The notes under the pieces were generated by a model. It was given only the letters and a program-made list of their open reading frames with translations, was not told the DNA's origin and did not search any database. The position numbers and the translations under genes are program-made. A DNA stretch of 64,000 nucleotides, taken from a bacterium. GTDB lineage: Bacteria; UBA8248. The stretch spans positions 3,552,001 to 3,616,000 of the forward strand of contig OZ241875.1 of the NCBI GenBank assembly GCA_965203325.1. The letters are read 5' to 3'. How positions within the stretch are numbered: the stretch's first letter is position 1; every line of letters starts with the position of its first letter. Shown here piece by piece: positions 1 to 64,000 of the stretch.

Positions 1-23
1 GTCTTTCCGATCGAGAGTGTTCA

Positions 24-46
24 CCGTCATTCCGGCGGAATGACGG
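24..46. repeat. GTCATTCC-type REP palindrome
   Basis: ccgtcattccg-g-cggaatgacgg hairpin; same family at 10541-10568 and a partial copy at about 53245-53263. Confidence 0.7.
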
Positions 47-69
47 CAGTGGCCAATTCCGGGCGAGAA

Positions 70-88
70 GGGGTTTTTCAACAACCCC
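70..88 (-). mobile_element. Orphan IS1182-like terminal inverted repeat (element probably extends beyond the window start)
   Basis: Reverse complement GGGGTTGTTGAAAAACCCC differs by 1 nt from the IS TIR GGGGCTGTTGAAAAACCCC at 15667. Confidence 0.65.
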
Positions 89-103
89 GGAGGCGGCGGG
101 CTG

Positions 104-2698
104 ATGAGCCTCACCTTTTCCCTCTTGCGTCTTCTCGCGTGGCGGCGCCTCAAGGAAGAGCCGTTTCGTCTGTTGCTCACGTTGGTGGGGGTGGCCTTGG
201 GCGTCGCCGTATTCATCGCCGTCAAGATGGCGAACGAGACTTCCATCCGGGCGTTTGAGAATAGTTTGGTCGCCATCTCGGGCAAGACGCAACTGGAAGT
301 CTCCGCGGGCGGTCTGGGCGTGGATGAAAATCTCATCTTGAGGCTCCGGGCGATGCGGGAGGTGAAAAGGGCGGCGCCTGTCATTCAGCACCACGTCTGG
401 ATAAGAAAGGCGGATGGCTCAGGGGCCAAATGGCGGCGCGGCGCCCCTTCGCAAGGACGCGCCGTCCTGGCCCTGGGACTCGATTTGCTGGGAGACAATG
501 ATTTCAGGGGCTATGAGTTCGAAAATAAGTATTCGCGCGAGGAAATTCTCTCGCGCATCGCCGACCCGCAGGGTCTGTTCATCGCCCGTGGGGTGGCCGA
601 TACGCTGGGCGTCGGGAGGGGCGATTTCGTTGAGGTCGAAGCCGCGCGAAGAATGCGCTTTCGCGTCCGGGGCGTCCTGAAGCCGGAAGGCATGGCGAAG
701 TCGATGGACGGCCGCCTCCTCATCATGGACATCGGTGTCGCCCAAGAGGTGTTCGAGCGGTTCGGTCGTCTGGACAGGATCGATCTGATTCTCGAAGATG
801 GAAGCGAAATCGAATCGATCCGCGAAAAAATCCAGCGCATTCTCCCGCCCGGCGCAGTGGTTGATCGGCCCGCGCGGCGCGGACGCGACGTGGAGAAGAT
901 GCTGGCGTCGTTCCAGCTCAATCTCACCGTGCTGAGCGTCATCGCGCTGCTGGTGGGTTGTTTTCTCATCTACAACACGATGTCGGCATCCGTATTGCGG
1001 CGCAGGGGCGAAATCGCCACCCTGCGCTCACTCGGCATGACGGCGAGAGGAATCGTCTTCCTCTACGGGGCGGAGGCGCTTTGCATCGGTCTGGCGGGTT
1101 CAAGTCTCGGCGTCGCGATGGGGGCCTTCATGGCCCAGGGAGCGCTCTCGTTCATCTCCCAGACGATCAGGAACCTCTACGCGTTTCTGGAGGTGCGCTA
1201 TGTTTTATTAGGTCCCGAGACGCTCGTTTGGGGATTCGGCGTGGGCCTGGGCGTCGCTCTCGTTTCGGGACTTTTCCCGGCGATTGCGGCCTCGCGCCAG
1301 AGTCCACGCCAGGGCATTGTGGAGAGGCAGGGAATCGTGGAGGTGCGCCCCAAAGTTATTGCCGTTTTGATTGCAGGCGCCTTGATTACCGCTCTCTTCG
1401 CCTACTGGCTGAATCTCCAGGCACTGGCGGGGGGAACCCCTTTCCCCGGCTATCTCTCGGCGGCGGCGGTCATCCTGGCCGCCGCGCTGGCGAGTCTGCC
1501 GGTCGTCTTGCTGGGTTCGATCATCATCCGGCGGGTGCTGGGCGGCGTCTTGGAAGCGTGGCTCGCCGCGCACGGTCTGGGCAGGCACCCGCATCGAAAC
1601 GCGGTTACACTCTCCTCACTGGCGATAGCCGTGGCCATGCTGGTGAGCCTGATCATCATGATCGAGAGTTTCCGCGCCACGGTGGAAATCTGGACGCATC
1701 AGACGCTGAGAGCCGACTTCTACGCCGCGCCCGCATCGCGCTTCATCAAGGGTTCAAAGGCGAGCATTTCAGAGGATGCGTTGAAAACTATTCGTAGTGT
1801 TCGAGGCGTCGCGGCGGTCGATGGCTTCCGGGCCATACGCCTGCCCTGGCGCGGAGAGCGCATCACGCTGGCTGGCGGTGATTTCCGCATCGTGGCCGAA
1901 AGGGGCCGCCTGCTGTTCCTGGACGGCGACTCGAAAGAAACGCTCACGCGGGCGAAGAGGCGCGGCGAGGCCATCGTTACCGAGACGTTCTCGAACCTCT
2001 ACGTTGTCAAGAAAGGAGACCTCCTGCGCCTCCCGGCTCCTGGAGGCGAGGTCGCGGTGCGCGTTGCGGGCGTGTATTACGACTACACCACCGACGGCGG
2101 GTTCGTCGTGGTGGATCGCGCGTTCCTGAAAAAACACTGGAGGGATGATCGCTTGAGCTCCCTTGCGATATATCTCACGGAAAACGCGCGGCCGGAAGGA
2201 GTGCGCAAATCGCTCGGAGATGTTCTCGACCCCACCATGGTGCTGATATCGAACGCGGGCCTCAAAAAGCGCGTATCGAACATCTTCGACCAGACGTTCG
2301 CCATCACGTATGCGCTGGAGTTCATCGCCGTTCTGGTGGCCCTGCTCGGCGTGGCCACGGGGCTGAGCTCGAACATACTGGAGCGCGTTCACGAAATCGG
2401 CGCGCTGCGCGCCATGGGTTTGAACCGCAAGGGAATCATAAGCGCAATCATGGGGGAGGCGGTCATTCTGGGCGCACTCTCGGTTTTGGTCGGCCTTGCG
2501 GCGGGCGTGTGTCTGGCGGCCATCCTGATCTTCGTCGTCAACAAGCTCAGTTTCGGCTGGACGATTCAGTATATCTTCGCCTGGAAGGGCATGGTTGCTT
2601 ATCTTCTCGTCGTGGTTCTCGCTTCGCTGGCGGCGAGCTGGCTTCCCGCGAGGGCAGCGGCGGGCATCCCCATTCGGGAGGCGTTGAGCGAGGAATGA
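104..2698 (+). CDS. FtsX/MacB-family ABC transporter permease (double FtsX, AttF/G-like)
   Basis: 864 aa; two MacB-periplasmic plus FtsX transmembrane repeats, motifs RRGEIATLRSLG and ERVHEIGALRAMG. Confidence 0.9.
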   Translation: MSLTFSLLRLLAWRRLKEEPFRLLLTLVGVALGVAVFIAVKMANETSIRAFENSLVAISGKTQLEVSAGGLGVDENLILRLRAMREVKRAAPVIQHHVWIRKADGSGAKWRRGAPSQGRAVLALGLDLLGDNDFRGYEFENKYSREEILSRIADPQGLFIARGVADTLGVGRGDFVEVEAARRMRFRVRGVLKPEGMAKSMDGRLLIMDIGVAQEVFERFGRLDRIDLILEDGSEIESIREKIQRILPPGAVVDRPARRGRDVEKMLASFQLNLTVLSVIALLVGCFLIYNTMSASVLRRRGEIATLRSLGMTARGIVFLYGAEALCIGLAGSSLGVAMGAFMAQGALSFISQTIRNLYAFLEVRYVLLGPETLVWGFGVGLGVALVSGLFPAIAASRQSPRQGIVERQGIVEVRPKVIAVLIAGALITALFAYWLNLQALAGGTPFPGYLSAAAVILAAALASLPVVLLGSIIIRRVLGGVLEAWLAAHGLGRHPHRNAVTLSSLAIAVAMLVSLIIMIESFRATVEIWTHQTLRADFYAAPASRFIKGSKASISEDALKTIRSVRGVAAVDGFRAIRLPWRGERITLAGGDFRIVAERGRLLFLDGDSKETLTRAKRRGEAIVTETFSNLYVVKKGDLLRLPAPGGEVAVRVAGVYYDYTTDGGFVVVDRAFLKKHWRDDRLSSLAIYLTENARPEGVRKSLGDVLDPTMVLISNAGLKKRVSNIFDQTFAITYALEFIAVLVALLGVATGLSSNILERVHEIGALRAMGLNRKGIISAIMGEAVILGALSVLVGLAAGVCLAAILIFVVNKLSFGWTIQYIFAWKGMVAYLLVVVLASLAASWLPARAAAGIPIREALSEE

Positions 2699-3807
2699 AG
2701 AAACTGATTCCATCTCTTCTGGCCGCCGTCATCATCCTGGGCGCTGTGCCCGCGCATCCCGCAAACTGGCGGCAAGCGCTGCCCGGCTATCGCTACCAGT
2801 TCCCCAGAGACCACGGCGCGCACGAGGCGTTCCGAACGGAGTGGTGGTATTTCTCGGGAAATTTGCAGGATGCCGAGGGCGGGGAATACCCGTTCATGCT
2901 CACGTTTTTCAGGGCGGGGCTTCGACCGGGAGCGCCCCGGAAGTCGAAAAGCCGCTGGGCGCTCCGGAATCTCTATTTCGGGCATTTCTCGGTCCTGGAC
3001 GCGAAGCGGAAGAAGCACCGGTTTTCCGAGCGAATCAGCCGGGGCGAACTCGAACAGGCGGGCGCGTCGGAGAAGGGCCTCGAGGTCTGGCTGCGCGACT
3101 GGCGCGCCGATAGCAAGGGCGGGGAAGGCGAATCTTCGTTCCGGATAAGCGCGGCGGCGCCCGGGATGAAGCTGCGCCTCGATCTGAAACCTGCGAAACC
3201 CCTCGTGATTCACGGCGAAGACGGAGTGAGCCGGAAGGCGCCGGGTCTGGGGCGCGCCTCTCACTATTATTCCTATACGCGGCTTCTCGCGTCGGGCGTC
3301 CTCGAATTGGAGGGGAGGAAGATTGAGGTGCGCGGAACGGCGTGGATGGACCATGAGTTCGGCTCGAACCAGTTGACGAAGGATCAGGTGGGGTGGGACT
3401 GGCTGAGCCTCCAGTTGTCCGACGGCCGGGATTTGATGTTATATCTCATGAGGCGAAAAGACGGGAGCGTGGAGCCCACGAGCAGCGGCACGCTGGTGGA
3501 GGCGGACGGCAGCGCGGCGCATCTGCGCCTCGGGGATTTCCGCTTCGAGGGTCTGGATACCTGGAAGAGCGAGCGAAGCGGTGCCGTCTATCCCATGGGC
3601 TGGGAGGTCGAGGTTCCGGCGCACGGCCTGCGCTTGCGGGTTGCGCCGTATGCCCGCGCGCAGGAGATTGAATCGAAAGGCAGTACGGGCATCACCTATT
3701 GGGAAGGGGGCGTTTTCGCCGAAAGCGCCCCGGGCGAAAAAAAGCTCACGGGGGTGGGATTTGTCGAGATGACGGGGTACGCTCCCGAGGGACGACCCAA
3801 ATTCTGA
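2695..3807 (+). CDS. Secreted lipocalin-like protein, carotenoid 1,2-hydratase (AttH/CrtC) family
   Basis: ATGA overlap with the permease; signal peptide; motifs FPRDHGAH, TEWWYFSG, SHYYSYTR, AWMDHEF, GWDWLSLQL, YWEG, GFVEMTGY. Confidence 0.85.
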   Translation: MKKLIPSLLAAVIILGAVPAHPANWRQALPGYRYQFPRDHGAHEAFRTEWWYFSGNLQDAEGGEYPFMLTFFRAGLRPGAPRKSKSRWALRNLYFGHFSVLDAKRKKHRFSERISRGELEQAGASEKGLEVWLRDWRADSKGGEGESSFRISAAAPGMKLRLDLKPAKPLVIHGEDGVSRKAPGLGRASHYYSYTRLLASGVLELEGRKIEVRGTAWMDHEFGSNQLTKDQVGWDWLSLQLSDGRDLMLYLMRRKDGSVEPTSSGTLVEADGSAAHLRLGDFRFEGLDTWKSERSGAVYPMGWEVEVPAHGLRLRVAPYARAQEIESKGSTGITYWEGGVFAESAPGEKKLTGVGFVEMTGYAPEGRPKF

Positions 3808-3856
3808 TTTTCATATTCCCCTCGGGGAGATGGCTTCGTATGTTTGGAGATGCGAG

Positions 3857-4753
3857 ATGACGGAAAGCGCGAATATCGGAATCGTAGGGCTCGGCCTCAT
3901 GGGAACGGCCATGAGCCAGAAGCTGATGGAAGCGGGGCACCGCGTGCGCGGGTTCGACATCGACGGGAGCAGGCTCGATGCCCTCGCCGAAAACGGGGGC
4001 ACGCCTACGGGCTCGGCGGCGGAGGCGGCGGAGGATGCGCAGTTCGTCATCATCTCCCTGCTCTACAGCCACGTCGTCCGCGAAAGCTGTCTGGGCGATG
4101 GGGGCATCGCGGGCGTGGCGCGGGAGGGCCTCATCATCATCGACACCTCGACTGCGAGCCCCGATGACTCGGAAAAACTCGGGGCAGACCTCCGCGCCAG
4201 GAACATCGGCTTTCTCGATGCGAGCCTGAGCGGTTCGCGCAACCAGGTGCTCGACGGGCAGATCGTCTCCGTCGTCGGGGGCGAGGAGAGCGATTTCGAG
4301 AAGGCGGAGCCGATTCTGGCCACCTTCGCCCGCTCCATCCACCACATGGGGCCGTGCGGGGCGGGTGCGCGGACGAAGCTCGTCATCAACCTCGTGCTGG
4401 GTCTCACGCGCCTGGCGCTCTCGGAGGGTCTCGTTCTGGGGATGAAGTCGGGCCTCGAAATGGAGGGCCTGCTCGAAGTGCTCAAGGACAGCGCGGCCTA
4501 CAGCAAGGCCATGGACCAGCGCGGCCCCCGCATGATCCACGCGGATTACGATAATCCCCTCTCGCGCATCAAACAGCACCACAAGGACGTGCGGCTCATG
4601 CTGGAGCAGGGCCAGAAGCTCGGCTCCCCCATGCTGCTCAGCTCCGTGCACCAGCAGGTGCTTCAGGCCGCCGAGCATGGCGGGCTCGCCGATGCGGACA
4701 CGTCGGCCATCATCGAGGTATTCAGGCGCATGGCGGGCATCCCCTCCCGCTAG
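3857..4753 (+). CDS. NAD(P)-dependent beta-hydroxyacid dehydrogenase (3-hydroxyisobutyrate/tartronate semialdehyde reductase family)
   Basis: GLGLMG Rossmann motif, DASLSG, catalytic K in KLVINL, C-terminal KDVRL. Confidence 0.9.
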   Translation: MTESANIGIVGLGLMGTAMSQKLMEAGHRVRGFDIDGSRLDALAENGGTPTGSAAEAAEDAQFVIISLLYSHVVRESCLGDGGIAGVAREGLIIIDTSTASPDDSEKLGADLRARNIGFLDASLSGSRNQVLDGQIVSVVGGEESDFEKAEPILATFARSIHHMGPCGAGARTKLVINLVLGLTRLALSEGLVLGMKSGLEMEGLLEVLKDSAAYSKAMDQRGPRMIHADYDNPLSRIKQHHKDVRLMLEQGQKLGSPMLLSSVHQQVLQAAEHGGLADADTSAIIEVFRRMAGIPSR

Positions 4754-4789
4754 GCGTATGGCTCATACACATTGGAAGGATCCCAAGAC

Positions 4790-6391
4790 ATGGTGAAAAG
4801 AATATCGCCGGTTGTACTCAAGGAATTGATGGAAAGCGACCGCCCGCACGCGGTGCTCGACGTGCGCGACCCGATGGAGTTTCACGAAAAGCAGATATTC
4901 ATGACCACGAACGCCCCGCGCGGTGACATCGAGTTTCTGGCCGCGCGCCTCGTGCCCGTCAGGGCGACGCCCGTGGTCTGCATGGACGAGGGCGGTTCGA
5001 GGGTGGAACTCGTCGCGGCGCTTCTCGAAGAGTGCGGCTATACGGACGTCTCCGTGCTCGAAGGCGGCCTCGGCGCGTGGGAGGCGCAGGCGTATCCCAC
5101 GGCTTCGGGAACGAACGTGCCGAGCAAGGACTTCGGCGAGCGGATTCACGTGGAAAACGCGGTGCCCGAGATTACGGCGCGGGAACTATATGAGCTGATC
5201 GAGAGCGATGCGCCGCCGCGCATCTTCGACACGAGGACGGAGGTGGAATTCGAGCGCTTCTGCGTCCCCACCGGGCGGAGCCTGCCGGGAGGCGAACTCA
5301 TCCTCCACGCGTGGGATCTGGATCAGGACAAGGAAACGCCCCTCATCATCAACTGCGCGGGCCGGACCCGCAGCATCATCGGCACGCAGGCGCTTCACCG
5401 GCTGGGCGTCACGCACGCGCGAGCGCTCAAAAACGGCGGCATGGGCATCATGCTGGAAGGCTTGCAGCTGGAGGAAGGAACACCGAGCGAGATTCCCGCT
5501 CCCTCAGAAGAAAGCCGCGCCCACGGGGAGGTACTCGGCGCCCGGGTGGCCGAAGAAGAGGGGATACCCTTCGTCTCCGCCCAAGAGCTTCAAGCGCTTC
5601 AGGCGGAAGCCGACTCCAGCACGCTCTACGTGCTCGACGTGCGCCTGGCGCCCGAGTTCTCGGAAGGCCACATTCCGGGGGCCATCTCCATCCCCGGCGG
5701 GCAGGCGGCGCAGCGCACCGACGAGGTGATCGCCGTGCGCGCGGGGAAAATCGTGACCTATTGCGACAAGAACGCGCGCGGCGTCATGGCGGCCTACTGG
5801 CTGCGCCAGATGGGGCTCGACGTGAGCGTACTGCGCGGCGGCCTCACGGCGTGGCAGGCGGCGGGAGCAGCGCTCTCGACGCCCAGCGAGGCGGCTTCGG
5901 GAGAAAGCCCGGCAGGGGCGGGCGAGATTCTCCTCCTGGAAAAGGCGCGTGCGCAGACGCGCGCCTATTCGGCAGGGGAAGCGAGCGCCAGGAGGCAGAG
6001 GTTCGGCGCGGTTCTGGACGTGGATTTGAGTTCCTCCTACGAGCGGTGCCATCTGCCGGGGTCCGTATGGGTATCCCGGAGCCGGCTGGAGGAGGAGGCG
6101 CCCGAGCGGGCGGTGAACAAGAGAGCGCGGGTGATGTGCGTTTGCGAGGACGGGCGAAAATCCGCCCTGAGCGCGCTCGCGCTCCAAGGACTCGGCTACC
6201 GCAGGGTCGGTTATCTCGAAGGCGGCAAGGCGGCCTGGCGGGAGGCGGGGTTTTCTCTCGATGCCGGGCGCGAGGGGCTGGATGAACTGCCCAAAGACGT
6301 CCAGCTCAAGCCCTACGACATCGGGCGCAGCGCGATGGAGGGCTACCTCACCTGGGAGGAGAATCTCGGGAAGAAATACGCGCGCAAGTAA
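4790..6391 (+). CDS. Four-domain rhodanese/sulfurtransferase
   Basis: Repeated LDVR..EF..H(I)PG and L.GG..AW motifs; domain 2 active-site loop CAGRTR. Confidence 0.85.
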   Translation: MVKRISPVVLKELMESDRPHAVLDVRDPMEFHEKQIFMTTNAPRGDIEFLAARLVPVRATPVVCMDEGGSRVELVAALLEECGYTDVSVLEGGLGAWEAQAYPTASGTNVPSKDFGERIHVENAVPEITARELYELIESDAPPRIFDTRTEVEFERFCVPTGRSLPGGELILHAWDLDQDKETPLIINCAGRTRSIIGTQALHRLGVTHARALKNGGMGIMLEGLQLEEGTPSEIPAPSEESRAHGEVLGARVAEEEGIPFVSAQELQALQAEADSSTLYVLDVRLAPEFSEGHIPGAISIPGGQAAQRTDEVIAVRAGKIVTYCDKNARGVMAAYWLRQMGLDVSVLRGGLTAWQAAGAALSTPSEAASGESPAGAGEILLLEKARAQTRAYSAGEASARRQRFGAVLDVDLSSSYERCHLPGSVWVSRSRLEEEAPERAVNKRARVMCVCEDGRKSALSALALQGLGYRRVGYLEGGKAAWREAGFSLDAGREGLDELPKDVQLKPYDIGRSAMEGYLTWEENLGKKYARK

Positions 6392-6410
6392 CGGGCGGCG
6401 TCTTCCGGGT

Positions 6411-6860
6411 CTATTCCGGGTGCGTGGGGTTGGGCGACAGGCCCGGCCGCTGTTTTCTCGCGTTCAGCGAGGCGATGATCTCGAATTCGAGATTTTCGTT
6501 GTAGGCGTTCACCTGCCTCGGAATCGTGAACAGATCCACGATCCACCACACGCCGTAGACGAGCAGACCCAGCACGCCCAAGAGCATGGCCGGAGCGCCC
6601 CCTTCGATATTCTCATGGGCCATGGCTCCGCCAAATAGCGCCAGCATGATCAAAATCCACGGCGCGACGACGTAGGCGATACCCGTCGCGATTCTGCCCA
6701 GATAGAACTTGTGCAGCCCCAGCCAACTGAGAAAAAACCAGAGCGCAAACGTAACGCCCGTCGATTTCCGGCGGCGGTCGAGTTCGATGTTCAGGATGTG
6801 GAGTTCGCGCTCGTCCAGCCCGCCCTTGAGCGTGATGAGCCTCTCGCTTTGGTTCATCAT
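6411..6860 (-). CDS. TM2-domain membrane protein
   Basis: RRKSTGVTFALWFFLSWLGLHKFYLG and WWIVDLFTIP motifs; TGATG coupling to the upstream gene. Confidence 0.85.
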   Translation of the reverse strand: MMNQSERLITLKGGLDERELHILNIELDRRRKSTGVTFALWFFLSWLGLHKFYLGRIATGIAYVVAPWILIMLALFGGAMAHENIEGGAPAMLLGVLGLLVYGVWWIVDLFTIPRQVNAYNENLEFEIIASLNARKQRPGLSPNPTHPE

Positions 6861-7450
6861 CACTCGCAGTTGTTATGCCGACGCCACATTTCCGCGTTGT
6901 GGCCTTTCGGGACGTTGGCGCAGGGGTCCGCCTTGGAATAGCCCCTGAGCGCTTTGTAGGCGCGTATCTGCTTCTCGGAGAGAACCTTCAGCGTTTCGAT
7001 GTGCGCGGCCAGATGGACGTAGCGCAGTTCTTTTTTCGTTTCGGCGATGTCGCTCAAGGAAGTGCGAAGCAGCGCGTCGGTGATGGTGCGGTTGCGGAAG
7101 CCGCTCTCGAGTCGCCGCTCCAGATCGATGAGGTGCTCGCCGTGATGAATCGCCCGGCTCTTCATCCGCCGGTATATGGCGCCGATGGCCGAGCGCTGGC
7201 TCTCGTCGAGGCCGATTTCATTTTTCATCTCCAGCAAATGGATCGGCCCCGGGACGCCGTTCAACTCCGCCGCCTTGGCCAGCCCCCAGCCGCCGCCGCG
7301 CTTGAGCTCGGCGATGTCCTCCGCCGAGAGGCTCTTGATCTCCCGGCTCTGCTGGCCGGCGTATTTGGAGTGGTGGGACGATGCGTTCTCGCTCGCCTCT
7401 GCGGCGAGGCCGGGCAACAACATTACGAGAGTCAACAAAACTCTGAACAT
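6860..7450 (-). CDS. Periplasmic helical protein, Spy/CpxP-like (possibly metal-binding)
   Basis: Signal peptide; YAGQQSREIKSLS..GGGWGLAKAAELNGVPGP; LSEKQ..Y..LRGY. Confidence 0.6.
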   Translation of the reverse strand: MFRVLLTLVMLLPGLAAEASENASSHHSKYAGQQSREIKSLSAEDIAELKRGGGWGLAKAAELNGVPGPIHLLEMKNEIGLDESQRSAIGAIYRRMKSRAIHHGEHLIDLERRLESGFRNRTITDALLRTSLSDIAETKKELRYVHLAAHIETLKVLSEKQIRAYKALRGYSKADPCANVPKGHNAEMWRRHNNCE

Positions 7451-7524
7451 GGGAACCTCTCCTTGCGCTTGCTTCCGCCCCGTGTGCGCGGCGGGGCGTC
7501 TTTTGCTTTGGCGGCGTTTTTTGC

Positions 7525-7809
7525 TCAGGCGTTGATGATGCCCGGTTCGTTCCGGCTGATGTCCCACCCCTTCGATTTCATGAAGTCTTTGAATCTTACC
7601 CAGTCGAATTTGCCGGATTCACGGAACCCGAGGATGGATTCCCGCGACAGGTGTTTCTTCATCCATAGGTAGAGCGGCTCTCCGAGCGTGTCGTGGTGCC
7701 TGGCGGCGAATTCGACCAGCGGAATTCCCTCGGGTTCGAGCACGATCCAGTAGCTGCTTCTGTATTTTACCAGCTTCAAATCTTCTTCCAAAGGCTTGTG
7801 GTCGTTCAT
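7525..7809 (-). CDS. Hypothetical protein (94 aa)
   Basis: ORF with protein-like composition, co-oriented with its neighbours. Confidence 0.5.
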   Translation of the reverse strand: MNDHKPLEEDLKLVKYRSSYWIVLEPEGIPLVEFAARHHDTLGEPLYLWMKKHLSRESILGFRESGKFDWVRFKDFMKSKGWDISRNEPGIINA

Positions 7810-7970
7810 TTTTTGTTCGAATCCTCGTGATGATTGCGGCGGATCCGTGCGGTTTTTCGTTCGATTCGGCGCCTGCGGCCCGCCCGTGATGCGCTCGCGT
7901 GTCGTGAGAATATAACAAGGTCCCTTGCGCAATGGAATAAAATAAATTCGAGACCTAAAGCCCGGAACCT

Positions 7971-8621
7971 TCACTCCCACTTTCTGCGCATCATCTTGAC
8001 GAGTTCGGCGCCCGATTCGCCCGCATCGAACCTTCGGGTGAACTCATCTTCGATTTCCATCACGATTCGGGTCCGCTCGCGCACAGCTTCGGTGTGATCC
8101 TGCGGAACCACGGCCACGCCGTCTGCATCGGCGACCACGATGTCCCCCGGCGCAACCCGCACCCCGCAGCAGGTGACGGTAGTGTCGCGCTCGGCGGCGA
8201 CGAGCCGCTTCGAGTAGGGCAGGGGCCTCGCGCCGCAGCACCACACGGGCAGGCCCAGCTCCCTGATTTCCAGAACGTCGCGCGCGCGCCCGTCCGTGAT
8301 GACGCCCGCCGCACCGCGCCTGTGGATGACGCGTGCGCCGTTGGCTCCCAGGACGGCCATGTCGCTCCCTCCGGTGGCGAGTACGACGAACTTGCCGGGC
8401 TCCATCTCCTCGTGCGTTCCGTAGAGGCTCACGCGGGAGGGATTCACCTCGCCCTCGACGGGCTCGAAGCGCATGGTGGCCGCAGGCGCTGCGACGCGCT
8501 CCTCCGTGAAGGGCGTGAGCGGGCCGACGTCTTTCATGATGAGGTCGAGGTCCAGAAATATCGAGGCGTCCGCGATGGCGGTCGTCGGCGCGCGGGAGAA
8601 GAATTCGAGAGCGTCTTCCAT
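7971..8621 (-). CDS. RraA/HMG aldolase family protein
   Basis: TTAIADA, GAAGVITDGRARD, V.PGDIVVADADGV motifs; GGAG RBS before ATG 8621. Confidence 0.88.
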   Translation of the reverse strand: MEDALEFFSRAPTTAIADASIFLDLDLIMKDVGPLTPFTEERVAAPAATMRFEPVEGEVNPSRVSLYGTHEEMEPGKFVVLATGGSDMAVLGANGARVIHRRGAAGVITDGRARDVLEIRELGLPVWCCGARPLPYSKRLVAAERDTTVTCCGVRVAPGDIVVADADGVAVVPQDHTEAVRERTRIVMEIEDEFTRRFDAGESGAELVKMMRRKWE

Positions 8622-8779
8622 GGGTTTCTCCATTGGATGAAAGTCCTGAGTGTGGGGATTTCCTTGGGCGAAGCGCGGATATCGAAGTAAAAGACTACTA
8701 TGGAATGTAAAGCGGTTTGTCTATAATAGCATCGCTTGAAATTTAGATATAGGTAAGATGAATAAAGCGATGGAGGGGG

Positions 8780-9040
8780 ATGATGTCTCTAAAACGCGCA
8801 TTTACGGTGAAAGCTGTATGGGACGATGAAACGCGGGTTTTTTATTCCGTGAGCGACATCGAAGGGCTCCATATCGAAGCCGAAACGATAGAAGAGTTCG
8901 AAGAAATCCTGCAGGATGTAGCGGGTGAGCTCATCGTCGCGAATCATATCAGTTCGGATGAGTTGGTGCACAAACCCATCAGCGAGTTGATTCCTGCCGT
9001 TTTGTGGGAACGCCCGAATATCGAAGCCATGCCTGCATAA
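8780..9040 (+). CDS. DUF1902 / HicB-like antitoxin
   Basis: V.AVWDDE..V+.. SDI.GL.IEAETIEE, a partial RNase H-like HicB N-domain; GGAGG RBS. Confidence 0.8.
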   Translation: MMSLKRAFTVKAVWDDETRVFYSVSDIEGLHIEAETIEEFEEILQDVAGELIVANHISSDELVHKPISELIPAVLWERPNIEAMPA

Positions 9041-9045
9041 GAAAT

Positions 9046-9240
9046 ATGGGAGATTTTTATAAGCAGGTAACAAGAGAATTGGCTAATCGCGGATTTGCAT
9101 ACTGGAGAGCAGCCAAGGGTTCTCATGAACTCTGGCGAAACAGTGCAACCAATAAAAAAGTAATTGCTCCTAGGAAACTAACAAACAGACACACTGCAAA
9201 TGGTATTTTAAGGGTCGCAGGCAGTTCTCTAAAGGTTTGA
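9046..9240 (+). CDS. hicA: HicA-family mRNA interferase toxin
   Basis: 64 aa, basic; KGSHELW catalytic His motif and RHTANGILRVAG C-terminus. Confidence 0.85.
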   Translation: MGDFYKQVTRELANRGFAYWRAAKGSHELWRNSATNKKVIAPRKLTNRHTANGILRVAGSSLKV

Positions 9241-9447
9241 TTTTCTTTCGTTTTTCAGGCTTCCCCCTGTAAGATTCCTGAAAAAAATTCTCTTTTCAAG
9301 CACCAGAAAGGTGTGGGTGTGAGGATTGCCTTGCGCTTCGAGAAGTCTCATGTTTGAAATTCTAATTCTGATATAATAAAGTTTTATTGTACGAGCGTTC
9401 CAGAGGACCCAAATGTAAACCCGAGTCCTTAAGGAGTGCGTGGAAAA

Positions 9448-9687
9448 ATGACTGCCGAAATGATCGAAATCGCCGTATTTGGTATCGCCATCCTATCCTA
9501 CATTTACAGGATTGACAGGCGAATCTCCGCCTTGGAAGCAAGAATGTCATCTCTGGAAGCCAGGGTTTCATCCCTGGAAGCGAGCGTGTCATCCCTGGCG
9601 GCGAGCGTAGCATCGCTGGACGCAAGAATGTCTCGTCTCGAAGGCATGTTCGAGGGTTATCTGGCGGGCCAAAAATCACCTGAATAA
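9448..9687 (+). CDS. Small membrane-anchored coiled-coil protein with six heptad repeats
   Basis: AAGGAG RBS; N-terminal hydrophobic helix; heptads RISALEA, RMSSLEA, RVSSLEA, SVSSLAA, SVASLDA, RMSRLEG. Confidence 0.7.
   Translation: MTAEMIEIAVFGIAILSYIYRIDRRISALEARMSSLEARVSSLEASVSSLAASVASLDARMSRLEGMFEGYLAGQKSPE
9520..9645 (+). repeat. Six degenerate 21-bp tandem repeats (coding)
   Basis: Units such as agaatgtcatctctggaagcc, agggtttcatccctggaagcg, agcgtgtcatccctggcggcg. Confidence 0.8.
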
Positions 9688-9697
9688 TCGAGGGTTC

Positions 9698-10390
9698 CTA
9701 GTCCACGACGGCGACGGCCCGGCAGGGGGAGCCTTCGATGCCCGGCATCTTGAGCGGCAGCGCGATGACCTCGAAGCGCTCCTGCGGTATGGCGGAGAGG
9801 TTCGTCATGTGCTCGATCTGGATGATCCCGCTCCCCAGCAGCGTTCGGTGGACGACGTAGTTCTCGGGCACGTTTTCGGGAATCTTCTTCACTTCTTCTT
9901 CTTGGAGAAAATCGAAGCCTGCGGCCTTGACCCCCTTGTCCACGAGCCATCTCGCGCCGTCGCCGGTCAGGAAGGGCGAGTTTCTCAAATAAGCGTCCGA
10001 ACCCCAGAATTTGTCCGTGAAATCGGTGCGCAGAAGCACGATGTCGTCTGCGCGGACGAGGCCTGAGTGCGCCTCCAGGTCATCGGCGGAGATGGCCTCA
10101 TCCGCTCCCTTGGATGAGAAATCGAGCAGACAGGCCGGCCCCATGAAGCGGTCGAGCGCCACCTCGTCCGTCGTCTTCCCCCAGCGGTAGATGTGGCGCG
10201 GGCAATCGAGGTGCGTGCCCGCATGGGCGAATATGGAGAGCCAGCTGTCGACGAACACGACGTCGGGTTCTTTTTGGGGTGGAAAATATTTGCGCCGCAC
10301 GGAGGTTTCGGCGTTCATCATCTTGCCCACGGCGGCCGCCACGGGGTCCATTTCGTCGTAGTGGGCGAGACTCAAATCGATGATGGGCAT
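9698..10390 (-). CDS. Cyclase family protein (kynurenine formamidase-like metal hydrolase)
   Basis: HAGTHLDCP metal motif, IEHMTNL, LPLK..G.EGSPCRAVA. Confidence 0.9.
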   Translation of the reverse strand: MPIIDLSLAHYDEMDPVAAAVGKMMNAETSVRRKYFPPQKEPDVVFVDSWLSIFAHAGTHLDCPRHIYRWGKTTDEVALDRFMGPACLLDFSSKGADEAISADDLEAHSGLVRADDIVLLRTDFTDKFWGSDAYLRNSPFLTGDGARWLVDKGVKAAGFDFLQEEEVKKIPENVPENYVVHRTLLGSGIIQIEHMTNLSAIPQERFEVIALPLKMPGIEGSPCRAVAVVD

Positions 10391-10540
10391 GAAGGCTCCT
10401 TTTCGTATGAGCGAACGCGATCCATCGGCTGTTCGCGAGACGCGATTATCCTGTCATAAAGAGGGCTGTTTGAAAAACTTATGGGGGGAAGCCCTGTCGA
10501 GTTGTTAGGGAAGTCATCCTCGGTCGCGATTGACCACCGC

Positions 10541-10568
10541 CGTCATTCCGGCTTTCGCCGGAATGACG
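10541..10568. repeat. GTCATTCC-type REP palindrome
   Basis: Perfect hairpin cgtcattccggc-tttc-gccggaatgacg. Confidence 0.8.
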
Positions 10569-10723
10569 CGCAAAGCGAAACCCCGGATTCCGGCACTCCC
10601 CCCTGTCCGCCGCCTATGCTTTATCGAACCGCTTGCCCCGGTGAGGGCGCATCGCTTCTCACGCTCCCCTTTTGGGGATAGAATTTCGCTTGTTCATCTG
10701 GCTTCAGCCGAGAGGGAGGAGGG

Positions 10724-11548
10724 ATGAAAAAAGCGCTTTGCCTCACTTTGCTCCTTTGCCATTTTGCCGTTCCGGCCGTCGTTTCGGCGAAGTGCTCACC
10801 CGGTCTGGTGCGCCACATGCCCTTCAGGCGAGCAGTCCCCGTATCCTACGTCCAAGTCGTGAAAGCCCCGCGCCGGATCAGCATCCAGTGGTTCGGACAC
10901 GCGTTTTTCCGCATCATCTCGCCGGGGGGAATTCGGGTCGTTACCGATCCGTTCTCACCGCACCGGGGCTATCCCATTCCCAAGACCAGTCCCCACGTGG
11001 CCACCGCGAGCGAGGCGGCGATGAACCACAGTTCCGTCGAGGTGCTGGGCGGAAACCCCGTCGTCTTGCATGGCGTGCTCGGCTACGGAGAGAAATGGAA
11101 CGAGGTGGATTACCGGATAGGCGACGTGCGCATCCGCAACGTGCCCATTGTGCAGGGCATGGGTAGTGATGATTTCGACGCGGGCGAATCGAAGGCTTCT
11201 TCTTTTCTCTTCGAGACGGGCGGGCTTTGCATCGCCCACCTAGGGGATCTGGGCTCGCCCATGAACCCCGAACAACTCAGGAGGCTGGGGAAGATTCACG
11301 TGGCCCTGGCGATCATCTCGGACCCGGGCGCGATGAACCCCAGAGTCATGGCGGATTTCGTCCACAGACTCGGCCCCAACGTCGCGATTCCGATGGACGT
11401 CCGCTCGCTCGAGGAGTTGAACGTATTTCTCGGCGCTTTCAGGCGCGTCCGCAAGCTGGAAAGCGACACCTACGTCTTCAGCCGCAGGACGCTTCCGCGT
11501 CCGACCGAGGTGGTGGTCCTCAAGCACAAGGGGTGGGAGTGGAAGTAA
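10724..11548 (+). CDS. Secreted MBL-fold (Lactamase_B_3-like) protein with degenerate metal site
   Basis: Signal peptide; IQWFGHAFF, VVTDPF, IAHLGDLG, AIPMD motifs. Confidence 0.8.
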   Translation: MKKALCLTLLLCHFAVPAVVSAKCSPGLVRHMPFRRAVPVSYVQVVKAPRRISIQWFGHAFFRIISPGGIRVVTDPFSPHRGYPIPKTSPHVATASEAAMNHSSVEVLGGNPVVLHGVLGYGEKWNEVDYRIGDVRIRNVPIVQGMGSDDFDAGESKASSFLFETGGLCIAHLGDLGSPMNPEQLRRLGKIHVALAIISDPGAMNPRVMADFVHRLGPNVAIPMDVRSLEELNVFLGAFRRVRKLESDTYVFSRRTLPRPTEVVVLKHKGWEWK

Positions 11549-11576
11549 GGAATTGTTGAGGCCCATCGTTATCGCT

Positions 11577-11740
11577 GTAGGGACAGGACAGGTCGCGACC
11601 TGTCCCTACGGGCTGATGAGGAAGCAATTGCTCTTTTGTAGGGGCGGACCCATGTGTCCGCCCGATTTTTTAGATTTCGACCATTGCAATGCAAATTATG
11701 AACGTCGAATAGATGGGCGGACACATGGGTCCGCCCCTAC
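11577..11740. repeat. GTAG-family REP cluster / REPIN
   Basis: GTAGGGGCGGACCCATGTGTCCGCCC (11638-11663) and its exact reverse complement (11715-11740); gtagggacagg..cctgtccctac at 11577-11609. Confidence 0.85.
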
Positions 11741-11796
11741 GAAAAATTCGGTTTTTCGGGAATGCGTTATCAAGAGGTGGAAACGCGCCCGCCGGA

Positions 11797-14079
11797 TCAG
11801 CTTTTCTCCGCCTCCACGCGGTAGCTGTTGAACGTGGCGTTCTCGTATTCGGACAAGGCGTCGCCCGTGAGTTGGTTCGCCGCGCCGTCCTCGGGCAATC
11901 CGCCCGCCGGGACGTGCACGACGCCGGGCCTGATGCTCTCGCTCACCCTGGCCTCGAAGGCGGACTCGCCATAATCGTTTCTGAGACGCACGCTGTCGCC
12001 GCTTTCGATGCCCCTTGCGGCGGCGTCTGCCGGATGCAGGGTGGCGACGTTCCAGCCGTGGCGAAGGAGCTTCCTCGCGTTGTTGAAGGTCGAACTCGCG
12101 CGGAAATAGGTTTTCGGCGTGAGGAGTTGAAGCGGGTAGTCCGCCCCATTGTCCGCCGCATGCTCTTCCGGCGGGAAATGCGCGGGCACGGGCTGCTCGA
12201 TATCCTCGAAATACACCTGCGCGCGCCCGTGCGGTGTGGCGAGGTCCCACCCGGCTGCGGCGTCGGGGATATCGAGGGTGATCTGGCCCTCGGCTTCGAG
12301 TTTTTCGAGCGTGACGTCCTGGAACCAGGGAAAGCGCGCATCCGCCCGCGCGGCCGCAAGGAGTTCCTCGATCCATTCCCTCGATGACTTCCACGGGAAG
12401 TGCGCGCCGTAGCCCATCTTTTCGGCCAGGCGGCAGACGATCTCGAAATCATCGAGCGATTCGCCTCGCGGCGGCATGGCGCCCGTCGAATAGAGCAGGA
12501 TGTGTTCGGGCTTGAGCTCGCGGGCGAGGTGATAGAAGGTGCTGCCCATCTCCATGCCCCCGGTGACCGCGCAGCGCTCGAGCCAGGTGGAGGCGGGGAG
12601 AACGACGTCCGCGCATTTCGCCGTCGGCGTCATGAAGATGTCCGCCACCGCGCAGAAATCGAGAGAACGCAGGGCGCGCTCGGTCTTGTGCGCGTTGCCC
12701 GCCTGCCCGACCGGGTTGCCCCACATCACGAGCGCGGCGTGCACGGGGCCGCCGTAGGAATCGGGGTTCAGGATGGCTTCTCCGATCCTCCCGGTCGGGA
12801 TGGTGCGCTTGACCGGATTGGGGACGGCCCAGCGGTCGGTCATCACCTCTACGAGGCCGGTTCCGTGCGCCGTTTTGGAGTCAAAACCCGCCTCTTGCGC
12901 CCCGTGGCGCAAAACGCCTTCTGAGGCGCCCGCCATGAGGTTCAGGATGTGCAGTGCGCGGACGGCCTGCTCCCCGTGCACGGTGCGCTGGTAAGAGCCG
13001 TAGTAGACGATGACTTTCCCTTTGCGCATCGCGTCCGCGATGGCGCGCACGTGCTCCGCAGAGACGCCGCATTCGCGCGCCGCGCGCTCGGGCGTCCAGG
13101 GTTCGGCGGCGTCGCGCAGATAATCGAGCGCGGGCCTGCATCCGGCGCCGTTCACCTGATATGCACCGCTCAAGGCCGGTTTCGCGCAGGCGTCGAACGG
13201 CCTGGCCGAAGCGGTTTCTTCATCCCAGACGAGAGGCGCGCCGTCCGCACCTCGAACGAAGCGAGCGGTTTCCACGTCCACCAGGAACGCGGCGTTGGTC
13301 CTCTCTCGCATGAATACCTCATCGAGCGCGCCCTCTGAGAGCATGAGTCGCAGCACAGCCAGCGCGAGCGCGGTGTCCGTCGAGGGGCGAATCGGCACGT
13401 GAATCTCGCCGAAGCGCTCCGCCGTCCGCGTGCGGAGAGGGTCCACCACGATGAAGCGGGTTCCGTTTTTCTTGGCGCTCTGTAAGGACTGGAGCAGGCC
13501 GCGGTATCCCGTCTCCACCGGGTTGTTTCCCCACAGGACGATCCACTCGCAGTCATCGGTCGGCTTGTTGCTTACCTGCCAGTGGCCGAACACGTCGTCG
13601 CTCGCGCCCAGGAAGGCCTTCCAGCAGAGGCTGCCGCGCATGTAGGGCTGCACGGCGCCGCCCCACATGTTCAAGAGCCGCATGATGGTGGCGGGCTCGG
13701 CATCGCGCCCGCCGGGCAGGGTGTGCTGGGCGGAATAGTGGTACATCATCACGGACTCGTTTCCGCCCTTCGCCTTGGCGGCTTCGAGACCACCGGCGAC
13801 GAGTTCGAGCGCCTCGTCCCAGCTCACGCGCTCGAAGCGGTTCGCGCCGCCCGGCCCCGAGCCCTTCGCGCCCACTCGCTTCATCGGGTAGAGGAGCCTG
13901 TCGGGGTGGTGATACCTGTCCGGCAGCTGGAACCCCTTGATGCAGGGCTTGATGCGCATCCTGGGGTTCGCCCGGAACGAGGAGATATCCTCGCCGCTCG
14001 ATTCCAGCTCGAAGCTGCAGGGGTTGTTCCCGCAGTGGGGGGAGCAGATCGTATAGGATTTTCGCGTAGCTTCGGACAT
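11797..14079 (-). CDS. Molybdopterin (Mo-bis-PGD) oxidoreductase catalytic subunit
   Basis: N-terminal CSPHCGNNPC...C FeS motif, RLLYPMKRVG, SWDEAL, WGNNP, VVDP.RT, TA..ADVVLPA..WLE, C-terminal HP.DA..RGI..GD.V. Confidence 0.92.
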   Translation of the reverse strand: MSEATRKSYTICSPHCGNNPCSFELESSGEDISSFRANPRMRIKPCIKGFQLPDRYHHPDRLLYPMKRVGAKGSGPGGANRFERVSWDEALELVAGGLEAAKAKGGNESVMMYHYSAQHTLPGGRDAEPATIMRLLNMWGGAVQPYMRGSLCWKAFLGASDDVFGHWQVSNKPTDDCEWIVLWGNNPVETGYRGLLQSLQSAKKNGTRFIVVDPLRTRTAERFGEIHVPIRPSTDTALALAVLRLMLSEGALDEVFMRERTNAAFLVDVETARFVRGADGAPLVWDEETASARPFDACAKPALSGAYQVNGAGCRPALDYLRDAAEPWTPERAARECGVSAEHVRAIADAMRKGKVIVYYGSYQRTVHGEQAVRALHILNLMAGASEGVLRHGAQEAGFDSKTAHGTGLVEVMTDRWAVPNPVKRTIPTGRIGEAILNPDSYGGPVHAALVMWGNPVGQAGNAHKTERALRSLDFCAVADIFMTPTAKCADVVLPASTWLERCAVTGGMEMGSTFYHLARELKPEHILLYSTGAMPPRGESLDDFEIVCRLAEKMGYGAHFPWKSSREWIEELLAAARADARFPWFQDVTLEKLEAEGQITLDIPDAAAGWDLATPHGRAQVYFEDIEQPVPAHFPPEEHAADNGADYPLQLLTPKTYFRASSTFNNARKLLRHGWNVATLHPADAAARGIESGDSVRLRNDYGESAFEARVSESIRPGVVHVPAGGLPEDGAANQLTGDALSEYENATFNSYRVEAEKS

Positions 14080-14240
14080 CGCCGCCTCTTCGAAGTTTTC
14101 GCATGGGGACTGCTTTACATGATTTCTCGCGCAAACTAACATAGGGCTTCTTTTGTTTCTGGGCAAATGGCATTTGTCGTCATAGAGCGGAAAGCGACCC
14201 CGTCGCTTCCATTATCCGAACCTTCTGGAGGTATGAGAGC

Positions 14241-15395
14241 ATGAGCACAGACGGAACCGCGCAGGCTGAATACGTGGCCCCCACCTGGGACACGAAGATG
14301 CCCTTGCCGTCCAATCCCGAGACGGGCGAGGACGCGAACGACTACTACATCATCGACTGCGAAACGCACGTGATGCCAGAGGATTACCGGCGCTTCATCA
14401 AGTATTTCGAGGGGACGAAAACCTTCGAGTACGCGCACAAGATGTGCAACCAGTGGCAGTGGATCGACCACAGGAACAACAGGCCGGCGGCCATCCACCC
14501 GGGCATGGACTGGCATATCGACAAGATCATCGGCGACATGAACCGCGCCGGCGTGGACCAGATAGCCCTCATGCGCGAGTCGTTCATCGACACGGCGGGC
14601 GACAGCGCGCCGTTCTCCACGAACCAGCACGTCATCGACGCCATCGAGAAATATCCCGACCGCGTTATCGGCGTCTCGAACGTGGGGCCGTTCTCGAAGC
14701 GCAAGACCAAGGATTTCCTCTGGGAGATGGAATACCTCCACGACAACTACAACTTCAAGTTCACCAAGTTCTATCAGCCCGAGGACTGCCCCATCAACGA
14801 CCGCAGGCTCTGGCCCGCCTATGAGATGTGCCAGGACAAGGGCATCGTGGCCTTCTTCCACACCGGCATCACCATCCGGCTGGGTCCCACGCGCTACACC
14901 CTGCCGATTCTGCTGGACGAGGTGGCATCCGACTTCCCGGACCTCAAAATCGTCGCCTACCACGGCGGCTATCCCTACTGGGAAGACCTCGTCATGTTGA
15001 TGTGGAAACACCCGAACGTGTACGTGAGCTACTCGATCCTGCTGCCCTGGCTCATGCGCGCGCCGCACCGCTTCGCCCACATGGTCGGCACGACGCTGCA
15101 GATCGTCGGCCCCGGCCGATTCGTCTGGGGCAGCGACTGGCCGGCTTCGGACCCCTACCAGTCGGTCGAGGCGGTCCTGAAGCTCCATATCGACGAGGAA
15201 CTGCAGGAGAAGTGGGGTTATCCCGCCATCACGAAAGAGGACAAGGCGGGCTTCCTGGGCACCACGCTCGCGCACCTCGCGGGCATCGACCCGGTGAAGA
15301 ACCACCAGAAATTCCCCGGCATGAACGGTGCGCCGGAAGGGAAGACGCCGGAGGGCGACATCACCCGCGCCATCATGGCGAAGAACGGCAGCTGA
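14241..15395 (+). CDS. Amidohydrolase_2 family protein
   Basis: IIDCETH, FHTG, FPDLKIVAYHGG, VWGSDWP motifs; GGAGG RBS. Confidence 0.88.
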   Translation: MSTDGTAQAEYVAPTWDTKMPLPSNPETGEDANDYYIIDCETHVMPEDYRRFIKYFEGTKTFEYAHKMCNQWQWIDHRNNRPAAIHPGMDWHIDKIIGDMNRAGVDQIALMRESFIDTAGDSAPFSTNQHVIDAIEKYPDRVIGVSNVGPFSKRKTKDFLWEMEYLHDNYNFKFTKFYQPEDCPINDRRLWPAYEMCQDKGIVAFFHTGITIRLGPTRYTLPILLDEVASDFPDLKIVAYHGGYPYWEDLVMLMWKHPNVYVSYSILLPWLMRAPHRFAHMVGTTLQIVGPGRFVWGSDWPASDPYQSVEAVLKLHIDEELQEKWGYPAITKEDKAGFLGTTLAHLAGIDPVKNHQKFPGMNGAPEGKTPEGDITRAIMAKNGS

Positions 15396-15429
15396 TTAGA
15401 AAGAGAAGGGCTTCTCGCCTGAAAGTATG

Positions 15430-15465
15430 AAACCCCGTCCGGGTTCGCCCGGGCGGGGTTTTGTT
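15430..15465 (+). terminator. Intrinsic terminator
   Basis: aaaccccgtccggg-ttcg-cccgggcggggtttt-gtt: UUCG-loop hairpin plus T tract just after the stop. Confidence 0.85.
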
Positions 15466-15666
15466 GTGGAGAAAATCGGGCGGCAACTGTTCGGGGAATG
15501 GATTTTGGGGGGAATCGCATACATGACTCGACCACAGGGGACATTGCATTTGCCCCCTTGTCAGAGTTGTTGAAAAAGCCCTCATCGGGGGACATTGCCT
15601 TTAGCGGGAATGCCGCTTTCGCGCGAGCCCTCGATTTCCCTCGTCGAAAGGCAACCCCCCCTTGTC

Positions 15667-17182
15667 GGGGCTGTTGAAAAACCCCGTTTTGAAGCGGGAT
15701 GTATGGCGGCTCACGCGGCTTGGGAGAGGAAGCCCAATCGGCGCGTGAGGCCGCGATATGCGCTCATTCGGCGTTTCCGGGCGGCGCAGGCTCTCCACAG
15801 AGCGAACAAACGCGCCGCAACAGCGGCGGCGAGCCGCTTGAGGTTCACCGCAGCCGCCGTCAGGTAGGCCTGGATCTTCATGTTCGCAAGACCCCGGCGC
15901 ACCGCCCGCGCCAGTCCGTGCCGACTCTTCGCCTCGCCGTGATAGCCTTCGGAGCGACCCATGTGCCGGCGCCACAGCCGACCCTCCTCCTCCCCACGGC
16001 GCGCGTGGCGACGGCGTGCGCGCAACAGCGCCGGATACTCGTGCGGAACCAGCACCGTCCGGCTCGTGCGGGACTTCGACAGACAATCGGCCTTGAGCGA
16101 GCAACCCGCGCAATCGCGCGTCCTCGATACATAGTAGCGACCCCGCTCCGTCTCCTTCCGGGGACGCAGCGTCTTGCCACCCGGACACTTCACCACCTTG
16201 TGACGCTCGTCGTAGCGGAACAGTTGCAGCGGCACCCGGCTCTGGGTGGGTTCCTTCTTCGCCGGTATCACCGCGTCCACCCCCCGACGCTCCAATGCGC
16301 CGTACACCTTCGAGTACGCATAGCCACTATCCGCCGTCACCACCGCGGGCGCGCGACCCGTGAGCTCGCAAACCGCATCCAGCTGCGGCTCCATCATCTC
16401 CCGCTCGTTCAACGTCCCCGCCGTCACCTCTACGTCGAGGACAACGCCCCGCTCATCGTCCACCACCGCGTGGTGCTTGTAGCTCGGCTCGAACCCCGCC
16501 CGAGCGCTCTTGCGCGCCAGACGCGCGTCGGGGTCCGTTCGGCTCACAGGACCCGAACCCCCGCCACCGCCCTTCTTCCCCATCTCATCCGCCGAGTCGT
16601 TCTCCCGCACCACCTTCTCCGCGTGGCGCTCCGCCAGACTCTCCCAACTCACGTCCGCACGTATCAAAGACGCGTCCATGTGAACCACTTCTCCCTTCGC
16701 CACCTTCGCCTCCACGCAAGCCTGAACCGTGCGCCGAAATATCTCCTTGAACCGCTCCTCCCCCCAGCGCTGACGAATCCGCGTCAGGCTCGAATGATCC
16801 GGCAAATCCTCGTCCAGCCTGTACCCGATGAACCACCGGACCGCCAGATGCGCCTGCGCCTCGCGCAGCAGGCGGCGGTCCTCCGCGTAGCCCAGCAGCA
16901 GGCCCGCCAGCATCAACCGGATCACCACTTCCGGGTCGATCCCCGGTCGACCGTTGTCCGCGCAATAGCACTCCGCCACTTCCTCGCGAAGCCAACTCAA
17001 ATCCAGTACGCGGTCCACCTGGCGCAATATGTGATCTTCGGGAATCAACTTCTCCAGCGGGCCGGCCACGAACAAGTCCATCTGCTCGCGCCTCTTGCGG
17101 TCCAACATCTCCGGAACTCCCATCTCGGGCGAGGGGGAATACATCCATACGCTCACAAAACCAGGGGTTTTTCAACAGGCCC
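15667..17182 (-). mobile_element. IS1182-family insertion sequence, copy 1 (1516 bp)
   Basis: 19-bp TIRs GGGGCTGTTGAAAAACCCC / GGGCCTGTTGAAAAACCCC; 5-bp TSD TTGTC at 15662-15666 and 17183-17187. Confidence 0.92.
15711..17108 (-). CDS. IS1182-family DDE transposase
   Basis: IPEDH.LR, NGRP..DP, PDHSSL.R.RQR (DUF772-like); DDE residues HMDAS, TADSGY, SEGYHGEAK; Cys motif C.GC.LK..C. Confidence 0.92.
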   Translation of the reverse strand: MLDRKRREQMDLFVAGPLEKLIPEDHILRQVDRVLDLSWLREEVAECYCADNGRPGIDPEVVIRLMLAGLLLGYAEDRRLLREAQAHLAVRWFIGYRLDEDLPDHSSLTRIRQRWGEERFKEIFRRTVQACVEAKVAKGEVVHMDASLIRADVSWESLAERHAEKVVRENDSADEMGKKGGGGGSGPVSRTDPDARLARKSARAGFEPSYKHHAVVDDERGVVLDVEVTAGTLNEREMMEPQLDAVCELTGRAPAVVTADSGYAYSKVYGALERRGVDAVIPAKKEPTQSRVPLQLFRYDERHKVVKCPGGKTLRPRKETERGRYYVSRTRDCAGCSLKADCLSKSRTSRTVLVPHEYPALLRARRRHARRGEEEGRLWRRHMGRSEGYHGEAKSRHGLARAVRRGLANMKIQAYLTAAAVNLKRLAAAVAARLFALWRACAARKRRMSAYRGLTRRLGFLSQAA

Positions 17183-17271
17183 TTGTCAGGGGGGTAAGAA
17201 GAAGCAACACCCCGACGAGAGAGGTATCACTCCCCCTTTGCAGAGCAACCAACAATCACTCCCCCCTTGAG

Positions 17272-18793
17272 GGGGCTGTTGAAAAACCCCGTTTTGAAGC
17301 GGGAGGTATGGCGTCTCACGCAGCGGCGGAGAGGAAGCCCGCGAGGTGCGTGAGGCCGCCAGGAACGCGCATTCGGCGTCTCAAGGCGGCGCAGGCCCTC
17401 CACAGAGCGAATAAACGCGCCGCAACAGCGGCGGCGAGCCGCTTGAGGTTCACCGCAGTCGCCGTCAGGTAGGCCTGGATCCTTATGTTCGCAAGACCCC
17501 GGCGCACCGCCCGCGCCAGGCCGTGCCAACTCTTCGCCTCGCCGTGATAGCCCTCCGAGCGACCCATGTGCCGGCGCCACAGCCGACCCTCCTCCTCCCC
17601 ACGGCGCGTGTGGCGACGGCGCGCGCGTAACAGCGCCGGATACTCATGCGGAACCAGCACCGTCCTGCTCGTGCGGGACTTCGACAGACAATCGGCCTTG
17701 AGCGCGCAGCCCGCGCAATCGCGCGTCCTCGATACATAGTAGCGACCCCGCTCCGTCTCCTTCCGGGGGCGCAGCGTCTTGCCCCCCGGACACTTCACCA
17801 CCTTGTGACGCTCATCGTAGCGGAACAGCTGCAACGGCACCCGGCTCTGGGAAGGCTCCTTCTTCGCCGGTATCACCGCGTCCACCCCCCGACGCTCCAA
17901 TGCGCCGTACACCTTCGAGTACGCATAGCCCGAATCCGCCGTCACCACCCCGGGCGCGCGCCCCGTGAGCTCGCAAACCGCATCCAACTGCGGCTCCATC
18001 ATCTCCCGCTCGTTCAACGTCCCCTCCGTCACCGCAACGTCGAGGACAACGCCCCGCTCATCGTCCACCACCGCGTGGTGCTTGTAGCTCGGCTCGAACC
18101 CCGCCCGAGCGCTCTTGCGCGCCAGGCGAGCGTCCGGGTCCGTTCGGCTCACAGACCCCGAACCCCCGCCCCGGCCTTTGCCCTTCTTCTCCGTCTCATC
18201 CTCCGAATCGTTCTCCCGCACCACCTTCTCCGCGTGGCGCTCCGCCAGACTCTCCCAGCTCACGTCCGCACGTATCAAAGAGGCGTCCATGTGAACCACC
18301 TCTCCCGTCGCCACCTTCGCCTCCACGCAAGCCTGAACCGTGCGGCGCAATACCTCCTTGAAGCGCTCCTCCCCCCAGCGCTGGCGAATCCGCGTCAGGC
18401 TCGAATGGTCCGGCAACTCCTCGTCCAGCCTGTACCCGATGAACCACCGGATCGCCAGGTGCGCCTGCGCCTCGCGCAACAGACGCCGGTCGTGGGCGTA
18501 GCCCAGCAGCAGGCCCGCCAGCATCAACCGAACCACCACTTCGGGGTCCAGGCCCGGACGGCCATTGTCCGCGCAATAGCACTCCGCCACTTCCTCGCGA
18601 AGCCAGCTCAAATCCAGTACGCGGTCCACCTGCCGCAATATGTGATCTTCGGGAATCAACTTCTCCAGCGGGCCGGCCACGAACAAGTCCATCTGCTCGC
18701 GCCTCTTGCGATCCAGCATCGAGGGAACTCCCATCTCGGGCGAGTCGGGATAACTCCATACGATCACAAAACCAAGGGTTTTTCAACAGGCCC
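17272..18793 (-). mobile_element. IS1182-family insertion sequence, copy 2 (1522 bp)
   Basis: Near-identical TIRs; 5-bp TSD TTGAG at 17267-17271 and 18794-18798. Confidence 0.92.
17316..18719 (-). CDS. IS1182-family DDE transposase
   Basis: Near-identical to copy 1; intact DDE motifs. Confidence 0.92.
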   Translation of the reverse strand: MLDRKRREQMDLFVAGPLEKLIPEDHILRQVDRVLDLSWLREEVAECYCADNGRPGLDPEVVVRLMLAGLLLGYAHDRRLLREAQAHLAIRWFIGYRLDEELPDHSSLTRIRQRWGEERFKEVLRRTVQACVEAKVATGEVVHMDASLIRADVSWESLAERHAEKVVRENDSEDETEKKGKGRGGGSGSVSRTDPDARLARKSARAGFEPSYKHHAVVDDERGVVLDVAVTEGTLNEREMMEPQLDAVCELTGRAPGVVTADSGYAYSKVYGALERRGVDAVIPAKKEPSQSRVPLQLFRYDERHKVVKCPGGKTLRPRKETERGRYYVSRTRDCAGCALKADCLSKSRTSRTVLVPHEYPALLRARRRHTRRGEEEGRLWRRHMGRSEGYHGEAKSWHGLARAVRRGLANIRIQAYLTATAVNLKRLAAAVAARLFALWRACAALRRRMRVPGGLTHLAGFLSAAA

Positions 18794-18970
18794 TTGAGGG
18801 GGAGTCGGCAAGACGAGGGCAAAGCCCGAAGTCGCGCCGGTGGGGGGAGAATTCCGACTGATAAAAGAGGAATTCCTGCGACCGAGGACAGAAGATTTAC
18901 TACAATAAAAGGCTCCCCCCACCACATCGGCCTTCGCAAAAACCGCTCGGCCTCTGTGACTCCCCCTCAA
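18794..18970. repeat. Inner halves of two inverted REP-like units (CACTCCCCCCTTGAGGGGGAGTC...GGTGGGGGG)
   Basis: ttgagggggagtc...ggtggggggag (18794-18849) faces ctccccccacc...gactccccctcaa (18913-18970); outer halves at 17254-17271 and 20496-20513. Confidence 0.8.
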
Positions 18971-20495
18971 GGGTCTGTTGAAAAACCCTTGGTTTTGTGA
19001 TCGTATGGAGTTATCCCGACTCGCCCGAGATGGGAGTTCCCTTGATGATGGGCAGCAGGAGGCGCGAGCAGCTGGACTTGTTCGTGGCCGGTTCCATGGA
19101 GCAGTTGATTCCCGAAGATCACATATTGCGCCAGGTGAACCGCGTGCTGGATTTGAGCTGGCTTCGCGAGGAGGTGGCGGCGTGCTATTGCGCGGACAAC
19201 GGTCGACCGGGTCTGGACCCCGAGGTGGTGGTTCGGCTGATGCTGGCGGGCCTGCTGCTGGGCTACGCGCAGGACCGCCGCCTGCTTCGCGAGGCGCAGG
19301 CGCATCTGGCGATCCGGTGGTTCATCGGGTACGGGCTGCACGATGAGTTGCCGGATCATTCGAGCCTGACGCGTATCCGCCAGCGGTGGGGGGAGGAGCG
19401 GTTCAAGGAGATATTGCGCCGCACGGTTCAGTCTTGCGTGGAGGCGAAGGTGGCGAAGGGGGAAGTGGTGCACATGGACGCTTCGTTGATACGTGCGGAC
19501 GTGAGTTGGGCGAGTCTGGCGGAGCGCCACGCGGAGAAGGTGGTGCGGGAGAACGACTCGGCGGATGAGACGGAGAAGAAGGGCAAAGGCCGGGGCGGCG
19601 GGGGTTCGGGTCCGGTGAGCCGTACGGACCCGGACGCTCGCCTGGCGCGCAAGAGCGCTCGGGCGGGGTTCGAGCCGAGCTACAAGCACCACGCGGTGGT
19701 GGACGATGAGCGGGGCGTTGTCCTCGACGTTGCGGTGACGGAGGGGACGTTGAACGAGCGGGAGATGATGGAGCCGCAGTTGGATGCGGTTTGCGAGCTC
19801 ACGGGGCGCGCGCCCGGGGTGGTGACGGCGGATTCGGGCTATGCGTACTCGAAGGTGTACGGCGCATTGGAGCGTCGGGGGGTGGACGCGGTGATACCGG
19901 CGAAGAAGGAGCCTTCCCAGAGCCGGGTGCCGTTGCAGCTGTTCCGCTACGATGAGCGTCACAAGGTGGTGAAGTGTCCGGGGGGCAAGACGCTGCGCCC
20001 CCGGAAGGAGACGGAGCGGGGTCGCTACTATGTATCGAGGACGCGCGATTGCGCGGGCTGCGCGCTCAAGGCCGATTGTCTGTCGAAGTCCCGCACGAGC
20101 AGGACGGTGCTGGTTCCGCATGAGTATCCGGCGCTGTTACGCGCGCGCCGTCGCCACACGCGCCGTGGGGAGGAGGAGGGTCGGCTGTGGCGCCGGCACA
20201 TGGGTCGCTCGGAGGGCTACCACGGCGAGGCGAAGAGTTGGCACGGACTGGGGCGGGCGGTGCGCCGGGGCCTTGCGAACATGAGGATCCAGGCCTACCT
20301 GACGGCGACTGCGGTGAACCTCAAGCGGCTCGCCGCCGCTTTTGCGGCGAGTATATTCGCTCTGTGGAGGGCCTGCGCCGCCTTGAGACGCCGAGTGCGC
20401 GTTCCTCTCGGCCTCGCGCGCCGATTGGGCTTCCTATCCCAAGCCGCGTGAGCCGCCATTCAGCCCGCACCAAAACGGGGTTTTTCAACAGCCCC
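18971..20495 (+). mobile_element. IS1182-family insertion sequence, copy 3 (1525 bp)
   Basis: TIRs GGGTCTGTTGAAAAACCC / GGGGCTGTTGAAAAACCCC; 5-bp TSD CTCAA at 18966-18970 and 20496-20500. Confidence 0.92.
19045..20451 (+). CDS. IS1182-family DDE transposase
   Basis: Paralog of copies 1 and 2; intact DDE motifs. Confidence 0.92.
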   Translation: MMGSRRREQLDLFVAGSMEQLIPEDHILRQVNRVLDLSWLREEVAACYCADNGRPGLDPEVVVRLMLAGLLLGYAQDRRLLREAQAHLAIRWFIGYGLHDELPDHSSLTRIRQRWGEERFKEILRRTVQSCVEAKVAKGEVVHMDASLIRADVSWASLAERHAEKVVRENDSADETEKKGKGRGGGGSGPVSRTDPDARLARKSARAGFEPSYKHHAVVDDERGVVLDVAVTEGTLNEREMMEPQLDAVCELTGRAPGVVTADSGYAYSKVYGALERRGVDAVIPAKKEPSQSRVPLQLFRYDERHKVVKCPGGKTLRPRKETERGRYYVSRTRDCAGCALKADCLSKSRTSRTVLVPHEYPALLRARRRHTRRGEEEGRLWRRHMGRSEGYHGEAKSWHGLGRAVRRGLANMRIQAYLTATAVNLKRLAAAFAASIFALWRACAALRRRVRVPLGLARRLGFLSQAA

Positions 20496-20538
20496 CTCAA
20501 GGGGGGAGTGATTACGGACTGGCGCGGTGGTTCTGTGA

Positions 20539-20564
20539 GGACAGGCACGGAGGCCTGTCCCTAC
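20539..20564 (-). repeat. GTAG-family REP
   Basis: ggacaggcacggaggcctgtccctac (reverse complement GTAGGGACAGGCC...). Confidence 0.7.
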
Positions 20565-20622
20565 GGTAAACAATGCGATGATCGGGATGCCCTCCCCGAC
20601 GAGGGACTTCTCCAACACCCCC

Positions 20623-21375
20623 TCACATCTTCCCCATGACGAACTTGATCACCAGGCTCGTGGCGATGAGGAACAGGGCGACCCGGATGAGCCTGAAGAA
20701 AAGCGCCTGGTCGATGTGCTCGCGGACGCGGATGCCCGCCCAGTACCCGACATAGACGGGGATGATCGCCAACAGTGCGTTCGTGAAGCGCGGTTTCGTA
20801 TAAAAGCCCTGGAGCCAAAGGCTCAGAATGATGACGCACATGCCCGTCGAGTTGAACGCGTTCATCAGGAAGATGAACGGGTTTTTCGCCAGCCTGAGCA
20901 TGCTGAAGTAAATGATGTTGATGGCGCCGCTGATGGTCGTCGTCCCGTAGACGAAACCCAGCGTCGCTCCCATGAGGGCGCCCACGATTCTCTGAAAGCC
21001 CGCGCCCAGCTCCTTGAAGAAGCCCAGGCGGCTCTCCACGAGCAGGTAGATATAGGCCATGACCCCCATCATCAGGCGGATGAAGTCGGGGTCACCGAAC
21101 CCCAGGAACCACACGCCCACCGGCATGAACGCCATGGCGACCAGGAGATACAGCCATATCTCCCGGATAGAGCGCCACTCGGAGCGGAGGCGGTAGGTGT
21201 CGGTGAAGTTGGAGATGAGGAGCGGGAGCGCGAGCAGGGTGACGATTTCCTTCGGCGCGATGAAGAGCGCGAGAAGCGGGGCGGCCACCAGCGGCGTGCC
21301 GAAGCCGATGGAGCCCTTCACGAATCCCCCGAAAAAGAGGACGCAGACGACGATGGCGATTTCTATGTCGCTCAT
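20623..21375 (-). CDS. Sulfite exporter TauE/SafE family protein
   Basis: GGFVKGSIGFG.PLVAAPLL N-terminal motif; about 8 TM helices. Confidence 0.85.
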   Translation of the reverse strand: MSDIEIAIVVCVLFFGGFVKGSIGFGTPLVAAPLLALFIAPKEIVTLLALPLLISNFTDTYRLRSEWRSIREIWLYLLVAMAFMPVGVWFLGFGDPDFIRLMMGVMAYIYLLVESRLGFFKELGAGFQRIVGALMGATLGFVYGTTTISGAINIIYFSMLRLAKNPFIFLMNAFNSTGMCVIILSLWLQGFYTKPRFTNALLAIIPVYVGYWAGIRVREHIDQALFFRLIRVALFLIATSLVIKFVMGKM

Positions 21376-21532
21376 GTGAATCTCAAGGAAAAAGAGGGGA
21401 GTCTATCCCGATACGCGGCGCAAGGCGTGCCCGGCCGGGAACAGGTGAGCGTGTGGACGAACGCACGGATTCTTTCCGTCACGCGCCATGGCGGGTTTTC
21501 CCGGGTCGTTCTCCGTTCCTGTAAAACCCGCC

Positions 21533-22339
21533 TCACCCCGCGATGTCTTCGCCTCCGTCGACGCGGATCAGATCGCCCGTCATCCACTGCGTGCCGGAAG
21601 CGGCGAGCGTCGCGATGGCGTCGGCCACTTTCTGCGGCGTCGTCAGTTCCCCGTGCGGGTTGATTTTCTTCGTGCCCTCGATCATCTCGGCGTTTCCCGG
21701 GATCTTGCGGAGGGCGGGCGTGTCCGTGACGCCGGCCTGGATGCTGTTCGCCGTGATGCCCTTTGGCGCGAGTTCGACGGCGAGCTGGCGGATGTGGCTC
21801 TCGAGCGCGGCCTTGGCCGCCGACACGGCGCCGTAGGTCTTCCAGATGCGGTGTCCGCCCGCGCTCGTCATGGCGTAGATGCGGCCCCCGAAGCCCATGA
21901 GGCCGCGCCGCACGAGCGCCTGGCTCCAGTAGACGAGGCTGTTCGCCATGACGTCGAGCGTCATCTCGAGCTGCCTGGGGGTGATGGCGTCTTTCTCCTC
22001 ATCGGCGATGTAAGGCTTGAGCGTGCCGAAGGCCAGGCTGTGCAGGAGGATGCGCACCGCGCCCGCCGCGTTCCCGCCCAGGTGCTCCCCGATCTGGTCC
22101 AGAACGCTCTCGCGTTCCTCGTGGCCCGCCGCGTTCACGTTGAAATAGAGCGATTCCGCGCCGTTCGTCCTGATCTGCTCCCGGATGCGCTCGACGTTGG
22201 GCAGCGTGGCCTTTCTATCGAGGTGGACGCCCAGGATGTTCACGCCCAGGCTCGATAGCTTGAGGGCGTTCGCCTCTCCAAAGCCGCTGCTCGCTCCCAG
22301 AATGAGCGCCCAGCTTCCCGCCAGATCCGAGTTCGACAC
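21533..22339 (-). CDS. SDR enoyl-ACP reductase, FabL-like
   Basis: LGASSGFG, YGAVSAAK (Yx6K ENR motif), T.AL..IP, VDGG. Confidence 0.82.
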   Translation of the reverse strand: MSNSDLAGSWALILGASSGFGEANALKLSSLGVNILGVHLDRKATLPNVERIREQIRTNGAESLYFNVNAAGHEERESVLDQIGEHLGGNAAGAVRILLHSLAFGTLKPYIADEEKDAITPRQLEMTLDVMANSLVYWSQALVRRGLMGFGGRIYAMTSAGGHRIWKTYGAVSAAKAALESHIRQLAVELAPKGITANSIQAGVTDTPALRKIPGNAEMIEGTKKINPHGELTTPQKVADAIATLAASGTQWMTGDLIRVDGGEDIAG

Positions 22340-22460
22340 GTCTTTCTTCTCCTATTCAGGCTGCGGTTCGTCGCGTTTTCATTGTTTATAGCACATCCGG
22401 GAGGGATTGGGGGTCAGCACCGAGTGAGGAGGGAGGGCTGCTTGACTTGAAAGGGGCCGT

Positions 22461-22706
22461 TCACGAACGGCCCCCGCAAGACCCCTGCAAAACGAGGGGT
22501 AGCGGGCGGAACAGTTCGCCCGCCTCGTCGTCGCGCCCCAAGGTGAACAGGGCCCCCGCGCGGTCGAGCCGGACCCGGAGGTTGTCCGGGCGCTCCCCGG
22601 CGAGCCGCGCCAGCATCTGTTCCGCCTGCGCGAAGCGCCCGCCCCACTGCCGACGGGGCGCGCCGTGTGAACGACCCGCCGGCGCGCGCGGCTTTCCGCA
22701 TTGCAT
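22461..22706 (-). pseudogene. TPR fragment resembling the N-terminus of a surface lipoprotein assembly modifier (Slam)-like protein
   Basis: RFAQAEQMLARLAGERPDNLRVRLDRAGALFTLGRDDEAGELF; no beta-barrel follows. Confidence 0.5.
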
Positions 22707-23085
22707 GGCTTCCCGCTGCTTCCTATACTGCCGCCCGGTCGTCGCGCGGCGGTTCGGGGCCTGTCTCCGCAAGTGCGCGGCGGGCGCTGTCATTCAAGCG
22801 CCGCTCGGGCTAAACGCCGGTTGCACAACGGCTTTCATCGCCCAACGGGTTGAGCGGCCAGGAAGCGCGATTGGGACGCCATTCTGCGCGTTGGTTTCAC
22901 AGCCGACGCATCGATTCATTTCATTTGCTCGATGCCTGCCCGCAATCCACGACGTGAAGCATTCTGCGAGAAACGATACGAGTTCCGTGACGATTCCGAA
23001 CCGGCTCAGAAGGGTCTGTAATCAAGCCGCAAGCGGATTCATTCAAACCTCCGCGCGCCCGGGGGGGCCGTGTCGGTGCAAGCTA

Positions 23086-25368
23086 CTATGTATCGCCGGG
23101 TTTGGGCATCGTGTAGCCGACGCCGCGCACGTTGTGGATGTAGGAGGGCTGTGCGGGGTCGTCGCCGAGCTTCCGGCGCAGCTTCTTCACGAAGTTGCGC
23201 ACCGCCTGTACGCTCGCGTCCTCGCGCCTTGACCACACCCGGCGCAGCAGCGCGTCGTGGGTCACCACCCGCCCGGCGTTCACCGAGAGCGCGCGCAGCA
23301 GTTCGTACTCGGTGGCGGTGAGCTCCACGGGGCGGCCGCCGACGCTCACGAGCCGCCGCTCGTAGTCGATGGCGAGATCGCCGAGCGCGAAGGGCTCGGC
23401 CCCCTCGCGGCTTCTGAGCGCGGCTCCGACCCGCGCGGTGAGCTCCGCGGCGGAAAACGGCTTGACGACGTAGTCGGCCGCACCCGCCTCGAGCGCGCGC
23501 ACGACGGTCTCCTCTCTCCCGTAGCCCGAGATGAAGATGACCGGCAGGTCGGAGAACTCGGGCGTCTCGCGCATGAGATCGACCCCGTCGCGGCCGGGCA
23601 GCATCAGGTCGAGGAGCACGAGGTGCGGCTTTATCGTCCGGACGAGGCGCGCCGCCTCCTCCGGCTCGCCCGTCACGTGCACCGTGTAGCCGGCGCCTGT
23701 GAGCGCCTCGCGGACGTGGCGCAGCGTCTCGGGGTCGTCGTCCACCACCAGGACGGAAGCGGGTTCGCGCGCTCCGCCGTCCGCGCGCGGCCGGCCCGCT
23801 GCCGCCTCCTCCGCCGCCGGGAGGGTGAAGGTGAAGCGCGCGCCCATGCCCGGCCCCGCGCTCTCGGCCCGGATGCGGCCCCCGTGCGCCTCTACCAGCC
23901 CCCGGCAGATGACGAGCCCCAGGCCGAACCCCGCTGCATCGGGATCGCCTGCCTCGGCGTAGCGCCGGAACAGGTGGGGCAGGCGCTCGGGCGCGAAGCC
24001 CCGGCCCTCGTCGGCAACCCACAGCGCCACGCCCGCGTCCTCGCGCGCGGCGCCCACCTCGATGGGCGAGGACTCGGGAGAATGCCGCGCCGCGTTGGCG
24101 ATGAGGTTGTTCAGCACCTGCACGATCCGCCGCTCGTCCGCCATCACGCGCGGGAGGTCGGGCGCCAGGTCGACGCGCAGCGTCCGGCGGCCACCGCCGG
24201 CAAGGAACGTCGTCCGCGCCTGCTCGATCAGCGCCGCCGCCTCCACGGCTCCCGTGTCGACAGAGAGCGCGCCCGCGTGGATGTGCCCCGCATCCAGCAG
24301 GTCGCCGATCAGGTCCTGCATCTGGTCGGCCCCCCCGTCGATGAGCCGGACGAACTGGCGCGTCTCGGCGCGGTCGAGCGGGCGCGAAGCGTTCAGAAGC
24401 GCCGCCGCCGAGCCCTTGATCGAAGCCAGCGGCGCGCGAAGCTCGTGGCTCACCATGCCCAGGAACTCGATACGCAGGCGCTCGAGCTCCTCGAGCGGCG
24501 CCAGGTCCTGGAACGTCACCACCACCGATTCGACCTCGTCCTCAGTGCGGATCGGCGTCGTATTCACCAGCGCCCGGACACTGCGCTCCCCGGGGCCCGA
24601 GAGCTCGACCTCCGCACCTCGCAGCCTCTCGGCGTCCTTCAGATCCGCGAGCGTGACCTCGCGGCCGTCCGCGAGCCGCGCGGTGACCTCCCCGAGCACG
24701 TCCGCCCCGCTGCTCCCCGGCAGGCCCAGCGCCTCCACCATGCGGCGGGCTTCCAGGTTCAGGGCCGCGGGCTCCGACGTCCGCGCGTCGAACACCGCCA
24801 CCCCCACCGGCGAGGTCTCCACCAGGGCTTCGAGGCCCGCCCGCGCGCGGCGCTCCTCGCGGTGCGCGCGGGCGTTCGCGATCGCCCCCGCCGCCTGGGA
24901 GGCGAAGAGCACCAGCAACTCCTCGTCCCCGTCCGTGAAGCCCCCACCCCCCTCCTTGTCCCCCACGAAGAAGTTCCCCATGTGCGCGCCACGGTGGCGC
25001 ATCGGCGTGCCCTGGAAGGTCCGGCAAAGGCCCAACTCGGGCGATAGCCCCAGCGAGCGGACGTGAGCGGGAAAATCCTCCACCCGCAGCGGCGCCTCCT
25101 GGTCGCGCAGGTACTCGAACAGCACGAGCCCGTCGGGCAGGCAGTTCGTCAAACGCTGCACGTCTTCCGTGCTCAGCCCTGAGGTGACGAACTCCCTGGG
25201 CCCGCCCGACTCGTCCACCGTGGTGATTATCCCCAGGCGCGCCCCGGTGAGCGCGCGGGCGCCCTCGACCACCTCGGTGAGCACGGTCTCGGGCTCCAGG
25301 CTCGCGGTGATCCGCCCGAGCGCCGCGCACAGACGCGAGATGCGTCCCGCCTCTTCGCTTCCGTCCAT
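23086..25368 (-). CDS. Soluble hybrid sensor kinase-response regulator: GAF-PAS-HisKA-HATPase-REC-OmpR winged helix
   Basis: H-box VSHELRAPL, N-box QVLNNLIANA, DEGRG, GFGLGL, REC VVDDD/LLDLMLP/KPF, wHTH LTATEYELL..LRRKLGDD..YIHNVRGVGY; no TM segment. Confidence 0.9.
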   Translation of the reverse strand: MDGSEEAGRISRLCAALGRITASLEPETVLTEVVEGARALTGARLGIITTVDESGGPREFVTSGLSTEDVQRLTNCLPDGLVLFEYLRDQEAPLRVEDFPAHVRSLGLSPELGLCRTFQGTPMRHRGAHMGNFFVGDKEGGGGFTDGDEELLVLFASQAAGAIANARAHREERRARAGLEALVETSPVGVAVFDARTSEPAALNLEARRMVEALGLPGSSGADVLGEVTARLADGREVTLADLKDAERLRGAEVELSGPGERSVRALVNTTPIRTEDEVESVVVTFQDLAPLEELERLRIEFLGMVSHELRAPLASIKGSAAALLNASRPLDRAETRQFVRLIDGGADQMQDLIGDLLDAGHIHAGALSVDTGAVEAAALIEQARTTFLAGGGRRTLRVDLAPDLPRVMADERRIVQVLNNLIANAARHSPESSPIEVGAAREDAGVALWVADEGRGFAPERLPHLFRRYAEAGDPDAAGFGLGLVICRGLVEAHGGRIRAESAGPGMGARFTFTLPAAEEAAAGRPRADGGAREPASVLVVDDDPETLRHVREALTGAGYTVHVTGEPEEAARLVRTIKPHLVLLDLMLPGRDGVDLMRETPEFSDLPVIFISGYGREETVVRALEAGAADYVVKPFSAAELTARVGAALRSREGAEPFALGDLAIDYERRLVSVGGRPVELTATEYELLRALSVNAGRVVTHDALLRRVWSRREDASVQAVRNFVKKLRRKLGDDPAQPSYIHNVRGVGYTMPKPGDT

Positions 25369-25707
25369 CGTTCCCCTCCAAGGCAGAAAACAGAAAAATA
25401 CACGTTAACGGCATAAAAGTAAAGATAACGGATACGTTCATGATATGCGGCTCTGGTATGATGAAACAACCGTTCCACCAGAGGGCAGGACCCGGAAAAT
25501 GAGACATCGCGTGGAGAAGTTGGCGGGGCTTGCGACCGGTGGCGCGATCAGGCATTCAGGCGTCGGGCGCCATGGCAGGGAGTTTGCGCTGGAATCGTGT
25601 CCATCCGTCTACGTAGACGGCTACGAGCAAAAGGCCCGCCCTCACGATCGGGAATTGGCGGACCTCTACATCCGGCATACCACTATGGTTCAGATGGGGG
25701 GATTGAC

Positions 25708-26712
25708 GTGAAAAACATTCCTGTGCTGCTCGTGATGATGCTTGCGCTTACCGCCTGCATGGGAAGCGGCGGCGGCAGCAGCCCGCCGGCCGAAGACCGT
25801 ATTCAGCTTGAGAGGAATACCGAGTTCGACGGCGAAAGCTTAAGGTTTTTCATCAGTCTGGACGATGGAACCGAGGAATCCGTCAACACGACCGACGATG
25901 TTTACGCCTCAGGGCCCGGGGCAACGCCCATACCCGGCCACCAGGCGAGGACCTGGACGTTCCTCAAGATCACGGATGACGCCACGTCGGTAGCCCACGC
26001 CCTGGTGAGCTGGGACCCGGACGACCCGTCGGACTACCTCATGGCCGGCTGGTGGGCGCGGTTCCCCGACCAGGAGCCGCCGCTTTCGTTCAAGGATTTT
26101 ATGCCGTTCGGGATTATCGACGGTCCGGAACTCGACCATGGCGTCGTGCCGCAGTTGCCGATCGACGGAACGGCCTCATACGCGGGTCCGGCCGGGGGGC
26201 TCTATGCATACGTGTTCGGTAGCGACTGGGGAGAGAATGAGGGCGAATTCGTGATCGAGGAATACCAGGGGGCGGTCACCTTGGCCGTTGACTTCGCGGA
26301 CGGCACCCTGAAGGGCTGCATCGGGTGCGTGGGCGATCTCGTTACGCAGCGCGGGCATTTCGGCGTTTTCCTCGGCCAGGAGGTGAGCGACGTGCAGGGG
26401 ATCGTCAAGGACTACGAACTCCACCTCGCCACGGCGATTATCAGGGAAGACGGCATGTTCGATCGAGACAGGGTGACGTTGAAACACCCGGAGCGGACCG
26501 TCACGCTAGCGGAGGGGTTCTGGGGCGGGGCCCTTTCCAGCCGTCAGGACACGGACGGGAACCCTCGGCTGGTGATGGGCTTCAGCGGCGTCGTTTTCGA
26601 GGAGAGCGACGGCAGCAGAGGCGAGTTCGTCGGGTCTTTCCTGGCGCTGAGCGAGCGGTTCAGGGAGAGCGGGGTGTCCCGTTTCCCTCCCCCTCCTGAA
26701 AATGGCAACTGA
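25708..26712 (+). CDS. Surface lipoprotein with a TbpB/transferrin-binding-like beta-barrel
   Basis: Lipobox LTAC plus Gly/Ser linker; LP.DGTASYAG..GG.Y and VTLAVDFADGTLKG barrel-type motifs. Confidence 0.65.
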   Translation: MKNIPVLLVMMLALTACMGSGGGSSPPAEDRIQLERNTEFDGESLRFFISLDDGTEESVNTTDDVYASGPGATPIPGHQARTWTFLKITDDATSVAHALVSWDPDDPSDYLMAGWWARFPDQEPPLSFKDFMPFGIIDGPELDHGVVPQLPIDGTASYAGPAGGLYAYVFGSDWGENEGEFVIEEYQGAVTLAVDFADGTLKGCIGCVGDLVTQRGHFGVFLGQEVSDVQGIVKDYELHLATAIIREDGMFDRDRVTLKHPERTVTLAEGFWGGALSSRQDTDGNPRLVMGFSGVVFEESDGSRGEFVGSFLALSERFRESGVSRFPPPPENGN

Positions 26713-26867
26713 TCGATAGACGTGCTTTTTCAGCAAAGCGCGCGCGCAGGCGTTGGAGCGCGCATTTCGGCTTCTCACTCGCGCCGGACACGAACATCGC
26801 CGCTGTGTCGGACTCGGAGATCATCCAAAGCGGCAGGTGAACGAAGAAGTCGCGGGGAGGCAAGAGA

Positions 26868-28181
26868 TTGGGAAAGGGTGTTTGGGGAGTCGCGGCGTTG
26901 TTTGCCGTGTACGCCGCGCTGTACTGGCATCATGTGATCGCTGTGGCTATGCCGCTGCAGGCGCAGTTTTCCTATTTCGCCGGTTCATGTTCGGTGATAT
27001 GTATGGCGCTGGGCATGGTGTTCTCGGCGCGACCGCGCGCTATGGAGACGGCGTTCGGCGGTTTGGACCGGATGTACAGGCTGCACAAGCATCTCGGCGT
27101 CGCCGCCCTGTTGCTGTTCATAGCGCACTACGCGACCGTGCCGGGTGGACCGGAGGGAGACGCCGCGACACTCGGCGCGATCACCGCTCAAGGAGGCGCG
27201 CCCGCGCCAGTGGAGACCGCCGACCGGGAGGAAGGCCTGCCCATCGACCTCTTCGGCCTGGTCGCGATGATCGGCTTCACGCTGCTGATCATCATCACGC
27301 TGAACCGCAAGATTCCGTATCACATCTGGCTCAGGACCCATCGGTTCATGGGGCTGTTCTTCATCGTGGTCGGCATCCACGTCTTTCTGGTGCTCCTGGA
27401 CGGCGAGGAGGTCGCATTCCGCTCGGCTCCGGGCGTCTTCCTGTCGCTGCTCCTGCTCGCCGGACTGGTAGCCTATGCGTACAAGTTGCTCGTGCATCCG
27501 AAGAGGGCGAAACGCCCCTTCACCCTGACCGGGGTCAACAGGCTCGAGCGCGCGACCGAAGTGGTGCTGGAGCCAAAAGACGGAATGTTTCCCTTCGAGC
27601 CGGGGCAGTTCGCCTTCATCACCATCGACGCCGAAGGCTTCCGGGAAACGCATCCCTTCACCATCTCCTCGGGGGCGAGAGAGAAGAGGCTTCGCTTCAC
27701 GATGAAGGTGCTCGGCGACTACACCCGCCGGGTGCGCGACACGCTGGCCGCGGGCGCCGACGTCGACGTCGAGGGGCCCTACGGACGGTTCCATCCTCTG
27801 AAGGGTCCTGAAAAACAGGTGTGGGTCGCGGGGGGAATCGGGATCACACCGTTCCTCTCAGCACTGCGCACGATGGCGCCGGGACACGGCAAGACCGTCC
27901 GGCTCTATTACTGCGTGCGCACGGCGAGGGAGGCGCTGTTCTTCAGCGAACTGGAGGCGCGCGCGGACGAGGCGGGCGACGTGAGGATCACGCGGTTCGA
28001 CTCGGGCGCCGGTGCGCGGCTAGACGCGGACATAATCGAGGACGACCTTGATGGTGAATTGAGTGAGTGGAGCTATTATTTCTGCGGCCCGAAGTCGATG
28101 ATCTATTCCCTTTCCGGCGCCTTGACCAAACGGGGCGTGCCCGCGCGAAGCATCCATACCGAAGAATTCGAGTTGCGGTGA
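26868..28181 (+). CDS. Ferric reductase-like transmembrane oxidoreductase (heme-TM plus FAD/NAD domains)
   Basis: GGLDRMYRLHKHLG, WLRTHRF..H, F.PGQF, HPFTISS, EGPYG, AGGIGITPF, FCGP, EEF. Confidence 0.9.
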   Translation: MGKGVWGVAALFAVYAALYWHHVIAVAMPLQAQFSYFAGSCSVICMALGMVFSARPRAMETAFGGLDRMYRLHKHLGVAALLLFIAHYATVPGGPEGDAATLGAITAQGGAPAPVETADREEGLPIDLFGLVAMIGFTLLIIITLNRKIPYHIWLRTHRFMGLFFIVVGIHVFLVLLDGEEVAFRSAPGVFLSLLLLAGLVAYAYKLLVHPKRAKRPFTLTGVNRLERATEVVLEPKDGMFPFEPGQFAFITIDAEGFRETHPFTISSGAREKRLRFTMKVLGDYTRRVRDTLAAGADVDVEGPYGRFHPLKGPEKQVWVAGGIGITPFLSALRTMAPGHGKTVRLYYCVRTAREALFFSELEARADEAGDVRITRFDSGAGARLDADIIEDDLDGELSEWSYYFCGPKSMIYSLSGALTKRGVPARSIHTEEFELR

Positions 28182-28230
28182 TTGCACGTCATGGCACGGT
28201 GTCAATGAGCAAGACCCGCCCAGGCCTTAT

Positions 28231-28464
28231 ATGTTTTCACAGCTGGATTCCGTATTCACGGTGGGCTGCGATTGCCGTTTCCGGGCAAGGGACCTGGAAA
28301 GACGTGTTCATGACGTTTCCGTAGGCCTTTTTCTCGCGGAAACCCTGTCATTTGTGAAATACACGCAATGGAAGGGACTGCAAATCATTCCCATCGAGTT
28401 TGTGGGGGATGAAAGAAACAACCGGGCGGGGTATGGGGTTTTCAAGTACCTGACGACACCTTGA
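28231..28464 (+). pseudogene. 5'-truncated paralog of the hypothetical protein at 46198-46668
   Basis: DCRFRARD..VSVGLFLAETLSFVKYTQWKGLQIIPI..AGYGVFKYL aligns with DCRFGARD..VSVGLLLAETLDFAEYTQWKNLQIVPI..AGYAVFKYL. Confidence 0.75.
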
Positions 28465-28572
28465 AGCGGGAATGCGCCGGTCGAGGTCCGCCGTGGGCGG
28501 GACACGCCGGCGTATGAAGCGCCGATGACGGCCTGCGGACGCATGCCTGCAGTCCGTGGTCCGGTGCGAATA

Positions 28573-29859
28573 TCAGAACGAATTCGCCGCGATGAAGTCA
28601 TCGATCAGCCGGAACATTTCGCTGAACTTGGGATTGTAGGTCAGCCGCGCCAGGGCCTCCCCGCTTGGGGCGGCCGCAGCGCCGTCGCCGAACACCTCTC
28701 CCCGCCAGGGGCGCGGGGCAGCGAGGCAGCGCGCCACCGCCTCGGCGCTCGCGCCGGAACTCTGGCCGCAGTTCCGATAGTCGCCGTCCACGCCGTAGTG
28801 CGCATTGGCCGGCGCGATATGGAGCGATTGATGGGAGAAACCGGCGATCCGCTGCCCGGGCAGGAAACTGTTGCGGTAGCTGATCCGAGAGTCGGCCGGA
28901 TCGGCCACCTCCCGCGGGTCGCGGCGATACACGAGCAGCCGGCTGCCCGAATGAGAGAAGCGGTTCAGGAAGTAGTCGAGATTGGCGGCGGTGTTGATCA
29001 CGAAGTCATCGGCGCTCTGCGCCATGAATACGGGCGCCGAGACGCGGCGCTCCTCCAGCGATCGCGCCAACTCCCGGGTCAGCAGGAACGTTTCCGCAAT
29101 GGCGTTCACCGGCATCGCCTCATAGCGCGCGTAGTCATCCCGGGCGTCACGGTCCAGCCAATCGAAGACATGACGCAGCCAGACCGCCTGGCGGATCCAC
29201 CAGGCGCGCTCGAGCGCGAGAGCGGGCGAGAATATGAAGGCCCCGCGCACCGCGGCATCGGTGAGCAAAGCGTGTATGGAGAGCAATCCACCAAGCGAAA
29301 AGCCGCCGACGAAGACTTTGTCGACGTCGGTTTTCAGCGTCTTGAGCCCGAACCGGGTCGCCGCCAGCCAGTCGCCGCGATTTGCGTCTAACAGGTCTCC
29401 CGCCCGCGTGCCGTGGCCGGGCAGCAGCATCACCCGAACCAGAAAGCATCGCGCCGCGAACGCATCGGCCAAGTCACGCATGGCCAGGGGCACGTCGGAC
29501 AAACCGTGTAGAAGCAAGACGCCCCGGCCCGGGCGGCCACTCGCCGCCGGCAGGCATCGATCGGCGGGCGCTCGCTCGAAGGGAGTCGAAGCGGCGAGCT
29601 CCGTCTCCAACCGGCGCGGGTCCATGTACACCTTGTGGCGTTCGAGCCTTTTGCGCGTCTGCCGGACATAGTCGCCGAAATCGCGATAACGGCCGGGATC
29701 GAACGGCAATCCCTCGCCTGAGGGTTGAAACCGCGCACCATCGGCTTTCAGGCCCGGGGAAGATGTACCGGCGGAGAGCGATTGGTCGATCGCCACGAAT
29801 CCAAGCGCGGCAAGCAAACACGCCGCTGCGGCCATCACTCTCATGGTCACGTTACTCAA
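28573..29859 (-). CDS. Secreted alpha/beta hydrolase (esterase/lysophospholipase-like)
   Basis: Signal peptide; LLLHGLSD, LPGHG, nucleophile GFSLGG, SADDFVI, SH. Confidence 0.85.
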   Translation of the reverse strand: MSNVTMRVMAAAACLLAALGFVAIDQSLSAGTSSPGLKADGARFQPSGEGLPFDPGRYRDFGDYVRQTRKRLERHKVYMDPRRLETELAASTPFERAPADRCLPAASGRPGRGVLLLHGLSDVPLAMRDLADAFAARCFLVRVMLLPGHGTRAGDLLDANRGDWLAATRFGLKTLKTDVDKVFVGGFSLGGLLSIHALLTDAAVRGAFIFSPALALERAWWIRQAVWLRHVFDWLDRDARDDYARYEAMPVNAIAETFLLTRELARSLEERRVSAPVFMAQSADDFVINTAANLDYFLNRFSHSGSRLLVYRRDPREVADPADSRISYRNSFLPGQRIAGFSHQSLHIAPANAHYGVDGDYRNCGQSSGASAEAVARCLAAPRPWRGEVFGDGAAAAPSGEALARLTYNPKFSEMFRLIDDFIAANSF

Positions 29860-30073
29860 CTGTTTCCGCTCCCGGGTTCACTTCACCTTCCGTTCAAGAT
29901 GCCATCTCCTGCGGTACGCTGCAAATCATTGATCGGGGACGGTGGACAATTGCCGGGGTGCTTTATCGGATGAGCCGCCTTCTCTTCCTCTTCGTTTTTT
30001 CCCGGAACACGGGTATAATGGCACTTCTCCAAAGGGTTTTCTTTCACCAGGGAAGCGCCGTGGGGGTTTCGAG

Positions 30074-31519
30074 ATGGACAGCGCCGGGTTCATCCAAAAG
30101 CTGACGGACGTGGTGGGGAAGGAATACATCCACACCGAGCCGGTGGCGCTCAGGACGTATGACTGCGACGCCCTCACGATCTACAAGGGCGTGCCATCGG
30201 CCGTCGTGTTGCCCGAGAGCACCGAGGAAGTCCGTCAAATCGTCGAAATCTGCCGCGAGTGCCGCGTTCCCCTGATCGCGAGAGGCGCGGGCACGGGCCT
30301 CTCGGGAGGCGCGACGCCGCTTCCGGGCGGCGTGCTCATCGTCTTCACGCGGATGAACAGGATCCTGGAAATCGACTATGAGAACCGCCTCGCGCGCGTG
30401 CAGACGGGTGTGGTGAACCTACACCTCACCCGGAAGACGCTGCCGCACGGTTTTCACTACGCGCCCGACCCGTCGAGCCAGGCGGCATGCACCATCGGCG
30501 GCAACGCGGCGGAGAACGCGGGCGGTGCGCATTGCCTGAAATACGGGATGACCTCGAACCACATCCTGGAGATGACGGTCGTCCTGCCCACGGGCGAGGT
30601 CGTGCACCTGGGCGCCGACGGGGAGGATTCGCCGGGTCTGGACCTGCGCGGATTCTTCATCGGCTCTGAGGGCACCTTCGCCGTCATCACGGAACTCACC
30701 GTGCGGCTCACGCCGAACCCCGAGAGCGTGCGCACGATGCTGGCCTGTTTCTCTCAAGTGGGGGATGCGTGCCGGACGGTAAGCGACGTCATTGCCGCAG
30801 GCGCCGTTCCCGCCGCGATGGAGTTGATGGACCGCTACACCATCGAGGCGGTCGAGACGGTGGTCAAGGCGGGCTATCCCAGGGACGCAGAGGCCGTCTT
30901 GCTGATCGAACTCGACGGCCTGCCGTCTTCCATCAAACCGCTCGAGACCCTGATTCGCGATGTATGCGAAAAAAACAATTGCTCTTCGTTTAATATCGCG
31001 CAGACCGAAGAGGAGCGCGAGAGCCTCTGGATGGGCCGGAAGAAGGCGTTCGGCGCCTTCGGGGTCATTGCGCCCGCCTACTATTGCCTCGACGGCACGG
31101 TTCCCCGCTCCAAGCTGGCGCAGGTGCTGGAAGAATTCGAAAAAATATCCGCCCGCTATGACTTGCGCATCACCAACGTGTTTCATGCCGGGGACGGGAG
31201 CCTCCATCCCAACGTTTTATTTGACGATCAGGTGCCCGGGGAGACCGAGCGGGTGATTGAATGCGGAGCGGAGGTGCTGCGCGCTTGCATCCGGGCCGGG
31301 GGCGTTCTTTCTGGCGAGCACGGCATCGGCATCGAGAAGATCAGGGAGATGAAGGAGCAGTTCGATGAACCCACGCTGTGGATCATGGAGCGCGTACGCG
31401 ACGCCATCGACGAGGACGGCCTGATGAACCCCGGCAAGATCATGCCCGATGAGGAAAACGTGTTCCCGGTCGCTTCCGGCGGCGCCCTCGCCCGGATGGG
31501 CGGGGGAATGACGAAATAA
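30074..31519 (+). CDS. glcD: Glycolate oxidase FAD subunit
   Basis: RGAGTGLSGG, YAPDPSSQ.ACTIGGN.AENAGG.HCLKYG, FHAGDG..HP, GEHGIG. Confidence 0.9.
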   Translation: MDSAGFIQKLTDVVGKEYIHTEPVALRTYDCDALTIYKGVPSAVVLPESTEEVRQIVEICRECRVPLIARGAGTGLSGGATPLPGGVLIVFTRMNRILEIDYENRLARVQTGVVNLHLTRKTLPHGFHYAPDPSSQAACTIGGNAAENAGGAHCLKYGMTSNHILEMTVVLPTGEVVHLGADGEDSPGLDLRGFFIGSEGTFAVITELTVRLTPNPESVRTMLACFSQVGDACRTVSDVIAAGAVPAAMELMDRYTIEAVETVVKAGYPRDAEAVLLIELDGLPSSIKPLETLIRDVCEKNNCSSFNIAQTEEERESLWMGRKKAFGAFGVIAPAYYCLDGTVPRSKLAQVLEEFEKISARYDLRITNVFHAGDGSLHPNVLFDDQVPGETERVIECGAEVLRACIRAGGVLSGEHGIGIEKIREMKEQFDEPTLWIMERVRDAIDEDGLMNPGKIMPDEENVFPVASGGALARMGGGMTK

Positions 31520-31524
31520 ATCCC

Positions 31525-32904
31525 GTGGCTATCAAGCTCGATTCGTTCGCCCAAACCATAGAAGCAGACTTAGGCGATTCCGTCCTGTTGTCGGATGAGA
31601 GGGTGGAGTCGTACAGGCTGGGTGGCAAGACGCCCTCGGTCGTGGTGATCCCCGCCGATCACGAAGCTCTTTGTCGAGTTCTCTCTCGCGCGAACGAAGC
31701 GGGTCTTGCCGTATTCCCCTGGGGAGGAGGCACGGGCAGGAGGACGGGGTATGCGCCCGAGAGGTACGACGTGGCTCTCTCGCTGGAGCGCATGTCGAAG
31801 GCGGTGGAGTTTTTGAAAGACGACCTCACCGCCGTGGTGGAAGCGGGTATGAGCGTCGAGGACCTCAACAGGTTGACGGGCGCCGAGGGCCAGACGGCGG
31901 GTCTCGACCCCCCGCATCCGGGAACCTCCACGGTGGGGGGAGCCATCATCGCGGATCGTTCGGGTCCCATGCGGGTGCGCTGGGGCAAGGCGCGCGACCG
32001 CGTGATGCGCATGAAGGTGGTGCTGGCCGATGGCGCGACCCATACTTACGGCGCGCTGGTGGTGAAAAACGTCACCGGCTACGACATGAACCGCCTCTTG
32101 TCGGGGAGCTGGGGGACGCTGGCGGTCGTCACCGAGTTGGCGATTCGTCTCTACAAGGCCCCCGAACACATTGGAGCGAGAGCGGCCTCTTTTCCGTCCA
32201 CGGACGCCGCATTCAAAGCCGCGAGGGCGCTGATGGCCTCGCCCCTCATGCCCGTTTGGGCAGAAGTGCTGGACGATGTGCGCATCGCCGCTCTGGCGCC
32301 AGAGGACGGGGCCGCCTTGCCCGGCCCGGTGTGTCTCGTGGCTTCTTTCGGGGATTTTGAGGAAGGGCTGAACGATCAATTGGCCCGCTTCGAGGAAATC
32401 CTCGCGAGAGAGGGCAGAGACGACATCTTTCACCTTGATGATGAGGCGACCTCGCGTCTCGGTCACGCCATAGCCGATCCGCCGGGAGGGGATTTCTCCG
32501 GCCCCGAAGTGCTCGCTCTCAGAGCCTCGGGCCGTCTCGATCAGTTGCCCCGTTTCGCTGAGGCGGCGAAGCGCGCCGCCGATTCGGGGAAATATCGCTC
32601 CGCCATATCGGCGCACGCGGGAAGCGGTGTGCTGCGCTCTTGGCTAACGCCTGAGGATGAGGAATCCTCTCCGCTTGAGGCGTGGCGCATCTTCTCTTCA
32701 CTTTGCAGGGAAGGCAGGAACGAAAGCGAGGCCCGCTCGGTACACCTGCGCCTGGATTCGGGGCCGGACTCGCTGAAAGAACAGGTATACGTGTGGGGTG
32801 AGGACGCGCTCGAACCCGGGGCGCTGCAGGTGATGCGCAACATCAAGAAAACCTATGACCCGAAGGGAACTTTGAGCCCCGGCCGCTTCGTGGGCCGGAC
32901 CTAG
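31525..32904 (+). CDS. glcE: Glycolate oxidase FAD subunit
   Basis: VVKNVTGYDM.RL..GS.GTL motif; lies between glcD and glcF. Confidence 0.85.
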   Translation: MAIKLDSFAQTIEADLGDSVLLSDERVESYRLGGKTPSVVVIPADHEALCRVLSRANEAGLAVFPWGGGTGRRTGYAPERYDVALSLERMSKAVEFLKDDLTAVVEAGMSVEDLNRLTGAEGQTAGLDPPHPGTSTVGGAIIADRSGPMRVRWGKARDRVMRMKVVLADGATHTYGALVVKNVTGYDMNRLLSGSWGTLAVVTELAIRLYKAPEHIGARAASFPSTDAAFKAARALMASPLMPVWAEVLDDVRIAALAPEDGAALPGPVCLVASFGDFEEGLNDQLARFEEILAREGRDDIFHLDDEATSRLGHAIADPPGGDFSGPEVLALRASGRLDQLPRFAEAAKRAADSGKYRSAISAHAGSGVLRSWLTPEDEESSPLEAWRIFSSLCREGRNESEARSVHLRLDSGPDSLKEQVYVWGEDALEPGALQVMRNIKKTYDPKGTLSPGRFVGRT

Positions 32905-32918
32905 GAGGAAAGCCCGAA

Positions 32919-34274
32919 TTGGCCACGGACCAAAAAGCAGGGAACGCGCAGGTTTTTCCCGAATACGAGAACCCCTTCGTCGGCCCGGACGCTCCCGACA
33001 GGCGGATGATCCAGCGCTGCATCCATTGCGGGTCCTGCGTGACGAGCTGTCCCACCTTCACGCTGCTCGGCAGCGAGATGGACTCCCCGCGCGGGAGAAT
33101 CTATATCATGCGTATGGTGGCGGACGGGGAGATGGCGCCCGACGAGTCGGTGATGAAACACCTCGATCGTTGCCTGGACTGCCGCGCCTGCGAGACGGCG
33201 TGTCCGTCGGGCGTGCCCTACGGTTCCCTGATAGAGGCGGCGCGGGAAGGGCTCGAAAAAATCAGAAAACGCTCCTTCCCGGTGCGGATATTCAGAAGAT
33301 TTCTCTTCCGTTGGCTTTTGCCGAGCAGGACGCTGCTCAATCTGGCAGGCATGGCCACCCGTCTGTACCAGACTACGTTTTTGAAAAACGTAGTGAGGGG
33401 CCTGCGACTTCTGCCAAAAAAGCTGGCGGAACTCGAGCCCCTGATGCCGCAGGCCCCGCCCGTGTCCTCGATGAGGGCCCTTCCTGCGGAAGTCGCGCCC
33501 ATCGGGGATGAGAAACACCGCGTCGCCTTCTTCGGCGGGTGTATTCAGTCCATCCTGTTCGGAGACGTGAACCGGGCCGCCGTACGCGCCCTGGCGGCGA
33601 ACGGGGCTCGCGTCGTGTTTCCCGCCTCACAGACGTGTTGCGGCGCGCTGCAGGCACACGCCGGGGACAGGGCAGCGGCGAGAATCCTGGCGCGCAAGAA
33701 CCTGGACGCCATCGACGCGAAAGAGTTCGACGCCGTCGTCCTCGCCGGCGCAGGCTGCGGGGCCACGCTCCATGAATACAGGGATCTGCTCGCGGAGGAT
33801 CCCGTCTACGCGAGTCACGCTGCGGCATTCAGCGAGAAGGCGATGGACGTCACCGTTTTTCTATCCAGAATCGGCCTAAGAGAAGCGAACCACCCCGAAC
33901 CCCAAAAAATCGCGTATCACCACCCCTGCCACCTGTTTCACGCGCTCAAGGTCCGCAAGGAGCCGCTCGAAGTTCTCTCCGCGATCCGAAACCTGGAGAT
34001 TGCGCCCCTCGAGGAGAGCGACTGGTGCTGCGGCTCCGCGGGCAGTTACAATCTCACGCAGACCGAGATTTCCATGCAGCTTCTCGACAGGAAGATGGGG
34101 CACGTGAAAGACTCCGAAGCGCCCGTGGTCTGCACGGGCAATCCCGGTTGTCAGATCCAGATCGCGTACGGCGCGCGTAAGCGGGACATGGATCTCCGGG
34201 TGGTGCATCCCGTCGTCCTGCTGGATGAGGCGTATGAGGCGGAAGGCGTATATCAAGGCGCGGTGCTTCCATGA
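32919..34274 (+). CDS. glcF: Glycolate oxidase iron-sulfur subunit
   Basis: Two 4Fe-4S motifs CIHCGSC...CP and CLDCRAC...CP; CCG domains; NPGCQIQI. Confidence 0.9.
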   Translation: MATDQKAGNAQVFPEYENPFVGPDAPDRRMIQRCIHCGSCVTSCPTFTLLGSEMDSPRGRIYIMRMVADGEMAPDESVMKHLDRCLDCRACETACPSGVPYGSLIEAAREGLEKIRKRSFPVRIFRRFLFRWLLPSRTLLNLAGMATRLYQTTFLKNVVRGLRLLPKKLAELEPLMPQAPPVSSMRALPAEVAPIGDEKHRVAFFGGCIQSILFGDVNRAAVRALAANGARVVFPASQTCCGALQAHAGDRAAARILARKNLDAIDAKEFDAVVLAGAGCGATLHEYRDLLAEDPVYASHAAAFSEKAMDVTVFLSRIGLREANHPEPQKIAYHHPCHLFHALKVRKEPLEVLSAIRNLEIAPLEESDWCCGSAGSYNLTQTEISMQLLDRKMGHVKDSEAPVVCTGNPGCQIQIAYGARKRDMDLRVVHPVVLLDEAYEAEGVYQGAVLP

Positions 34275-34520
34275 CATGTAAGCTGAGAGGAGCACGGCCC
34301 CTGGAATCGGGAGCTGTCTTGTGGGGAGTCCCCGCCGCAATATCCAGGTGGCCGATGCAGGCAAAGAGAACTTGATGCCGGCCATGAAGTCCGGAGTTCC
34401 GCTTATCCTCGTTTTCATCATCGCTGTCACCGGGATGGGACATCGGTGAAGGCTTAGGGCTCACTCCCGGCCTCCACGGCAAGCCGGGCCTCGCCGCGGC
34501 GGGAGCCGGCTGAGGTAGTG

Positions 34521-35642
34521 ATGAGATCATCATTCGCATTGATTTTTCTCTGTATGTTCATCGCACTGACGGCGGCTGCGGGCGGCGCTGCCGGAGAAGA
34601 AACCGGCGCCGCCGTGCAAGCCGGGGGTTATGCGTCCCGCGCCGGCGCCGTTCTGGGGGTCTGGCGCCCGGCCCGGCCGGCGCATACGCCCGAGCACATG
34701 GCGCGGGCGGCGAACCGCTTCCTCCTCATACTGAACGACGCGCAGAGACGCACCGCCCACTACGATCTAGAGAGCCCGGAAAGAACCAGGTGGACCAATG
34801 CCCCGGCCCGCGGGGAAGTCGGCGGCGTCGCGCTGGGCGACCTGAACGGCGCGCAGCTTCGCGCATTGCTGGACCTTCTCGCGTCGGTGCTGAGCGAGAA
34901 AGGCTATTACAGGATACGGGACGTCATGCTGGGTGATGACCTGCGCGCTGTGATCGACGGCAGGAGAAACACGGGGGTCGGGATCGAGGCGTTTCGTTTC
35001 GCGGTGTTCGGCGAGCCGTCGGCAACGTCTCGATGGGCGCTGCAATTGGACGGGCATCATCTCGCGCTGAACATCACGCTAGATGGCGATGCCTGGTCCA
35101 TGTCGCCCAGCTTCATCGGCACGTATCCACAGTCATTCATAGTCGCGGGCGCGCAAATGCGGCCACTGGCCGCACAGACGGACCTTGCATTTGAATTCGT
35201 GAACAGCCTGACGCCTGAGCAACGGAGCCTGGGCGTGACCGGCGTACGGCGAGGCGCCTTGCGGGTCGGAGCCGGCCGGGACGGGGTCGTGCCGGAGCCT
35301 GCCGGCATGCGCTGCGATGCGCTGAACGGAGCGCAGAAGAAAAAGCTTCTCGCCCTGGCCTCGCAGTGGTTCGATCTCATGCCGCCGCGCCATGCGCGCG
35401 CACAGCGCGAACGGTTTCTCAATGCGCTCGATAAGACGTGGTTCTCCTGGAGCGGACCGCTTGCGGCTGGAAGCGATGTTTCCTGGGCCATACAGGGGCC
35501 GTCCGTCATCATGGAATATGCGAACGACGCGCGGGGAGGCAGCAGCGGGGGCGACCCTGCGGATCACGTGCACACGATCTACCGCGACCTGGAGCGCGAA
35601 TACGGCGGCGGGCTCCTCGACCGTCCCCGTTCACGTCGGTAG
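34521..35642 (+). CDS. Secreted DUF3500 family protein
   Basis: Signal peptide; R..WTN.P, LS.KGY, FGEP, W.LQLDGHHL.LN, P.FIG..P, HVHTIYRD...YG. Confidence 0.8.
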   Translation: MRSSFALIFLCMFIALTAAAGGAAGEETGAAVQAGGYASRAGAVLGVWRPARPAHTPEHMARAANRFLLILNDAQRRTAHYDLESPERTRWTNAPARGEVGGVALGDLNGAQLRALLDLLASVLSEKGYYRIRDVMLGDDLRAVIDGRRNTGVGIEAFRFAVFGEPSATSRWALQLDGHHLALNITLDGDAWSMSPSFIGTYPQSFIVAGAQMRPLAAQTDLAFEFVNSLTPEQRSLGVTGVRRGALRVGAGRDGVVPEPAGMRCDALNGAQKKKLLALASQWFDLMPPRHARAQRERFLNALDKTWFSWSGPLAAGSDVSWAIQGPSVIMEYANDARGGSSGGDPADHVHTIYRDLEREYGGGLLDRPRSRR

Positions 35643-36419
35643 GCGGGGGTTAGAGGTGACAGCACCAGGGAGCGGTGGTGTAGGGAAAACGCCACAAGGA
35701 GTCGAGTCGTGTGCTTTCGTACTGCGCGCGGTCTCCGGCCTTCGGGCGTCGCCGCCCAAGGAGATGGCGTCCGTAGCGGCGATTGAGCGAACCGACCGGG
35801 CCGCGTCCGGGAACACGTTTCGCATCGTCATATGAACCTGTTCTGCAGGACGTTTGATGGCGGGCGACAATTTACTCAATATCCACGAATAACCGGCAAC
35901 GCCACAATGGGGCATGCCCGGTCATCATTCAACTCACGTTCCTGTCAGGCTGTGTGCTCCTCGTAGGAATCGCGTCATCTCATAAGGCGACAACCCGCGC
36001 ACGACGTCCTTGCCGACCAGCGCCGATACTGCAGGGCGCATATTCTCCGCGGAAACTCCGCGCAAGTACCGGCGCGGAATCGCTGCATCCAGCCTCGCAC
36101 AGTGGCAAACATGCGCCGTCGCCAGCGATGACCGGTACGGCTCTTTCTTGCCCGTTCGGCAGCAAGTCGTCTATGAATCCGGAAAAGCGCTCCACGAACC
36201 CCGCCGCGACAGTGACCTCTATGAGACGCCGGGCGTGATGCCGCGGGAGGTCGGCCGGTGGACCGGATATGCTCATTGCGTCGCCGGGAAAACCCCAGTA
36301 TCCTCGCTCATGTGCGGTGTGTCCCTCTAGCGATAACCGGAGCCGGCAATCAGAGTTCATCAGAGATGCGTCGGACAGTTCACCGCGTTGCAGCACAGTT
36401 TACTGCAAAGGGTTAATCC

Positions 36420-37178
36420 ATGACCCAAAAACTGGCAAACAAGATTGCATTCATAACAGGCGGCAACAGTGGGATCGGCCTGGCTTCCGCGCAAGAGTTC
36501 GCAGCGCAAGGTGCGGCAGTCGCTATTCTGGCGCGCTCCCAAGAGAAGGCTGACAAGGCTCTGGCGCAGATCAGCGGTGATGCTACGGCGGTTGTCGGCG
36601 ACGTTGGCGACCTGAAATCCCTGAAATCCGCGTTTGATATTATCCGGGAAACATACGGCCGAATCGATATCCTGATGACAAGTGCCGGTATCGTGCCGGC
36701 ATCGGTGCTGGGGGAAACCGGGGAGTCGACTTTCGACGATATCTTCAATGTGAATGTGAAAGGCACCTTCTTCGCTGTTCAGTATGCGATGCCGTTGCTT
36801 GGCAAAGGCGGATCGGTCATACTGGTCTGCTCATGCGTCCATGAAATGGGTTCCCGGGATTATGCCCTGTACAACGCAACGAAGGCGGCTGTTCGCTCCC
36901 TTGCCCGCTCTTTCACGCCGGATTTGGCCCCAATGAGAGTCAGGGTCAATGTGCTCAGCCCCGGACCAGTCTACACACCAGTGCTTGAAAACTCGGGTCT
37001 CTCGAACGAGAATATCGAAGCTGTTCGCCAAACATTCAGTGAAAGGCTCGCGGCTGCGCGGGTCGGGCAACCGGAAGAAATGGCGAAAGTGGCACTCTTT
37101 CTGGCATCGGACGACTCTTCGTATATGTTTGGTTCCGACGTCCAGGCCGATGGTGGCATGAATCAGGTTCGGTGGTAG
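36420..37178 (+). CDS. SDR family oxidoreductase
   Basis: TGGNSGIG, YNATK, RVNVLSPGP, DGG. Confidence 0.9.
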   Translation: MTQKLANKIAFITGGNSGIGLASAQEFAAQGAAVAILARSQEKADKALAQISGDATAVVGDVGDLKSLKSAFDIIRETYGRIDILMTSAGIVPASVLGETGESTFDDIFNVNVKGTFFAVQYAMPLLGKGGSVILVCSCVHEMGSRDYALYNATKAAVRSLARSFTPDLAPMRVRVNVLSPGPVYTPVLENSGLSNENIEAVRQTFSERLAAARVGQPEEMAKVALFLASDDSSYMFGSDVQADGGMNQVRW

Positions 37179-37223
37179 CTTCCGGCGCTCTTGAATTTCG
37201 AACGGGGTTAGGAAACAAAGCTC

Positions 37224-37856
37224 ATGACTTCCTCAAGCCTTGACATGTCCAGTGAAGCAGGACCGGCGCTTCCCCCAATCGTAACGGGCAAGTTGATCCT
37301 GAACGGTGAAAACCCGTTTATTCGCCTCAGCCATTCACCTGGTGAACCATTCACCACCGATGCCAGTCTCTGGACGATCACTTATTCGCCCAAAGGCGCT
37401 GGTCATGCCCTGTTCATCAAGAGTGAACTGACTGACAGCCAATGGCGCATTTACTCCGATAATCCAAAAATGGTGAGCTGGCTGCAAGCAACCGTTCAGG
37501 GAATGCTGAACCCGGAAACGGCCAGCAACCGTATTCCTGTCATTGAGGCCGTTTTTTCACAAGAGGGTGATCTGCAGGGCACCTGGATTCAGAAGGTTCA
37601 CTCGGGTGATGACGAAATTACCCTTGCCTGGAGCAATCTGATTGGCCCGCTCCTGATGGCGCACGAACAGCCATCCCAGCTCCCCGAAAGAAAATATGGC
37701 GTCAGTCTCGTTATGATTCCGGCCCTGGAGGCCGAGTTGACATTAAACGCTCAGAAAGCGTCAGGCCAGGTGTGGCCATGCAAGTATGATGGACAACCCT
37801 TCAGCACGGCATCTCTGGCGTTCTCGGAAAGCTGGAGAGAGAGCGCTGAGAGTTGA
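37224..37856 (+). CDS. Hypothetical protein
   Basis: 210-aa ORF co-oriented downstream of the SDR, protein-like composition. Confidence 0.65.
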   Translation: MTSSSLDMSSEAGPALPPIVTGKLILNGENPFIRLSHSPGEPFTTDASLWTITYSPKGAGHALFIKSELTDSQWRIYSDNPKMVSWLQATVQGMLNPETASNRIPVIEAVFSQEGDLQGTWIQKVHSGDDEITLAWSNLIGPLLMAHEQPSQLPERKYGVSLVMIPALEAELTLNAQKASGQVWPCKYDGQPFSTASLAFSESWRESAES

Positions 37857-38720
37857 TGCTGCTTCATATCACCAGACCTCAGGAGAGGGGCTGACCCCTC
37901 CAAACCCTGATGTTCGCAGAGTTGAACACCCCGTCGGCATGTAACCGAGGTCCCGGGGTGGCGGAGAGACCGGCCTCCACGGATTTGGATAACGCTTCGT
38001 ACCGGTGCACGATTCAGTGACGGAATCGGACGGAGGACGTTTTGTTTTCGGCGTCGCTGAGCCCGTTTCCAGACTGCCTCCGCTCAACGGCGTAGAGCCC
38101 CGGCTTGTGCCCCGATTCTCCTAGGACGAACAGCAAAACGAACCGCAACCTTTACGGGACGCGGGATTACTGTCCGTTGACCGTCCGCTTCCGATCTGAT
38201 CAAACCGGTGCTGCGGGTTGGTTCATTCTCAAGGGCGCGTAGGTTGAATCTGTGGATCTCATGCGGGTGTGCCCGAATCGGCGCGCTTCAAGAGGAAAGG
38301 AGCAGTGACGCGCCCCGGCTATGATATCCGCCTGGAACGGCCACCAGAGTGAAGCTCCGCTGCATGGATAACGGCCAGCGGAAGAAAGATATCGTTCCCG
38401 GCCCAGGAATGGGGATTGCGCGAGCGCGACAGCATCCCCTGTCTCGGCATCTTCAAGAATCCGTGGAAGCGCATCGCCCGGTTCATCGATGTGGACAAAC
38501 TGGCGCTACTCGGGCGCGCGGCTGGCAATGTACCCGCTGGCGGGCGGACCCGGATGGGCTTGTCCTTGAACAGTTGTATGTCAAGACGCAGGTCGTGTAG
38601 GCGGCGTCACCGGCGAAGCCGATGCCGACCCGCAACGCGGACTCGGCGCCGACCCACAACGAAAACGCCGACCTGAGGTTCGCCGGAACGCGCCGGTCCT
38701 TGCTGTCCCCGGTTCGGGCT

Positions 38721-41438
38721 TCAGAATTTCTTCTGCCACCCGAGCGAGACCCCGTTGCTTCGGCTTTCGCTCTCGTATTCCAGGCCGAAGGCGAATTGCG
38801 CGCTTTCTCCAAAGGGCAGGGAATACCCCAGGGCGTAAGTCGTCGCCTGCCGGCTGCGCAAGCCGATCTCGATCCGGCGACGCTCGAGCGACTGCGAGCG
38901 CCCGAGATAGAACGCTTCGGCAAAATCGGCCCCGGTCGCGACGACGTGGCTGATCCGGGCCCGTCCGCCGCGTATCCCCATTCCCTGACGGGTCGAAAAA
39001 CGCAGCCTGTCGTTGTTCCGGAATACGCCGCGCCCCTCGATTCCCGCCGAGCGGCCCGCCGCCCGCAGCCCGGATATGCCGGACAGCATGCCGCCGCTCA
39101 CGGACACCTTTCCGGCGGCGTGTTCGTAACCCAGGAACACGCGCCAGTTATCGCCCAGCGCCCTCGACAACAACAACCGGCCCTGGCGGGTCGCGGTCCG
39201 GGCGTTTCCCAGCGCGCCGGGGTGCGCCCCCCAGAAGCTGCGGTTTTCATTGATGTGGGAGACCTCGGCCACGAGGCCAAAACCGCCGCGGCTCATGCGC
39301 CACTGCAGGCCGAGCTGCCACCACGGCGTCCGGCTATGGGTGTTTCCGTCGAGCGCGGCGAACGGCCGCACGCCGTCGCCCTGCCCCTCAAAGGCGAACG
39401 AACCCCCGGCATCGGCGAAGAAGGGGGCTGCGACCGACGGGCCGGCGGCGTCGAACGCGTCCCATTCCCGCCAGGGGGATTGTTCGCACCCATCGCACAG
39501 GCCGTAGCGGAACCGCACTGCGCCCAGCAAGTCGTCCGAATAAACCGAGCCCGCCGAGCGAACACCGCCGGTTTCCGGGTCGGTCGTGACGAACGCGCCA
39601 TGGGCTTCATGGTAGTGGCCATCCGTCGGCGCGAACATGTTCGCCGCCGCGCGGGTATGCGCAGGGAATCTCCTGCCGGTTCCCCTGACGTCGACGATGC
39701 GCGAGAGCGCCATGTTGTAATACGCCCCGCGGACGCCGCCCACCGCGACAGGGACGGCTTTCAGCCCGGCGCCCACATGGGCGAGCGCCGGAGACAGGGT
39801 GATGCGGGCGTCGCGCAACGCAAGCGACCGCGTCGTTCCGGCGACCGAATACGGCAGGCGGACCGTCCCCTGCATGGCGATGGCGTTTGCCAGATTCAGC
39901 CGCCCCCAGCCGTAGACCGGGTCCGGCTCGTCGGGGTTGTCCACACGGGTCCCCATCGGGTCCGCGGCGTAGAGCAGCACGGCCTGCACCACCTCCATCG
40001 GCAGGCCGGGCAGCCGGCTCTTGAGCACGGCCAGCGCCCCGCTCACCATCGGGGCGGCGAAAGAGGTGCCTTCGAGCGCCTCGTCGGGGCCGACCCTGAG
40101 ACCCTGTCCCGGCGCGAACAGGCACCAGTTCCGCGCCTCGCCGCACCCGTTGGAAAACCGCGCGATCCTGCCGCTCCCGTCCAGCGCCCCGACCACCAGC
40201 CATTTCCCCAGCAGTCCGGGCTGGAACAGCGGCGCCACCGCCCATCCCCCGGTGGAGTTGTAGTCGGCGCAGTCGCCGCCCACGCAGTCCGTTCCCCACA
40301 TCTCCCTGAAAGAGACCGTGGGGCCGTCCCTGTCACCATCCTCGCCCTCATACAGCCAACTGAAATTCTCCATGAACTCCTCGGCGGTGAAGGCCAGGTC
40401 GCCCAGCAGGCAGCCGTCCTCGCCGATGTAGTTCTTTCCGCACATGTGAACCCTGTTGTTGATGGAGTTCCAGCCGTCGTTGCCGGCCGCCCACACCGCC
40501 ACGATATCGCGGTTCTCGAGTGCTCTCGCGGTGCCGGCGAAATCCCCATGGAGGAAACCGCCGACCAGACCCCTCTCCATAAGCGGCCGGAACAGCGGTT
40601 TGGACGGCGCCAGCCATACGCCGTCCCTGCCGGCGTACTTCCCGTAGTACCACTCCGACAGCCCGATGCTGAAGTTGAGCACCTGCGCCCGGTTGGCGAC
40701 CGCGTGTTCCATCGCCTGCACGGGCTGCCCGCCGCCGGCGAGCTGTATCGGCATGATCGAGGCCCGCGGCGCGACGCCGTGGACGTTGTAGGTGGGGATC
40801 GCACCGCCGCCGGCGGCCCTTATCTCGAAAGTCCCTCCGGTATTGTCCCTCGCCCCCGCGGCAAGCAGAGCGACATAGGTGCCGTGCCCTACCCCTAACT
40901 CCCCCGCCCGGCCCGGCTCGAACACGTTGGCGTTTCGGTTGCGCACGTGCCGCGGCGCCCTGATCCGGCCCGCCAGATCGGGGTGCGTGGGATCCAGGCC
41001 GTCGTCCGCCACCGCGATGGTCACGTCCTGGCCGAAATAGCCGCGCTGGTAGGCCGCGTCCGCGGAGATGGCGGCCAATCCGTGATGGCCCATGAACTCC
41101 GGGCTCCGGTAGTTCCGACCGTCCGAAGCGGCGGGGGCGCCGAGTTCCGTAGGGCGGAACGCGAGGGCGACCGGATTCGAGCCGGCAGGCGCCGGCGGGC
41201 CGCCGCCGGGCGGGCCACCGCCGGACGGGTCGCCGCCGCAGCCGAGCATCGCGAGATGGAACAAGGCCAGAAGCAGCAGACACGGCGCGAACCGAAGGAT
41301 CTCCCGAGGGTGGCGGGGAACGCCGTTCACGGAATCCGCCGCGGGTCCATGCTTCCGCCACATCTTCGAGAGGTGCGGTCTTAGGAGGCGGTTTTCGCAC
41401 GAACGCCGCAGGATGGCGGCAATGCCGGCGCAGTTCAT
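38721..41438 (-). CDS. S8 subtilase lipoprotein with C-terminal beta-rich/autotransporter-like region
   Basis: AGGAGG RBS; lipobox MLGC; catalytic VADDG, HGTYVA, AAGN, GTSFAAP; YGWG; ends GVSLGWQKKF. Confidence 0.85.
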   Translation of the reverse strand: MNCAGIAAILRRSCENRLLRPHLSKMWRKHGPAADSVNGVPRHPREILRFAPCLLLLALFHLAMLGCGGDPSGGGPPGGGPPAPAGSNPVALAFRPTELGAPAASDGRNYRSPEFMGHHGLAAISADAAYQRGYFGQDVTIAVADDGLDPTHPDLAGRIRAPRHVRNRNANVFEPGRAGELGVGHGTYVALLAAGARDNTGGTFEIRAAGGGAIPTYNVHGVAPRASIMPIQLAGGGQPVQAMEHAVANRAQVLNFSIGLSEWYYGKYAGRDGVWLAPSKPLFRPLMERGLVGGFLHGDFAGTARALENRDIVAVWAAGNDGWNSINNRVHMCGKNYIGEDGCLLGDLAFTAEEFMENFSWLYEGEDGDRDGPTVSFREMWGTDCVGGDCADYNSTGGWAVAPLFQPGLLGKWLVVGALDGSGRIARFSNGCGEARNWCLFAPGQGLRVGPDEALEGTSFAAPMVSGALAVLKSRLPGLPMEVVQAVLLYAADPMGTRVDNPDEPDPVYGWGRLNLANAIAMQGTVRLPYSVAGTTRSLALRDARITLSPALAHVGAGLKAVPVAVGGVRGAYYNMALSRIVDVRGTGRRFPAHTRAAANMFAPTDGHYHEAHGAFVTTDPETGGVRSAGSVYSDDLLGAVRFRYGLCDGCEQSPWREWDAFDAAGPSVAAPFFADAGGSFAFEGQGDGVRPFAALDGNTHSRTPWWQLGLQWRMSRGGFGLVAEVSHINENRSFWGAHPGALGNARTATRQGRLLLSRALGDNWRVFLGYEHAAGKVSVSGGMLSGISGLRAAGRSAGIEGRGVFRNNDRLRFSTRQGMGIRGGRARISHVVATGADFAEAFYLGRSQSLERRRIEIGLRSRQATTYALGYSLPFGESAQFAFGLEYESESRSNGVSLGWQKKF

Positions 41439-41839
41439 TCCGAGACCTCCTGTGCAAGACACATGGCCCGCACTCATGACGCCCCGGGCATGCTCATGAG
41501 TGAACTTTCAGTAGAAATGCGTTTACCGAGAGCGTAAATGATTGTAGCAAAATATTATATCTTTTTTGTGTCTTCCCGGTTGATTCGAATATTTTTATCG
41601 CGTAGTTCCGGGTTTTTCGTCCTACCGGCAGGTCCCGATAAGCGCGAGCGATGAAGAGAACGACTGGAGCCAGTCACCGCGCCTTGATACGGTACATACT
41701 GCGGCCGAACATTGTCCGCGCAATGGCAAGCCGCTGCTTTCTCGCGCAGCCGGCAGGACCGGGAAAGCGGTCGACGCAAGCCGGGATTTGAGCCTTCGGC
41801 ACCGGTTGCTCCAGCGAACCGGGCGACGAACGGATCCAG

Positions 41840-42170
41840 CCGGACGCGCGCGGTTTCGTCGCGCCAGCGGCCGGGAATGTCCTCGCCGAGAGGCCGCGCC
41901 ACGCGGCCACATCAGACAGCCCCGATCCCGGATTTGTAATGGCCGAAGCCAGTAGCGCAACATGGACGCGACCCTGCGAAGCTACGACGCCGGACTTCCG
42001 CCAGATGGCCCCGCAGGGCGTTGATTGCCTGAGCGCGCTGGCGAACCAGCAAATCGCGCGTGCGAAACAGCGTCCCCCGGGCCTGTTGCTCTTCCGTCTT
42101 CACCGCCATAAACCTCATGATCGAGCGGGAGGCCGCCTCGCGGATCGCATCCGCATCCGCATCCGTAGCG
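41840..42170 (-). pseudogene. IS110-family transposase remnant (frameshifted)
   Basis: DADAIREAASRSIMRFMAVKTEEQQARGTLFRTRDLLVRQRAQAINALRGHLAE, continuing in another frame as GVVASQGRVHVALLASAI. Confidence 0.8.
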
Positions 42171-42262
42171 CGGACGAGCCGCGTTGGTGAAATCCGGACA
42201 GTTGTGGAAACTCGTGAAACCTGCGCCTCGAAGCGGTGTAGCCGGAGTTCGAGCGGGGCGTG

Positions 42263-42862
42263 TCAGTCGAGGATCTGGAAATGCGCTTCGGTCGGCTCGC
42301 GCGCCTCGCCGTTGACAGGCAGGATGTCCTGCGGGCAGGCGGAGAAGACGACGACGACGTCGAGATTGGCCTCGAACAGCACGTGGTCGCCCGCTTTCGA
42401 GACCGGCGCGGCGAATTCGAGGTTGCCGTCCGCCTCCCAGGGGATGTTCATGAACAGGTTGAGCGGCGAGGGCGTCTCGGGCGGCGTCAGTCCGAGCTCG
42501 TAGAGGGCTGCGGCCAGATTGTCGGTGCAGTTGTCGTGGTATTCCGTGCAGCCGAGCAGGCCGTAGCGGTAGTCGTCACATGCGGCGATCAACGTGTCGT
42601 GAACGCCGGGCGAGGTGTCCTCGACGAGCGTCAGGATGGGACGGCGTCGGTTGCTGTAGAGCGCATCGCCCACCTCCGGACGCATCTTCGTGAGGGTTGC
42701 GCGGGTGTGCTCCATCGACATGAACTCGCGCAGGTCGCGCTGTGTGAAGGCCCATGTGTCCACGACCTGCGCGCCGTGGGTGTTGACGACCTTGATCTTC
42801 TGGCCCCTGGCGACCGGAGCGGCCCTGCCGCATCGCGCCGGAATCGTCTGCAGCCCGGACAT
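42263..42862 (-). CDS. Urea carboxylase-associated family protein (DUF1989)
   Basis: G.QVVDTWAF, LYSNRRRP, HDTL.AACD, HDNC.DNL, LNLFMN.P, SACPQD. Confidence 0.88.
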   Translation of the reverse strand: MSGLQTIPARCGRAAPVARGQKIKVVNTHGAQVVDTWAFTQRDLREFMSMEHTRATLTKMRPEVGDALYSNRRRPILTLVEDTSPGVHDTLIAACDDYRYGLLGCTEYHDNCTDNLAAALYELGLTPPETPSPLNLFMNIPWEADGNLEFAAPVSKAGDHVLFEANLDVVVVFSACPQDILPVNGEAREPTEAHFQILD

Positions 42863-42892
42863 GACTTGCCTCCCCTGGTGGATGGGAACGCC

Positions 42893-42980
42893 AACATAAC
42901 CCCCGCTTCGCGGCGGCGTCAAGGCGTCGCGACGCCTCCGTCGCTCCGGGTTTGACAGGCGCCGGGGAGTGCACTAGATT
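42893..42980. promoter_or_regulatory. Back-to-back sigma70 promoters with a central 16-bp palindrome
   Basis: + strand TTGACA(42952)-17-TAGATT(42975); - strand TTGACG(42922)-18-TATGTT; AGGCGTCGCGACGCCT at 42922-42937. Confidence 0.6.
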
Positions 42981-43073
42981 TCGAGGGCGAGGCCGTCATG
43001 GCGCTCGCTGAGGTTTTATTCCATTCCGCGCCGGCGGAGCCGGCGCAACGCGTGAGAGGGGAGGATCGGGGCA

Positions 43074-43928
43074 TTGACTTCATTCAAACGGGCGTGGGCG
43101 GTCGCATTCACGGTTGCCGTGGCGGCGAGTCTTGGCTTTTCCGGCGGTCCGGCCAGGGCGGATCTCCTCTCCGATATCAAGAAACGAGGCGAATTCATTG
43201 TCGGGACCGAGGCCCGGTTCCCGCCGTTCGAGTTTGTAAAAGACGGCAGGATCGTGGGCTACTCGACAGACATCATGGCGCACGTCATGAAGGCGTTGCC
43301 GGGGGTCAGGCTGAAACGGCTCGATCTTCCCTGGCAGGGGATTCTTCCCGGCCTGTCGGCGGCCAAGTTCGACTACGTCGTCACCTCCGTGACCGTCACC
43401 AGGGCGCGCTACGAGAAATACGCGCTGAGCCTGCCGGTCGCCGACGCGACGATGGCGCTGGTCAAGCGCAAGGGCGACAATTCGATCAGGGCGCCTGAGG
43501 ACATCGCCGGGCACGTGGTGGGCTCACAGGCGGGTTCGGCGCAACTGCAGGCCCTCCAGGCTTTCGCCAGTAAACTCAAGGGCGCAGGCAAGGGGGTCAA
43601 GGGGATCAAGACATACGTCGATTTCAACGAGGCCTTCGCCGATCTGGCGGCAGGAAGGATCAGCGCCGTCTGCAACAGCCTGCCGAACCTGCTGGATCTC
43701 GTTCGCAAGCGGCCGGACAGGTTCGAGATGGTGCTGCCGACATTCGGTCCCAAGAAGTATTTCAGCTGGGCCGGGCGCAAGGACGCCAAAAGCGCTTCGC
43801 TGGTCGCCTTCATGAATGAGCAGCTCGCCAGGCTCAACAAGACGGGTGTGCTGACCGCGCTGCAGAAGAAGTGGTTCGGCGGGCCCATGGAGTTGCCGTC
43901 CGACAAGCTGCCGGTGCCGCACGACTAG
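43074..43928 (+). CDS. Polar amino acid ABC transporter substrate-binding protein
   Basis: Signal peptide; GTEARFPPFEF, W.GILPGL...KFD, DL.AGRI. Confidence 0.9.
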   Translation: MTSFKRAWAVAFTVAVAASLGFSGGPARADLLSDIKKRGEFIVGTEARFPPFEFVKDGRIVGYSTDIMAHVMKALPGVRLKRLDLPWQGILPGLSAAKFDYVVTSVTVTRARYEKYALSLPVADATMALVKRKGDNSIRAPEDIAGHVVGSQAGSAQLQALQAFASKLKGAGKGVKGIKTYVDFNEAFADLAAGRISAVCNSLPNLLDLVRKRPDRFEMVLPTFGPKKYFSWAGRKDAKSASLVAFMNEQLARLNKTGVLTALQKKWFGGPMELPSDKLPVPHD

Positions 43929-43958
43929 GCGCCGGCCGGTAATCGACGGGTCCCGCCG

Positions 43959-44612
43959 GTGGATTTTTCTGGCGTCATTTCGAACCACTATGGTGCGTTC
44001 CTCGCCGGGGCGGGGATGACCGTCACGGTTTCGGCGGTCTCCATCGCCGCCGGCATGGTCATGGGTCTCGGGCTCAGTTTCGGCCTGATCTCCCGGAGAC
44101 GATCGATCCGGCGGCCCTCGGCCGCCTACCGGAGCGTCTGGCGAGGGACGCCCATCCTGGTGCAGTTGCTGATCGTCTTCTACCTGCTGCCGGAGATCGG
44201 CCTCGACGTACCGCCGGTCGCCGCGGCGATAATCGCGCTGGCGATGAACACCGCGGCGTTTCAGGCCGAGATATTCCGGGGCGGCCTGCTGTCCATCCCG
44301 CCGGGTCAGGTCGAGGCCGCGCGCATGCTCGGGATCGGCATGCCGGCCATCCGGGTCAGGATCCTGATTCCACAGATGATGCGCCTGGTCCTGCCGGCGC
44401 TCGTCAACGAGACCATCAGCATCCTCAAGAACTCCTCGCTGATCTCGGTGATCGCGGTGACCGAACTCATGCGCACCAGCCAGCAGGTGGTGTCCGTCAC
44501 GTACCGGCCGCTGGAAGCCTACATGATCGCGGCCCTCATATACCTCGCCATGAACCTGGTGCTGGCCCGCGCCGGGGCCTGGTTCGAGAGGCGCTACGCG
44601 GCGGCGCGCTAG
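43959..44612 (+). CDS. Amino acid ABC transporter permease
   Basis: RGTP.LVQL, AEIFRGG, GQVEAA..LG, LKNSSL. Confidence 0.9.
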
Positions 44613-44630
44613 CCGCTCAAGGGGGAAACC

Positions 44631-45287
44631 GTGTCGTTCGACATCGACATCATGTTCCGCTATGGCCCGCTGTTGCTGTCGGGATTGTGGACGACGGTCT
44701 ATGTCTGCGCGCTGGCGTCGCTTCTGGCCGTCGCCGCCGGTCTCGGGGTTGCGGTGCTCTACGGCCTGCCGATGCGCCCCGTGAAGCTGCTGTGCCGGGC
44801 CTACATCGAGGTCATGCGCGGGACCCCGATACTGACCCTACTGTTCATCCTCTACTACGGGGGGCCTTCGTTCGGCCTCACCCTGGATGCCGAACCGGTC
44901 GGGATCATCGGCCTCGGGCTCTACGGCGGGGGGTATTTCGCAGAAATATTCAGGGCCGGGTTCCAGTCCATCCCTGCGGGGCAGCTCGAGGCCGCGCGCA
45001 TGCTCGGCATCCCGCGCCGGCTGATCGTCGCCCGCATCCAGATCCCCCAGATGCTGACGCTGATCATCCCCCCGTCCACGAACCAGATCATCATCCTGGT
45101 CAAGGAATCGGCCCTCCTGTCGATCATCACCGTCGCCGAGCTGACGAAGAACACGACGCAGATGGTCAACGAGACCTTCGCGGTGGTCGAGCCCTACGTG
45201 GCGGTCGCCCTGCTCTACTGGCTGATCATCGAGGGCATCGCGCTCACCGGCGGGGCGCTCGAGCGCCGGTTCAGGTACGCATCATGA
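44631..45287 (+). CDS. Amino acid ABC transporter permease
   Basis: RGTP, AEIFRAG, GQLEAA..LG, KESALLS. Confidence 0.9.
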
Positions 45288-46090
45288 CGGGCGAAGCGCG
45301 AGGCGACGCCATGGAACACAAACCCGTGGTCCTAGTCGAGGGCCTGCACAAGCGCTTCGGCGCGGCTCACGTCCTCAAGGGGATCGACCTCGCGGTCGAG
45401 AGTTCACGGGTGGTCTGCGTCATCGGTCCGTCGGGTTCGGGAAAGAGCACGCTTCTGCGCTGCATGGCGTTTCTCGACCGCTACGACGAGGGCCGGGTGT
45501 TCATCGAGGGCCGGCTGCTGGGCTACCGCGAGGTCGACGGGGGGCTTGCGCCCGACAGCGAGCGCAACATCGACAGCGTGCGCAGCGTCATCGGCATGGT
45601 CTTCCAGCACTACAACCTGTGGCCGCACAAGACGGCGCTCGGCAACGTGACCGAGGCGCTTCGCGTGGTGAAGGGACTCGGCAGGCGGGAAGCGGAGGCG
45701 ATCGGCATGGAGACGCTGGCCAAGGTGGGGATGGACGACAGGGCCCACGCCTATCCGGCCCGGCTCTCGGGCGGGCAGCAGCAGCGCACCGCGATCGCCC
45801 GGGCGCTGGCGATGCGGCCGCACGTGATGTATTTCGACGAGCCGACGTCGGCGCTGGACCCCGAACTCGTGGGCGAGGTGCTTCAGGTGATGCAGGAGCT
45901 TGCGGGCGAGGGCATGACCATGGTCGTGGTCACCCACGAGATGGGATTCGCCGCGCACGTGGCCGACGAGGTCGTGTTCATGGACGGGGGCGAGGTCATC
46001 GAGCGGGGTTCCCCGGACGATGTCTTCAAGCGGCCGCGAAGCGAGCGCCTGCGCGAGTTCCTCGATACCTGGCGGGCGCGCTCGATATGA
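45284..46090 (+). CDS. Amino acid ABC transporter ATP-binding protein
   Basis: [36 protein letters not shown]; start 45284 (ATGA overlap) or 45311. Confidence 0.92.
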
Positions 46091-46197
46091 CGGCCGGGAC
46101 CGGTCGGCGAAGGGCCTGAGACCGTTGCCCATCCCCTCGGCCGGACCCGAGCCGGGCGGCTGCGGGTCTCGCAGGCAGGCGCGGGATTCTCCTCGTT

Positions 46198-46668
46198 CTA
46201 TTCGGCGGGCTCGTCTCTGAGGTATTTGAATACCGCATAGCCCGCCGTATCGTCCGATTCATCCACCACATGCCTTATCGGAACGATCTGCAGGTTTTTC
46301 CATTGCGTGTATTCGGCGAAATCCAGGGTCTCCGCCAGAAGCAGGCCGACGGAGACAACGCGTGCGCGCCCGGTCCGATCCCTCGCCCCGAACCGGCAGT
46401 CGTATCCCCCGACAAAGGTGGAGCCTGCGGGGGACACGAAATTGGACAGGCTGTTCAGAACGCTCTCGAGGAGCGACTTCCGTTCCACGCGTACGGAATC
46501 CGGAGACAGCGAATACCCCTTGTTCGCCGTCCATTTCGCGGCGAAAATCCTGCAATGCCCCTGCAGGCTCACACCCTCTTCCGGGGACGACCGCCCCCCG
46601 TGGCCTTTCCCGCCGGCGAAGCCTGCGAAAATGGCGATGGAAACGACGCAGACGGCGAGAATTCTCAT
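46198..46668 (-). CDS. Hypothetical exported protein
   Basis: Signal-like N-terminus, GAGG RBS; a conserved paralog fragment at 28231-28464 supports coding status. Confidence 0.75.
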   Translation of the reverse strand: MRILAVCVVSIAIFAGFAGGKGHGGRSSPEEGVSLQGHCRIFAAKWTANKGYSLSPDSVRVERKSLLESVLNSLSNFVSPAGSTFVGGYDCRFGARDRTGRARVVSVGLLLAETLDFAEYTQWKNLQIVPIRHVVDESDDTAGYAVFKYLRDEPAE

Positions 46669-47166
46669 TTGCGCTCATCCTCTCCGCAGAAAAAAGACGG
46701 GAGGCGGGGCCGGCGACGACCCTCCGAGCGGCGGGCCGAACGCGCTGCCTTCAGGCGCTCCTGCCGGCCACCGGTCCCGTTTTCCAAAGGGCGCCACCCC
46801 TCCCTGCAAACAGGAGAAAGCCGGTAGAGGTGGCTGGCCGCTTCAGGGAGGCGACCCAAGGTCACGAGGAGGCGATCCGTTTTCCCCCCTGAAACGTCCT
46901 TCCCTGCAAAAGTCGCCACTCCTTCCGCTTGCGCAAGGCATTAAAGAGCGCTCGCCCGTGGCCTCCAGCGCGGCGCGGAATTTTTCCGCCAAGGAAACGT
47001 GCTGCTAGGCATCGAGGACTATCCAGCTCTCGGGCGTAAAGAACGCGCCCGCGTTCGAATCGCCGCTCTCGCCGATGAATGCGTGAACGCCCTCGGCGAG
47101 GGTCACGAGTCCCGCATCCGAATGATTCGTCATATCAAATCCTTATTCTACGGCCTGGACGCTTTG

Positions 47167-47940
47167 CTACCCGATCCTTTCTTCGGTGTTGAGGTACTGT
47201 CGCACCTGCCTTGTAAGGTGCGTAAATTCGAGTGTTTCCGTGGAAGCCACCGTACGCGGACGTGATAATTCAACCTTTATCTCCCCGACGATGCGACCCG
47301 GACGCGGTGACATGACCAGAACACGGTCGGCCAGATAAACGGCTTCCGATATGCTGTGCGTTATGAAAAGTACGGTCTTGCGGCGTTTCATCCAGATACT
47401 TTGCAGTTCACTGTTCATCTGTTCACGCGTCATGGCGTCGAGGGCGCCAAACGGTTCGTCCATCAGCAACAGATCAGGATCATGAATAAGCGCGCGGCAA
47501 AGGCCGACACGCTGCTGCATTCCGCCGGAAAGCTGGTGCGGATAGGCATTCTCGAAGCCTTCGAGCGCGACCAGTTGAATCAACTCCTGCGCCGTCTCCC
47601 GGTAGTCCTCTACGCGCAAGCCCCGTATTTCGATCTGGAGGAGAATGTTCTCCAGGATCGAACGCCAAGCCATTAACAGAGGACTTTGAAAGACTACTCC
47701 GACCGAGGCTGTCGGCCCCTTTATCTCCCGCCCGTTTACCCGGATTGCCCCGCTGGATGGCGAGAGCAATCCGGAAACGAGCTTCAGGAGCGTGCTTTTC
47801 CCACAACCGCTGGGGCCGACGAGGGCGACGAACTCACCCTCGGAAGCAAAGATGGATACATTGTCGAGCGCGTGTACATCGGCGTTCGCAGCGTGATAAG
47901 TGAGACTGACGTCGTCAATCCCGATTACCTCGCCATTCAT
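47167..47940 (-). CDS. ABC transporter ATP-binding protein (nitrate/sulfonate/taurine class)
   Basis: GPSGCGKST, LSGGMQQR, MDEPFGALD, ITHS..EAV.LADR. Confidence 0.92.
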   Translation of the reverse strand: MNGEVIGIDDVSLTYHAANADVHALDNVSIFASEGEFVALVGPSGCGKSTLLKLVSGLLSPSSGAIRVNGREIKGPTASVGVVFQSPLLMAWRSILENILLQIEIRGLRVEDYRETAQELIQLVALEGFENAYPHQLSGGMQQRVGLCRALIHDPDLLLMDEPFGALDAMTREQMNSELQSIWMKRRKTVLFITHSISEAVYLADRVLVMSPRPGRIVGEIKVELSRPRTVASTETLEFTHLTRQVRQYLNTEERIG

Positions 47941-47945
47941 CGTTT

Positions 47946-48965
47946 TTAGTTCTTCGGGACAAACTTGTTGCTGTAAAATTTATCGGCTGGAAGAGTCTTC
48001 TTGAGCCGCCCCGTTTTCACGAGGATCTGTACGGCATTGTCCCAATCCGCCTTGCTCGTCCATCCGTAGGGCTTGCCTGCCGTGTTCTTCGTTCCGAGCC
48101 GTCGATGCGTCTCCTGCCATTGGAGCTTAACCGACTCCCTGCGCTTTTCCGCCGTTTTGGACAATCGCATGGCGATGTCGACAGCCTCGTCGATGTTCTC
48201 TTTCTTCACCACATCCTTCAGCGCCCGCGCAACCGCGCGCACAAAACGCTGCACCTGGCCGGGTTTCTCCGCAATCCTTTGCTCGTGAACCACCACGCCA
48301 TGGCCCAGTGGAGATATGCCGAAATCCGAGAACTTCATAAAGTACACCGGCTTCCCTTTCCCCTGGCGGGCGCGCACGACGAGATCAAGCGGTGAGCCGA
48401 TGACGACGCTGATGAATGAATCGACTTTGCCGTTCACGAAAGTGGTGTTGCGCGTAGCGCCGCTGGTAACACGGATCTGAACTTTCTCCGGCGGAATTTT
48501 ATTGACGGACAGCAAGAGGTCGAACATGGATTTGTGCCCGGCCGTCATGGCCACCGATCTGCCAATCAGGTCCTGGGGTTTTCGAATCGGGCTGGCCTCG
48601 TGCGAAATCACTGCCCATGCTCCCTTCTGCACCACCCCGAAAACGCCCTTGAGCTTCATGCCTTTGGCGACGCCGGAGGCCATGAACATATAATCCGCAA
48701 CCCCGAAATCGTCATGCTTTCCACTAATCAGACCAACCGTTTTACTGGAGCCGGCGCCTTCCTTTATGGTCACGTTCAGTTTTTCCGCCGCAAAATACCC
48801 CTTTTCCTTCGCCCAGTAGAACGGCAGATGATAGCCGGACAGTCTCCAGTCAAGGCGCAGGCTCACAGATTCTGCCGCCTGTGACGAGTGGGCGGGAAAG
48901 AAGGTTACAGACAAAAGGAATGCCGAGACAACAAACAGCCCTGTGCGCAAAATGGAACCCATCAT
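47946..48965 (-). CDS. ABC substrate-binding protein, NMT1/THI5-SsuA class
   Basis: Signal peptide; LRLDW...GYH.PFY.A.EKGYF..E.L.V.I.EG.GS. Confidence 0.88.
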   Translation of the reverse strand: MMGSILRTGLFVVSAFLLSVTFFPAHSSQAAESVSLRLDWRLSGYHLPFYWAKEKGYFAAEKLNVTIKEGAGSSKTVGLISGKHDDFGVADYMFMASGVAKGMKLKGVFGVVQKGAWAVISHEASPIRKPQDLIGRSVAMTAGHKSMFDLLLSVNKIPPEKVQIRVTSGATRNTTFVNGKVDSFISVVIGSPLDLVVRARQGKGKPVYFMKFSDFGISPLGHGVVVHEQRIAEKPGQVQRFVRAVARALKDVVKKENIDEAVDIAMRLSKTAEKRRESVKLQWQETHRRLGTKNTAGKPYGWTSKADWDNAVQILVKTGRLKKTLPADKFYSNKFVPKN

Positions 48966-48982
48966 CTTCCAATCCTCCTTTT

Positions 48983-49846
48983 TTAGGACTGATAGGCAGT
49001 CGTCGACTCGATCCGAACCGAGACGTGCCAGGGAATCAAGAGACGTTCCAGTTTTGAGACTATGGAGAACAAAATGACGCCCATGGCGATCAGTACGAAA
49101 AGCGCCGCCCAGATCAGCGGTCCGTCAAGATCACCTGCGGATGTAAGGAGCAAAAAACCCACCCCCTTGTCGGACCCGACGAACTCCCCGACGATGGCCC
49201 CGACAACCGAAAAACATATGGCGATCTTGAAACCGCCGAACATCTGGGGCAGCGACGCCGGGCCTCTAACCTTGAGCATGATTTTGGGGGTTTTGGCCCC
49301 CATCGAGCGAACGAGATCGATCATGTCGTTCTCGACGCCTTTCAGCCCGACGATCGTCGACACGATGATCGGAAAGAACGAGATCAGGAACACGACCGCG
49401 ATCTTCGGCAATATCCCGAATCCAAGCCAAACGACCAGTATGGGCGCAATCGCAACCTTCGGTATCGTTTGGGACATCACGAGAAACGGCATCAGCATAC
49501 GTTCGATGCTGCGGCTGCAAACGACCCAAAATGCAAGTGGTACGCCTATCAGGACGCTGGCCGAGAAACCCAATAGCACGGATTGCAGCGTATAGAAGCA
49601 TTCGTCGGCTAATCTGCGCCACTCCTCGCCGAGCCGTACCACCACGTCCAGGGGCGCCGGCAACAGGTACTCCGGGATCTCGAATACCTTTACCGCAGCC
49701 GACCACAACACCAGGGCCACGGCAACAGCCATGACCGGCATCAAGATGTCCAAGGCTCTCTCTCGCCGGGCCGAATTGGCTTTGAAGACGTTCCACGAGG
49801 AAGGCATCGTTCTCCGTGCTCTGCCATCAGAGGAGTCGGCTGCCAT
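48983..49846 (-). CDS. ABC transporter permease (SsuC/TauC class)
   Basis: LLPAP, QTIPKVAIAP, FFPI, GAIVGEF. Confidence 0.9.
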   Translation of the reverse strand: MAADSSDGRARRTMPSSWNVFKANSARRERALDILMPVMAVAVALVLWSAAVKVFEIPEYLLPAPLDVVVRLGEEWRRLADECFYTLQSVLLGFSASVLIGVPLAFWVVCSRSIERMLMPFLVMSQTIPKVAIAPILVVWLGFGILPKIAVVFLISFFPIIVSTIVGLKGVENDMIDLVRSMGAKTPKIMLKVRGPASLPQMFGGFKIAICFSVVGAIVGEFVGSDKGVGFLLLTSAGDLDGPLIWAALFVLIAMGVILFSIVSKLERLLIPWHVSVRIESTTAYQS

Positions 49847-50049
49847 CGGTTCGTCTTTCTCCGGACCCAGGGAGGAAGTGTCGGGATAATCGGCTCGAAC
49901 GCTCAAGAGAAGAATTATCCGCAGCCTGGCCCGCTGATACTATTGAGAACGATTAGATGCCTGATCGTAGCGACAACCCGGCTATCGGTCAATCTCATGA
50001 ACCTCGTCGGTTTTGTCGCCGGACTTGTGATTACGACACGAATCCGGGA

Positions 50050-51390
50050 TCAAACGGCGAGGTTTTCTCGCAGAGTCTTGCCCTCGTACGATTTCCTGTA
50101 CCTCCCCCGTCTTTGCAATTCGGGAACCAGGTAATCCACGATGTTGAGCATAATCTCGCGCGGCCCGGCCTGGGACTGCTTGACCATGAAGCCGCCGCGA
50201 CTCCCGGTCGCTTCGAATATCTCTTCGAAACGATCGGCAATCTGCGCCGCCGTACCGGTGACCGCGGTGGCGTAACCCGTCGCCGACTCGAGTCCATGGC
50301 GGAAGAATTCCTCGCGATCGATCTCGGCGTGCTCGCCATACTTGTGCGCCAGTTGATTGACGAAACCCACCGGAGAGGCCTGTGCGGCGATGATACGCTC
50401 CTGAAGTTCCGCCAGGGAGAATCGCGGCGGAAGCTTGGACAAGTCGTAGCCGGTATTGTGCGACAGCCATACCCCGACGGCTTCTGTAGGCACATCGGAA
50501 ATCAGTGCTTCCCGCAGCGCATGCGCCTGTTTCTCGGTTTCACCGACGATGGCCCTGAGCGCCCAGATGATGCCGACCTCTTGCGGATCCCGCCCCTCTG
50601 CGAGGAGAGCGTCATCAAGATCTTGTCGTTGCTTCGTCATAAGCGGCAACGTTTTGGTTCTGCCGAAAACATGATCGGCAACATGAGCGGCGCCTTTGAC
50701 GCCTCGCGGAGAGCCTCCGGCCTGTATGATTACGGGACTTCCCTGAGGAGACGGAACGACGCTTAGTGGCCCCTTGACCTTGAAAAACTTCCCCTCGTGA
50801 TTGATCGGATGAACTTTGGCGGGGTCGGCGATCCGGCCCGAAGCCTTGTCCCAGAGGAAAGCATCCGCCTCGACGCTGTTCCACAACGCCCGACAGACGT
50901 CGATAAACTCTTCCAGCCGCTCGTAGCGCTCACCATGCTCCGGCAGACCGTCGTAGCCATAGTTCGCAAAATCGGAACGGCGCGCCGAAGTGATGACGTT
51001 AAAGGCCATTCGACCGTTGGTGATATGGTCCATGGAATTCAAAAGACGCGCCGTATAAAACGGGTGCATAAAGCTGGATGAGTACGTCAAGCCGAACCCG
51101 AGATGTTTGGTGACGCGGGACATCGCGACAATCCACGGACTCATGTCGAATCTCGGCCATGCGACGCCGTAGCTGACCGCATCGTCAATCGAGTCTTTCC
51201 ACATGTCGGGAATGCCTGTCGAGTCTCCCAGGAAGATGAGGTCAAGCCCGCCACGCTCCGCGACGCGCGCAATTTCCTCGAACATGCCGATATTTGGATG
51301 GTGGCGATCTACCCAAGTACCCGGATTCCTCCAATTGGTCTCTACCTCGGTCCACGAGATATCAAATGCCAATTGGATGCGCTTCTTCAT
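50050..51390 (-). CDS. NtaA/DmoA/SoxA-family FMNH2-dependent monooxygenase
   Basis: AERGGLD..FLGD, ARLLNSMDH.TNGR.AFNVITS, H.G.FF.V.GPL, P.IIQAG.S..G, LVPELQRRG.YR..Y.G.TLRENL. Confidence 0.9.
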   Translation of the reverse strand: MKKRIQLAFDISWTEVETNWRNPGTWVDRHHPNIGMFEEIARVAERGGLDLIFLGDSTGIPDMWKDSIDDAVSYGVAWPRFDMSPWIVAMSRVTKHLGFGLTYSSSFMHPFYTARLLNSMDHITNGRMAFNVITSARRSDFANYGYDGLPEHGERYERLEEFIDVCRALWNSVEADAFLWDKASGRIADPAKVHPINHEGKFFKVKGPLSVVPSPQGSPVIIQAGGSPRGVKGAAHVADHVFGRTKTLPLMTKQRQDLDDALLAEGRDPQEVGIIWALRAIVGETEKQAHALREALISDVPTEAVGVWLSHNTGYDLSKLPPRFSLAELQERIIAAQASPVGFVNQLAHKYGEHAEIDREEFFRHGLESATGYATAVTGTAAQIADRFEEIFEATGSRGGFMVKQSQAGPREIMLNIVDYLVPELQRRGRYRKSYEGKTLRENLAV

Positions 51391-51637
51391 TTCGTTTTCC
51401 CCGGTATTTAACTATTGTCCTCACTCTCGCCGGTAAGTCGACGATGTCCGAGATTTTCCGTTTGCCTTATTTGATTTGCCGCGAAGTTTACTACGGTTGG
51501 ATGCAATCTTCCAGAACGGGCTCGATTGAGGCGCGGCCGAGAGTTGGTGAACAGGAAAATGGACTCCCTCCATGCTGATTATGAGAACTCTTCGACCGTT
51601 GGACATTGCTTGATGTCTCTGAAATTCGATAAAATTG

Positions 51638-51673
51638 GATAAATTCACGGGGTTTTTCGATAAATTCACGGGG
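51638..51673. repeat. 15-bp direct repeat in the divergent intergenic region
   Basis: GATAAATTCACGGGG at 51638 and 51659 (21-bp period). Confidence 0.7.
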
Positions 51674-51903
51674 CAAAAACACCCATTAGCTATTGAAATT
51701 TTTAATGGATGCAGCCGTATTTCGCGCATCCGGACTGTCGCCCGAAGAACTCGATTTCGACATGGCGGGACGCTACGGTATTTTGCATTGGACGATAGGA
51801 GAATAGAATGGTAAATTCCGATTTGTCTTGATGGTAGAGTGTTTTGACCTCGCGGGGTTCGGAAGACGGGCGAGGCGTTGAATTTATGGGGAGAAAACGA
51901 CTC

Positions 51904-52185
51904 ATGCGAAAAATGGCTGGTATCGTCCTGGCGGTTGGAGTGGTCTTGGTGGTTGCGGGATGCACGACGCCTGAGCACAACGTCTGGTTCAAGCGCGGCG
52001 TGGGCGTGAAGATGGACCAGGCTGTGAAGGACCTGAAAAGTTGCGCGATGAAGGAAGAGTTCATATTCGATGCGAAGGCCAAAGGCGGTCCCGAAGCGAC
52101 CAGTTCCGCGACGTCTTATGCGCAGAGCAATTTCGATTCGTGCATGATGGCCAAGGGCTTCAAGAAGAAGAAAATGATGAAATAA
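51904..52185 (+). CDS. Small lipoprotein
   Basis: Lipobox VAGC; Cys pair in DLKSC...FDSCMMAKGF. Confidence 0.75.
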   Translation: MRKMAGIVLAVGVVLVVAGCTTPEHNVWFKRGVGVKMDQAVKDLKSCAMKEEFIFDAKAKGGPEATSSATSYAQSNFDSCMMAKGFKKKKMMK

Positions 52186-52364
52186 GTTCCGAGGGCGTAT
52201 GCGGCGAGCCTGCCGGAGGATGGAAGCGAACTCCCGACGCGCCTTCTTGATGGATTGTTTCGCAAGCCTCGAAGAGCCGGAGAATTCGTTCTCCGGTTCT
52301 TTTGTTCTAGGGCGTGAGCGCATCACAACGAATATCAATGAAATCCGAAGAGCAGGAGATGAGA

Positions 52365-52925
52365 ATGAACCAGGGCGAGGGGCCGTCCCGCCGCGAAGTC
52401 GAGCAGGCGGCCGAACTGAAAACTTTCGAGGACCACCGCGCCGAGGGGCCAGACGCCGTCACGTGCGGCGTCCTCACGGTGAGCGACACGCGCACGGAAG
52501 AAAGCGACACGAGCGGAAAGTTGATCATGAACATGCTGGGCGACATGGGCCACAAGGTCGCCTTCTACCGCATCGTGAAGGATGAGCCGGAGCAGATTCG
52601 CGAAGCCCTGCTCGAGGCGTGCGCCGACCCCGGCATCCAGGTGGTGATATCGAACGGGGGGACGGGCATCACCAAGCGGGATACGACGTACGACGTCGTC
52701 GTCTCGCTCCTGGAGAAGGAAATGCCCGGCTTCGGCGAGTTGTTCCGGCACGTGAGTTTCGAGGAAATCGGCACGGCCGCCATGCTCACCCGCGCCACGG
52801 CGGGGACTTGCCGGGACACCATCATCATGACGCTGCCCGGCTCGGGGAACGCCTGCCGCACGGGCATGGAAAAAATCATCCTCCCCGAGATCAGCCACAT
52901 GGTGCGGGAGGTCCTGAAGCCCTAA
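52365..52925 (+). CDS. moaB: Molybdenum cofactor biosynthesis protein B (MoaB/MogA family)
   Basis: VLTVSDTR..D.SG, NGGTG...RD.T, PGFGELFR..S, LPGS; AGGAG RBS. Confidence 0.88.
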   Translation: MNQGEGPSRREVEQAAELKTFEDHRAEGPDAVTCGVLTVSDTRTEESDTSGKLIMNMLGDMGHKVAFYRIVKDEPEQIREALLEACADPGIQVVISNGGTGITKRDTTYDVVVSLLEKEMPGFGELFRHVSFEEIGTAAMLTRATAGTCRDTIIMTLPGSGNACRTGMEKIILPEISHMVREVLKP

Positions 52926-52993
52926 GGCATTCCGTAATGGATACGGGAAGCCGACTCCGGCTGGATGAGAAAGTCCTCGATCAGCCCCGAAAT

Positions 52994-53299
52994 GCGGTTG
53001 TTGAGAAAGCTCCTCGCGAATAGCGCTGGTTCTGTAGGGGCGGACCCGTGTGTCCGCCCGCGCCGGGAGGGTTTGTCCTTACCATGAACCCTCCCTCCCC
53101 GGTCGGCTTCACCCCCCCCCTTGACAGGGGGGTATGAAAAGGCGATGCCCGCTGCTGGTAGAGGGGCTTTTGTTTTTCTTGCCCCCCTGTCAAGGGGGTA
53201 GGGGGGTGGTTTTCAAGGCGAGAACCTACGCCGCCGCCCGGTTTCGGCTTTCGCCGGAATGACAGCAATCCCGGCATTGCAGGCCTTTCCAACAGCCCC
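52994..53299. mobile_element. MITE-like REP cassette with IS1182-type ends
   Basis: Ends GCGGTTGTTGAGAAAG and (reverse complement) GGGGCTGTTGGAAAGG; flanks GAAAT/GGAAT; contains a GTAG REP, two CCCCC-TTGAC-AGGGGGG hairpins and a partial GTCATTCC-type REP. Confidence 0.65.
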
Positions 53300-53377
53300 G
53301 GAATGCGGGGATGCACCGGACGAAATGAAGCTCAGGCCCCGCCTGGTCCACCCGGCGGCGTATTCACGTCGGTCAAG

Positions 53378-53406
53378 TTGACACGAGATATCCAAAAGAC
53401 TAGTTT
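53378..53406 (+). promoter_or_regulatory. Sigma70 promoter for the coaD operon
   Basis: TTGACA-17 bp-TAGTTT about 60 bp upstream of coaD. Confidence 0.6.
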
Positions 53407-53464
53407 TAACGCGCATTTTGCACGGGGCAGAGGCCCCCTTTCGCTTGATAAGAGGCTCGTTTCC

Positions 53465-53950
53465 ATGGAAAGTCACGCGGTATATCCGGGAACCTTCGAT
53501 CCGCCGACGAAAGGGCATTTCGACGTTGTTCGCAGGAGCCAGAGGCTTTTCTCGAAGGTGACCGTGGCCATCTCCGTTCACCCCTCGAAAACGCCGCTGT
53601 TCAGTTTCGAGGAACGCAGGAATTTCTTCCTGGAAGAATTCGAGGCGTCGAACCAGATCGAGGTCGCGAGCTTCGAGCGTGAACTGCTCGTGGATTTCGC
53701 CATGAAAGTGAATGCCCAGGCCATCATTCGCGGCCTGCGCGCCGTGAGCGATTTTGATTACGAGATGCAGATGACGCTCATGAACAGAAGGCTGAACGAG
53801 GAGATCGAAACGATTTTCCTCATGCCCAGCGAACAGTACAGTTTCCTCAGTTCCAGCCTCGTCAAGGAAGTCGCTTCACTCGGCGGAGACGTGGGTGAAC
53901 ACGTGTCCGCTTCTGTACGGGAAGCGCTCGGCGAGCGGTTCCACAGCTAA
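53465..53950 (+). CDS. coaD: Phosphopantetheine adenylyltransferase
   Basis: YPGTFDP.T.GH, RGLRAVSDFDYE.QM..MNR.L, SSSLVKEVA..GG. Confidence 0.96.
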   Translation: MESHAVYPGTFDPPTKGHFDVVRRSQRLFSKVTVAISVHPSKTPLFSFEERRNFFLEEFEASNQIEVASFERELLVDFAMKVNAQAIIRGLRAVSDFDYEMQMTLMNRRLNEEIETIFLMPSEQYSFLSSSLVKEVASLGGDVGEHVSASVREALGERFHS

Positions 53951-53977
53951 ATTCATTTTCTAACCCTGGAGTTATTC

Positions 53978-55174
53978 ATGCGTTTTGCATCCCGAATGAG
54001 CAAGTTGCCTCCCATCCCCACGCTGGCGATGAACACCAAGGCGGCGGAAATGAAGGCACAAGGCGTCGACGTCATCTCGTTCGCGGCGGGAGAGCCTGAT
54101 TTCGACACCCCCGAGCACATCAAGGAAGGGGCCATCCGGGGTCTGCGTGACGGCGCCACGAAATACACGGCGGTTCGGGGCATACCCTCCCTCCGAGAGG
54201 CGATTTGCGATTGGGCCGAGGAGCACAAGGGCCTCCGGTATGACCCGAAAACGGAAGCCATCGTCACCGTGGGCGGGAAGCAATCGGTCTTCAACGCCCT
54301 GCACGTCCTCGTCGAGGAGGGCGATGAGGTCGTCATCCCAGCGCCCATCTGGGTGGCGTACGAGCCCGTCGCCACCCTGACCGGGGCGAAACCGGTTCTG
54401 GTGGAGACCAGTGAGGAAAACGGCCACAAGATGACGGCCGCGCAGTTGCGCGAAGCCGTCTCCGAGCGGACGAAAATCGTGGTGATCAACAGCCCGTGCA
54501 ACCCTTCGGGGTGTGTCTACAGCCGCGAGGAGTTGGAGGCGATCGCCGAGGTGGTTTTATCGACCGGCGCGATGGTCATGTCCGATGAGATTTACGGGAA
54601 AATCACCTATGACGGCGAGGCGCATTACTCGATCGCCGGTTTTTCCGACGAGATGAAGGCGCGTACCCTGGTTCTGGACGGGTTCTCGAAAACCTACGCG
54701 ATGACGGGCTGGCGGCTGGGCTATACGCTCGGGAGCCCTGAAATCATCGAGGCCATGGACACGCTGCAGGGCCAGAGCACGAGCAACGCCACCTCCTTCG
54801 CCCAATACGGCGGGGTCGCGGCCTTGAGGGGCTCGCATGAGTTCCTGAACGAATGGCTCGCGCAATACGACGCGAGGAGAAAGGCGATCGTCGAGGGACT
54901 GAACTCAATCGACGGGCTCAGCGTCGTGAACCCCAAGGGCGCGTTTTACGCCTTCCCCCGGGTGAGCGGTGTATTCGGTCGCCGTGGGCCGGACGGAGTA
55001 TTGAAAAATTCAATGGATGTGGGGCTATACCTCCTCGAACACGCCCACTGCGCCGGCGTGCCCGGCGCCGGTTTCGGCAATGACAATTACGTGCGCTTCT
55101 CCTACGCGACTTCCCTGGAGAACGTCAAAGAAGGAATCGAGCGGATCAGAGCAGCCTTGGGACAGCTTGGTTGA
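53978..55174 (+). CDS. Class I/II PLP aminotransferase (aspartate aminotransferase-like)
   Basis: GEPDFDTP, NSP.NPSG, SDEIY, GFSKTYAMTGWRLG, RFSYA. Confidence 0.92.
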   Translation: MRFASRMSKLPPIPTLAMNTKAAEMKAQGVDVISFAAGEPDFDTPEHIKEGAIRGLRDGATKYTAVRGIPSLREAICDWAEEHKGLRYDPKTEAIVTVGGKQSVFNALHVLVEEGDEVVIPAPIWVAYEPVATLTGAKPVLVETSEENGHKMTAAQLREAVSERTKIVVINSPCNPSGCVYSREELEAIAEVVLSTGAMVMSDEIYGKITYDGEAHYSIAGFSDEMKARTLVLDGFSKTYAMTGWRLGYTLGSPEIIEAMDTLQGQSTSNATSFAQYGGVAALRGSHEFLNEWLAQYDARRKAIVEGLNSIDGLSVVNPKGAFYAFPRVSGVFGRRGPDGVLKNSMDVGLYLLEHAHCAGVPGAGFGNDNYVRFSYATSLENVKEGIERIRAALGQLG

Positions 55175-55395
55175 TGCATGGCCTGGGACGCGCTCTTCAG
55201 ATTCTCGCCATGGTGGATTGCGGGGTCGCCCTGCTCATCGGCGCTTTGAATCCCTCCGCCTACGCCATCCAGCTCGTCGTTTTGGGTTCCGCGGTCATTT
55301 TGTTTTCCGTCGGGCGCTTGCTCCAGAAGAAGGCGCGTGCGACGGCGACCCCGATCGGTGAGCAGGATCGATCATCCATGTCCGAGAGCGAATGA
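55174..55395 (+). CDS. Small two-TM membrane protein
   Basis: TGATG coupling; two hydrophobic helices. Confidence 0.6.
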   Translation: MHGLGRALQILAMVDCGVALLIGALNPSAYAIQLVVLGSAVILFSVGRLLQKKARATATPIGEQDRSSMSESE

Positions 55396-56789
55396 GGGTG
55401 TCCCCATCCGCGCCGCGAAGCTTGTTTACCGACTGGTGGGAGTCGTGTTGTGAGCGTTACCTCCGGGAGAATTTCGGGGATGTAGGCGAGCAAATCAGGC
55501 AAAATTTCACCCAAACGCTTTTTTCTCCCCAGGTGGAACCCATCCTGCCCGAGCAGGTTCTACCGATTTCTTTCATCCATCTGAAGTTGTTGGCCGGTGA
55601 GGAGTTGGGGTTTGTTCTCCAGCGCATGGAGAAGCTGACGGCGCTGTATGGCGCTCAGGGCGTGAAGCCGGCTGTCGGCACCCTGTACCTGGCGTTGACG
55701 GCCCTGACGTCGAGGCGCGGAAAATTGTCCTCCATGGCGAAGGCGCAATCGGCGTTTTTCAGTTTGTTGCTCCGGCGTTTGGCGAACATGTTCGACGAAG
55801 GGGTGGGTGAAGGCGCCATACGAGAAGAACTTTCCGGTGTCTGGGAGATTCGTACGGAGCCGGCCGCAAGCGCAACCCTGGAAAATGCCCGCGGCCTCTG
55901 GAGGCGCACGAGCGATCGGGATGCCGGTTTGCGTCCTTTGCCGGTGAATCTGGATTCGTGGCTTCATGACAACGGATTAGCCGAAAATGTCGCCGAAGCC
56001 CGGAAAATGTATGGCGATATGGCGGAAAATCATCATTTGTCCGAGTTGGCGGATCGTTTGGCGGCGTTAGAGGTATTGAGAAATTCAATAGATTCCGGAG
56101 ATGCCCTGGAACGAAGAGCCGCATGGGAGGATATGCAGGCTGTATTGATCAGAAGCTTCAATGACGCCATGACAGGCATGACGCCTTGGGAGTCGAAAAC
56201 CCTGCGCCCTGCGCCACCTCTGTTGATTTCTCTGCTTGCATGGGCGAACAAACTCCAGTTGCTGGATGAAGGTGAAACGCCCACGGCTTACCCCGGACGG
56301 GAGAGGCTGCCTGATTGGCTGAAAGAAATCTTGAATAAGAAACATTACAAGGACGGCGTTCTCTCGTCATCGAGACTCGCCGTGGGTGGCGAAACTTATA
56401 TTTTGGTTGGCGTAGATGCGTCTGCTTCTTCCGAGTTGCTCTCGGTGGTTTTCGATGCGCCGGATCGGACGGATTCGGCCGCGCTGGAACTGAGCATTCG
56501 ATTTGGAGATGGTACGAAAAAATCTTTTCCATTCGATTTGGAGAATGGACGAGATCTTTTGGCCGCGATATGTCTGGCGAGGCAGGACGACTTTCGACTC
56601 GACGTCATCGTCCGTGGCTCGGACAAGGATTGGCGTTTTGGGACGTCTTTGTACTTGATGATGGCGCAAGAGCATCATGAGATTTGGGTGCGGTGCCTCC
56701 TCTCTTTTTTGGAGGAGAAATTTGGAAGTGACGAGGACAGAATTCGCCTCGAAATACTGAGGGGCGTAAAACGGAAAAACGATAATTGA
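55392..56789 (+). CDS. Hypothetical protein (465 aa)
   Basis: Long ORF with ATGA coupling; no recognised motif. Confidence 0.65.
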   Translation: MRVSPSAPRSLFTDWWESCCERYLRENFGDVGEQIRQNFTQTLFSPQVEPILPEQVLPISFIHLKLLAGEELGFVLQRMEKLTALYGAQGVKPAVGTLYLALTALTSRRGKLSSMAKAQSAFFSLLLRRLANMFDEGVGEGAIREELSGVWEIRTEPAASATLENARGLWRRTSDRDAGLRPLPVNLDSWLHDNGLAENVAEARKMYGDMAENHHLSELADRLAALEVLRNSIDSGDALERRAAWEDMQAVLIRSFNDAMTGMTPWESKTLRPAPPLLISLLAWANKLQLLDEGETPTAYPGRERLPDWLKEILNKKHYKDGVLSSSRLAVGGETYILVGVDASASSELLSVVFDAPDRTDSAALELSIRFGDGTKKSFPFDLENGRDLLAAICLARQDDFRLDVIVRGSDKDWRFGTSLYLMMAQEHHEIWVRCLLSFLEEKFGSDEDRIRLEILRGVKRKNDN

Positions 56790-56842
56790 CGGCCAAGCTC
56801 TAGTACGCGGGCTTATCCATATACCCGAAGAAGAACGAACGC

Positions 56843-58120
56843 TTATGCCCGCACCCTCCAGACGAGTAATACCGCGATGAGCCGACTGGCCGCCATGGCC
56901 GTGAACACCCAGAACCACCCGTTTGAAATCGCCAGAGACAACCATCCGAAGAATATGGCTTGGAGCGCGCCATAAATATACCCGTGGGCATCCAGCACGC
57001 CCGCCGCTGTTCCCGCCAGCCGCCTGCCGGCCAGGTCTACCCCCAGCGCCTGCACGGTGGACATGTTGACGCAAAATCCACCGACAATGAGCAAAATAAC
57101 GGCGAGAGGAATGTTATCGGCGGGCGCATAGGCGATCCCCATCATCGCGGCGGCGCTCAGAAACGCGGCGAGTATGATGACGATGGAGCGGTTACTCTTG
57201 AAGAATCGATCGGAAATGATTCCGCCGAAGATAGGCCCGAACAAATACCCCAAAGGATATGCGAAGGTAAGCAAACCCATCTCTTTCAGGTTGAATCCAC
57301 CCACCTGAGCGTAATACAAAGGCGCCCATGAGACGACGCCGTAGCGAACCACGTTATCCAGTCCTTTTACGTGGCACGCCAAAAAGAAACGCAGATTGGT
57401 CATCAAGTGAAAATACGCTTTTAGGCCATGTTCACTCTCGCTGCCTGCCGCTTCTGCTTCGCGGGACACGTCATCTGACTCTATATACTCAGGGAGGTTG
57501 AGTTCGGCGGGTTTGTCTTTGGCGATAAAGTAAAAAATGATTCCCAAAACGGCAATGATCAAAGGGGGGTAGCGAATCGCGATCCGCCAGCCGTATTGCG
57601 CCGCCGTCCAAGGTACGACCGCCCAAACGATGAGGAGCGCTATACCGGCGGCCGTTCCCACGAGCCCAATCGCCTGGCCCCGCTCGCGTCTCGGCCACCA
57701 TTGCGCCACCAAGCCGAGTCCTGGCCCCCATGTGGCTGCGTTCACAAAACCGACCACCGCCCAGGGTATGGCGAGCGTGGAAATGGAATTTCCAAAACTC
57801 GCGATGAAGTTGAACAACGATGTGGTTATGGCGGCGAAGAGTATGGTGTTTCTGTAGCCTACTTTTTCCGCAATCCTGCCGAAGACCAAGTCGCCGAAAG
57901 CGAATCCCCAAAACATCCATGAATTGATCCACCCGGTATCGACTCGCGTGATACCCAGATCCTGGATGACCGCGTATTGCACCAGACTGAAGTTGAATCT
58001 GCCCAGATAGTTGAAGGCATAGAAAACGCAAAAGGCGATAAGAATGCGCCATTTCCACTGGTGAAACTCGGGAGGCAGGTCATGATATTCGACCTGGGTG
58101 GCGCTTCTTCGTTCGTTCAT
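56843..58120 (-). CDS. MFS transporter, organophosphate:Pi antiporter (GlpT/UhpC-like) family
   Basis: Y..NY.GR.NFS, W.P...LVAQWWPRRERG, G.ISDR.F, AGTAAG..D..GY; about 12 TM helices. Confidence 0.85.
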   Translation of the reverse strand: MNERRSATQVEYHDLPPEFHQWKWRILIAFCVFYAFNYLGRFNFSLVQYAVIQDLGITRVDTGWINSWMFWGFAFGDLVFGRIAEKVGYRNTILFAAITTSLFNFIASFGNSISTLAIPWAVVGFVNAATWGPGLGLVAQWWPRRERGQAIGLVGTAAGIALLIVWAVVPWTAAQYGWRIAIRYPPLIIAVLGIIFYFIAKDKPAELNLPEYIESDDVSREAEAAGSESEHGLKAYFHLMTNLRFFLACHVKGLDNVVRYGVVSWAPLYYAQVGGFNLKEMGLLTFAYPLGYLFGPIFGGIISDRFFKSNRSIVIILAAFLSAAAMMGIAYAPADNIPLAVILLIVGGFCVNMSTVQALGVDLAGRRLAGTAAGVLDAHGYIYGALQAIFFGWLSLAISNGWFWVFTAMAASRLIAVLLVWRVRA

Positions 58121-58262
58121 GTTAGGAGGGTTGCTTCTGTGGAGCCGAAACGCCGTCTGATTAGCCAGTTCATTTTCACCATCTGTAGGTGTCTCGGAGT
58201 TTCCAAGAGGATTTGCTCAACTCTTATGACCGAATGCGGCAAATGGTCATTTCTGTATTTGC

Positions 58263-59528
58263 TTATTTTTCAAATTCTAACAGATGATAGTTCTTTTTTC
58301 CCTTCCGAAGCAGGATGTATTGACCAAATAACATATCATCAGCAGATAATACGCTTTCCTCATTCGTGATGCGGCGATTGTTCACATAAATGCCGCCACC
58401 GCTTAGTTCTTTTCGCGCCAATGTTTTCGACCTGGAGAGACCGGTTTCCAGCAGGATGTCTATGAGCGGACATGGCGGTGTTCCTGAGCGTAGAGTTTTC
58501 GGCATCTCCTCCGCTGCCGAGAGCAAGTCGGTTTTCTCGATTCCATCCAGTTGTGCGCCGAAGAGAATTTTCGCGGCGCGCTCTGCGCTGCGCGCGGCGG
58601 CGGCGCCGTGTACGAGCGTCGTCAATTCTTTCGAGAGGCGGCGTTGTCCGGCTCGCATCTCCGGGGATTCGAGGTGTTCACTTTCGATTTCATCAATCTC
58701 GTCAAGTGGCAGAAAGGTGAAATATCTCAGAAACCTGCCGACATCCCTGTCGTCTGTCTGAATCCAGTATTGCGAGAATCGGTATGGACTGGTTCGCTTC
58801 GGGTCCAGCCAGATATTCTCTTCTTCTGTTTTGCCGAATTTTCTGCCGTCGGAAGTCGTGATGAGAGGAAAGGTCATTCCGAATGCGGGCTTTCCATGAA
58901 CCCGCCGAATAAGCTCAATCCCGGCTGTGATGTTGCCCCACTGATCGGAACCGCCAATCTGTAAAGTGCAATTCTCTTTCTCGAACAGGTGCAGAAAATC
59001 ATAGGCCTGAAGCGCCATGTAGCTGAACTCGGTGTACGATATTCCTGCATCGGCGATGCGTGACTTCACAGATTCTTTCGCCATCATATAACCGATGGAA
59101 AAATGTTTGCCTACGTCGCGGAAAAAATCGATGAGACGGACCTCGTTCAGCCACTCCGCGTTGTTCATCATACGCGCAGAGTTTGAACCCGCATCAAAAT
59201 CCAGGAACCTTTCGAATTGAGCCCTGATTCCTTTGAGGTTGTGTTCTAAAATTTCTGCGCTTAGGAGGTTTCTCTCTTCTGATTTTCCCGAAGGGTCTCC
59301 TATCATCCCGGTTCCGCCGCCCATGAGGGCAATCGGCCGGTGTCCTGCGCGTTGAAAACGCATGAGTCCCGTAATGGGAACCAGGTTTCCGATATGTAAA
59401 CTGTCAGCCGTGGGGTCGAAGCCGCAATAAAGGCTCATCGCGCCTTTTCGTAATGCGCTCACCATTTGCGCCTGGTCCGTGTGATCGTGGACCAAACCAC
59501 GGAGCTTCAGGTCATCGAACAAGTTCAT
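58263..59528 (-). CDS. tyrS: Tyrosine--tRNA ligase
   Basis: YCGFDPTADSLHIGNL, QIGGSDQWGNI, KFGKT, C-terminal S4 domain with RKGKKNY. Confidence 0.97.
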   Translation of the reverse strand: MNLFDDLKLRGLVHDHTDQAQMVSALRKGAMSLYCGFDPTADSLHIGNLVPITGLMRFQRAGHRPIALMGGGTGMIGDPSGKSEERNLLSAEILEHNLKGIRAQFERFLDFDAGSNSARMMNNAEWLNEVRLIDFFRDVGKHFSIGYMMAKESVKSRIADAGISYTEFSYMALQAYDFLHLFEKENCTLQIGGSDQWGNITAGIELIRRVHGKPAFGMTFPLITTSDGRKFGKTEEENIWLDPKRTSPYRFSQYWIQTDDRDVGRFLRYFTFLPLDEIDEIESEHLESPEMRAGQRRLSKELTTLVHGAAAARSAERAAKILFGAQLDGIEKTDLLSAAEEMPKTLRSGTPPCPLIDILLETGLSRSKTLARKELSGGGIYVNNRRITNEESVLSADDMLFGQYILLRKGKKNYHLLEFEK

Positions 59529-59684
59529 GGATGTTCCCCATGGTTTTCTTGTCGTATTTGAGGCAGTGCAAAAATGATTCCCCCATCAAGAATGCTATCT
59601 TCCAGTCGATATTGTATCTTATTCGATATATATCAGGAGAGAGGGCTGACTGAAAGTTCAACGCCGGCTTTCGGGATACGCAAG

Positions 59685-60431
59685 ATGACGCTTCGTTTTG
59701 ATTTTCATGGCAAAAGAGTGATTCTCACCGGCGCTACAGGAGACGTGGGCAAGACGCTCGCTCGGGCATTTCTAGATACGGGCGCCAAACTCGCCGCCAC
59801 GGGGCGGAGTCCAGAGAAACTGCGTCTCATCGAAGGTTCCGAGGAGATGCTGAAAAAAATTCCCTGTGACTTCGAAAATTTCACAGAAGTGAAATCCATG
59901 ATCCAAGAAGCAATCGCATGGCTGGGTGGATGCGACGTCCTGGTTCACACGGCGGCGGACATGCTGGTGAAAGACCCGCTCTCGCTTGGTGAATCTGATT
60001 GGAGGCGCGCTCTGAACGTGAATCTCCTGGCGCCTTATTTCTGCATTCAAGGCGCGATGCTCGCACTCAAGGATTCTCCGGCTGGGCGAATCATCCTGTT
60101 TGGTTCCGGGGCCGGAAAATCGGGCGGGCTGGGCCATAATCTCACGTATGGCGCTTCAAAAGGTGGTATCTTGGCCATGACGTTCAACCTGGCTCGTGAG
60201 TTGGCGAAAACCAGAGTGACCGTGAACTGCCTGGTCCCCGGGCCGATTGATGGCCCTTTGATGCGAGAATTTGGACCAGATTTGTATTATAGGGCACTGG
60301 CGAAACATCCGATGGGAAAATTTGCGATTGCTGCGGATCTAGTGCCGCCCACTTTGTTTCTTGCAAGCGAGGAAGCTGCGCATATCACCGGAGAAGCACT
60401 GGATGTAAACGGGGGGTATTTTACGGATTAG
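59685..60431 (+). CDS. SDR family oxidoreductase (FabG-like)
   Basis: [34 protein letters not shown]. Confidence 0.88.
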
Positions 60432-60501
60432 GGTTTGTTCGGAGAATGCAAGTGCGAAGCGCCCGGATTATTTGAAGCGAATTCTGGAACAGGAGTTGAT
60501 T

Positions 60502-61470
60502 GTGCACGATAAAACATCAGGCAAGGAACAAACGGGGGTGAGAGCCGTTGAAATCGAAGGGGTGTCCCTGCATCTGAGCGGACACACCGCTCCCGATCAA
60601 GCTTGGATCGGTCAGACAGAGGTGCTGCGTCAGCTTCTGGCCTGCTGGATGATCGTAGCGGAGGAGGACGTTTCTCTTTCTCCAAGAATTGTCGGCCCCC
60701 CCGGTATCGGGAAGACGACGCTGGCGATGGCGGCGGCGCGAGAGAGAAAACAGGGATTGTTCATATTTCAGTGCACCTCCGATACCCGCCCGGAAGATCT
60801 CTTGATCACGCCCGTCCTGGCGGAGTCGGGAAGAATCGCCTATCACGCATCCCCTCTGGTTACGGCCATGATACGGGGAGGCGTATGCGTGCTGGATGAG
60901 GGCAACCGGATGAGCGAGAAGAGTTGGGCGTCGCTGGCTCCGTTGCTTGATCATCGCCGTTATGTGGAGTCTATCGTTGCGGGTATTACGGTAAAGGCGC
61001 ACCCGGATTTTCGCTGTTGCGTAACAATGAATGAAGATGCCTCGACATACGAGGTGCCCGACTACATTTTGTCGAGACTCCAACCAACTTTGGAGCTTGA
61101 ATTCCCGAACAAAAAAGATGAAATGAACATCCTGAAGTATCATTTGCCGTTTGCGCCCGAAGAGATGTTGGCCTTGACGGTGGAGTTTTTGCAGGAAGCC
61201 CACGAACTGGACTTGGAGTATTCTCCAAGAGACGGAATCCACATTCTTCAATTCGCACTGAAGCGTCTTGCGCAGGACCCGGAGCATCCACTCTCACGAG
61301 ACAAAGCGTGGCGAGAGGCGCTCGCCAAGGTTTTGGGAGATGAGGCATTGGACCTGAAAAGCCTCGCGCAAAGAAGACGGCAAGCCCTCGGTGACGAACC
61401 CCCGTCGCTTGATTTCGGCGATATTTTCTTTGGTGGTGACAGCCCCTTGGACCCCGATCGAGACGATTGA
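60502..61470 (+). CDS. MoxR-family AAA+ ATPase
   Basis: Walker A GPPGIGKT, Walker B VLDEGNR, AHPDFR...TMN, SPRD; start uncertain (60502 or 60538). Confidence 0.88.
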
Positions 61471-61473
61471 TTC

Positions 61474-63447
61474 ATGGCCTCACGAGATTTCCTGAACATC
61501 ACCGAGCGGATCAGCGTACTGCCCGTCATCCACGGGTCGGGAGACTTTGCCGTCGAAGTGCGCGACAGGATTTTGCGGCTTGAACCCGATTGCGTTGCGA
61601 TTCCATTACCGCCGTCTTTTCAGGATGAAGTTGAAGCGGGTGTGGATGAACTCCCGTACGTCTCTATGGTGTCGGTGAATGAAGATGCCCCATCATATTT
61701 CAGAGATGATGAAAGAGTATTTGATGAGCCATGGGAGCAGTCCTCACAGCCGGAAGATGATTTCGGTGCTGAAGAAGACTTGGTGGCGGATGAAACAAAT
61801 TTATCTTCTTATAATTATGTCCCCATCGACCCTTGCCAACCCGTGATTTCCGCCCTCAGGGTAGCGATGGGGGAGCGCATTCCCAGAGTCTTCATTGATT
61901 TGGAAGTAGAGCGTTTTCAGCAGGATATTCATACGCTGCCGGATCCGTATGCGCTGAAAAAAGTGCCGATGGAGGCTTTCGCCGCATCTCTTTTGACGGC
62001 GGCTCCCAAGCCCACGGCTTCCTCGCAGCGCGCCGCGAGAATCCGCTGGATGGCCAACACCTTGCTCGAGCTCGAAGCGCGATACAAGCGCATCGTCTTG
62101 GTATGTTCCGCTTTGGATTGGCCCTGGATTCGCTCGGTTTGCCGAGAAGGGTCATCCGGTGGGGATGAATTATTCAAGCTCCACCTGGGTGCGTCTCTTA
62201 ATCCGCCCCGAAGGTATGGGGTATCGGAAGATACCCTGGCTTTCCTCTTGGGGGAGTTTCCCTACCAGACGTATTTGTACGAAAGAAACCGCGAAGAATT
62301 CTTGGGGGACTCCAACCTTTCCATCGACGGCGTCAAGGAACTGCTCCTGGAGGCGAGAGCGTCGTGGTTGAGAGAACATCGGCCGGCGCAGAACTGGGTG
62401 ACGCCTCAAAGACTCCAGATATTCTTGCAATATGTCCGCAATCTGACGCTTCAGGGAAGGAGGCTGACGCCAGATTTATTCACGCTCGTCCTCGCCGCCA
62501 AGCAGACCGCGGGCGATGCTTTCGCCTTGGCGATATTGGAAGTCGCGCGAGAATACCCCTATCAGCGTGAAGCCCCGGGATTTAATGAAGACGATTTTGT
62601 CCACGTTGGCGTGGATCGTGCGGTATTCCCGAATGGAGACGTTGGGACGCTCAAGAGCCGCCTGGGCGGCTCAGCCGTCACTTGGAGGAGTATTTCTCTC
62701 AAACCGAAGCCTACTCCGTTTGAAAAGCAGAAATGGGCCCAGAGGTGGAATCCGTTTGGCATGTGTTCCTGGCCACCGGAAGATGACGCCATAGAGAGCT
62801 TTCATACCCATGTGCGTGAGCAGGCCAAGGCGCTCTTGGGAGAGGATTTGGCACGCACCGAGAAATTCACGACATCGATAAAAGATGGCCTCGATATCAG
62901 GGAAACGCTTCGCAACTGGCATACGGGCGATCTCTATGTAAAAGAAATTCCCCCGGCGCGAGGAAATCTGGAGGTCGTCGTCTTTTTGTTCGATACGCCT
63001 GCCGATTCCGGGAAGTACTCCTGGCGTACGATGTGGTATGCGGAACATGATGAGGAATCAACTCTTTGCATGTATGCGACCCCATTTGAGAACAACTTGG
63101 TGGGGCCGGGAATAGCGGAATCTCAGTATGGCGGAGCATTTTTTGTTTTTCCTCCCAGATATATCGAGGATGTCTGGCGGGATTCGCGCTTTCACTACAC
63201 CAAGACATTGGAGGAGCGATTGATCGCAGGGGCGTGTTTTCACTCGCAAGAGCGCTTCATCGCCTTGGTGAGCCCACAACCACCTAACTCACGCTGGCGG
63301 CAGATTGCGCGGTTGTATAAGAAGCATTTGATTCACATTCCCATTGGTCGATTTTCTGGAGAAACAATCGCCCGAATCCGTCGTTTTCATGTTCTGAACG
63401 GGAAAAATATCAGAAGCTATGCCGCGCGGTTCATCCGGGAAAAGTAA
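61474..63447 (+). CDS. Conserved hypothetical MoxR-associated protein
   Basis: 657 aa, starting 3 bp after the MoxR stop; N-terminal LPVIHGS..EPDCVAIPLP; internal GLDIRETLRNW. Confidence 0.75.
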   Translation: MASRDFLNITERISVLPVIHGSGDFAVEVRDRILRLEPDCVAIPLPPSFQDEVEAGVDELPYVSMVSVNEDAPSYFRDDERVFDEPWEQSSQPEDDFGAEEDLVADETNLSSYNYVPIDPCQPVISALRVAMGERIPRVFIDLEVERFQQDIHTLPDPYALKKVPMEAFAASLLTAAPKPTASSQRAARIRWMANTLLELEARYKRIVLVCSALDWPWIRSVCREGSSGGDELFKLHLGASLNPPRRYGVSEDTLAFLLGEFPYQTYLYERNREEFLGDSNLSIDGVKELLLEARASWLREHRPAQNWVTPQRLQIFLQYVRNLTLQGRRLTPDLFTLVLAAKQTAGDAFALAILEVAREYPYQREAPGFNEDDFVHVGVDRAVFPNGDVGTLKSRLGGSAVTWRSISLKPKPTPFEKQKWAQRWNPFGMCSWPPEDDAIESFHTHVREQAKALLGEDLARTEKFTTSIKDGLDIRETLRNWHTGDLYVKEIPPARGNLEVVVFLFDTPADSGKYSWRTMWYAEHDEESTLCMYATPFENNLVGPGIAESQYGGAFFVFPPRYIEDVWRDSRFHYTKTLEERLIAGACFHSQERFIALVSPQPPNSRWRQIARLYKKHLIHIPIGRFSGETIARIRRFHVLNGKNIRSYAARFIREK

Positions 63448-63580
63448 TCCTTGTGGTTTTCTTGAGATTAGCTTGTTTTGGAACGCGGGAAGGGGACGGG
63501 GAGTCAAGCTGTTGAACATCTGGTAGACTCCAGGAGTCGTTTCATTGAAAATAACCCACTCCCATAAAGGAGTTATAATA

Positions 63581-63916
63581 ATGAATGTCCAGGAACTCAT
63601 AGCGAGATTTCCCGAAATACCGGCGGATTTACATCATGAGGAAATCCTGTCCCGATTTGCAGATGTTTTTGGGGGACCTCTTTCCATCGCTCAAAAACCT
63701 TCTGCGTGCTCTACGGAGCATGACGCTGCAAACCATTACTATATGAAGCTTGTAAACCCGATGGGCATATATCGTCTGGGACTGATGAAACGCGAGATGC
63801 TGCTCTCACAAATCGCTGAACTGATTGAAAAGCAAGAAATGGACACGAATTTTGCCGAGACGCTCGTTCCATCTGTTGTTGCGGCGAGTGAGGTCAGGGG
63901 TCCTGGCTGCGGATAA
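63581..63916 (+). CDS. Hypothetical protein
   Basis: AAGGAG RBS; 111 aa ending GPGCG; followed by a terminator. Confidence 0.7.
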   Translation: MNVQELIARFPEIPADLHHEEILSRFADVFGGPLSIAQKPSACSTEHDAANHYYMKLVNPMGIYRLGLMKREMLLSQIAELIEKQEMDTNFAETLVPSVVAASEVRGPGCG

Positions 63917-63930
63917 GCATTGCGCATGTA

Positions 63931-63969
63931 GAAATTCCCTCACTCTTTTATGGGTGAGGGATTTTCTTT
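63931..63969 (+). terminator. Intrinsic terminator
   Basis: gaaattccctcac...gtgagggattttcttt hairpin plus T-rich tail. Confidence 0.7.
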
Positions 63970-64000
63970 GCGCGCTGGAAATAGTCAATTCATGATGCGG

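Follow-up and report, generated by a model that had tools for sequence, protein, structure and literature searches.

Insertion into palindromic sequences has been reported previously for insertion sequences belonging to the IS1182 family. In PMC4923244 and PMC5678879, Siguier et al. 2015 are cited for the statement that some members insert into palindromes, so that the novelty attributed to the present locus in a preliminary description was overrated; no detailed data were given by Siguier et al. 2015, according to PMC5678879. The targets of IS1272/TnSha1, an IS1182-family element of staphylococci, are inverted repeats or hairpins (Furi et al. 2016, PMC4923244; Wan et al. 2017, PMC5678879). 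In one pathway of the model of Wan et al. 2017, attack at the edges of the palindrome loop leads to duplication of the loop only (PMC5678879). IS1272 resembles the element examined here in its family, in its use of both orientations and in the possibility of several independent hits per hairpin. It differs in that no target duplication is made, part or all of the stem-loop is deleted, and the targets have little primary sequence in common, whereas the palindrome center is cleanly duplicated over 5 bp by the present element, which keeps both arms and has a clear sequence consensus.

REP sequences are the targets of several other elements, namely IS1397 and ISKpn1 (IS3 family), IS621, ISPpu9, ISPpu10 and ISPa11 (IS110 family) and ISRm22 (IS4 family) (Tobes and Pareja 2006, PMC1525189). 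The REP-targeting families named in that paper are IS3, IS110, IS4, IS256 and IS5, and IS1182 is nowhere mentioned in it. Like the present element, these insert at one fixed REP point that often coincides with the dyad axis, removal of the IS and one duplicate gives back the REP, and nearly all copies are REP-associated; the transposase family differs. Members of IS110, unlike the present element, use a non-DDE-type recombinase guided by an RNA; their insertions take a single orientation and leave no duplication. A description of REP targeting by the IS1182 family was not found in the literature searched. The DDE transposase of IS30 prefers a palindromic consensus and sequences like its own ends; IS30 and the present element differ in family and in target.

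As seen in Table 1, three copies of one element are found in the window, that is, the whole stretch of 64,000 nucleotides that was analyzed, and reading of the sequence shows a perfect 5-bp target duplication at each copy. When the IS and one duplicate are taken out, a palindrome of C-run, loop and G-run is restored in three of three cases, and the long C-run/TTG side is faced by the transposase 3' end in all three, both as first described. The assignment to IS1182 was confirmed by the NCBIfam model NF033551, which scored 350.3 bits and so exceeded its cut-off of 270; the runner-up in the profile search of the transposase, IS5_4, reached 94.7 bits and remained under its own cut-off. With Pfam, an N-terminal DUF772 (residues 69-142) and, C-terminal to it, the DDE domains DDE_Tnp_1_6 and DDE_Tnp_1 (approximately residues 220-445) were detected within each of the three window ORFs. 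Elements of this family in ISfinder measure approximately 1.3-1.95 kb and carry terminal inverted repeats; the size of 1516-1525 bp and the inverted repeats of approximately 19 bp, starting GGGSCTGTTGAAAAACC, are within this range.

Table 1. Positions in the window of the three IS1182-family copies, their duplicated loops and palindrome arms, and a solitary terminal repeat.
Feature	Position	Strand	Detail
Solitary IS terminal repeat, slightly degenerate, preceded by C-run and TTGTC	15563..15580	+	one of ~450 genomic motifs
Copy 1, left arm (C-run) of class B REP-like palindrome	15654..15661	.	ACCCCCCC
Copy 1, first target-site duplication	15662..15666	.	TTGTC
Copy 1, IS1182-family element	15667..17182	-	1516 bp; terminal inverted repeats ~19 bp
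Copy 1, transposase ORF	15711..17156	-	481 aa; DUF772, DDE_Tnp_1_6, DDE_Tnp_1 (Pfam)
Copy 1, second target-site duplication	17183..17187	.	TTGTC
Copy 1, right arm (G-run) of palindrome	17188..17195	.	AGGGGGGT
Copy 2, left arm of class A REP-like palindrome	17254..17266	.	
Copy 2, first target-site duplication	17267..17271	.	TTGAG
Copy 2, IS1182-family element	17272..18793	-	1522 bp
Copy 2, transposase ORF	17316..18767	-	483 aa
Copy 2, second target-site duplication	18794..18798	.	TTGAG
Copy 2, right arm of palindrome	18799..18806	.	
Copy 3, arm of class A palindrome, inverted relative to copy 2 site	18957..18965	.	
Copy 3, first target-site duplication	18966..18970	.	CTCAA
Copy 3, IS1182-family element	18971..20495	+	1525 bp
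Copy 3, transposase ORF	18997..20451	+	484 aa; NCBIfam IS1182 model, 350 bits
Copy 3, second target-site duplication	20496..20500	.	CTCAA
Copy 3, arm (G-run side) of palindrome	20501..20513	.	

Across the genome, which is one 4.39-Mb contig, 16 full-length copies with 91-100% identity are present, and the transposase ORF is open and full length in 14 of them; of the other two ORFs, one has two stops and one is without the first 60 residues. From the flanks of all copies, the base-pair precise insertion into the center of REP-like palindromes, noticed initially in the window, extends to 16/16 copies. The duplication is perfect in 9/16, and a G-run of at least 4 follows the right-hand 5-mer in all 16. 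Four copies, copy 2 among them, have 0 differences and occupy four sites with the duplications CCTTG, GTCAA, CTCAA and CTCAA; copy 3 is identical to one other genomic copy, whose site belongs to class B. The element is a recently active member of IS1182 that makes precise 5-bp duplications. Exact intact occurrences in the genome number 102 for the 21-mer restored from copies 2 and 3 (class A), 43 for that from copy 1 (class B; 104 at no more than one mismatch), and 19 and 15 for other restored 21-mers, so removal of the IS restores a high-copy intact repeat. The site match of the window copies is far beyond chance. At no more than one mismatch, 109 intact sites of class A, 104 of class B and 18 of variant A' were counted, distributed about equally over the strands (57/52, 49/55 and 9/9, respectively) and embedded in longer mosaic repeat units.

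The genus sample comprises 90 copies from seven genomes, copies in related genomes not being independent events. A perfect 5-bp duplication is present in 56/90 of these, and 69/90 pass a strict palindrome test (C-run of at least 4 and G-run of at least 4). The target logo of the 56 clean sites supports the selective targeting first proposed from three copies, since the flanks are not random and the consensus, CCCCCC-NTSAN-GGGGGG, is itself palindromic and symmetric. Within the six positions before the duplication, C occurs in 45-54 of 56 sites at five and in 38/56 at the sixth; positions 2, 3 and 4 of the duplication are T (44/56), C or G (54/56) and A (45/56), and G is found in 40-56 of 56 sites at the six positions that follow. 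Among the 52 clean REP-loop insertions of the seven genomes, the same palindrome class always has the same 5 bases duplicated, with one exception shifted by 2 nt. The other 4 of the 56 clean insertions (TTACA, AAGGC, ATGAT and TCGTC) lie outside the CTCAA/TTGAG and GACAA/GTCAA/TTGTC REP loops, and that with TCGTC is still located between a C-run and a G-run. Under a fixed definition of the ends, 34/90 copies are without a perfect duplication; in some of them the left end carries one additional A, and mismatched or inverted 5-mers among the 34 are tentatively attributed to IS-IS recombination.

Beyond the genus, distant relatives from another family (62-64% identity) duplicate ATCAT or ATGAT at the center of a different palindrome. 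Palindrome seeking is not universal in the wider clade, because two named relatives on Bradyrhizobium and Sinorhizobium plasmids (58-61% identity) show 5-bp duplications with no evident palindrome. For the G022 relatives (25 copies, 72-75% identity), the left end was located and a matching right end was not found; these were excluded from all counts.

Very probably, these data reflect an active IS1182-family element whose transposase picks short GC-rich palindromes and inserts at their center in either orientation. The choice of target would be made by the transposase itself, which would select the consensus palindrome and make 5-bp staggered cuts around the dyad axis, so that the five central bases, the 'loop', become duplicated. 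Approximately 280 such sites exist in the genome, as REP-like modules of presumably intergenic mosaic repeats; with so many on offer, nearly every insertion would therefore fall in one, and intergenic stretches with several modules would gather several copies, as in the window. Because the target and both IS ends are symmetric, the element would be able to enter in either orientation. Orthologous empty sites were sought in the close relatives G012 and G010; the corresponding intergenic region there (480-520 bp) is occupied by different repeats, and none of the three sites could be aligned to it.

As for what the transposase recognizes, a reading of the double-stranded palindromic sequence is preferred as somewhat probable, and a reading of an extruded hairpin or cruciform is a possible, less expected alternative. 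The REP-like sites have GC-rich stems of 8-9 bp and loops of 4-5 nt, with -8 to -12 kcal/mol as DNA. The mean fold of restored sites is -7.7 kcal/mol, compared to -2.7 for 2000 random 29-mers, and 38/56 restored sites are past the 1st percentile of these controls. A variant site with a weak hairpin (approximately -2.3 kcal/mol) is used in 3/16 left junctions of this genome, and an obligatory stable hairpin is disfavored because this site is used. A search for a RAYT (Y1 transposase) cognate to the REP-like sites gave two low-scoring hits to Y1_Tnp, of 27.7 and 24.1 bits at a cut-off of 23, which carry HUH-like and Y motifs and are located at genome positions 1.6595 and 1.6625 Mb; neither is flanked by class A or A' sites, of which the nearest is 4-7 kb off.

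Approximately 450 copies of the 18-bp IS terminal repeat are scattered over the genome, which suggests a MITE-like population. A simple origin of these solitary motifs by internal deletion of the IS was rejected because only the repeat of approximately 18 bp is common to the motifs and the IS ends: a blastn-short search with the outer 90 bp per end returned 32 hits, all within the 16 IS copies.

It is also conceivable, although doubtful, that the palindrome is chosen for mimicking the element's own abutted ends, and not simply as a hairpin. One end of the IS reads GGGG... and the other ...CCCC, and a target of CCCC-N5-GGGG therefore resembles a right-end/left-end junction with a 5-bp spacer. 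In genomes G012, G007, G013 and G020, insertions are found between or beside 18-bp end motifs, and pairs of these motifs themselves create target sites. If such mimicry were true, the IS family and the MITE-like/REP mosaic would generate landing pads for themselves and add to them, giving a nesting niche that reinforces itself and that the transposase reads by way of its end-binding surface.

The preliminary description had proposed that the transposase reads an imperfect palindrome with polarity and takes one fixed orientation relative to the loop. All three window copies share one orientation, as do 5/6 near-identical recent copies; a match of 3/3 has a probability of 0.25 if orientation is random and is not beyond chance. 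Orientation specificity did not hold in this genome, where the opposite orientation is found at 4/16 left and 4/16 right junctions. The resulting split of 12:4 by junction (p=0.077), or 7:2 among copies with clean duplications (p=0.18), leans in the proposed direction without being significant, and the 52 clean REP-loop insertions of the genus divide 28:24 (hand tally, p=0.68), with 18:17 in class A and 10:7 in class B. Recognition with polarity is likewise contradicted: insertions of either orientation duplicate an identical set of 5 bp, and symmetry is also seen in the logo drawn in the orientation of the IS. A fixed orientation is accordingly improbable. The use of non-coding repeats as safe harbors, put forward in the same description, may reasonably be supposed.

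It is still less credible that the two halves of the palindrome belong to the element itself, as long terminal repeats, or are carried along with it when repeats recombine homologously or undergo gene conversion, with no target choice by the transposase. Solitary terminal-repeat motifs are indeed preceded by a C-run and TTGAG (31/447) or CTCAA (11/447), and in some short inverted-repeat pairs a palindrome arm extends the terminal repeat. However, IS copies of identical sequence are found in more than one palindrome class and with differing 5-bp duplications, and the four different flanks around the four identical copies mark the palindromes as targets, not as IS ends. The 5-mers form direct repeats whereas the arms are inverted, 15-102 intact instances of the restored sites are free of any IS, and arms of 8-13 bp are too short for efficient homologous recombination.

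Random insertion followed by selection, with all but the insertions in neutral intergenic repeats cleared, would agree with the location of the window sites in a variable intergenic stretch bordered by genes conserved in five relatives. This explanation is hardly tenable, as selection cannot account for the single-base precision with which the 52 clean REP-loop insertions are placed, and some 280 target sites of 5 bp in 4.39 Mb are a tiny share of non-coding DNA.

Repeats are prone to assembly error and public short-read contigs break at IS ends, yet the three-copy cluster is scarcely an assembly artefact: a collapsed or duplicated assembly is excluded because the window copies differ pairwise by 88-124 positions, the flanks and the duplication are unique to each, the genome is a single contig, and clusters of two or three copies occur elsewhere in it and in relatives. 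Part of the stretch is included in 20 public runs, and the contigs of four were compared over 14300-17271, an interval containing only one IS copy. The contigs of these four runs gave neither a joint across the IS nor a record covering a junction with 31 letters to its left and to its right, and the loose ends show flanks of other copies in both orientations.

With palindrome choice by the transposase as the preferred explanation, the element adds a well-sampled case to the known palindrome targeting of IS1182, and it is neither a new kind of mobile element nor a new targeting principle. On a bold reading, the 'loop-only duplication' branch that Wan et al. 2017 proposed for structure-dependent transposition would here have its first well-sampled example in nature. 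The 90 copies and 56 clean events from seven genomes form a large natural data set for an IS1182 behavior that is stated in reviews and thinly documented, and the use of the weak-hairpin variant site offers a concrete handle for distinguishing the reading of sequence from that of structure. For these uncultured and apparently sponge-associated bacteria, such targeting explains the pile-up of insertion sequences in repeat-rich intergenic regions as well as the breaks in short-read assemblies.

Positions 15654 to 20513 of the window contain three copies of the same insertion sequence (IS). Each copy contains one ORF of 481-484 aa with the Pfam domains DUF772, DDE_Tnp_1_6 and DDE_Tnp_1, which scores 350 bits against the NCBIfam IS1182 model (cut-off 270), and the terminal inverted repeats are about 19 bp long, starting GGGSCTGTTGAAAAACC. 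Perfect 5-bp direct repeats flank 3/3 copies, and outside these repeats one arm is a C-run and the other a G-run; direct checking of the sequence confirmed this structure, as the preliminary description had given it, for every copy. The cluster of repeats and ISs starts downstream of a GC-rich stem with an adjoining 3' T-run (15430-15462), which lies directly after the upstream gene and resembles its intrinsic terminator. Just past copy 3, a dispersed repeat of about 90 bp (20535-20625) has dozens of 80-97% matches per genome in five related genomes.

Copies of the IS1182-family element in the window
Feature	Position	Strand	Length (boundaries checked)	Duplication
IS1182-family copy 1	15667-17182	minus	1516 bp	TTGTC
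IS1182-family copy 2	17272-18793	minus	1522 bp	TTGAG
IS1182-family copy 3	18971-20495	plus	1525 bp	CTCAA

The host genome, a single contig of 4.39 Mb with 60% G+C, contains 16 full-length copies of 91-100% identity. With the IS ends set by the inverted repeat, a perfect 5-bp duplication was found in 9 of the 16 copies, and in all 16 the right-hand 5-mer is followed by a G-run of 4 or longer. The seven copies without a perfect duplication comprise four with 1-2 extra junction bases or a shift of 1 nt, one with an additional T at the right, and two whose flanks come from different sites. Four copies are identical end to end, and two further copies differ by one base. The identical copies occupy four different sites, with the duplications CCTTG, GTCAA, CTCAA and CTCAA. 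At occupied sites the 5-mers form direct repeats and the arms are inverted. Restored 21-mers, built by script through deletion of the IS and one duplicate, exist intact elsewhere in the genome, with 102, 43, 19 and 15 exact occurrences, and with 109, 104, 81 and 18 in the genome at no more than 1 mismatch. These intact sites are about equally frequent on both strands and lie within longer mosaic repeat units. The placement of identical copies in different sites, the combination of direct 5-mers with inverted arms, and the intact 21-mers show that the palindromes belong to the insertion target rather than to the IS.

Insertion into palindromes resembling repetitive extragenic palindromic (REP) sequences, as first proposed from the window, is therefore borne out by 16/16 host-genome copies, against about 280 such 5-bp sites in the whole 4.39-Mb genome. 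Selection after random insertion is rejected as an explanation, as it cannot yield single-base precision. Chance landing is likewise rejected, since so small a target cannot take all 16 insertions. The site specificity of insertion is genuine and strong, and the sampling behind it is good. Groups of two or three ISs, a few hundred bp apart, were also observed at 3032541-3035792 of the host genome and in a related genome (G012, C1:164770-169635); repeat-rich intergenic stretches therefore gather several insertions.

Close homologues of the transposase were found in 15 of the 41 genomes searched, the host genome included, mostly within the same genus. A set of 90 distinct copies was assembled from the 16 host-genome copies and all full-length copies of six related genomes, with ends defined automatically; the related genome G022 (25 copies, 72-75% identity) was excluded because the right end was not found. 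A perfect 5-bp duplication is present in 56/90 copies, and in 69/90 the 5-mer is preceded by a C-run and followed by a G-run, each of 4 or more (72/90 at a threshold of 3). The preliminary description had proposed compiling a target logo from the flanks of genomic copies and homologues, and the 56 clean sites were used for one. In transposase orientation the logo reads CCCCCC|NTSAN|GGGGGG, a consensus that is itself a palindrome, with T at position 2 of the duplication in 44/56 sites, C or G at position 3 in 54/56, and A at position 4 in 45/56. Folding of the restored sites as DNA gives a mean of -7.7 kcal/mol, compared to -2.7 for 2000 random 29-mers, and 38 of the 56 lie beyond the 1st percentile of these controls. 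Only 4/56 clean insertions (TTACA, AAGGC, ATGAT and TCGTC) fall outside the CTCAA/TTGAG and GACAA/GTCAA/TTGTC loops, and that at TCGTC is still flanked by a C-run and a G-run.

The fixed orientation claimed at the outset is not supported. Taking orientation as the form of the loop preceding the transposase start, the window copies agree in 3/3 cases, yet this has a probability of 0.25 if orientation is random. The host genome splits 12:4 at the left junctions and likewise at the right (p=0.077), and its clean copies 7:2 (p=0.18). Across the genus, a hand tally of 52 clean REP-loop insertions gives 28:24 (p=0.68), with 18:17 for class A palindromes (CTCAA/TTGAG loop) and 10:7 for class B (GACAA/GTCAA/TTGTC loop). 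Whichever way the element is oriented, it duplicates the same 5 bases, a host-genome copy offset by 2 nt being the sole exception; the target is thus recognised as symmetric.

Copies with reverse-complement 5-mers, or with 5-mers of different palindrome classes, number 1-2 in the host genome and about 10 in relatives. Such mismatched or inverted 5-mers would be the expected product of recombination between oppositely oriented IS copies. Reverse-complement 5-mers flank the host-genome copy at 924276 and the loci L037, L038, L062, L073, L075 and L076 of relatives; L073 and L075 have both arms of one arm type, for which recombination does not fully account. In about ten copies, drawn from four genomes (host genome 1782082, 3034268 and 1862985; L032, L056, L068 and L082-L084 in relatives), an extra A (two in one copy) separates the duplication from the left end of the IS; in every case the last base of the duplication is A. 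Imprecise cleavage may have brought this base along from the donor flank.

Probably, a multimer of the DDE transposase holding both near-identical IS ends binds the palindromic site. Each end would be joined to one strand, at points separated by 5 bp across the dyad, and the 5-bp loop would be duplicated on repair. In a variant site the left arm is replaced, which limits pairing to about 4 bp (about -2.3 kcal/mol); its use at 3/16 left junctions in the host genome, and repeatedly in relatives, favours reading of double-stranded sequence over recognition of an extruded hairpin. In relatives of 62-64% identity, from another bacterial family, the duplicated sequence is ATCAT or ATGAT and lies at the centre of a palindrome unlike the one here; T-S-A core and dyad are shared, and the arms differ. 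Two named relatives of 58-61% identity, on plasmids of Bradyrhizobium (L148) and Sinorhizobium meliloti (L149), have the duplications CGCGT and ACCCG, at which no palindrome is evident. Insertion into palindromes is therefore not a general trait of the wider clade. Both interrupt similar coding sequences (reading ...HFMRN) at the same position, in opposite orientations relative to them; the interrupted sequence may be another transposase gene.

The 18-bp end motif of the IS (consensus GGGG-Y-TGTTGAAAAA-S-CC) has 479 sites genome-wide at no more than 3 mismatches, 447 of them outside IS copies (15563-15580 of the window, for example), compared to 16 for a reversed-motif control. They include 97 inverted pairs spaced 82-658 bp, of which 5 show a perfect 5-bp duplication, compared to a chance expectation of about 0.1, and 69 lack any. 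Solitary copies share the end motif alone, with no IS similarity beyond it, and probably represent an old MITE-like population using the same ends. Several insertions lie between or beside end motifs, whose GGGG and CCCC edges form target-like sites. Weak matches to Y1 transposases (RAYT/IS200-like), with HUH-like and tyrosine motifs, occur at 1659503-1659691 and 1662456-1662713 of the genome, one of them interrupted by an in-frame stop; the palindromes analysed here do not flank either match.

IS1272, a staphylococcal member of the IS1182 family, targets hairpins (Furi et al. 2016, PMC4923244; Wan et al. 2017, PMC5678879), and both studies cite Siguier et al. 2015 for palindrome targeting by some IS1182 members. 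IS1272 removes the stem-loop and leaves no duplication (PMC5678879), whereas the loop is duplicated here; the model for the family in the same source has a branch with exactly this outcome. REP targeting was shown for the IS3, IS110, IS4, IS256 and IS5 families by Tobes and Pareja 2006 (PMC1525189), the available text of which makes no mention of IS1182. No description of REP targeting by IS1182 members, nor of hairpin targeting by them with a target site duplication, was found in the literature searched; thus, for this subgroup, targeting of REP loops that leaves a clean 5-bp duplication may not yet have been published. It is a combination of two known things, and this kind of behaviour is already known; its significance is modest.
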